Shown: positions 1-49,565 of the stretch, piece after piece | Position numbering within the stretch: the first letter of the stretch is position 1 | Layout: the number at the start of each line of letters is the position of its first letter | NCBI GenBank assembly: GCA_010356995.1 | Contig: ML996697.1 | Coordinates: 678,153 to 727,717 of the forward strand | From: Trichodelitschia bisporula | Taxonomy: Eukaryota | DNA: 49,565 nucleotides | Direction: 5' to 3' | Notes under the pieces: generated by a model | Seen by the model: the letters and a program-made list of their open reading frames with translations, nothing else | Told to the model about the DNA's origin: nothing | The model's database searches: none | Position numbers and translations under genes: made by a program

Positions 1-648
1 GACGACAAGTGTTCCAGCGCCAGCTTGATGTGCAAGCTTCATATTTTTGGGGGTTGGTTTTGCGGCCTCCATTTTCTGTTAGGTGCTGCTGTCAAGGCTC
101 GATATGATCGTGAATGATGACCATGCTTCCTCAACAAAGGGCTGAAAATGTATCCAGTGGTGTAAACGGGAGATGCCGGGTGATACACGGCATGCAATAC
201 AGAACATCTGAACCGCATCAATGTTAGCGATTCTTCATCACATCCAAAATGAACATGCATCCACATACCTAGCTGGGATTTATGGGTTATGGTACAGGAC
301 CGAGTGACAACTCATTCATTAGCCTTCTTCTGATATAGCACTAGAGTCGCCAGATCAAGCACATCTCCCTCATGCCGGCGATATCACCACCTCAGCCGCG
401 CGGCTTCACGGCTGCTCACAGCCTCGGGACAGCCGCACCACCGCACTACCGCACAGCCGCAGCGATTGAATGAAAGACCAGTGGTCTCGGCGGCCCTGAG
501 CGAGTGAATTTCCCAGGTCCCTCAAGTACCCTCACTGCCACTGTTCTCCACTTCCTCTCCACATCTTCCTCCTCAGTTTCTCATCAACTCCTCTACATCC
601 TCATTCCTTAAACATCAGCTATACACCACACCCACATGCCTTATTACT

Positions 649-822
649 TGCTCGCCCGCGCAGAACTTTACGTGGCTCCCCGACCATACCCACGAGTGCT
701 ATCGCGTCGATTTATCCGCTGGCGATACGGTTTTCATCCATTCTGTTTGGATCCACGCTGTTTGGACGCCCGAAAACAGCCTGGCTATCGGAGGCAACTT
801 CCTCACCCGGCTCCACTATAGC
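649..822 (+). pseudogene. JmjC-domain histone demethylase (JHD1/KDM2-like) internal fragment
   Basis: Frame from 649 (not in the ORF track) reads CSPAQNFTWLPDHTHECYRVDLSAGDTVFIHSVWIHAVWTPENSLAIGGNFLTRLHYS. This matches the JmjC C-terminal WIHAVxTPxxSLxxGGNFL motif of fungal JHD1. The N-terminal part is absent and a stop follows shortly. Confidence 0.75.
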
Positions 823-1184
823 ATACGTGCTCCTGAATATACCGCCGCTATATCCAGCCGTTGCGGTGGCATCTAGCGCATTCAAAAAAGGGCCAACCTA
901 TAGCCATGGCGGACGCCGTCAATAATATCATCGGCGAGATTAAAGGTGTCAAGCGTCCTCGCTCTCAGCAAACCCGCCATGTGTCGGACTGGGCTCGATT
1001 CTCCATCCTCCCCACCCACAGTGGGCGGGAGCCAGCACCGACCCGCAACTGTGCGTCCTCGAGGTTTCTGACCTCGGACCCAAGGCTGGGGCGCGTGAGC
1101 CCAACAATAGCCATCCCTATTTCTGGCGCATGCCAGGACCTCCGGCGGTGGACTCCTAACATGGGGTCCGGTCCTTTTCGGCCC

Positions 1185-1346
1185 CTGGAAGAATGGTGCC
1201 ACAGGCCGGATAACACGCGTCCCGCTCTCGACATCTTGCGCGACGTGATCGATCTCAAGAAGACGAACAACGGCCTCATGAAGCCCACGCTTACCGACGA
1301 TCTCGTCTGCGACACCCACGCCAAGCTGTACAACCAAATGGTCCCC
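1185..1346 (+). pseudogene. HIR3/Cabin1-like histone chaperone C-terminal fragment (tentative)
   Basis: LEEWCHRPDNTRPALDILRDVIDLKKTNNGLMKPTLTDDLVCDTHAKLYNQMVP resembles the LKKxNNxLMKxxxxDDLxxDxYAxLY segment I recall from filamentous-fungal Hir3. It is an isolated ~54-aa piece. Confidence 0.5.
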
Positions 1347-4300
1347 ACATGCTCCGCCACTGCCCGGCGCTGAACTGCTTGCTCTCCTTCTTTCAAGGTG
1401 GGTCGCAAGAAGCGCTCAAGCAGTCCGGGAGAGACTGCGAGCGTGAGAACGCAGCGACCGTTGAACAGACTCGCCGCGCCCTTTGTCAGCAGGAGGATGA
1501 ACTTAGCAACATGATCATGAACTTTGTCAACGACGCCATAGCACTCAAGGTAAGCTGTTTAACCAGATCGACAGGACATTCGGGATTTTCATCTCTAACA
1601 CCGACCAGATCGTCGCTCAGAACCGTCAGCTTGGGGAGCAAACCTCAACCGAACCGTCACCGCGACAAACACGGAAGTCTCTCAAAATCAGGCCAATACC
1701 GAGGAACTGGGCCAGGTGTTCCCTGCCAACGCCGAAAATGCTTGCCTTCAGCGAACGTCAGTGGCCTTGCCGGTGCTTCTATTCTCTATATATACCGGGC
1801 CTCAGACTGGATCGAGAGGCCAAAGTCGGGCAGGGCTTGCTCCTTTTTTTATACCGGAAGGAGCTCCTCACCTATTACTCCCCACCACTTCTGTATAAGA
1901 CTAGGCTTCGATGGCTACCTGCGATCTCATATCTCCGATCTTTGTATATTCAACCACTGCCACGACCCGAACGACGAGCTCGCCCATCAGAAGCTGCTCT
2001 ACCAGGAAATCGCCTTGCACTCCGTGCGCTCGACTGCTCCCTTCCAGCTGCTTCAGATGGCCGCGCTGAGTCTGCTCACGAGAAACGCAAGACTGACTGC
2101 GTCGCTCGCTCTTCCTAGTGCTTCGGCCGCGGAAGACCTGGAGCCTGCCCAGAAGAATTCTCGCTCTGTTGCTCCCAAGGTGGTCGCGCCACGCCGTCGC
2201 CGTCCTAGTACCTCTGTCATCAATCCCACTTACAGCATCTCCAACGTTCTTAGTGCCAGGGTAGCGAGTCGAACGACGCTAAGACCGTGGTTAAGAAGAG
2301 GTGGGCTGAACGGCTCTCTGCCGAGCCGACTCTGATGAGCTTGTGCGACGCCGAGATATTGCCTCACATTGCGGACCATGCCCGCTTCTGGTGCGCCGAA
2401 CAAGCATGGAGCACTCACCACCAACTCAACACTTCCTGCCGACCGACTCCCGTTTGCGCCTTTCATTCCTCTCCCTCTGACGCTTTCTCCTGGTATAGGA
2501 TGACCGCATCTCGTTCCACGTCCCTTGTCCACCAAGGACGCTGCATATCTATATAACGCAGCAGAATGCTAGCCGGCGGATGCCAGTAAAATTGCGGTTA
2601 CAACACCGTCTTCGTTTGTAAAGAAGCATTGGCCGCGTCACGACCCGCACTATATCAGGATCGTATATACTTTTTGCCTCCCCGTGGAGCGGAGTGGAAA
2701 GTTTCTTATACCAATGGGAAGGAGTTGCGGTGGGGTGGTGGCTCCCGCTCGTTGTCGGCGCATGTCAAGCAAACGTGCGGCCTGCGTCATCGGCGGCAAA
2801 AACGACGTCTACTTCCTCGCCGAATCTCTCCTCCAGTCACCAATGCCACTATACCTATCATCCACCGTGGCCACACCCACCAGCAACATCTATCATCCTC
2901 TCTTATAAGTCTCTCAACCTTCCGCCCCCCCTGTGGTATATTGATGGCATGGTGCTTCGGCGTCATAACCTTCGGCTTCGGGTGTAACATATTCTACGAC
3001 ACGGGCGCAGAACGGAGTACAGATCTTTCGTGGTGCTAAACCCTCCAGTCCAGAGCTCGAGACTCTCCTCGCAAACATCCGCACCAAAGTTCTCATCTCA
3101 CGCTTGTTCTCTTAACGCTTGTTCTCTTATACCTCAGGCTCTCGGAGCCCTATATATAGGCGCAGTTCACGGCCGATTATCATGACTCAGACGGCCCTAC
3201 CGCCTCTCAGCCGACTTCACAGCCTTAAAAGCCCTCCTGCATTGCCCCGGCTCCACCTTCCCCCCCGACATGGCCCTATGATATCTACAGTGCTTACTGT
3301 TTCCAACACCCTCAAGCACACGGGGGCGGTTTGAAGAGGGCGCAACTGGGGCAGCTGCGAGAAAGCTTCGGAGATATACCCTCTGCTTGAGAAAGATCGT
3401 ACTCGTGGGGATCCCGGTGCTTTTGATGAGGAAGTATAGTTTGCGAATCAGGTTGACTATAAACCTGCGCGGTTTGCGGAGATAGGTCTTTTTGATGTGC
3501 CGCTGGCCATCTCCTCAAGTAATTAGGGTTACTTTTATACTCGGCACTCAGAACAAAACCAGCAATCCCCGAAACCTCCCCAAAGGTACGAGCCGTACAC
3601 ACCCTTCTCCGGTCCATAGCTTCTACTTGTCAATCGCCACCAAATTGACCTCACGCACCAGAAAACTCCCATGATTTCGTACCATCGGGTAATCACTGAA
3701 ACTCTTTCTATACTCCGAAGCTGCGGCTTCACTTCCGCAAACATGTCTTCAATTATATTGACAATCCCGACAAGGAACATTTTCCGTCCAAGTTTTATAG
3801 GGCAAGCGGCATCGCATCCCACCCGAAGAGGCATATAGGACCCTCCCGCGACCTTTCCGATACGGGAGTCGCCAGCGGAGCACGTCCTCGTGCGGCACCG
3901 ACAATGACACTGGCAACTATACCCGGCCCCTGCAGCACTTCAGCAGCTCACCGACAACCGTGCGGCGGCCGGCACTGCCGCTTCTTCGTATAACGATGGC
4001 TCGAACGATGCCGGCTCTATAGAAAGCTTATATATCTGAGAATGATAAAGCTCCATCTCCCCAGACGGCTGAGCGCGGATGGGAGGAATTCCACCCGGAC
4101 CTCCACACCAACATCTCGCTTCTACCTTCAGCGCCGACCAGGTTGACGCCCAAGAGCCTGCCATAGGTGACAGCTGCGACGAACCGCCCTCTAAAGTGCC
4201 TCCCCCCATTCACAGCCCTCCAGACGATGATACGGTTGTTGTGAGCACGCCCGGCAGACCCCAGTCCCGGCGCCCTCTTCTCCTCAGGACCCAGAAGTCG

Positions 4301-5775
4301 AGTGAGACATCTGCGCAACCACTCGCTTCTATACTTATGCCGAGCGCGAGACCGCCTACGCCGTTCTGCGCGATCTTGAGATCGAGCGACACCGCCGGCG
4401 TCACCAGCGTCAGGCTGAGTTTCCTGAGAGTTACTCTTGCGCGTTGAATTCCGTATAGCCAGGCGCAGGGTCGGCGTCCCGGAAGTCCGGTATATGGCGC
4501 ATATATTTCTATATGATCTGAATCCTCCGTTGCCGCCCCCTCACTATCATCAGCTCTAGAGAACCCCACAACCGCCGCCAGTCCCGATCTGCGAGGATAA
4601 AAACAATCCAGGCAACGCACTCTCCCTCGCTCTCATCTCCCCGACCCGGCAGCCCGACCCAGGCGACGGCGATTTCTACCGCCAAAGCGTCCCAACGCGC
4701 GCGCCGCTTCTCACCCGACCTATAGAAGATAATGTTACCCCTAACCCGCATTTATCCGCCTAGATCTGCCGACGACCAAGCTCCCATGGGCAAGGCATCT
4801 TTCGTCACCATGTCAAGATTGCTTACAACTGCAAGCAGAACCACTTTGAGATGGAGGGCTACGGGAGGAACGGTGCCTTCCGTGACTTTAACTACGTCTG
4901 GGAGCGGTATTCTCAGCCGTGACCGCGCTGCGGGGCGCACTTCGAGGTTGTCGTCGATACCATTAGGGCGGCTTATATACTTGGTCCCGAGTCACGCCCT
5001 CCGGGCCGTGGGCTATATAATGACGGCTCTGGCGACATTGCTCATGCCAGGCATGAACTGCACGAGGCGGGTATAAAGGTCTTTTATGCGGCGCACGTCA
5101 AGCCCGCCGTGAGGACTACGGTGTCTCGGTTGCAGGCACGATCTGCAAAAATAACAAGACCGAGAACTATCCGTTTCTCTGGCTGTCCCTCCATTCCGTG
5201 CCAGCAACAATGAGCAGAAAGCTGCTCCGCGCGCCATCATTATACCGCCAGTTATAGAGCAAGTCTGCACACTTGCTAATTGGATCAATGCACCCAAGAT
5301 GCTCCAAGAGGCCGACACCGCCAATCGACGCGCCTTTGAAGACCAGCAGCTGCGGGGCCCGTGTGCGCGTCGATAAAGTTGGAGCATGTCAACTCCACAA
5401 CCCTCTTCAACTACTCCGTCTTCCCAACATCTCACTTCTGCTAACACAATTATATGTTCCTCCGGCATGTTGATCCCACGCTGCCCCTGTGCTTTGTCGG
5501 GACCTCGCACCATACGGTGTCGGCCTGGGTTTTTTTGCGCCGGAGATCTCAGTATACGGGGGCGGAATATATGGTAATCTTGCAACAGCGAACAATACTT
5601 ACGACTACCAGAGCGAGAACACGCTGTTGGACAAGGGCTTTCAGGACACAGCCGGATGATGGCCGCGGGTGGATTCATCTGTAAATCTCGATTTGTGCAT
5701 AGAAAATCTCAGTTTGAGGAGCAAACCATGTTTTTATCAGCCGGTTGAATTGGCATCGAGCTTCGGCGTTCAAAA

Positions 5776-6012
5776 AGGGCAAAAGCATAGAGCGGTTTGG
5801 GATTGGCTGCTGGTCACCCACACAATCACTAGTTCTAGTTCTAATCAACCGGCTCGTACCTTTACCAATTCCGCGCGCGGATGTAGGTCTCTGAGAAAAC
5901 CAGTCCCCGTCTACCCACTCAAGTGAAACAGCGAACCGGTTGATTAGAACTAGAACTAGTGGTTGTGTGGGTGACCAGCAGCCAATCCCAAACCCCGGTA
6001 TGTTTTTGTCCT
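5776..6012. repeat. Long inverted repeat (hairpin / MITE-like)
   Basis: Arm 5794-5856 (GGTTTGGGATTGGCTGCTGGTCACCCACACAATCACTAGTTCTAGTTCTAATCAACCGGCTCG) is a near-perfect reverse complement of 5932-5994, with a 75-bp spacer. Imperfect pairing extends to about 5776/6012. Confidence 0.9.
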
Positions 6013-6154
6013 CTGCATTGGAGCCTTATTTGGCTAGGAGGGTAATGCGGGGGAAGCTCTGCTGCGCAGTCCTATGTCTTTATTTTTTTACCAGGCTCTA
6101 ACTCTCAGGCCCGCTATGTACCACCTTGCAACTTCATTCAGCACATACGGCCAC

Positions 6155-6267
6155 AGGTCGCTGAGAACACCAGTCCCCGTCTGCTCACTGAAGTTAAACA
6201 GCGAACCGGTTGATTAGTAGTTGCGTGGGTGACCAGCAGCGAATCCCAACTGCTGTATGTATTTGAC
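6155..6267 (+). repeat. Diverged direct copy of the spacer plus right arm of the 5776-6012 element
   Basis: AGGTCGCTGAGAACACCAGTCCCCGTCT...AAACAGCGAACCGGTTGATTAG...GTGGGTGACCAGCAGCGAATCCCAA aligns with 5885-6010. Confidence 0.85.
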
Positions 6268-6725
6268 TTTTTTTTTGCTCCGGCTGCTTTTCTCTTCAGC
6301 CTTCCAGGTGGCACAGGAAAAGCTCGGCGCAAGTTGCGCGAGGGCGCCTTGGCTTGCCAATGTCATCCACTTCTTTTGGCAAGGCTGACGATCTTCCTCA
6401 TACTTGAACTTCAACTATACATCACACCCACTGATACGAAGCACGCAGGTGAAAACTTAGGAGGACGACCCCAAGATGAGAGCACGCAAAGGCGAACGAA
6501 AAGAAGAACTGTGTTGAGTGCTAACTGTGTGGATGAAGAGAGAGAGACACAACAAAAGCGACTAAAGTACAGGAGGCGAATCCCCCTGGTGACTGCCTAG
6601 ATATCATGCTTCGCAATAGCCCCATGGCCTCTCCTACTCCCATCACTCTGAGCCCTAATGGCAGTAGCACACCATGCTGTTGTTGATATATTTCTTTCAG
6701 CTGAACAGAACGGCCACATCTTCCC

Positions 6726-7295
6726 TCAGGGACTGATGCGGCCAATGAGCTCCTCAAGGGAAACGCGGTGCACGTTAAGGTCAAAGACCTTGTCGGTGCC
6801 CGCAATAACCATTCGGTGTGGCATATCATTTTCGAGGAATGCCTCAATCTTTTTGGCATTCTCAAAGGTGACGTGCTTGTTGAATCAAGCGTCAGGTGCG
6901 GGTGGCCGTCGAAACGAAAAAGCTCACACCTCGAGCTTAAATCCCGGAGCACTTGGACACCCGTCAGTCTTCCCGTTCCGCTGTTGATGCGGTCAGGATG
7001 TGCAACGCGCTGGAGATTCTTGTCGTTCCCTCGGGTAATCGGGATGAGTGCGTGGAAGTTTTGCCTCGACGGGGTCAATCAGTTGGTGGTTGTCCAACAT
7101 AATGCAATCCCCATGCAGCGGTGCAAACTCTTTGGCTATGGCGAACTTTCCAGAGCCTGGGAAGCCATTGATCCAAACCACGGGGGCAACTCCCTCAACT
7201 TTGGGAGTGGAAGAAGAGGGTGGCACGGATGGAGCGATCAAGCCAGGAAGACTCGGATCTAGTATAAACATGCGGGGGGGTGCTTGGTTCTCCAT
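6726..7295 (-). pseudogene. Small P-loop kinase (AAA_33 / chloramphenicol-phosphotransferase-like) pseudogene
   Basis: The N-terminal part has a Walker A region (VWINGFPGSGKFAIAKE) followed by LDNHQLIDPVEAKLPRTHPDY. The C-terminal part NLQRVAHPDRINSGTGRLTGVQVLRDLSSRCELFRF is in another frame, and FENAKKIEAFLEND needs a further shift. The middle of the protein appears to be missing. Confidence 0.65.
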
Positions 7296-7410
7296 CGGTG
7301 GCACCTCGTTCTGGTGAGGGGAAAGAAGAGAGATGGAAAAGCGATGGATGGGAAGCGACTGCAGTCCTGGCACTATTTATACTCTGGTGCGGTGGTGGTG
7401 GGCAGCATCC

Positions 7411-7510
7411 AGGAAGTCACGTCCCACCTGTGTAGGAAGTTACATCCCACCTGTGTAGTAAGTTACAGCCCACATATGGGTAGGAAGTCACGTCCTACCT
7501 ATGGAGGAAG
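7411..7510. repeat. Minisatellite, ~23-25 bp x ~4
   Basis: Tandem variants of AGGAAGTCACGTCCCACCTGTGT. Confidence 0.8.
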
Positions 7511-8339
7511 GAGGATCTTATGCCGGGAAGCCACCATCACTTCCTGAAGGGAGTTACCGGCTGTTTGTTGATGATGTGGAGCACGATGGGATGCATCATG
7601 GCAAGCACGCTGGTTATGCCAGTAGGAACTAAGGAGTACGATGCAGGCACACTGCATACACATGGCAACAGCCCCTGGTTTGTTTACGACATTGTTATGG
7701 CAGTATCGCCCAGCGCCTAGGAAGCCAACATGGCAACTGATTGTACTTAGGCTAGCTGGCACCGCGGCCGTCTTTCGAAGGGCGTCTTCGGCTTCACTTT
7801 TGCTTCCAATCACTGCTCGTGACGTTGTCTTTCCACACCACCAACAGCGCCTGTCTCTCGCTCCAGATTCATTCATTACACCAGAGTTTACGAGCCATCT
7901 CTGGCACGTCTTAGAGATCATCACCACTCCCACTCGCTTCTAGCACTCGCTTTGCCTACTACCACAATACACCGGTGTTAGTGCCCCCATACATACAACA
8001 AGCTTTGAGGTTTCGCGGGCAACGCACAGCGAGGCTCGCCCACAAATACACGCTCTCTTACCGTTTTCCTCTTGTGAGTCCCATACAGCTTCCTCTGTCG
8101 AACAGCTGACGTCGAGGCGACCAAAAACCCAATTCCCGTTGCTAATGCTCTCATAGATCACGGGCCACGCACCATGCCTGTTGGCAGCGCAGCCGACGAG
8201 AAGACCCAAGTGCTCGGCTTGGACGTAGTGATTAACAGCCATGTTTCCCGGTGAGAGCAGGAGGACGCTGGCTCGGAGATGGGCACCCTCTGCGCGGCTG
8301 TTCTCGATAGCGACGGGCACCCGGCGGCCTACAGTTCCT

Positions 8340-8538
8340 TCACTCAACTTCCTCCGAAATTCCTTGCCAAAGGAGCAGCTACTGTGCGACGCTTCGATGA
8401 CAGATCAGCTCTTGACTGAACTGGAATCCATTCCTTTGGCGATTGTACAAGCAGTAGCCTTCATTGCAAAAATTCCAATGTCCATTTCCCAATATCTGCA
8501 GCTCCTGCGGAATACCGACCAAGACATGGCCGATCTAC
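8340..8538 (+). pseudogene. NB-ARC (fungal NLR) helical-domain fragment
   Basis: LLTELESIPLAIVQAVAFIAKIPMSISQYLQLLRNTDQDMADL matches the LxxLPLAIxQAxAyI..sIsxYL motif of fungal NB-ARC proteins. No P-loop is present upstream. Confidence 0.7.
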
Positions 8539-9546
8539 GCTGTACCACACTTCTGTCGCCTTCTTCCACAAGACCATGGGATACAAGTACTGCTTTGTGC
8601 CGGCGACTACAGACACCGTCAGCTCGCCGATGGGTCTAGGTTCCGACTACGAGCGCGTGTCTATCCCCTCTCTCGGCCAGAAGGCTCACCTTGCGGACTC
8701 GATGCAGTTTCCTCTGGAATACTTCCTCCCCGTAGAAGACGACGGACCTGGCGCCCACTACGTGTAATACGTCTTTCCGCGGTGAAGACCCTGACCCCAT
8801 ACACCTGAACCAGTTTTAACCACGTGGAGTGTGAACTGGCAGGTCCTGTCAGTAAAGGGATGGAGGCTGCCGAGAGCTACACCGTGAACCACGTGTGGTC
8901 TCTTCTCCAGCACCATGAGGCGCTGGTTCAAAGTGTGGCTGGGAGCACGGATCATTTGATGCAGTTACTCAAGTTATACCGCGGTTACGGCAGTCAATTT
9001 CCATGGATCACTCTGGATAACGCGCTCTCACTCGGGATCATGGATAACAGCTGTTGGAAGTTTGTCCTCGAGGAGGATCCCACGAAAGGGAGAACCATCA
9101 CCAGGGCAGGGGAGCTGAGGCTAATCAACCACTTTGGTGGCGCTGTCTGGACTGAGCAGATGGGCCACCTAGCCGTACCCTTTTACCAGGCGTTCCTTGA
9201 CCAGGCGAGCGCAAAGGCGCGCTGTGCTGAATTGCTGCTGGGTTACGGCGAAGTTTTGGGTCTTGGTGAGCAACACTCCGCGAAAGACGTGCTTGCCGCA
9301 CTCGTGCAGCACGAAGTGTCCACCGAAAAATGCAACTGGTACGTCCAGATCCGACAAGAGAAGTCCATGCTCACCACGGGCTGGGGAATGGGGGTGGAGA
9401 GTTTTTTGGCGTGGGTCTTTCAACACCACGACATTCGCGACCTGACAGTCATACCGCGAATGAAAGGCCTCATTTACTCCGTGGTGGCTTACCTATCGCC
9501 TTGTGGGAGAGTGGTTTGTTGGAGGCGAGAGTGGGGGAACCGGTAG
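8537..9546 (+). pseudogene. Stand-alone class IIb aaRS catalytic-domain paralog (AsnRS-like / AS-AR asparagine synthetase type) with two frameshifts
   Basis: Three segments: TVSSPMGLGSD...LADSMQF; then (+1 at ~8765) NTSFRGEDPDPIHLNQF; then (+1 at ~8818) HVECEL, completing motif 2. Downstream are ELLLGYGEVLGLGE and motif 3 GWGMGVESFLAWVFQHHDIRDLTVIPR. No anticodon-binding OB domain is visible. Confidence 0.8.
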
Positions 9547-9773
9547 GAATTCGTGCGTTGCGATGGGTGTGAGCGGGTCATGACCGAAGGCGATTTACCC
9601 GGTGATCGTAACCTGATATAAGCAGCGAATCCTAACTGCTGTATGGTTTTGATTATTTTGCCCTTCTCTCCAGCGTGTTGCTCTTCTTGCAGACCATAAC
9701 ATCAATCATCCTCTAAAACCAGCAAAAAGCCAGCACGATGAATCATTACTTTTACCCTTAACCCTCAACCCCT

Positions 9774-14516
<4,743 letters not shown>

Positions 14517-15799
14517 TCATGCGGGGAAAAGTTGACGACGATATGGGGGTGGGGTGGCTGTCGGGGAATCGTTGACCCGCACCGTGTCCGAATATGGCAA
14601 CTATCGGAAGTAGGATAAAGTTGGGAGCATTTGGCAGATAAAGAACGGAGAAAATTAGGGTACGCATTATGATTTACAACGTTAGCATAAATTTGGGCTG
14701 AAGTCAGTTGTTTGGTATTTTATCTAGAAGCTATCCTCTGTTCGCGATCTCTGAGTTAACACTTCGGTCATAGATGTCTACAAGGTGCAGAGTAACCTCG
14801 GAAGTCTCCAATCATTTTGGCGGCACGGAAGAAGAATACTAAGTGTGGATGATGGATGCCAGCTGAGGGGAGACGGCACGGCCCTTTGTATTTTGGTTGA
14901 TGTTTGGTGCGGGTGTTATTATAATTTGATCTTGCGGCGCTTTGCACCTTTCGTCGGTGTGTCGTTGCAGGTAAGAGATGCGCTCGGGTACTAGTTCTAA
15001 GTACTCAGTCATCGTCCCCCCGAGCGCCAACTGAAGGCGCGGTGCGTCTTGGCCCGCAGTGGAGACAAATTTCGGTGGAGACATACTCATAGCGACTTGC
15101 TAAGAGTGGTATTCGTATGCTTGAGAATTTGAAAGGAGGTAGGGATGGCGAGGTAGAAGAGAAGAGCCTTGACCCTCCACCTTCGGTCCGTCTGCGGCCA
15201 CTGGAACTCCTCAAGCGCACGACAGATGTCTGGGTTGACGTGTCCTACGCTTGTTAGTCTGCACGGGATGGGAGAGATTGTTACGCACTGCCCATGCCAA
15301 ACTTCGATTCGATCATTTTCACAGCCTCTATCCGAACCTCCACCGTGCAGAGACGGGCGGTGTTCTGGGGCAATGAGCGGGTCGTTCGAAGCCGTTAAAA
15401 GATCATGAGAAGGCCGATAAGGTAGAACAAACCCAGTAATTTCCACTGTTAAAGGCCTATATGAGTCACTACGTCAGGCCAGTTGAAGACTTGTTGGTGG
15501 GGTAAAGATTCGTATGGTGGACGGGGCTCGGTCCAGGACAGCCTTGCGTAGGCCAGTGTGAGGAGCCGTGCGAGCCACGACCTGGCAAATCTTGCAGCCC
15601 TTTTGGCCTTGTTGTTTCATCTCCTATCACCATGGCGAGCGTCGAATTGCCGATCCAGCCCGGGCACATTGCCGGCATGGCATCACCACCCACGACAAGC
15701 GTATATAGGCATCTCAGCGACTGTCGAAATAATAACTGACTGGTAGGCCCGTTCATTGTAGCAAGACTTGATGAAATGCGGCAGCAGTCAACTGACAGG

Positions 15800-18250
15800 A
15801 GTCCGAATCGGTGTTATCGGTTGTATAAACGTTGTGCTTTTCCATATAACAACGGCCGTTGGCCCGCAGGGAAAGACGGAAGTGTAGAAACGAGAATTCT
15901 TGGGCTCGAGTTCCCCGAGCCGAGTGCAGCAAAACTAGCGAACTGGACAGAAGCCGTCGTGCACATCGTGAGTCCAGTGATTGCGGCGCATCTGGAGGAA
16001 ACGGAGGCTTTCATCACCTTCGAGTTCAGCCTCCAGTCGCTTCCCTTTCCGCTTCCGCTTCCTAAGCATGGTTTCTACGCGAGGAACCTGAGCTGTTCGT
16101 CTTCACTTTCCATGCTTCGCTTGACCCCATGATGAGGAGATACTTCGTAAGGGCAGCCGGCTGGCCGTAGGGGCTCTCGGCTTCCCCGGACCCCGTTTGA
16201 ACATCATGAAGGCGTGCTCGGGGGCGTCATCGGCGGAGGTAAGCGGTGTGTCCAGCGGAGAGAAAGGCCTGTGGTGCCTGTATAGATTGACGCTGACATA
16301 ATTGCTGGGGCTCTCCGAGCCGATGATGCGCGCCTTGTCGGCCATGTAGTCGAAGAACTGGAGAACTTCCGCACGCACGTTTTTACCACCCTCAGGGGCA
16401 TCAAGCTCCACCTTGACGCGGACGGCGATGTTAATGAACAGCTGCTCGCAGTAGTACTGCCAAAGCTTACAGCTGCCGCTGACATTAAGATGCCCTGCCA
16501 TATACTCCCAAACGCAACATAAGTTGGAGGAGGAGTAGCAGTTCTAGAAGTAGTCAAATGAAGCGTCTTCATTAGTAGTCCGCTTGAGCAGCGGTTCGTG
16601 CTTGAGATGCTCTAGGACGTAGTTCTGTTCCGCAAGTGGTAAGTCAGCGGCGTATAAAAAGAGGGAATGGGAGATAGACCTTTGTGCTACAAGGTCCGGC
16701 TCTTATACTGACGAATAGTATCACCGCCCTTCCTGCGAGACTGCTAGTACCGGAAGTCTGCCTTTTCGATAACGAAGCCGTACACCTCCTTGATGACGCC
16801 ATTCATGCGAAAGCTCGATGCAAACAGGAATTCTCCAAACTCGCATCCTGTGGGACGGAGGCGGCAGCCGTGGTCTGGTCGCCCATTTTGGTGATCTGGG
16901 CCTTCAAAGCTTCATTCTCCTTCAGTTGCTCAGCATCCTGTGGGATGGAGTTGGCAGCAGTAGCCTCGTCGTGTATTTTGGTGATTTGAGCCTTCAGAGC
17001 TTGGTTCTCCGAGTTGATGAGACTGAAATTCGCGGCGGCGGCGACACGCATTTCTTCAACTTGCTGAGGGGAAGCCGCACCCAGGTAGACGGCGAGAAAG
17101 CTTGCCAGCGCATAAGCTTAGAGAAGCGGGCAAGGGCAGCATGGTAAAATAATTGCCTTGCGCCAATGAAGTGTGTGCATAAGATGCAGAAACCGTAAGG
17201 CTGGTGATGAATAAGCTCCTCTCGGAATCTAGCCCAAGTCATGCCCTCGGCACAGCACCTGGAGTCCTCACTAGTTCATGTAGAAGTCCAGAGCATTGCA
17301 CTAGGGTGTCCGTTCCCTATGAATAAATGCCGACATGATGGTATCAAAGTGAAGAAACGGTGCGAAGCGCAGCCCAGTCATGGCCAGGGAAGCATGGATA
17401 GTCCTGCGGGGGGGGGTTTCGTGATTCTATATAGCCACATGCGTCTACGGACATAGACGGAGGCCGAGTCGCTTGCCTCGCGCCGGTTGGTGTAGCGGTT
17501 CGTGATGTGGCGGGCCACTATATGTTGGTGAAGGTTGTGTGAAAGCGCGGGGGCAAAGGGTGCTGGGGCGTCCTGTGAAGTGGCGTCATTTTTGTCCGCT
17601 GCCTCGAGAAAGGTCGGTATGGGGAATGAGGAAGTGAGCGAGTCACAGTTCCAAGTGCTGGGAGAGAGACCAGCCCCATCACCGGCGAGCGGGCGGCGTC
17701 GAAGGCTCGATGAACAGCCCGGCCAACCAGTGCGCCATCATGTCGTCGCGGAGGGCCCAGGACTCCGCAGCTCAGCCCGCGCCTAGCGAGAATTCTTCAA
17801 TTCGTCGGCGAGGCCCTTGGTGTAGCTCGCCTGGCGGTCGTCGAGAAGGTCCTCGAGGTGGCGCACCTGATCCGTGAGACCGGTGCAGAGGGATTCAAGA
17901 TTCTTAACTAGAGCCGGCTTCCGGTGTTAGTAAATGCTCTAGTACACGCCTGACTCTACTTACATCTGCATCGTCGTGGCCCTCCGCCGCATTAAGCCGG
18001 GGCCTGAGGAGCTAGGACCTCAGCGGCAGGCTCGCTACGATTCTTTTTAGGTATCTGGGTCATACGGTCCTTCTTATGTTAGTGCCCCCTGTCGTATGTG
18101 TCTAGAAATACTCACATCGGTGCTGTGGCTAGCCGCCGCCTGGCCGGCGTCACCCTCGCTATGCAGTTTGGCGATCTCTGCTTCCGTCGCCGCGACAGCA
18201 ATACGATGCGCGCTCGTTCGAAGGAAAATCCGGTTCATCGGAGATAGCCT
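15800..18250 (-). pseudogene. Multi-exon, lineage-specific coiled-coil gene, probably decayed (boundaries approximate)
   Basis: Minus-strand GT..CTAAC/CTGAC..AG intron-like segments lie near 18070-18115, 17908-17963 and 16625-16680. Heptad-like peptides include KNLESLCTGLTDQVRHLEDLLDDRQASYTKGLADELKN and ENQALKAQITK, and in-frame stops occur. No family recognised. Confidence 0.3.
16830..17010 (-). repeat. Two tandem 90-bp (30-codon) repeats
   Basis: GCATCCTGTGGGA occurs at 16843 and 16933. The copies encode EN(Q/E)ALKAQITK....(A/T)TAA.S(I/V)PQDA twice. Confidence 0.8.
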
Positions 18251-20262
18251 GCCGCCACAGCCGCGGCGTCGAGTTGGAAGGTGGGCGTTTGTGCCGACTG
18301 CAGAAGCGGCGCATTGCACGCTTCAGGGCCTGCACGAACGCAGCCGGGACGGGCGGCAGACTGCCGGCCAAATCATCGCGGTAGCTCGCGTAAGAGGAAT
18401 CCATAATCGCAGCACGATTGCTGCAGGTCGTTGTGCAGGAGAGCCAGGTAATGATCCTGCATCAGTTCGTGGGTATATACTTTCAACAGGCGCTCACGAC
18501 GCAGCTCCGTCATTTGATCCAGGTACAAAGACCATTAATATCGAAATCAGTGACCACAGGCGTGGGAGGCACAAGGTTGGCTGATGTAATGGAGTGAAAC
18601 ATGTGACCTCTATATCTCCTCCCTGCGATTACGATTGCCACAGGACGCAGGTCATGGCGTTGATCCGAACTTCCGAGCCCCTAGGGGTGTTAGAATGGTA
18701 CTGACTGCACAAAGGGGGGAGAATCATGCTTACCATAGTGCTGATAAGATATCACTGGCATCTCTGCCTGCTGCCGGTTCACTTGCTCCAGTACCTGCTG
18801 TAGCCATGGCGCTCGATCTGGGCCTGCTTGTCCAAGATGACGATAAGAGGCTTGTATTCAACGAACGAGTATATACACCTCGAAACAATACTTTTAGTAG
18901 CGAGCGTGGGTTGTATATGTTTGGGTGATGGTTCTGTAAAATGATGCAGAACCCTCACCCCTCAGTCGTCCACGTCACCCCCCACCTAGCAACCACTTAT
19001 GACTTTTCACCGAATGCGTCACTCGACAACAACTTAGTGAGCCACATCCCGAAAGCAAACGCCGAGTTTGAGCGAAATTGTCGAGAGGTTGATAAGCAGG
19101 AAAGAGCGACCGTCTTCAGCCACGGCATGGGAAGCGCAGATATGTGCATGCACAGCGTAGGAATTCCAGCAGCGGCGAGGAAGTTTGCATCTGCGTGTCG
19201 AGCGTAAGGCCGACGACGCTGGATGGTGTTGGTGAAGACAAGGAAGCTCGCCCGGGCCGTATGTACAGGGAAGAATAGGAGAAGATGAGTTCGTCGGCCA
19301 GCGTTTGCGTACTGGTGGGCAGGCCCAGCAGGCCTTTCCCTTCACTTTTTGTGGCTTGCACTTGTGAAACTTGGATGCAGACTTTGGAATCGCTGTGGTT
19401 GTCCGGAGCTTCGCCGGCAAAGCAGTGAAGGAAGCAGGCGAGGAGAAGAGGAGGGGGCGGTGGGGTCGACATTGAAGGTTGGTGGCAGATTGTGGAAGTC
19501 GAATGAATTGGTCAATGATGGCGTCTATCAAGAAGGATGACCTTTAAAGCTGTGCCCCACACGTTCCGACCGATCCATCTCAGGAGAAGGAAGACAATAC
19601 TCGGACGCTGCTCCTGAGCCTATCATGAACCACGGAGCGGGGTATAGTGGGAAGAAATGTGCGTAAGATGCGGTATATCCTCATTTCGTGAACGATGCCG
19701 TACCACGAGTTCGAGGACGTCCAGAGACAGCATGGCCAGTCCACTGACAGTGCGTAGTGAGGATGTGAGGTGTGGTCGTGAAAGTGGGGACAGAGAGAGG
19801 TAACAACCCTCAGCAGAGGACATGCAGCTGAATATATGCCTTTCCATTCATGAGAAAATCGAGATGGAAGATGCGAGGAAAGGGACTGAGTAGAAGGGAA
19901 TGCCATATAAGAAGGAGGCAAAGGATGCGGTGAGCAAAAGCAAGCTCTGCAGAGGATAGTGCGACTATAGTAGTGGTGGGCGTTGATGGATGTGGGGGAG
20001 GGGATATATATCGCAAGTCATCGGCATGTTTGTAGACGACGAACATCGCTTCGCCCCCAACGTGACTCACCGGAACCCCTCTTGCAACAACTTTCCACAA
20101 ACCTCATGACATCCCTACAACGCGTAGCCCAACGGGCCCATATCACCAAAAGCGCCTTCACCCAGTCAGCTCGCCACCACTCGTCACACCCAAATCATCA
20201 ACATGAGAGAAATAAATTATCCAAACACAACACCAAACAAGAATTTACAACCCACCAGCTAG

Positions 20263-22499
20263 CTAATACCGCATCCTCCGATCATCATGCCCATGCCCCT
20301 CCATCGCCTCCATACCACCCGCCGGCGCCTCAGCCGCAGGAGCCGCCTCCGCAGCAGGCGGCGAAGCCCCACCAGCACCACCAAGAGCACCAGCACCTAG
20401 TCACATCAGCCCCGATCACCGCAAGTCAGGAGAAAGAAAACTCACCACCAAGACCACCCAGACCGCCGAGGCCGCCAGCGCCACCCAGACCACCGAGCCC
20501 ACCACCACCCTTCGCCCCCCCCTTCATCCCCCCAAAGCCCCCACCACCCGCCTTAGGCATCTTCGCACCCCCCCCACCCTTCCCCTTCATCCCCTTCCCC
20601 CCCCCACCCTTCTTCCCCCCCTTGCCCTTCCCCTTGGGCCCCTTCTGCGCATCACCATCCGCGAACTCCTCCGCCTCAGCGGCCTCAGCAGCGCTCATCT
20701 CGAGGAGGGCACGGCGGCGCAGGGATTCAATACTGGCAGTGCTGGACAGTGGCGTAAGGGACGCAGAACCAGACGAGTCGGTAGAGCTCACACCCTCCGT
20801 CTGCACCATCTTGCCCTTGCCCTTACCCTTCCCCTTGCCCTTCCCCTTCTTGCCCTTGCCCTTCTTGCCCTTGCCCTTCCCCTTGCCCTTAGGCCGCTGC
20901 TCATCCTCCTCAGTGGCATCAGCGTAGTCACCAGCCTCAGCCAGCTCCTTAGCCTCAGCAACATCAAGCTCAGCCAGCTCGCGGCGGCGCAGAGCTTCGG
21001 TGCTCAGGCCCTTCGGGGGAGGAGGGAGGTCAGCAGAATCGGTAGAGGGTGGTCCACCGGGACCCTTGGCACCGAACTCGCCCTTCGGACCCTTGGCGCC
21101 GAACTCTCCCTTCGGGCCCTTGGGCCCCTTGGCACCGAATTCGCCCTTAGGACCACCGTGTCCTTGACCGCCGAATTCGCCCTTCGGGCCACCATGACCT
21201 TGGCCGCCGAACTCGCCCTTCGGCCCACCATGTCCCTGACCGCCAAACTCGCCCTTAGGACGATCGCCATGCGCATGCCCCTCGCCCTTCGGCGAGCCAG
21301 GCGCACCACCAAGACCGCCCGGCCCACCCGGCGCCTTGCCAGGGAAGCCGCCGGGGCCGCCGAAGCCCGACGTACCGGGGCCGCCAGGGCCCTTGCCGGG
21401 GAGACCGCCGCCGGGGAAGCCGCCCGCGCCCTTGGGGCCGCCGGGGAAGGACCCACCGAAGCCGCCGGGACCGGAGGCACCCGAAGCACCGGGAGGACCG
21501 CCGGGCAAGGACCCACCGAAGCCGCCGAAGCCGCCGGCGCCGGGAGCGCCCGCAGCACCGGGAAGGCCGCCGGGGAAAGATCCGCCGAAGCCGCCGGCGC
21601 CCTTGGGGAAGGACCCGCCGACACCGCTGCCGAAGGTGCCGCTGCCGAAGGAGCCGCCGAAGCCGCCTGGGGTTGTTAGTAAGGTAGGGAGTAGGGGGGT
21701 GGAGGGGAGGAGACGAACCGCTGCCACTGCCCTTGGGACTGGGGCCCTTGGGGCCCTTGGGCGGATCGTCCGCAACATCGCGCTTGTCGATAGAGGCGGT
21801 GCTGCCAACGGCCTCGATGGTGAGGCCACCGGCCGGCGAGGAGATGGAGATCTCCTCGGTGGCCTTCGGGGTTTTAACGGCCTTGGTCTTGGCTGCCTTC
21901 TCAGGAGTGGAGGAAGAGGGCTTGGGCTTGGAAGCCTTCTCCGGCTTCGGGGGCTTGTTGGCGCTTTCGGGCTTCGGCGCCTTGTCGGAATGAGCGTGCT
22001 CAGACTTCTCGGGCTTCGGGGGCTTGTTGGTGCTTTCGGGCTTCGGTGCCTTGTCGGAATGAGCGTGCTCAGACTTCTCGGGCTTCGGGGGCTGGTTGGC
22101 GCTTTCGGGCTTCGGAGTCTTATCGGCGTGAGAGTGGCCGCCGTTGTCGGGCTTAGGCTCCTTGGGTGCCTTGTCAGTCTTTTCTTTCTTCTCCTTCTTC
22201 TCGCCCTTCTCGGGCTTGGGCGCCTTCTCGGGCTTGGGCGCCTTCTCCGTCTTGGGCTTCTTGTCCGCCTTGGGGGCGGAGCCGTCAAGCGGCTTTGGCT
22301 TCTTCGCGTCGAGAGCGTCGGTGGCCTCGGTGGCTTCAGCAACGCTTAAGGATTCTAGTGTCGTTAGCATCGGCCCAAAACTTCGCACTGAACACCTACC
22401 AGCGACCAGCTCGCCATTCTGCGCCTGCAGATCACGAGCAACGGTCCGCGCCAGCCCCGAGCTGACCAGAGCAGCAAGGAGTAAACCGCGAGCAACCAT
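20263..22499 (-). CDS. Secreted Gly/Pro/Lys-rich low-complexity repeat protein with Kex2-like sites (4 exons)
   Basis: Signal peptide MVARGLLLAALVSSGLA. Introns 22355-22399, 21667-21718 and 20397-20445 (GT..CTAAC/CTGAT..AG) join ORFs 21255-22499 and 20426-22342 to a last exon ending GHGHDDRRMRY*. Repeats include PKPEK, GPKGEFGGQGHG and KGKG. Confidence 0.8.
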
Positions 22500-23718
22500 A
22501 TTTGCGGAAGGAAAGGGGGTAAGCTACGGCGACCAGCAGCACGCAGCAGACTTGTAGAGAGCGAAAAAGACCGAATACCGAGCGTGGGTAATTGTGGGGT
22601 AACGAGCAGATCGATCGGCGAGCCGCCACCGCTTTATATCCCCATCAGTCTTTGCTCACACCATGGCTCACACGGGGGATGCGAGCACGATGCAGCAGAT
22701 GCGTGCGTCCAGCGTCCCTGGTTCAGCTTCTATATTGCGATGCAATCAAGGCGAAAGCGTAGATGGGGCCGCATGCACGGGGCTTTCTCCTCGCGACCCC
22801 ATTCTCTTCACCGCGGTGGCGGGCGAATTAGGACTTGACTGGCGTCCCCTGGGCGGAGCGTGCTGTGGGAGGAGGGATAACCGTGTCCGCCTCGCGAGCG
22901 CTCGTTCCGTCTGTGCGCCGTGTAGAGTGAAATCATAGGAAGCGCGGTCTGGGTGCCTTGACGGGGGGATGCTAGAAGCAATGGAGGGATTGAGGGGAAA
23001 GGAATCACGGGGTAGAGGAATTGGGGCATGGATCCGGCCACTCATGGCGAGAAGCGCCGGAGTGTCATCCTAAATGTGACCATGTTCAATGGCGTCGGGC
23101 TATTTGGCAATTCTTTTACCTGATGGACATGTCTAGACCACGGCAATAGTGCCGGGACGATGAAACGTCTGGACTTTTCCAGATCCGCCAATGGCGTGAG
23201 ATCCGCAGACAAGTCTTGCCAAGTCAGCTCCAAGGCGGTGGAATCCAGGAATGTGGGCTGCCTTGGCCCATGATGGAGGGTGGAGAAAGGGACATGTTTG
23301 GCGGGACGGGTGCACGATGTTGACAGCTGGGCGGCGGGCGCGGGGCGTGGTGCAGGGCGAAATGGCAGAGCACAGACAAAGGAGATCGCGTTTCACCTTG
23401 ATGCGGATCTATGAAAAGGATCGGAGACAGGCTGGTGGCGCGGTGGTGAGGTTCGAGGCAAGTGATTCTCTCAATGTGAGCCAATGGCCGGGGGCGGGGG
23501 TCTGGATATCTAACATGTCCCTATAATGTGCTGTTTATGCCGGGCATATTATTGCAGACGGCATTTTCGATTCGATGGCGTGAAAGAGACTCATCTGTGC
23601 GCAACGCGGGCGGGGAGGAATAGACGCTGTTTCTGGGACGGAGAGGTCTATAGGGTATCGTTCTCGCGTTCTCCACAGGAAGACAGCTGCAGTTTGGTAT
23701 TTTACCAGATTTTGAAGC

Positions 23719-23749
23719 GAGAGGGAGAGAGAGAGAGAGAGAGAGAGAG
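23719..23749. repeat. (GA)n microsatellite
   Basis: Direct GA dinucleotide run. Confidence 0.95.
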
Positions 23750-25762
23750 CGGAGATGCAAAGAGGAGAGGTCGAAGAGGTGAGGTTGTTGCGAGACGTCA
23801 CAAAGGCCAAGACGGGCGGACTGGGCACCACCGAGACAAGCGGAGGGCAGCTTCCCGACCTCACATCGCGGCAAAAACTAGCAAGGTTAGCATCAATCAT
23901 CACCATCCACGCCATCATTCGAACCTCAAGCCTCGTTCCACGCGTAAATCGGTATTCTGGTCTGCACCAGCAACTCCACGACCAGCACCTCTCTCGTGCC
24001 GGTCACCACCCTCCGCACTACACTACCCATTGTCGGCCGACTCCGCTCAATGCTCGACATCAACCAGCAACAGCTCGTAAAATTGCACACAATATCCGCC
24101 AATGGGCTTTAATCTTGCCCGAGAATTGCTACTTTGCGCTTAATCTGAACCAGAACCAGATGATGGGACGTGCAGACCAGCAGTCCGGACCCCAGATGCT
24201 GCCCGGCAATCAGTGCCGGACCACCATAGTGCACCGCGCACGAGGCCAAGTCGTGGCGGCGATGCGAACTATGGCCTTTACCATGCACCGCATCGGACGG
24301 ACGGGCGTCTGGCCGCCGCTTCTAGTGTCTTGGTCGGTCGAGAAGCATCTTTGGACGCTGGGCAATTCATTCGGGCGGCCTGGTCCGTCATAGCCACGAA
24401 GCTTCGCTCGTATTCCCACAGCTCTCATATCGCCTCTCCCAGCTCGCCCTCGCATCTCGAGCGCAGCCTCCCCACCCCTCCCCACATCCCCAGCTTCCCC
24501 CGCTCGCAAACACTTATACCCAGGACTCAAGCGTTATTGCGCACCCAACGGGCCGCGCAAAGTAACCCCACCAATCGCCGCTCCGTCGGCAACGGCCGAC
24601 ATCTGTAAAGGACTATGCGCAGCTACCTCCTCGCTCCGTCTCCCGCAAACGACACCCGCTGGCGCACTTGCCGGATATGGAAAGCCCATTTGTGCTCCGC
24701 AAGTCCCTCCGCTCTATTTGCCACACCTACGCTGATCGGGAACTAACGGCCGTTTCTAGTGCCGGCTGCTGCACACTGCGCGTGGAGTTAGAGAATGGCG
24801 GCGAAGGAAGCCTTGGAGTACCCCGCGTTTTGCCTGAAATAGGACTTTAGCGTGGTGTAGCATGGTGTCGCGATGGCGGAGGTTTGGGTATACACAGGGT
24901 GGGTGGAGTATTTGCCGTTATCAATACCAAACCACTCTGCCTCGCTTCCAATGTCCCGAACCGGCGGCCGCCGCCATCTATCGGAACCAGCAATGGAACC
25001 GACAAGTCGGACTCACCTAAGGAGATTCGGCTTCTTCTATCGGATTATTCCAAGAACTCGAACGTTCGGGTGGACTAGCGACGATGTACGGCATCTCCTC
25101 CGAGCCCTTCTTTTGCCGATCTCCTCATTGGCAGCAGGTGCAGCTTTGCCCACAGTCCCGGCTCCGAGTTTCGGCAATGGTTTGAGGTCGGGGCCCGAAA
25201 TGACGCCGTTTTAGCGTAATGATCTACCAGATGGTACTCTGCCCGTCTCCGGCTGCGCTTCGATGAATGTGGCGGTTCTCACGGTGCGTAGGTTGCGTGT
25301 GAATTTGGGACTGGATCTCTGATGGGACAAGATGAAGCTCTTCCCCGGAATCTGCAGATGGACTTCCTAGATCTAATGATATGACACATTTAACTTCTTC
25401 CGTGCTCGCCGAGTTGTTGTCGGGGTTTCTCGGTAATGTGCATAGATTCATTTCGAAGACGCCCGTGATACATGCCGTGAGTTGTCGTTAGTTTGCCGGG
25501 CATGTACATTGGTCACCAGTGCAGAGTAAAGGCAAAAATGAAAGACGAAGAATAGAAAAGAGAGGAGAGTGGCAGAGCGGCTGTCCTGCCCTCTAGTGCT
25601 GCTTCTGGCTTCTCCCTCAGCTACTTCCCCAGCCAGGTATGCTCCTTCCAAAAGTATGGATGCTCCTTTCCCTTGCTCTACGCCAGAGCCAGACTTCATC
25701 CGCGTAGAAAGGCTGAATATAGCTGATACCGGATGAGACGAAAGGTTCTCCGCACAGGAATG

Positions 25763-28460
25763 GCGATATCTTCATGACTCTGCAGTCCCGGCGCTTGGGA
25801 CATCGTCCCCCATAATCACCGAGTTGCCCGTAACATTCTGAACTCAACAATCTTCATTTCGGAGGAGGTTGATGGTACATGCCCTGGTAATGAGTAGTCA
25901 TGTGATGGTCTACCGTATTCGGACTTGAGGCACTGATGGATGAGACAAGAGGTTCACGGAGGAAGATGTGGATATCTCCACCATTCTGACGATCTAGCAT
26001 TTCAGACATTGTCTCCAGTGATTTTCAGATTGCCTTCGGTATCCCAATACCAGCAAATTTTGTCTTCGAAGGAGTCGATGATACACGCAGGATATTGCGA
26101 CGCAGACGTCCGCTCAAAAGCGGACCACGCGAAGAACCCGATATCTCCACGGTTCCGCCAATCTAACGATTTTAAATATTCTCTAGTGATCGCTAGGCTG
26201 TTCTCAGCATGTCAATGTTAGCAAACTTAGTTTTCGAAGAGGTCGGTGGTGCACGCTAAATATTGCGACGTATATGTCCGCTCAAAAGCGGGCCGCGCAA
26301 AGAAGCCGATATCTCCACGGTTCCGGTGTCCCGACGTCCCGGACTTTGTCTCTAGTGATCGCTAGGCTGTTTTCAGCATATCAATACCGGCAAACTTATT
26401 TTTCGAAGAGGTCGGTGGTGCACGCTGGATATTGCGATACAGACGGCGGCTTAAAAGCGGGCCTTGCGAAGAAGCCGATATCTCTACCGCTCCGCCGATC
26501 CAGCGTCTTTAACATTGTCTCTGGCAATTATCAAGCTACCCTAAGAATTTTGATGCCAACAAACTTTGATTTCGAGGAGGCCGATGATACACGCTGGGCT
26601 TTGCGATATAGACGTCTGCTCAAAAGCGGATCCATAAGAAGTAGCCATATCTCCACCGCTCCGCCGATCCAGCGCTTCTAACGTCGTCTCTAGTAATCGT
26701 CAGGTTGCCGTAAGTACATTGATCCCGACAAACTTTGCTTTCGTGGAGGTTGCTGATACACGCCATAAATCGACCCAAACGAAGCGCTCCCGATCCATCG
26801 ATCAATGGATCATCAATCCACATATATATGGATCCATCGATCAATATATCTTATTTTCCTTGTGCTGCTGACGTTAGGCCATCAGGGGCTTCCTCAGAGC
26901 ATCATAGAGAGCTTCAACAGTTGGCGGGGATGGCGTTTTTGACATGGTCTCCGGTGATCGCCTAGTTGCCCACAGCATTTAGATGCCAATTAGAATCGCT
27001 TTTGAAGAGGTTAATGATACACGCCATGAATCCACCTAAGCCGAGCGATTCCGATCCATTGATCAATGGATCACCAATCCATAGATATATGGATCGATCG
27101 ATCAATCTATCTTAATATTCTTGTGCTACTGACGTCAGGGCATCAGCCTTGCGGAGAAAAACGTCGATAACTTCACCACTTCGAAGAGATGACTTTGAGC
27201 ACATGGTCTCTCGTAGTCCCCAGTCTGCCTTCAGTATGTTGATGCTAATCAGTTTTATTTTCGAGGAGGTTGATGATGCACGTCACAACTCGACCTAAAC
27301 CGAGCGACTCCGAATCCATTGATCAATGGATCCTCAATCCATAGATATATGGATCTACCCATAAATCAATATTAGTGCTGTAGACGTCCGGGTATCAGTG
27401 TGACAACCACAACACCATGAATATCCCCACCAAATTGCGGATATAGCGTGTATGACACTGTTTTCTGCGATCATCGAGCTGTTCTGAGCATTCTTATGCT
27501 AACTTGACTCGTTTCCGAAGAGGTTAATGGTACACGCTATGCCTATAGATCCATCGATCAGTCTACCTTGATGTCCTTACCTGTTGACCGAGCATAAAGG
27601 CGACAACCAGACCACCATGGATAGCTCCACCAATTTGCGGAGAAGGCGTGCATGACATGGTCTCCTGTGATTGCCCAGCTGCCGTAAAATTTTGATGCCC
27701 GTTAGAATCATTTTCGAGGAGGTCAGTGATACACGTCATGAGTGTATAGATCTACAGTCTATAGATGTATGGATCGATCGATCAATCCATTTTAGTGCCG
27801 TCCACGTCCGGACATCAATGCAACAACTAGAAAATCATGTATAGTTCCACCAGTTCGCGGAGATGGCGTGCATGATGTGGTCTGCCGTGATCATCTAGTC
27901 GCCGTGAACATTCTGATGCCCATTGAAATCGTTTTTGAAGAGGTTGATGATACACGTTATGATGAGTATAGATCCACAATCCATACATGTAGAGATCCAT
28001 CGATCAAGCCATCTTAGTACAGGATATCAAACTGTTACCCCGATATCTCCACGGTTCCGCAGAACAGGCGTTTATAACATCCTTCCCAGTAATCTCCAAG
28101 TTGCCCCGAACATCCTCATCTCAATTAAAATTACCTTAGAGGAGGTTGGTGATACAAGTCGTGAGTATAGATCCACAGTCTATATATGTATGGGTTCATC
28201 GATCAACCCATCTTAGATGTAGAAATCCAGCACGGCATCAGCCTATCACCCCGATATCTCTACGGTTCCGCAGAACACGCGTTTATAACATCCTCCGCGG
28301 GGATCTCCAAGTCGCCCTGAACATTCTCATGCCAATTAGAATCGTTTTCGAGGAGGAGGTCGATGATACGCGCCATGAAGCGACCCAAACCGAGCGACTC
28401 CGATCCATTCATCAATGGATCCTCAATCCATAGATATACGGATTTATCGATCAAACCCTC
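25763..28460. repeat. Tandem array of 13 diverged non-coding units (conserved ~120-bp module + variable segment)
   Basis: Core TT(C/T)GA(A/G)GAGGT(T/C)GATGATACACG variants occur at ~25858, 26065, 26233, 26402, 26571, 26740, 27001, 27260, 27514, 27713, 27934, 28136 and 28347. Each is preceded ~95 bp upstream by a GATATCTCCAC-like motif. Confidence 0.92.
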
Positions 28461-28798
28461 TTAAACGTATACTTTCTCAGCCATTGCTCATCAACGGCTC
28501 TGCCGACAGGTATCCGTACATGAGGCACATCAACCTACTCCCCTCCCCTACCCACCCATCACCTAACCGACTCGGTACTGCATATGTCAAACTTCGCGAT
28601 ACCCGACACGGCCAACACTCACTCGGAGAAAACAGGACTGTTCCTAATATTCCATTCCGCTATGATCAGACACCCCGTTCCCTACATCACCGCTATGACA
28701 GACACCCTACCGAACCCGCCCACCGCAGATGCCACAACGCCCGCCTCCCGTCCTTTTAAACGCCGCCTCAAGTCTCAAGTCCAGAACAACAGCCCGAT

Positions 28799-31780
28799 CT
28801 ACGCCCTCCCCTTCCCTTTAGTCTCCTTACTCACAGGCGCCCCCCTCCCCGCCCCCGTACTCCCACCCAACCCCCTTCCAGACACCGCCCGCGCCCCAGG
28901 CAACCCTCTCTCCGGCTGCGCAGCCCTCCTATCCTTCTCCGCCGGGACCGCGGTCCTCGCCCCCCTCTCCTTCCCCTCCCGTCCCGCCTCTTTCCCCGCC
29001 GGCACCACCGTAGCCGGCGTCTTCGCCCCCACCGGCCGACTATGCCGCTTCCTCCTAACCGGACTATAAACATCATTAAAATTCATAACCATCGCCAACC
29101 ACCTCATATCCGTATCCGGCTGCGCATACAGATCCCCCAGGAGTACATTAACCCTCGCCTTGAAATCGGCCGCTAGGTGCGCTAGCCTCCCCCTCAAGCC
29201 ACCCAGGATATCATCCTCGCTCACAGAGGCCAGACCGAGGCCATGCGGTGCGGCAATCGGGGTTGGTATATCGTCATCGCGCTCGCTGAGGCCCCACTTG
29301 CCTGCGGCGGTGCGGTTCTCGATCTTCGCGCTCCGCTCCTGCCTTCGCGTAAACTCTGCAACAGAGAAAGAATACAGCCCATCCACCGCATCTTTGTACG
29401 CGAGCATCGTCTTCAACAACTCGTGCAACTGTCCGGGAAAATCAACCGCACTCGCGCCTAACAACCCCTTCCGCGTGATGGCCGTCAAGTACGCCGCATG
29501 CGCAGCAATAAGATCATCGAGCGTAGAATCCGGCCTGCGCATGGCTTCCTGCAACTCCCCCCAACTGCTCTCGATGACTTCGAACAGGATGTAGTACTGC
29601 AGCTGATTGACAAAATGCACCATCTCCGCCACCACGCACCGCGCACTCTTCCAATCCCCCCCCACCCTATCCGTAACCGCGCCGAGCACGCCCCGCGCAC
29701 CCGTCATGCACCGCCGCCACGTCGTCCCGAGCGCGAACTCGACGCGCTTGACGCGCCATAGGAAATTGAATACTTTGAGGTATTGCTTGGAGCCGAAGGG
29801 CGTGACGATGACGTCGACGGGCGGGGAAATCTTGTACTCCAAAGTGAAAACATCCCAGCCGATTTCGCCGTGGCTGAGTTCCAGCATGCGGCTATCCAGC
29901 CTGCGCAACACGTCGGGGGAATCGTGCTGGGCGTTTGAATTGCGGACCGCGTGTTCGAGTTGCGCGGTCAGGGTGTGGCGGTACTGCGTATTAGCAGGCC
30001 GGTCCAGGTTCGCAGAGAGCGACTCCATGAGCACGGCGATGAAGTCGCCCGCGCCGAGGAGGAGGTATTTCTTGAGGGCGGAGAGGTGCTCGAAGAGATG
30101 GAATTTGTTTTCCATGAGGGTGATTAGGCGCGCCATGGTTGTTTTGTACGCTTCATCGATGCTAGTCTCCAGCGTCGCGGTGTCGCCGTAGTGCAGCTCG
30201 CGGGAGGCAGATTTGGAATACGACTCAACCCAGCTTGCGTCGTTGCAGCCATGCCGGATGAAGTTGAGCGATTTGCCGATGAGGAAGACTTTGTTCGCGA
30301 AGGAGTCGGTGATGATGCTAGGCACCATGGCTGCGTTGAGCTTGTACTTGTCCTCCCACACGCTCGTCGCGCCGCCCTTGCCCGTGTCGTCTAGCTTCTC
30401 CTGCTGCTCCGAGACGAAGAACTCGAGATGCGGATCCGAGAGCTCGCCGTCGTAGATCCACTGCCGGAGCATGTCGTAGAACGGCCGCGTCACGTGGGAG
30501 AGTAAGCGCTCGGCGAAGTTGACGACGAAGGGGTCGCCGTGGGTGAGTGCGAAGGAGTGGATCACTGAGATGAGCTGGCCGCCCTTTTTGTCTGCCTCCG
30601 TTAGCCGGCGAAAACTTGAACAATGCACCGCGGGCTCACCCTTCGACTGCTCCACCATCAGGCTCATCAGCCTCAGCCCCATCGTCGCCTCGCGCGTCCA
30701 CACCACGCAGCGCTTCAGCGTAACCCCCGCCTTGCCAATCCCCTGCCTCGGCCCATCATCCAGCTGCGCCAGCGCACGACGGATCTGGCCCTCCAGCGTC
30801 GCCACCAGCCCCAGATAAGCCCTCAACTCAATGCTCAGCGCCGAGCGGAAACTCTGCCCCACCAGGCCGCCGCTCGACGACTCGACAAACTCAGACAGCC
30901 CGCGGTAAAGTAAGCACGGTTCGGCGAGCGTGTGTAGCAGGCCGATCACGGGAACCGGAAGCGTGGGCGGCAGCTTGAGGATCTTGGAGGAGGAGAAGAC
31001 GAGGTTGGTGGATGAGAGGCCCTGCAGCGTGAAGGGAAGGTCGCGGAGGAGCGCTGGCTCGGGCGGCGTCAGCGCGTCGTAGTTCGGGTATGAGGGAGAT
31101 GGGGGCGGCGGCTCGGCCTCGGGCTCTGCGTCTCTAGTACGCTCTCGCCGCTGGCGCGACGCGGGGCGTTCCTGACGGGGCTCCTCCGTGGCCGGAAGCC
31201 GCAGTAGCCCGGCGTTCGAAAAGGCTTCGTTGAAAGCGGAGCTGTCGACGACGTATTGCCGTCCCTTGCGTTCCTCCGACGCTCCGACCGTCGGGCTGTG
31301 GCTGCGGCGGTGGTTTGCCATGGACTGGCGGTTCTCAGCGGTAGGGGCGTCGGTCAGGGAGTGGAGGAAGTAGAGCATCGCCCATTTTTGGCTGAGCACG
31401 GGCTGCGAAAGCAGCCGGGAGTAGAGGTTGGAGAACTTGAGGGCTTTTTCGGGGGACAGGTTGTCGCGGATCACTGGCCGATTAGCTATGAGCGGAACTA
31501 AGGGCAGTCGCGAGGGAAACCATACGTCGCCTCTTAATCAGATCGGCGGCATGATGTACATCAGGTCCGACGGCGGTGTCGGCAGCACTGGCACCTGTTA
31601 ACGCGGCCCCGAGCTCGTTCAACACCCTACGCACCTCGCTATCGCGTTGCGCGCAAAGGCAAAGGCGTCGTCCAGGCGCTGGTCGGCGGTCTCGTCGTCA
31701 TCCTCGGGGTAGATGGGCACAGTGCGTTCCAGCAGCTGCCAGAGCGCGTTGTCGATGCGTTCCTCGGTGGATTTGGACAT
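28799..31780 (-). CDS. spc98: Gamma-tubulin complex component 3 (Spc98/Alp6/GCP3)
   Basis: ATG at 31780 (MSKSTEERIDNAL), with introns 31588-31634, 31474-31525 and an in-frame intron 30592-30639. GRIP-domain motifs include WEDKYKL, KVFLIGKSLNFIR, ALKKYLLLGAGDFI, GWDVFTLEYKI, YLKVFNFLWRVKRVE and QYYILFEVIESSW. Confidence 0.93.
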
Positions 31781-32016
31781 GGCGAGACGCGCATTCTGGT
31801 GTAGCTGGGTGTTGACTTGGTTGAGCACGAAAATGCTTGTTGTTGCGCGTTGCGGAGAGAACGCGGCGTATGCGGGGGTCGACGGGAGCCTCAGGCAGAT
31901 TTTGCTGGGGATGCATCTGGTCTCATCGGCAAAGGTTGACGCCGGATACTCTGCATCATCACGACAATTTGCTCCTGAACCTCTCTGTCAACAGCTACAC
32001 CGTCCGCCTAGCAGCA
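31781..32016. promoter_or_regulatory. Short divergent (bidirectional) promoter region
   Basis: Only 236 bp separate the head-to-head start codons of spc98 (31780) and cog8 (32017). Confidence 0.6.
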
Positions 32017-33339
32017 ATGGCAGACCCTATATTTGAACTGCTTGTCCCGTACTTTGACGGGGACGAGTCCGACCGGCCCCTCTCAGACGCCGCAACCACG
32101 CAGTACATCAACCACCTCACGACCCTTTCTCTCACAGACCTTACCATCACCGAGCCAGCCGCCCTCTCGCACGCCTCTCACACGCTCCTCCGCTCCCTCC
32201 AGGGTCTCAGCAAGCGCTCGCACAAGCACATAATAGCTTCAGCCGCTCACTTGTCACAGCTCTCACCCACCCTACCCGAGTTGTACAAGCAGTCGTCCAG
32301 TCTAGTCGACAGTCTCCCGGACCTTGAGTCTAGCGCAGTCAACTTTACAGGAAAGTATCGCCGCAGCGCAGACAGCGAGAATGAAGTTCTTGCGCGCCGC
32401 AAAAAGGCGCTGCTCCTGGCACAAAACTCGGACCGCATTGCGTCCATTCTCGAGCTACCGACGTTGCTCAACACCGCCATCTCTGCCGCGTCCCAAGGTA
32501 CGAGCGTGAATTATACCTCAGCGCTGGACCTCTACGCCTACATAAAGCGGCTTGCAAAGCTGTATGCCAACTCGCCGCTGATCAAGTCTATCACCGAACA
32601 GGCCGAGCATGAGATGCGCCTCCTCACCTCCAACCTCATTGCCGGCCTGCAGGCCCAAGGAATCAAGCTCGCCGGCGCAATGCGCATGGTCGGCTGGCTG
32701 CGCCGAGTGGCGCCGGAACTGGACCAAACTGCGTGGGAGAAGGGAGGCACGTTCGGCAGCAGCGACGGCGGGCTCGGGGCGCTTTTTCTCGTGTGCCGCC
32801 TAGCGAACCTCGTCAGCATGCTCTCGGCGCTGGAGCCGCTGCGTGAGCTTGCCGACCAAGAAACGGCCCAACGCGAGGCCGCCGTCAAGCGCTGGACCGG
32901 CGGCCAGCAGACGGAGCGCTATCTCAAGCGCTACGTCGAGATATTCCGCGAGCAGAGCTTTGCCATTGTCAGCATGTACCGCAGCGTGTTCCCCTCCGCG
33001 CTGCCGACCGCTGACGCCCGGACCGCCGATGCCCTGCTCCCGCTGCCCTCGCCACTGGCCACCTTCCCCGCGCATCTGGTCGACATGCTCTTCGACGTGT
33101 TGCGGACATATCTACCAAACGTTTGGGATCGCGCAGGCAAGGATAGCTTGATGACCCAGGTGCTCTACTGTGCGGGTAGTCTGGGCCGTCTCGGTGGCGA
33201 CTTCAGCATGATGCTCGCATTTCTGGAGGACGAGGACGGCACCGAATGGATTGAAGTTATGAAGAAGCACCGCGTGCAGGCAAGCCGCCTTGAGCTGTTA
33301 GCCAGTGGCGTCGGCGCAAAGCACGTATCGCCCGTCTAA
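32017..33339 (+). CDS. cog8: Conserved oligomeric Golgi complex subunit 8 (Dor1 family)
   Basis: Likely ATG at 32017 (MADPIFELLVPYF). Motifs include ILELPTLL, NYTSALDL, IKLAGAMRMVGWLRR, RYLKRYVEIFREQSFAIVSMY and SLMTQVLYCAGSLGRLGGDF. No introns are needed. Confidence 0.9.
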   Translation: MADPIFELLVPYFDGDESDRPLSDAATTQYINHLTTLSLTDLTITEPAALSHASHTLLRSLQGLSKRSHKHIIASAAHLSQLSPTLPELYKQSSSLVDSLPDLESSAVNFTGKYRRSADSENEVLARRKKALLLAQNSDRIASILELPTLLNTAISAASQGTSVNYTSALDLYAYIKRLAKLYANSPLIKSITEQAEHEMRLLTSNLIAGLQAQGIKLAGAMRMVGWLRRVAPELDQTAWEKGGTFGSSDGGLGALFLVCRLANLVSMLSALEPLRELADQETAQREAAVKRWTGGQQTERYLKRYVEIFREQSFAIVSMYRSVFPSALPTADARTADALLPLPSPLATFPAHLVDMLFDVLRTYLPNVWDRAGKDSLMTQVLYCAGSLGRLGGDFSMMLAFLEDEDGTEWIEVMKKHRVQASRLELLASGVGAKHVSPV

Positions 33340-33977
33340 CGGCACCGGATCCGCGGCGAACCAAACTAAAGGCACCTCACGCGACGGCTGACACGGGCTC
33401 AATATCTTCTTACGGCCGGCCCGTGGTTCACCCCCCCCACAACCCGGCTCCAAAATCTGCTCAAGCCTTTTATTTAGCCTCTGCGCAGATTGCCCGTCGC
33501 CTTGTTTCCCCATTCCCGGCTATCCGTCCCGCCACACGTGACTTCCAGCCTTGCCGCTCGTTTCGATGAAACGAACGCAAAACAACATACTTGAATACAG
33601 TTCGTGGGCCTTCCCCGCGTGGTCAGCGCATCTAATATACGTCGATCCACCCCATCGCCACTGGCTGCCACAATGCCGCACCTACCCAATCGGCCCGCTT
33701 CCTGCAAAAGGTCTTCAACATCGCGCGAGCTACGTGCCAGTTACCTCCAATGCCGGGAATGGCCCCCGGCACGCTGCAATGCACCCTTCGCCGCCAGCGG
33801 CCGTAAGTAGGATTTGCCACACCACGCGGCGTGGCAACGCGCCCTTCCACGGACGCATGTGCGCAATCAACGTCGTGCGGTACCTGTAGCAGCGGCGCAA
33901 TGGGATGGGGTGGGGTATATCATTGCGGCCCCGCGCGACCACCGCCCTTCCCCTCTCCATCACTCTCTTTACCCACG

Positions 33978-35816
33978 ATGCGGTCCCTCACTCTGTCGCT
34001 GTCGTTCCTTGCCCTTCTGGGCCCCGCTGCCGCAGCCGCGAACTGCAAGGCCATTCCGTCGGATCCTTCCTTCCCCGCGGCCGATGTGTGGAAGGCTGCG
34101 CTGCCTAATGCAAAGGCCCGCGGCCCGCAGACAATCCCGACACGGCCGGATTACCGCCTTGAGGCTGCTAGTGTTGTGGATGTGAAGGCGGCGGTAGATT
34201 TTGCGCGCAAGCATAATGTTCGGCTGAGTCTGATTACGAGCGGGCACGATGGACTGGCTCGGTACGTTCCCGCTTCTGTCTGTCCAAGGAGCAACCGCTG
34301 ACCCCCCCAGCAATGACGCCCCCAGCGGCCTTCTCGTCGGCCTAGAAAAGCTAACAGGCGTCCGCATCGAGACGACCTTCACCCCCTCACCAAAGGGCGC
34401 AGCGCCCATATCCAAACCCGCCCCCATGCCCAAACTCCGCAAGCGCGCCACTCCGCAGGCCGTAACCTTCGGCGCCGGAATGACAACCCAAGCCATAAAC
34501 GACCTAATCGCCAAAGAAGGGATCTACACCAATGGCGCCGAGCACGGTACCTCCCCCCCCCCCACCTCCCTCCCCACCATCCCTTCCCACCAACCAGGCT
34601 AACTCCCCCAGGCGAAGTCTCCGTCGCCGGCGGCTGGGCCCAATGCGGCGGCCACGGCCCCCTAACCCCCTACGTCGGCCTCGGCGTCGACGACGCTCTT
34701 GAATTCCAAGTCGTAACTGCGGACGGCCAGCTACGTATCGCTAACGCTGTGTCCGAGCCCGATCTCTTCTGGGCGCTGCGCGGCGGGTGCGGGTCCACGT
34801 TCGGCGTCGTAGTCCAAGCGACCGTGCGTGCGCACCCGTCCCCGAAAATGGCAGTCACGCGCTTCACGCTCAACGCCACGAACCCCGCGGGTGTAGCCAA
34901 GGCCACCGCTGTGCTGCACGCTGCGTTCCCGGACCTGGTCAAGGCGGGTGTGGGTGGGTATTACAACCTCTTCCCCGGGCAATTGACGGGGATATTTCAC
35001 ACCGTCGGGGAGCAGGGCACGAGCGCGTACAGCCAGAAGATCTGGGCGCCGATACTCGCGAAACTCGGCGGTGTGGACACGGTGGTTAAGTCCACGGCTA
35101 CCGCCACGTACGCGGAGTTCCCATCCTACAAAGCCTACTACGACAAGACGTGGGGCGCCGCGGACGCACATATGAAGGCGCGCCGCGGGCTGTCCAAGCC
35201 CGATGTGTATAACTGGTGGTCCACCCCCGAACCCGAGGCCATTCCGGCGCTAGCGCGCCGCCACGGCCCGGGCGAAGCCGCCATGCTCCCCGTGAGCGGC
35301 GGGCGCAGCGACGGCGCGAGCCGCCTGCTCGACGCAGCCGCGGTGACGGACCCGCGCAACGCGGATCTCATCCGCAAATCCATGCCCGGCAAGGGCATGT
35401 TGCGGGGGGCTTTGCTCGGCGGGCCGGGACTGCATAAACCGGGGCCGGCGGACACGGCTGTGCATCCTAGTTGGCGGAGTACGATTGCGACGTTGTGGGT
35501 GCCGGGGGATGGCGCGGGACTTGCGGAGCTGGCGCCGAAGATGGGGAGTTATGTTAATGAGGGGGCGTGGAATGCGTCGAACTGGCAAGATGTTTTCTGG
35601 GGGGCGAACTATGGGAGATTGGAGAAGGTTAAGGAGAAGGTGGACCCTGGGTTTGTATTCTACGTCACTCCGGGTGTTGGCGCTGATGCTTGGGCGGGGA
35701 ATGGGAAGGGGGCACTTTGTAAGGCGGAGGGGGGGCAGGGAAGATCAGGGGTGGTGAAGGGTGGGTTTCCGCCTGTGGGGGATAATTTGAATTTGAAGAA
35801 GGGGTCGAAGGGTTAA
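33978..35816 (+). CDS. Secreted FAD-linked oxidoreductase, berberine-bridge-enzyme-like (FAD_binding_4 + BBE)
   Basis: Signal peptide MRSLTLSLSFLALLGPAAAA. Motifs: FARKHNVRLSLITSGHD (FAD-attachment His), GGWAQCGGHGPL, VVTADG, DLFWALRGGCGSTFGVV, YVNE and FWGANYGRLEKVKEKVDP. Introns at 34262-34310 and 34547-34611. Confidence 0.92.
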
Positions 35817-36363
35817 GGGGGTAGGGAGTTATGAGAGTAAATGAACATTTCTTGATTGAAAGTCTGAGTATGGTTGTGGTTTCGTATGTCGCCGTTCCGT
35901 CGGCCTTACCCAATGTAGCCTTGCCGAAGGCCTCGCCCATACAGTCTTGCTCTTGTAAGCCCCTCTCCAATGGAACCACTCATGTCCACTAATACCCCAC
36001 AACAGGTTTGATACTAGACGAACCGTCCCCCTCCCGCCGCGGTCGGCCGGTGAGACTCATCGTCCCAGCGAGGCTGAGACCCACGATTCTTGGCGTTGGG
36101 TTTCGCAAACGGATTTTCTCCGAAGTGCGACCGCGGGGAGTCACGGGACGAGGACCTGTAGACGTGAATCGTAGGTCGTACCTTCCGTTTACGAGGACTC
36201 CCACCGTGAGAGGCTATCCAGAGGAAACGGTCCGTGGCTGCCGTTGGTGTGACGTTTTTGGCCCCTGGAGGTCTATAAATACGGCTCCTCCGCTCCTATT
36301 TCCTCTTCTTCTTTTCCACAACATCTTCCCCACTTCAACGCCCAATCATCTCCAAAACATCTT

Positions 36364-36511
36364 CTCCACAACATCTACAAAATCTCCTCCACAACATCTA
36401 TAACATATCCTCCACAACATCTACAACATCTCCTCCACAATATCTACAACATCTCCTCCACAACATCTACAACATCTCCTCCACAACATCTACAACATCT
36501 CCTCCACAACA
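36364..36511. repeat. 23-bp minisatellite x ~6.5
   Basis: CTCCACAACATCTACAACATCTC units start at 36364, 36387, 36410, 36433, 36456, 36479 and 36502. Confidence 0.95.
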
Positions 36512-37552
36512 TACACAACTCCTTCCTCACCACTCCACCACTCGACCACCTCAACTTCATCTTTCCCCAAATACCAAGCCTGACATCTGTCCCCCCCTGT
36601 ATACTCGCTGAGCGCGCGACGCTCACTCTCGCCCCACTCGCCAGTTATGATGACATCTTGACGGATGCGCTGGTAGATCATGTACGCCTATGAGTGCCCC
36701 CGCGCGTGTGCGTGCTCCGCTAACTCGCTGCAGGTATACTTCTGGTCGACGATCCGCAAGAACCTGTCTCGGTATATACATACGAGTATACCTTGGAAAT
36801 AGCTTATCCTACGCTTCCGAAGACGGGAAAGCAGGCGTGAAATCCCCTATACTCAACATCCGATCGCCTCCTTTTCAGTATCCTGCCTCGGGTCGTTAGG
36901 CCCCGAGATGACTATATCATGGATATCGTACCGCCTGCCTCAATTCGCCTCGAAGGCATCATACAGCGCGCGCGCGACGCTGTCATCAAGAACATCCCCA
37001 AAGGCAAGGGCGATATACCACCAGGGTATATACTCGCCCCCTACTCCCGCCGCCGCCGTCTCGCAAATCTTCACGCATGATGGCCACGAAGCGATTACCG
37101 TCTAGTCGTACCCTGGATCGCCACAGCATCATTATCGACTTAACTGCGGATTGACGGAATCGTGCAGATATCCCTAACCGACAACAAGTGCCTCGACGAG
37201 CAAGCTAGGTTTGAGGGTTGTCGGTCGGCTTTCGAACACGGCGGTACTGCGTTCACAACGGCACCCGGCCCCTGAGATGTATATTGCGCGCCTTGCGCCA
37301 GGTCACCACCCGCACCGAGACCATGGTCAAGAACGTTTCCGACAAGTATATCGAGGCCAAGCCCGTGGCCCGTTCTTTCACTCACAACCATCATTGCTAC
37401 CAGAACCAGTCTCGCGGCTGGCTGGCACCTTTCACTTCCGTTCTGTCGAAATCGGGCGCATATACGCCCCCGCGCCCGATGTGCTCGAGGTGTTTGCCAC
37501 CGCCGCTGTCCGCCCCCGCCCGTATACAAAGTCCCGTCTATATATAAGACCG

Positions 37553-38349
37553 GCATCGAGCTGCGTCCGACAAGCATCGAGCAGAAGACGTTCCCCTTCC
37601 GTGGTACGAGACAATCAGCTGCACTCATTCGAATTTGAAAGCGGATGACACCGCGGATGACGGCCGAAAGGGCTACCCCGGCCCGGCCTTGCGGCTGGGT
37701 TGGCGACTTTCAATCTCGTGTATATGGACTCCCGCCATTATAGTCGGTGCCTCGCGGCGCCTGACGCCGCCATCCCCATTGTCAACCCAAACGCAGCCTC
37801 CTCATCTCCTTGAAATTCCCTCTATTGCGCCCCGAGACACGAGACTTTGTGCCACCGTTTTCTAGAGCCCCAAATGCTGCGTCGGCGACGTCTAGTCGCC
37901 ACATATATACGACTTGATATGGCCGTTATATATACCCGCCTCTCTCGTCGGCTTCGGAGCAAAGCGTCGATACATCGGTGAAGCGGCAAGGACGCGGGTC
38001 TCTATATTCTCAATCCGAGCGGTCTTGACCGCATCGAGCTGCGTCCGACAAGCATCGAGCGGGAGACGTTTCCTTCTACGGTGCGAGACAATCAGCTGCA
38101 CTTATTCGACTTTGAAGGCGACTTGAGGAACGTCGGACGGTCGAAGGACTTTCGCTGGGACCATTATATATCTAGAGCATCTGGGACTTGTATACGTCGC
38201 CGCCCAACGATTATTCCTACCCTCCGCTCGTGTCGAAGCTTCCCTGTACCTATAATGGACCGGCGGTGCCGCGTCGTACAAGCATCGAGCAGGAGACGTT
38301 CCCTTCCATGGTGCGAGACGGGCAGTGGCACTCATTCGACCTTGAAGGC
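37553..38349 (+). repeat. Three dispersed ~70-90 bp direct repeats
   Basis: ACAAGCATCGAGC..GAGACGTTC.CTTC..TGGT.CGAGAC...CAG.TGCACT.ATTCGA..TTGAA.GC occurs at 37553-37643, 38031-38120 and 38278-38349. Confidence 0.85.
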
Positions 38350-41300
38350 TACTATGGATGTCGAACAGCCGAAGCACTTCCGCGCTGGAACCTGTATACA
38401 TCTCTCCCATCCGGGCCCTGTCTATACCTCTCGGATTTGTCGAAGAACGGCCCGATCTATACCAAGTCCGCGCCACCACGCTGCGGTATTCAAGTGTGCC
38501 CCGGCCGCGCCTCCACCGCCGGGGACAACTCACGGCCGCCCCTTCCTCCGAACTTCCCTTCCCCTTTCCTTTGCACGAACATCACCAAGATGCCGTGGCG
38601 GCTCTATATCGGCTGGCATCGCGTGCCATTTTATACGTCTGCTCTTTATACGAGACTGGGGTTTGCTCTCCGCACGGTCGATCCTCTGTCCTCCTGCATC
38701 AAGGTATAGCTCAGTCTAGAGCGCCGGCCCGATCTCTCCTGCCAGCCACTTCGTCAACGAAGAGGTTCAGCATTTCAATTGCCACTAACGCCAGCCTTAT
38801 ATGAAGCTGCACTCTAACCTATACGCCCTTCCGAGTCAATCGACATTCTCTCTTCACCAGAGAGGAATTATATACACCGGCCCCGAGGTATCGTCGGTCG
38901 AGCGGATGGAGGCGACGTGTAGTGAAGCAAATCCCGGCGGAGAAAAGTCCCTCTATCCTCGATCGCTGTAAACTCTTCCCCGCAACAAACTCACACCCTA
39001 CAACTGCAATCGCCTGCTCAACCGATTGAGGTATACTTCTCGGCTCTACCATTCCCCTTCTTCCCTAGGTCGGCAGGTGCAAGGCGCATCCATAAACCCC
39101 GCAACTGCACGCCAAAATGTTGTGTTTATACCCGACCCCTCCATATCAATCCTCGAGTCGGCCTTTCGACATTTTCCGATTGACAATGTGTGGGCCCGCG
39201 CCGCCGCCACTTACATCTTCCCAGCTTGAACAGTGCTTTGATTGCTGAAGTACATACTTCGTCCGCATGTATCTTTAACGATGAGGAGCCCACGACTATC
39301 TCGCTGCTGGCCTTCAAGGGGGACTATATACCACTGAACCGCAAACCGATCAGCGTCGCATACGAAGCATTTGCCAAGGGTGATCTGGTATTATATATCG
39401 GCGCACTCCCCCCATCATGTTCCGGACTATACATATAATGACTTGGTATGTCTACAAATTTTGTACCGAACTCCGCTGACTGTACAGGAACAGTTCTTCC
39501 CCTCGCGGTGGCAGCTACACAACCTCGCACCCACGAACTGCTCCATCATTTCCATTGTCCCCATCCTTCTGCGCTGTCGAGCTCGCTGGGCGAGCCATAT
39601 ACCGCCCCCCGGCGGCCTTTATATTCCGCCGGGGTGGTGATGGCCGCTATATCGCTAAACACAGTCGCCCTCATTTACTTCTCCACGTTCCACTCTCTCC
39701 GTCGTACCAGGTATATAACCGGTTGTCTCTCCATATATACCGCCGAATCGAGGCCGCTTCCGGCGTGCTCCATCCAAAAGCAGACGCACAGTCATCTCAT
39801 TCCTTCATACATTCCCGTACCACAGCGGGCCTCCATATATACCACCGGCAGCAAGTGGACCGAGATGGGTGTGATGTATGACACCAACAAGCAAAACCAG
39901 AAGCCTACTTCTACCCGTGCCGAAGCGCAAGCCGTCCGGTCGCTTCCAGACTACTCCATCCAGAAATAGACGCGCCAACATCGCATCACTTCTTACATGC
40001 CACGGGCGCGGGTGCCGGGCACGGCGTATCTGGAACAGGTGGTTCGGAGCCGTATATTTTCACTTGTCCATCTCACACAGCATTTGCGCCGCATCATTCC
40101 GTATATACCGCCGGGGCGCAAGTACCCTTCTACGCATCACTTCCTGATCATATCATTCATAACCCATCATCACTCAAAGGTCACTGGCGCGGAGGGACCA
40201 TATACATTGAAGGGGATGAGGCTGCGCCTGCCGGCCGTATACGTCAAGATTCCATTCGGAGGATGCTGTTGAACTCGCCCAATCCGACGCACTCCATCCA
40301 GAAGCACACGCGTCATCACCGCATCACGTACCACGGCCCCGGTGCCGGGTATGGCGTATATAACCCGGGAGGCTCCAAGCTCTGTCTGGAAGCGTCGGCA
40401 ACAGGGCATCCGGACCACTGGTGTCAATAACAAGTCTGCCATCTCCCAAGCTTCTTCAATTTCGCACTAGGGGGCTTCTTTAGCGCAGCGCGGTGAATCT
40501 CCTCTATCCACAAAAAGGCAGCATGTCTCATCCTGTCAAATAGCTGTGTACTCTCCCTTGACCGCTTCACCCAGCATTTGGCGACCTTACATACCGCATC
40601 ATCCCATATATACCCCCGGGGCGCAAGTCCGCCCAAATCGACTTACCTCCCGGCCGGCGGGACTGTCTTCGATCCTACAAGGGCGTTCCCGGCCGGCCGG
40701 ATGACGGAGCTGGGCGGAGGGCGGCTTTTCAAAGCTGCTGTATATACGGCGCCCCAGGACCGAATGCCATACGAGTCGCCGGCGGATCTCAGCCTCCCGT
40801 ACTCTTCACCTCCGTCTCCTCCGCCCTCCCGCAATACTTATTGCGCCGTCTCAACGCAGCAAATGAGGCTCGACATCTGTTTCGACGACACCGAACGCGA
40901 TACGCGCTGGTGCGCCTTGTGCCATCAGCACGTGGCCCTGCCAGCCCCCATGTTCCTCGTCGCAGCTGTGCGCATCGCAACTCATACTACCTCCGCCCGC
41001 GGTGGCGATTATATGTCTATCGATTTTTTACATACCGTCGCTCCTCTGCTCCTCATCCGTCCCTCAGAGATCAGTACCTTGTCTCTACAATACCTAGCAT
41101 ACCCACTTCGGTCGGCGGGCAGTTGCTGGCGAGCGCTTCGGCTTCGCGGCTGAGACGGCGGACTTCGGTGCTCTCGACTTCAGCGGCAGGCACAGCTGTA
41201 TACCGCATAGCTTTTTGTTGAGCTCAGAAAGCTCTCATCGATTGTTGCGACTTTGTCAGGGCGGCCATTGGCCGCACATCTTCCAAGCAGAATCAATTTC

Positions 41301-44300
41301 CCCCCTCGGTTTTCATCTCCATCATGCGCGTGCGAAACGAATGGCACCCAACCTGGCGGTGTGCACCCAAAAAGACCACCATTTCCGCTCCGGTCGAAAA
41401 CCCGAACGATGTTCCACTTGACAACCAAGCCCCAGCTCCGATCACGAAGACTGCCAATTCTGGTGGTATATATACATCTGGTTCATGGGTCGGCGACCGG
41501 TGATGCGCAGGTGGTTTATCGACGGTTGGGATGCGATTGTGGTTTGTCTACTGTTTTTAGGGATGCGAATGTGGTTCATATCAAGGTATACTTAAATCAT
41601 GATCATGTCGGCAGTCTTTTCTCACCCTCTGCTATTAAATGTGATGTAAAGCCGCCCTGAACATTAGATATATCCGGAATATCTTGGAATTGATACTTGA
41701 TACAAAGTACACCATTGATGGAACGGATGCCGACGTCATCTCCGGACACTCTCGCCTCTGATCCGTCTTCGTATAAGAGAGCATTGGCCTGGAATCGAGA
41801 ACCCGCTCTCCGGCTCATCTAAGAAGAGGATGAAGATAAGGACATGCACGTCTTCATGGAGGGGGTCGAGTTTTGAGATCATATCATTGAGAATGAAGAA
41901 GGGAAAACGTGTCGGACAGAAGATTTTGTGCGGTTCTTCACACATGAGGCGTGATGCTCTGGGGCTTACGGTTACCCTCGAGTGGTACTTTCCTCAATTA
42001 CCCGCGAGTGGCACCTTACTCAACTACCCGTTACTGGCACCTTTCTCCGCACTGTCATCCATGAACGTCAGTCACCAAAAGTCTTAGCATGTATCTTCAC
42101 AAAACCACTCTCTCTGGATAGCTTTCTCCGTAACCTGAAATCTAAACCTTTCTCACAACTCCTCTTTCCTCACTGGACCTTCGCCTACTTCGAAGAGATG
42201 AACAAACGCTTTCTCCCGGCTGATACACCCCGCTATCATAACCGAAGACTCACTTCGTTGAGCGACAAGGGGCGCCAACAACCTTGAGCGCAGAATAGAG
42301 GAGATGAAGTCAACAAATGCGGAGAAGTTGCAAAATGACTTAGCGGCGGTCTCACCAACGCGGCTATCGGCCGGTATGTATCTGCGGCTATAGTTCTGTT
42401 ATACTCGACAAGATCGTTCGGTAGGCCTCCTTGCGGTCTTAGGGCGGCTGGATTAGTGTTAAAGTTTCAGTGTTTGTTCTGGCGAGGGTCACCGCATATA
42501 CTAGCCCGGCAGGTTACGCGCAACATCCCCTCGAAAGCACATCTTCCGACTTCGCCGCCACCGCCAAACGCAAATGTCACCGGTGCTGTCGTTGGAGGCA
42601 TCGTTCCGGCTGGGATGATACCGCGTCGCCATAAGGATCCGGGAAGCCATCTTATACACTGCCCCGACGGTTGCACACAACCCAACGCCTCAGGGTGGGG
42701 GAACGCAGCCAAACTGGGTGTTGTTCCGCACCCGTCGGGGGCCCAGCTTCACACGGCTGCCCTACAGGAGGCGACCAGAAGCAAGCTCATAGCTTCCTAG
42801 AGGAGTCAATGGCAAACGGACATGCCACGTTTGCATGCCTGCCTATCAGCCACCAACACCACGGCTTCTCACGCTCCACTGCGGGTGGGGAGTCAGTGAA
42901 GGGTACTCGGGTGCCCTCTAGCGACCATAAACTACTATTCCATGCAGTTTCCTTCGTTCTCGGTCTCCCACCCGTGTTGGTGGGGTATATACAACCGCCC
43001 AGGCGATCCATTCCCTCGCACGTCATACCACATGTGCTGCGGGGAGGATGGGGTATATACACATGCCGCGCGACCTCTTTTTGGCGTTGACATAAACTCA
43101 TACGCAGGGATTTCGAAATATACGGCCCTGTCGCCTCAGTTGCTGTTGCGCGTTACCTGCTGGCTCGGTATCAAGACACATGTCCTCCATCTCTGCGACT
43201 ACCGGCGCGGCACTGTCGGTCCAGGCAGGGAACTGGGCTTTCAATATATAGGCTGTAGACCGAGCTGGTGGCAGCGCATACCCGCGTTCAACACATCCAT
43301 TCGTCCGGAACGAGCGTTGACGAGGTGGCGATCCACTTTAACGGCGTTGCGACGGTGCCAGATGATGTCTACGACAAGGTTTGTATACATTCTTCCCCAC
43401 ACATATCCCGCCACCCCCAACTACAAGCGTTCTCACTCCAGTGCGTGGAAACAGGTACAGAGCGGAGGAAGGGCGATACTGGGAAGGCGAAGCGGCTGAG
43501 GGCTGGAGTGATGCGTGCGATGGAAGGACTTGTTGTGATGGGCTAGGAAGATACGGAGTATTCAAGTGGGATGACATGTATATAATAATAATAATAATAG
43601 CTTGATTACGCCCAGGCTTGTTTTAGTTAGCCGTATGGTCGGGTCTCACCACTTTAGGAGTGGGTTTGACCAATTTCTTTGGTTCTACACGGCAAAAACC
43701 CTCCCTGGAAGGTTGAGGAAAAGCCCTGGAAATCGTCCTTTGGAGAGGGGCATGTGAGCCCCACGCCTTTTACATGTGTTTATCGTCTTTTCTGTGCACC
43801 ATTCTTGTGTGTCCCAAGCGAGAACCTGGCTGCACGCCGAGAAACTGAAAAACACTCCATGTCCCAATTAAACCCCAAAAACGCCGAACGCCTACAGCAA
43901 CGCAGATTCCATGATTCTAGGTCATGTGATCGAAAGAGAGAAGGAGAGGAAGGAAATTGAGGAATGCCAGGTGGTGTCCGGAGGCCACCAAGGGGGGGGG
44001 GCGGGTCCTCTTTGGGGGAGATCCGGTTCCTGGTAGCAAGGGTGGTGTTGAATCCGCTCTTCTTCACGTGTGGGTAGACTGGTGTTGTTGCTAGTCCTAG
44101 TATGTTGTATTTGTGGTTGGGGAGAGGGCACCTCAGGGGGTTTGCTGCTGGGTTGGGGGACGGTGTTGACCCTGAAGACGGGGATTGGGTTCGCGCTGCG
44201 TGGTGTCGTATGGTGAGGTCTGTGGCCTCCGTTGTATTAAGCTTTTCCGGCTCTCTTGGGATGACATGTATATAAGCAGTGCCTGTGGGCCATTTATTCA

Positions 44301-44850
44301 GCCTTTGCAACCGCGCCAACCACCTTGTCTCAGTTACCACTTCCCGCAACCGTGCTCCGAAAGTGTCTGCCCGGGAAACTCCTCAAATAGAGCCTGCTCC
44401 TCATACCCCACATCCCGCCTCGACCCAGCCCTAATCTCGTCATAACAGTTCTCATGGGCAAAACGACACGTATTTTGGGTGAGCAGGCTCGATTACGTGT
44501 TCAGCTGCCAGCGCTTGCTTTTTTTGGTTTATATATAATTTTGGTTAAGCAACTGGTACATACGGCCATAGGTCGGAGAATGTATCTATGGTCGCGTCCC
44601 AATTTGGTAAAACTCTGAATTTGCACTGCCGTCATATATCCTTTGTCATTAGGCTTGGCGAATATCGTCCAATTAAAGTTGCCATTATTAAGCGCGCGAC
44701 TACGTAAGGGAATTGTCGATTCTTCTTTTCAACTTCTCAAATTTCCAGGACGACGAATAAGGCGTCCTTAGATGCCTTCGGTAGGGGCGTTGTTAGATGG
44801 TCCTTAGGAGGGCTAGGAGGTAAACTAGTTAATGCTCTGACTTAAATATC

Positions 44851-45020
44851 NNNNNNNNNNNNNNNNNNNNNNNNNNNNNNNNNNNNNNNNNNNNNNNNNN
44901 NNNNNNNNNNNNNNNNNNNNNNNNNNNNNNNNNNNNNNNNNNNNNNNNNNNNNNNNNNNNNNNNNNNNNNNNNNNNNNNNNNNNNNNNNNNNNNNNNNNN
45001 NNNNNNNNNNNNNNNNNNNN
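44851..45020. other. Assembly gap (170 N)
   Basis: Run of N. Confidence 1.
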
Positions 45021-45783
45021 CCTCCGATATTCCTAATGGAGATGCACTTTTCAGTGACCCTGAAAAGTGTATGGCGGAGGCTGACCCTGAGCTGGTTATG
45101 TTGTTCCTGAAATGGACTTTGGACACGCGAAAGGGAATCCGAAAAGAGATAACTATTAACGTCTACTATGACCGGTGGCACGCCGCTCGAAGACAAATAC
45201 CACATCACCGAGTGTGGAGCCTTGAGGACAGGAGGCGTGTCAATTCAGTAAGAGACTCATCTTGATAAACTCGAAACTAATTTTGTATAGTTCATCTCTT
45301 TGGATCTAGCCTCTCAGCCTGGACTCAGTAGAGAACGGCAGCCGAAGCCTGTCCTAAGCTTTGCCGATATGGCCATCCTTCTCAACCACCTTTGGAAATG
45401 GGACAGACTGCAGTATACCAACGAGAGGTTACGAGTCCAAGTAACCTTGGTTATACTGATTTCGATGGCTACGACAACAAGGCCAGCGGCATTGCTAGAG
45501 CCGGTGTACGCCAAACAAGGTCATGGGAATTACCCAAAGTTCTTCGTTATGAGCATGTCAGGCTCTCCTTAGTCCGTGATTCCGAACGGATGAGACAAAA
45601 GCTGGTTCTGGAAATCAACCTTATCTTTCACAAAGGATACGAGCGAAATCCCAGACCGTAAATAACTTCAGTTTGGCATTTGCATGCTAATAATCTTCTA
45701 CAAGAACCACCCACATTCTTACCGAGACAGAGGAGCTCATCATTGATCCTATAATACTCCTGCTGGTTCTCGCATTCTGTTAA
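45021..45783 (+). mobile_element. DUF3435-type tyrosine recombinase (Starship captain-like), frameshifted and 3'-truncated relic
   Basis: With introns 45248-45290 and 45658-45704 it reads ...FLKWTLDTRKGIRKEITINVYY...|...RERQPKPVLSFADMAILLNHLWKWDRLQYTNERLRVQVTLVILISMATTTRPAALLE (frameshift ~45520-45540) LRYEHVRLSLVRD...LVLEINLIFHKGYERNPRP|TTHILTETEELIIDPIILLLVLAFC*. This follows the ERxRvQ..TxxRPxAL..LxYxDv.L.lvR..KG..lifdPi.lllxLAf succession typical of DUF3435 proteins. Confidence 0.75.
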
Positions 45784-46560
45784 AATTAAGTGTGAACTTG
45801 ACTGAGTTGCTTGATCGACTAACAGTGGGAAGTGAGCTGACTATATACCTCGCCAGGAGACGACCCCTGTCTCCTGGCTCCGCTCCAGCCACCCCAGGTT
45901 GCCGCCACAAATTCAACATATCTCCTCCATCTGAACAGTCTGTATGCTCCGTCTGTCCCTCACTGCGCTGCCAAACTCCCGCCCAAAACCATGACCGCCA
46001 CTCCGGCATCCTCCTGAGCCTGTTTATGCTCGAGCCCTGGTCAGTCTCGATATCCCGTACAGCACCTACGACGCGGGCATAGACAACGCAAGCAGCGTGG
46101 GCGGTGCTGATGGCGGAAGGTATCCAAGACTTGTGTTTGTATATCCAAGTGATTGTCCTCTGGAATCTTCCAGCCTGTTCCCTTTTGCCACTTATTACAA
46201 ATTGTGAGCCACAGTCGGCTTCTGCTTGCCGACGCCACTGTTGATCGCGCAATGATGTGGCGAGGTTGTCGTATGCCACCGCCATCAGGTGCAACATGGA
46301 TGAACAACCGGGTATGTCCTCCAGCGAAGTCTTCGTCTATGAACTGATCAGTTGGTAGGAGAACCCGATGCCCCGTGGCATGTGGCTGTGTCTCCTCCAA
46401 TCTCGTCCTCTCCGCGCCCGACAGCTCACAGCCTCATTCTTGGCATTCTGCCCCGCAGTTGAGCTCAGCTCGAAGCCCAAAAGCCTCGCCTTTAACCTCC
46501 AGTTCCACTCCTGCATTTTCACAAGTCCGCAATTTCTTGACTAGCATCATTATTTCCAAG

Positions 46561-49500
46561 ATGCCACCTGCAAAGCGGATCCGGACACGGGGCCGCTTCC
46601 ATGCCTCTTCCAGTCTTTCACGACCCTCCTCACCTGTTGCTGGTGAGACCATCGCACCTGCCCCCGCGAGCAATGTCAGCCAGACTTCAACCTTACCACT
46701 TGCCCTCCATAGAACCACCAACAGAAAGCCAACCCGCCAACTTCGTCACGAAGACTACACAATAGGGTGGATTTGCGCGCTCCCGATTGAACTTGCAGCA
46801 GCCCAGGAGATGCTCGATGAAGTGCACCAACCTCTTCCCCAGGACGCGTCCGATCCTAATAGCTACACGCTCGGCCGCGTTGGCGAACGCAATACGGTGA
46901 TCATGGTCTTGGCGCGGACGGGCACAAACTCGGCCGCCTCGGCTGTTGCTCGTATGAAGTCTACCTTCACTTCGGTTAAGCTCGGCGTCATGGTCGGCAT
47001 CGGAGGCGGTGTGCCAAGCCCAAAAGTCGACATCCGGCTTGGGGACGTTGTCGTTTGCGAACCGTCCAAGGATTGTGGCGGAGTGATTCAGTACGACTTG
47101 GGCAAGACCAGGCCGGGCAGAGTTGAACGAACTGGATACTTGAACGCACCCCCAGAAGCCTTGCAGAGCGCGCTGGCGAGTCTGAAGGCTGGCCATCTGA
47201 AAGGAAGAGTTGGTTTCCTAGATCATCTTGCAAAGCTCAGCAACCAGCCCCTTTTCGCTCGCGACAAGGCTGGGCCCGATGTCCTATACAACGCTGTGTA
47301 CAACCATGAGGAGGGAGAGGAAAACTGCAACAATTGTAAGGAAGAACATAGCGTGCGGCGCCAGACACGTGGCGAACATGTCATGGTTCACTACGGTACG
47401 ATCGCTTCGGGGAATCAAGTCATGCGCGATGCCAAGGAAAGGGACAAAGTCAGCAGGAAGCTTGGAGGCGTACTCTGTTTTGAGATGGAGGCGGCGGGGC
47501 TCATGAACAGTTTTCCGTGCCTTGTTGTGCGGGGAATCTGCGACTACTCTGACTCGCATAAGAACAAGAGCTGGCAGCCGTACGCGGCGGGGACGGCGGC
47601 AGCGTACGCTAAAGAGCTTCTATTGTTGGTTCCGCCGGCCAAAGTCGAAATGCCAGAAGATCCACCCGCGCCGGCAATGCTCCTAAACTTGCCTAGGGCT
47701 GCAGACACACCATCCAACCCACACGAGCGGAAAAAAGCGCCTTGCCTGACTGGTACCCGAGTCGAACTTCTCAAAAAGATATACGCCTGGGCTTACGGGG
47801 AGAACTCGCCAAATATTTTCTGGTTGAGTGGTTTAGCTGGCACCGGCAAGTCCACCGTGGCTCAAACTGTGGCCGCCGAATGTTTTGAGAAGGGAAGGCT
47901 TGGAGGCAGCTTCTTCTTCTCGCGAAGTGGCGCAGATGTCCGGCATGCCGGCAAGTTCGTGACAAGCATCGCAGCGCAACTTGCAGACAATGTGTCGGGG
48001 GCAAAGCGGTCTCTCTACAAGGCTCTAAAGGAGCGAGACACCATCATTGAAGAGCCTATCCGCAGTCAGTGGCATCATCTCATCCTCGGTCCCATGTCGA
48101 AGCTCGAAGGCAACACCTCCTCTGCTCCGTACATCCTGGTAGTCGATGCCCTGGACGAATGCGAGGGCGAGGACGGCATAGGGGAAATTCTGAATCTATT
48201 CGGCTTGCTGAAGAAAACCCGGCTCCGGCTGTTTTTAACGAGTAGACCTGAAGTGCCAATCCGGTTTCCTTTATCTGAAATGCCAACAAGCGAGCACCTA
48301 GACTTTGTGCTCCACGATATTAAGAAGTCGACTGTTGACAATGATATCCGCTTCTTCCTACGGCACGAGCTCGAGCGTTTAGCCCGCAAACACTCTTTTG
48401 ACAAAGATTGGCCAGGCGAGCAAGCCATCGACTCACTTGTCCGGAACGCTAGTGGTCTGTTCATCTGGGCTGAAACTGCATGCCGTTTTGTTGAACAAGG
48501 AAGAATATTGGCTCCCAAGAAACTAGGCTTGATCCTCGATCAAAACCACAGTACTGTGAAAGGGCCAGAGCAGCATCTCGACGAGATCTACGCGACTGTT
48601 CTTCGCCAATCCCTTACCAACTATGAAGGCGATGATGCAGAGGAGGTGCGATCCACATTGAAGGAACTGCTTGGAGGCATCGTGATCCTGTTCAATTCAC
48701 TTTCCATCCCGTCCTTGAGCAGGCTACTAGGCCAGAATGTGGGACAGGCACTGGATGATCTTCACGCCATTTTGGACATTCCAAAGGACATTCGAAAGGA
48801 ACCAGGTGACGCACTCCGTTTACATCACCCTTCGTTTCGTGACTTCCTTCTCAACCCAGGGAGAAGCGAGAAAACAGGTCTATGGGTTGATGAAGAGGAG
48901 GCGCATCGAGACCTTGCCACGAAATGCATACAGGTCATGTCTGACTTCCTTACGCAGGACATGCTTGGAATAAGTCGACCTGGAGTACTCAAGACCGAGG
49001 TCGACAGTCATGAGGTTGAAGGCTCCCTCCATCCTGAGAAGCAGTATGCATGCCTCTACTGGATACAGCATCTTCATAAGAGTGGATCTCAGCTCAACGA
49101 TGACGGTGAAGTTCATGAGTTCCTGAAGGAGCATCTCCTTCATTGGCTTGAGGCGCTTGGATGGATGCAAAAGGTTTCCGAAGGGTTCCATGCCATCGTG
49201 TCTTTGGAGTCCATGATATCGGTAAGCTGGACCTAAAGCAGAGTGGGGATACTTGGCTGATACTTAACTCAGGCGCAGAGGTGTCCCCGACTATCGGAGT
49301 TTGTTCATGACATGAAACGATTTGTCCTCTACAACCGGTCAGCCATCGAACTAGCTCCCTTGCAGACATATTGCAGCGCGCTGGTATTTTCCCCGACAGC
49401 AAGTCTTGTAAAAAGACGGTTTCAAAGCAAAATGCCTCTGTGGATGCCCGGACTACCGCAGGTTAGGGACAACTGGGATGCCTTGCTGCATACGCTCGAG

Positions 49501-49565
49501 GGCCATTCGGATTGGGTCAACGCCGTGGCCTTCTCGCCGGACGGCAAGCAGCTGGCGTCGGCATC
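46561..49565 (+). CDS. Fungal NLR: PNP_UDP_1 effector - NACHT - WD40 (HET-E-like), partial at the window end
   Basis: ATG at 46561. PNP_UDP motifs [25 protein letters not shown] and [35 protein letters not shown] Walker [13 protein letters not shown], Walker [10 protein letters not shown] and ASGLFIWA. Intron 49222-49272 leads to [32 protein letters not shown] and the first WD40, [23 protein letters not shown]. Confidence 0.95.

What the first reader, a model, noticed from the sequence alone, without database searches (positions are those of the whole stretch)
25763..28460. Unexplained 13-unit non-coding array with a conserved module and variable segments
Seen: 13 head-to-tail units. Each has a ~120-bp module (GATATCTCCACGGTTCCGC...ACAT.GTCTC..GTGATC..CA.GTTGCC....CATT.TGATGCCAATTAGAATCGTTTTCGAAGAGGTTGATGATACACG) followed by a segment of variable length and type. 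Core-to-core spacings are about 207, 168, 169, 169, 169, 261, 259, 254, 199, 221, 202 and 211 bp. Units are strongly diverged, yet motif order and internal spacing are kept, most lengths are not multiples of 3, and stops occur in all frames. It sits in genic DNA ~340 bp from the spc98 stop, unlike a homogenised satellite. Inference: an array of protein-binding or recombination sites (possibly for a tyrosine recombinase or transposase), a polycistronic structured-RNA cluster, or a nucleosome-phased element (169-bp subarray). This is the best candidate here for an undescribed system.
Basis: partly seen in the sequence, partly recalled or inferred. Interest (0 to 1): 0.78.

Follow-up and report, generated by a model that had tools for sequence, protein, structure and literature searches.

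The report
Old satellite-like repeat cluster in fungus
Between two genes of a fungus lies a real run of 13 worn copies of a 117-base unit; it belongs to a small family of repeats scattered over this genome and most likely grew by local duplication without a present job, although the unit's fixed length is still unexplained.

Summary
The array is real: 13 full-length 117-bp modules (25766-28373, mean identity 64%), a decayed 14th, and linkers of two types. It is intergenic in a gene-dense 25.8-Mb fungal genome and not unique. The same module forms 3-unit arrays on contigs C1 and C15. A second family (B; two small arrays, five solos) shares a 54-bp linker and a 25-bp box with it. A dispersed repeat C, with hundreds of copies by extrapolation, sits inside the array. 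There is no coding selection (omega 0.82-1.15 in six frames), no conserved RNA fold, no Rfam, Pfam or protein homolog, no RIP signature, no shared element ends and no recombinase nearby. Neighbouring units are most alike, and linker types follow module clades. Best reading (0.6): an old satellite-like cluster, grown from a dispersed non-coding repeat by tandem duplication, unequal exchange and swaps between loci. Still odd: modules carry 0.6 gaps per 100 substitutions against 1.8-3.0 in families B and C, and the box keeps its spacing in A and B. A cis-acting site array stays possible (about 0.12-0.15). Conservation in other fungi could not be tested.

The parts
25766..28373 (.). Array of 13 family-A modules (117 bp): 25766-25882, 25972-26088, 26141-26256, 26309-26425, 26478-26594, 26647-26763, 26908-27024, 27167-27283, 27421-27537, 27621-27736, 27841-27957, 28043-28159, 28254-28373
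   Evidence: nhmmer with a profile of the units; alignment
25858..25882 (-). Example of the 25-bp end box of the module (GCRTGTAY-N10-YTCGAAA read on the minus strand), the slowest-changing part and the only module part shared with family B
26089..26646 (.). Type I linkers, four of 52 bp (26089-26140, 26257-26308, 26426-26477, 26595-26646), giving the 168/169-bp period; one has a 7-bp hairpin at 26108-26125
26764..28500 (.). Type II linkers, 83-144 bp, GATC-rich and palindromic (perfect 20-bp palindrome at 27053-27072); an eighth, partial one lies beyond the last module at 28374-28500; the palindrome pattern occurs only in this array
25883..25971 (.). Single 89-bp linker; about 35 bp of it continue the unit and recur next to modules on C1 and C15
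25374..25475 (-). Decayed 14th module at the array edge, with the box intact
   Evidence: (E 1.3e-4), (E 0.0015)
25476..25707 (.). Copy of dispersed repeat family C lying between the decayed module and the first full module
28799..31537 (-). spc98 (gamma-tubulin complex) gene, 3' end towards the array; not part of the repeat
   Evidence: Pfam PF17681 and PF04130; spliced joints in RNA contigs
23759..25214 (+). Spliced transcript left of the array (introns 24699-24759 GC-AG and 25086-25137 GT-AG), no Pfam family; its right end is not fixed; not part of the repeat

Best explanation
An old, non-coding, satellite-like cluster with no present function. Shown: the 117-bp module belongs to a low-copy family with 3-unit arrays on two other contigs; neighbouring units are each other's closest relatives; linker type follows module clade; some modules are mosaics; a linker piece is shared between arrays of two otherwise unalignable families. 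Inferred: one dispersed unit of about 150-250 bp, probably a relic of a non-autonomous mobile element, landed in this intergenic gap and multiplied by tandem duplication and unequal exchange. Each round carried the linker next to it. Pieces were now and then swapped with clusters elsewhere, the short end box helping to set the register. The copies have since decayed to about 64% identity, like the other old repeat families B and C of this genome.
For: Adjacent modules are more alike than in shuffled order (0.684 against 0.635, P 0.002, 20,000 permutations). Tree clades are runs of neighbours: u03+u04 98, u05+u06 84, u02-u06 85, u10+u11 92, u12+u13 94; these clades carry type I or type II linkers. 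Mosaic units: u12 and u13 are 95% alike in the last third but have other nearest neighbours in the first third. C15 modules nest among u07-u11 (support 79) but carry a linker shared with the family-B array on C10 (42-48 of 50 bases for four copies). No coding selection: omega 0.82-1.15 in six frames, stop counts within neutral simulation, no codon periodicity, P 0.42. No fold: 0 pairs on both strands, mean z -0.2. Families A, B and C have the same mean identity, 0.62, 0.61 and 0.60, and similar rate variation, alpha 2.7, 4.5 and 3.0. Family C occurs in 6 of 40 evenly chosen 10-kb stretches, and an unrelated non-coding 201-bp doubling in 1 of 40. Sister linkers change no faster than modules (u03-u06 0.69 against 0.71; u07-u09 0.76 against 0.63).
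Against: Modules are indel-poor: 3 gaps in about 504 substitutions against 19 in 635 for family C (P 0.002) and 10 in 541 for family B (P 0.06). The comparison with sister linkers is not significant (3/194 against 13/315, P 0.19), and the module was defined as the gap-free stretch. All 19 scored modules are full length. In the 13 window units 20 of 117 columns are invariant against 7.5 +/- 2.7 under uniform rates (0 of 300 simulations), alpha 1.6, and the first 25 columns change least (P 0.049 for 13 units, 0.013 for 19). The box lies 38-41 bp from the shared linker in both the A and the B array although the bases between differ. No parent element with ends, target duplications or a transposase was found, so the mobile-element origin is inference only.
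Confidence: 0.6

Rival explanations
1. An array of cis-acting sites. The bipartite box at a fixed distance from its neighbours is bound by a trans-acting factor (recombinase, transposase or chromatin protein), which keeps the module length fixed and lets linkers be exchanged between loci like cassettes.
For: Low indel rate and full-length modules. The box is the slowest part. The first 25 columns of the A profile align best at the box of family B, above 100 of 100 shuffles, while the rest of A and B does not align (the 25-column piece was chosen after seeing it). Same 40-bp offset from the shared linker on C10 and C15. A one-mismatch box hit on C4 proved to be a family-B solo.
Against: The box is not invariant and has no dyad symmetry (alignment). 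No recombinase or transposase catalytic domain among 158 frames near the arrays; one pogo-type DNA-binding fragment lies 12-15 kb from two B solos. Linkers are local duplicates, not unique cargo. Rate variation for 19 modules equals that of family C. With one mismatch the box pattern gave 21 hits against 16 for the reversed control.
Confidence: 0.15
2. The module is a dead 39-codon piece of a protein-repeat gene (NLR-type or other) that lost function early and was then multiplied as non-coding DNA. This rival concerns the origin of the unit and is compatible with the later history in the best explanation.
For: The majority sequence is open over 39 codons in one frame on each strand, and in only these 2 of 6 frames. 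Indels are rare and one of three is 3 bp. One minus-strand frame has slightly fewer stops than simulated (20 against 31-35, P 0.03-0.05, 1 of 6 frames).
Against: Omega near 1 and stop counts neutral in the two open frames. 10 of 12 spacings break frame, and 1 of 12 linkers has a donor site. No homolog: Pfam, PDB (E 1.6 or worse), 1.84 billion representatives for the plus frame (7 hits, all summed weak matches in unrelated repetitive proteins), word searches for both frames (weak evidence by the tool's own note), own genome (only array units).
Confidence: 0.15
3. A cluster of small non-coding RNA genes (snoRNA-like or polymerase III) of fixed length, missed by poly(A) libraries.
For: Fixed length of about 120 nt and conserved ends.
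Against: No Rfam match at E <= 1. RNAalifold gives 0 pairs for 16 modules on both strands. Single-module z-scores average -0.2. A box C hexamer is present in 2 of 13 window units (seen).
Confidence: 0.05
4. A structural chromatin element: a nucleosome-phasing array or a small centromere-like locus.
For: Four spacings of 168-169 bp; lower GC than the window (0.47 against 0.56); one family-A array per contig on three contigs.
Against: Other spacings run from 178 to 341 bp. No 10-bp periodicity in site rates. Spliced genes lie within a few hundred bases on both sides. No AT-rich, transposon-rich surroundings, unlike known filamentous-ascomycete centromeres (recalled).
Confidence: 0.05

Closest known systems
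Small euchromatic satellite clusters, Drosophila 1.688 and Rsp-like (PMC7403614; abstract read)
   Same: Short blocks of complex repeats in gene-rich DNA, local growth by unequal exchange, one family joined to clusters of another, spread between loci.
   Different: Here about 20 copies at three loci, 64% identity, no large parent block found, a fungus, and linkers of several types between full-length modules.
Complex satellite arrays of Meloidogyne with conserved boxes at monomer junctions (PMC3694981; abstract and the section on motifs and junctions read)
   Same: Repeat families too diverged to align that still share a short box; composite arrays; monomers of low mutual identity.
   Different: The A/B junction lies about 30 bp from the box, not in it; no likeness to the CENP-B box was tested; copy number is tiny.
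Helentron non-autonomous elements with central repeats, Cg_HINE (PMC7492417; abstract read)
   Same: Short satellite-like arrays dispersed through a genome; palindromes near the units.
   Different: The three family-A arrays share no flanking element ends.
Integron- or CRISPR-type cassette arrays (recalled)
   Same: A recurring module alternating with variable segments.
   Different: The module is long and only 64% conserved; the spacers are related duplicates; no integrase or recombinase is linked.

Membership tests
Short dispersed satellite-like array | Head-to-tail non-coding units of 100-400 bp | tested here: met
Short dispersed satellite-like array | Neighbouring units most alike; mosaic units from unequal exchange | tested here: met
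   P 0.002
Short dispersed satellite-like array | Related clusters at other loci, with pieces shared between clusters | tested here: met
   C1 and C15 arrays, C10/C15 linker
Classical satellite DNA | High copy number and homogenised monomers | tested here: not met
   20 modules found, 64% identity; 0 hits in 400 kb of evenly chosen sequence
Short dispersed satellite-like array | Conserved box at junctions between families | tested here: inconclusive
   box shared, junction about 30 bp away
Short dispersed satellite-like array | Circular DNA intermediates; unit number differing between strains | not testable with these tools
   no relative genomes held; only contig-level runs
Helentron/Helitron element with central repeats | Common 5' and 3' element ends around each array | tested here: not met
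   flank comparison of three A and two B arrays
TIR element or MITE | Terminal inverted repeats around the unit or array | tested here: not met
   no such arms among the 25 longest inverted pairs shown of 69; palindromes lie inside linkers
TIR element or MITE | Target-site duplication | not tested
   element ends too decayed to place
Protein-repeat gene or exon array | Omega below 1 and few stops in one frame | tested here: not met
Protein-repeat gene or exon array | Frame-keeping spacing or splice signals in linkers | tested here: not met
   2 of 12 spacings divisible by 3; 1 of 12 linkers with a donor site
Protein-repeat gene or exon array | Intact homolog | tested here: inconclusive
   none found, but the queries are 39-72 residues and the full-profile search covered the plus frame only
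Polycistronic snoRNA or structured RNA cluster | Rfam match or conserved fold with covariation | tested here: not met
Tyrosine-recombinase (Crypton, DUF3435, integron-like) site array | Linked recombinase gene | tested here: not met
   none in 37 + 50 + 71 frames near the arrays; the rest of the genome was not searched for it
RIP-decayed repeat | C-to-T bias at CpA and high TpA/ApT index | tested here: not met
   C>T 0.19 at CA, 0.19 at CC, 0.21 at CT; TpA/ApT 0.58
Centromere or nucleosome-phasing array | CENP-A or MNase signal | not testable with these tools
   no such data available

The most novel reading that the evidence does not exclude
A fungal cassette system: a fixed-length 117-bp module with a bipartite box is the recognition and exchange site of a trans-acting enzyme or chromatin factor. 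Two deeply diverged module families (A and B) keep the box at the same offset, swap linker cassettes between chromosomes and, as solos, sit just upstream of housekeeping genes.
Probability: 0.12. Interest if true: 0.75.

Novelty: new member of a known kind. Interest (0 to 1): 0.3.

Why it matters
On the likely reading it matters modestly. It is a clear, fully assembled example of how a dispersed repeat becomes a complex tandem cluster and trades parts with other clusters in a compact fungal genome; six literature searches listed no description of such clusters in filamentous fungi. If the box and spacing prove constrained across species, it would be an undescribed cis-acting array in fungi, with a simple test (binding to the box, deletion of a 2.7-kb intergenic block).

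Tried and rejected
RNA: no RNA holder was listed for the array. The DNA contig that spans the array without differences may be the source of the assembly, so it is not independent. 5S rRNA origin, suggested by the 120-bp length: the only 5S match is at 6143-6261. A-to-I repair of stops: many stops fall at Trp columns but others do not, and counts are neutral. Linkers as introns: signals absent. Likeness to a phosphoribosyltransferase motif on C22: only the 10 residues by which the locus was picked align, so it was rejected as circular. Seven profile hits were summed weak matches in unrelated repeat proteins. Exact-pattern scans gave 0 stretches in metagenome contigs, viral contigs and prokaryote genomes, and blastn found nothing in phages; these collections are not fungal genome sets, so the blanks say little. 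Whole-profile A-versus-B alignment was not above shuffles (17.2 against a maximum of 22.3). Hairpins in type II linkers are weak as a consensus (-3.4 kcal/mol, 1 of 10 pairs with a two-sided change). Three-sequence folds of family B had unfavourable covariation terms. Five one-mismatch box hits (C2, C6, C7, C8, C13) and three pattern hits (C6, C15, C22) showed no module.

Full report
Observation. The array is there as described. A fuzzy motif search and a nucleotide profile give 13 full-length modules of 117 bp between 25766 and 28373, all in one orientation, and a decayed 14th at 25374-25475. Spacings are 206, 168, 169, 169, 169, 261, 259, 254, 199, 221, 202 and 214 bp; 10 of 12 are not multiples of 3, and every frame has 32-47 stops. 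Mean module identity is 0.64, with three indels in 13 units. The segments between modules are of two types: four 52-bp linkers, and seven GATC-rich palindromic linkers of 83-144 bp plus a partial eighth; one 89-bp linker stands alone.

Setting. The window lies on contig C11 of a 25.8-Mb, 44-contig genome. Intron-bearing genes such as spc98, the pentafunctional arom gene and a NACHT gene mark it as fungal ('ascomycete' is my inference). The array is intergenic, between the 3' end of spc98 and a spliced plus-strand transcript without a Pfam family.

The family. The module (family A) also forms three-unit arrays at C1:217.6 kb (spacings 179, 178) and C15:138.8 kb (341, 264), with their own linkers. 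Identity between loci is 0.57-0.63. The C15 linker recurs in a four-unit array at C10:785 kb whose units belong to a second family, B. Family B also has five solo copies (C4 three times, C11, C1) and a two-unit array on C15. A and B share two things: the 54-bp linker piece (42-48 of 50 bases among four copies; a fifth 39-41; a sixth, partly deleted, 20-25) and a 25-bp box lying 38-41 bp from it in both arrays. Outside the box they do not align above shuffles. A third repeat, family C, fills 25476-25707 inside the array edge. It is common: 7 hits in 6 of 40 evenly chosen 10-kb stretches, or roughly 400 copies by extrapolation, while A and B had 0 hits in those 400 kb. One of the 40 stretches held an unrelated non-coding 201-bp doubling. 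Genome searches score only the best candidates, so all counts are lower bounds.

Is it protein-coding? The majority sequence is open for 39 codons on both strands, so I tested this at length. For 19 modules (the decayed one left out) omega is 0.82-1.15 in all six frames. Stop counts (25, 20, 42, 8, 31, 71) match neutral simulation (means 21, 35, 40, 12, 32, 65), with one frame slightly low (P 0.03-0.05). Rates do not differ by codon position (P 0.42). Linkers lack splice donors in 11 of 12 cases. No homolog was found in Pfam, PDB, 1.84 billion representatives (plus frame only), word searches or the own genome. A coding ancestor that died before the copies diverged cannot be excluded.

Is it RNA? 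Rfam gives nothing at E <= 1 for the array or for six loci of the related families. RNAalifold finds 0 pairs on either strand of 16 modules, and single-module z-scores average -0.2. The RNA runs available give no usable evidence on expression of the array (see Tried and rejected).

Is it part of a mobile element or recombination system? The flanks of the three A arrays and two B arrays share no ends; the only match is the roughly 30-bp continuation of the unit. Among 158 reading frames in and around the loci there is no recombinase or transposase catalytic domain; one 185-residue frame with a pogo-type DNA-binding domain lies 12-15 kb from two B solos. The whole genome was not searched for such genes. 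RIP indices are negative.

How it grew. Adjacent modules are more alike than in shuffled order (P 0.002). Supported clades are runs of neighbours and carry matching linker types. Some modules are mosaics, and the edge unit is the most decayed. C15 modules nest within the u07-u11 clade but carry the linker of the C10 B array. This is the pattern expected from tandem duplication, unequal exchange and occasional exchange between loci; the mechanism is inferred from the pattern, not observed. Families A, B and C have decayed to the same level (0.62, 0.61, 0.60; 19, 11 and 8 copies, the 8 being the C hits at E <= 1e-8) and show similar rate variation (alpha 2.7, 4.5, 3.0).

What does not fit neatly. 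Modules have 0.6 gaps per 100 substitutions against 1.8 in B and 3.0 in C (P 0.06 and 0.002); against sister linkers the difference is not significant (P 0.19), and the module was delimited as the gap-free part. All 19 scored modules are complete. In the 13 window units 20 of 117 columns are invariant against 7.5 expected (0 of 300 simulations), and the box end is slowest (P 0.049 and 0.013). The box keeps its offset in A and B. The box pattern was written after seeing both families, so its 7 of 7 exact hits in arrays are circular; with one mismatch it gave 21 hits against 16 for the control. These points keep a site-array reading alive at about 0.12-0.15.

Comparison with known systems. It works like the small euchromatic satellite clusters of Drosophila (PMC7403614, abstract) and the composite nematode arrays with a shared box (PMC3694981, abstract and one results section). 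It fails the test for Helentron central repeats (PMC7492417, abstract) and is not a classical homogenised satellite. No supplements were read. Six searches of the paper library listed no description of such clusters in filamentous fungi (listings only; most subscription papers are not held). Conservation in other fungi could not be tested, as no relative is held.

Verdict. Real, non-coding, a new sequence family of a known kind: most likely an old satellite-like cluster without function (0.6). Interest 0.3.

Noticed in passing
window 6143-6261 and 5776-6012: A dispersed 5S rRNA gene (Rfam RF00001) next to an 81-bp inverted repeat, one arm of which holds an inverted piece of the 5S gene.
   Followed up: partly
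L061:4504-4680, L062:4625-4800, L082:7906-8077, L096:232-409, L068:9358-9530: All 5 family-B solos lie about 0.2-0.4 kb upstream of a gene start on the same strand (two genes by Pfam; three judged by eye). This may be targeted insertion or promoter use; n is small.
   Followed up: partly
L082 about 8060-8080 (G000:C11 near 745.8 kb): A family-B solo breaks off at a short TTAGGG run, like an interstitial telomere repeat (the label is recalled).
   Followed up: no
L100:6932-7349 (G000:C15 near 151 kb): A two-unit family-B array has its own GATC/ATCA-rich palindromic linkers, resembling but not clearly homologous to the type II linkers of the window.
   Followed up: partly
window 25476-25707; L030, L068, L069, L085, L120, L131, L137: Family C: an abundant 230-bp dispersed repeat with a purine-rich tract and a short internal tandem unit; one copy (C22) lies in an RNA contig. 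Its class is unknown.
   Followed up: partly
L092:31-588 (G000:C4 near 438 kb): A 185-residue frame with a Tc5/pogo DNA-binding domain and no catalytic domain, between two family-B solos.
   Followed up: partly
window 23759-25214: A spliced plus-strand transcript with a GC-AG intron and no Pfam family, divergent from the gene on its left; possibly a long non-coding RNA.
   Followed up: partly
L136:7933-8343 (G000:C14 near 208 kb): An unrelated non-coding 201-bp tandem doubling, 75% alike.
   Followed up: no
window 46348-49565: A PNP_UDP-NACHT gene of NLR type; the window's last bases match 126-bp coding repeats on C4.
   Followed up: no
window 36345-36530 and 7411-7510: Two 23-bp minisatellites.
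   Followed up: no
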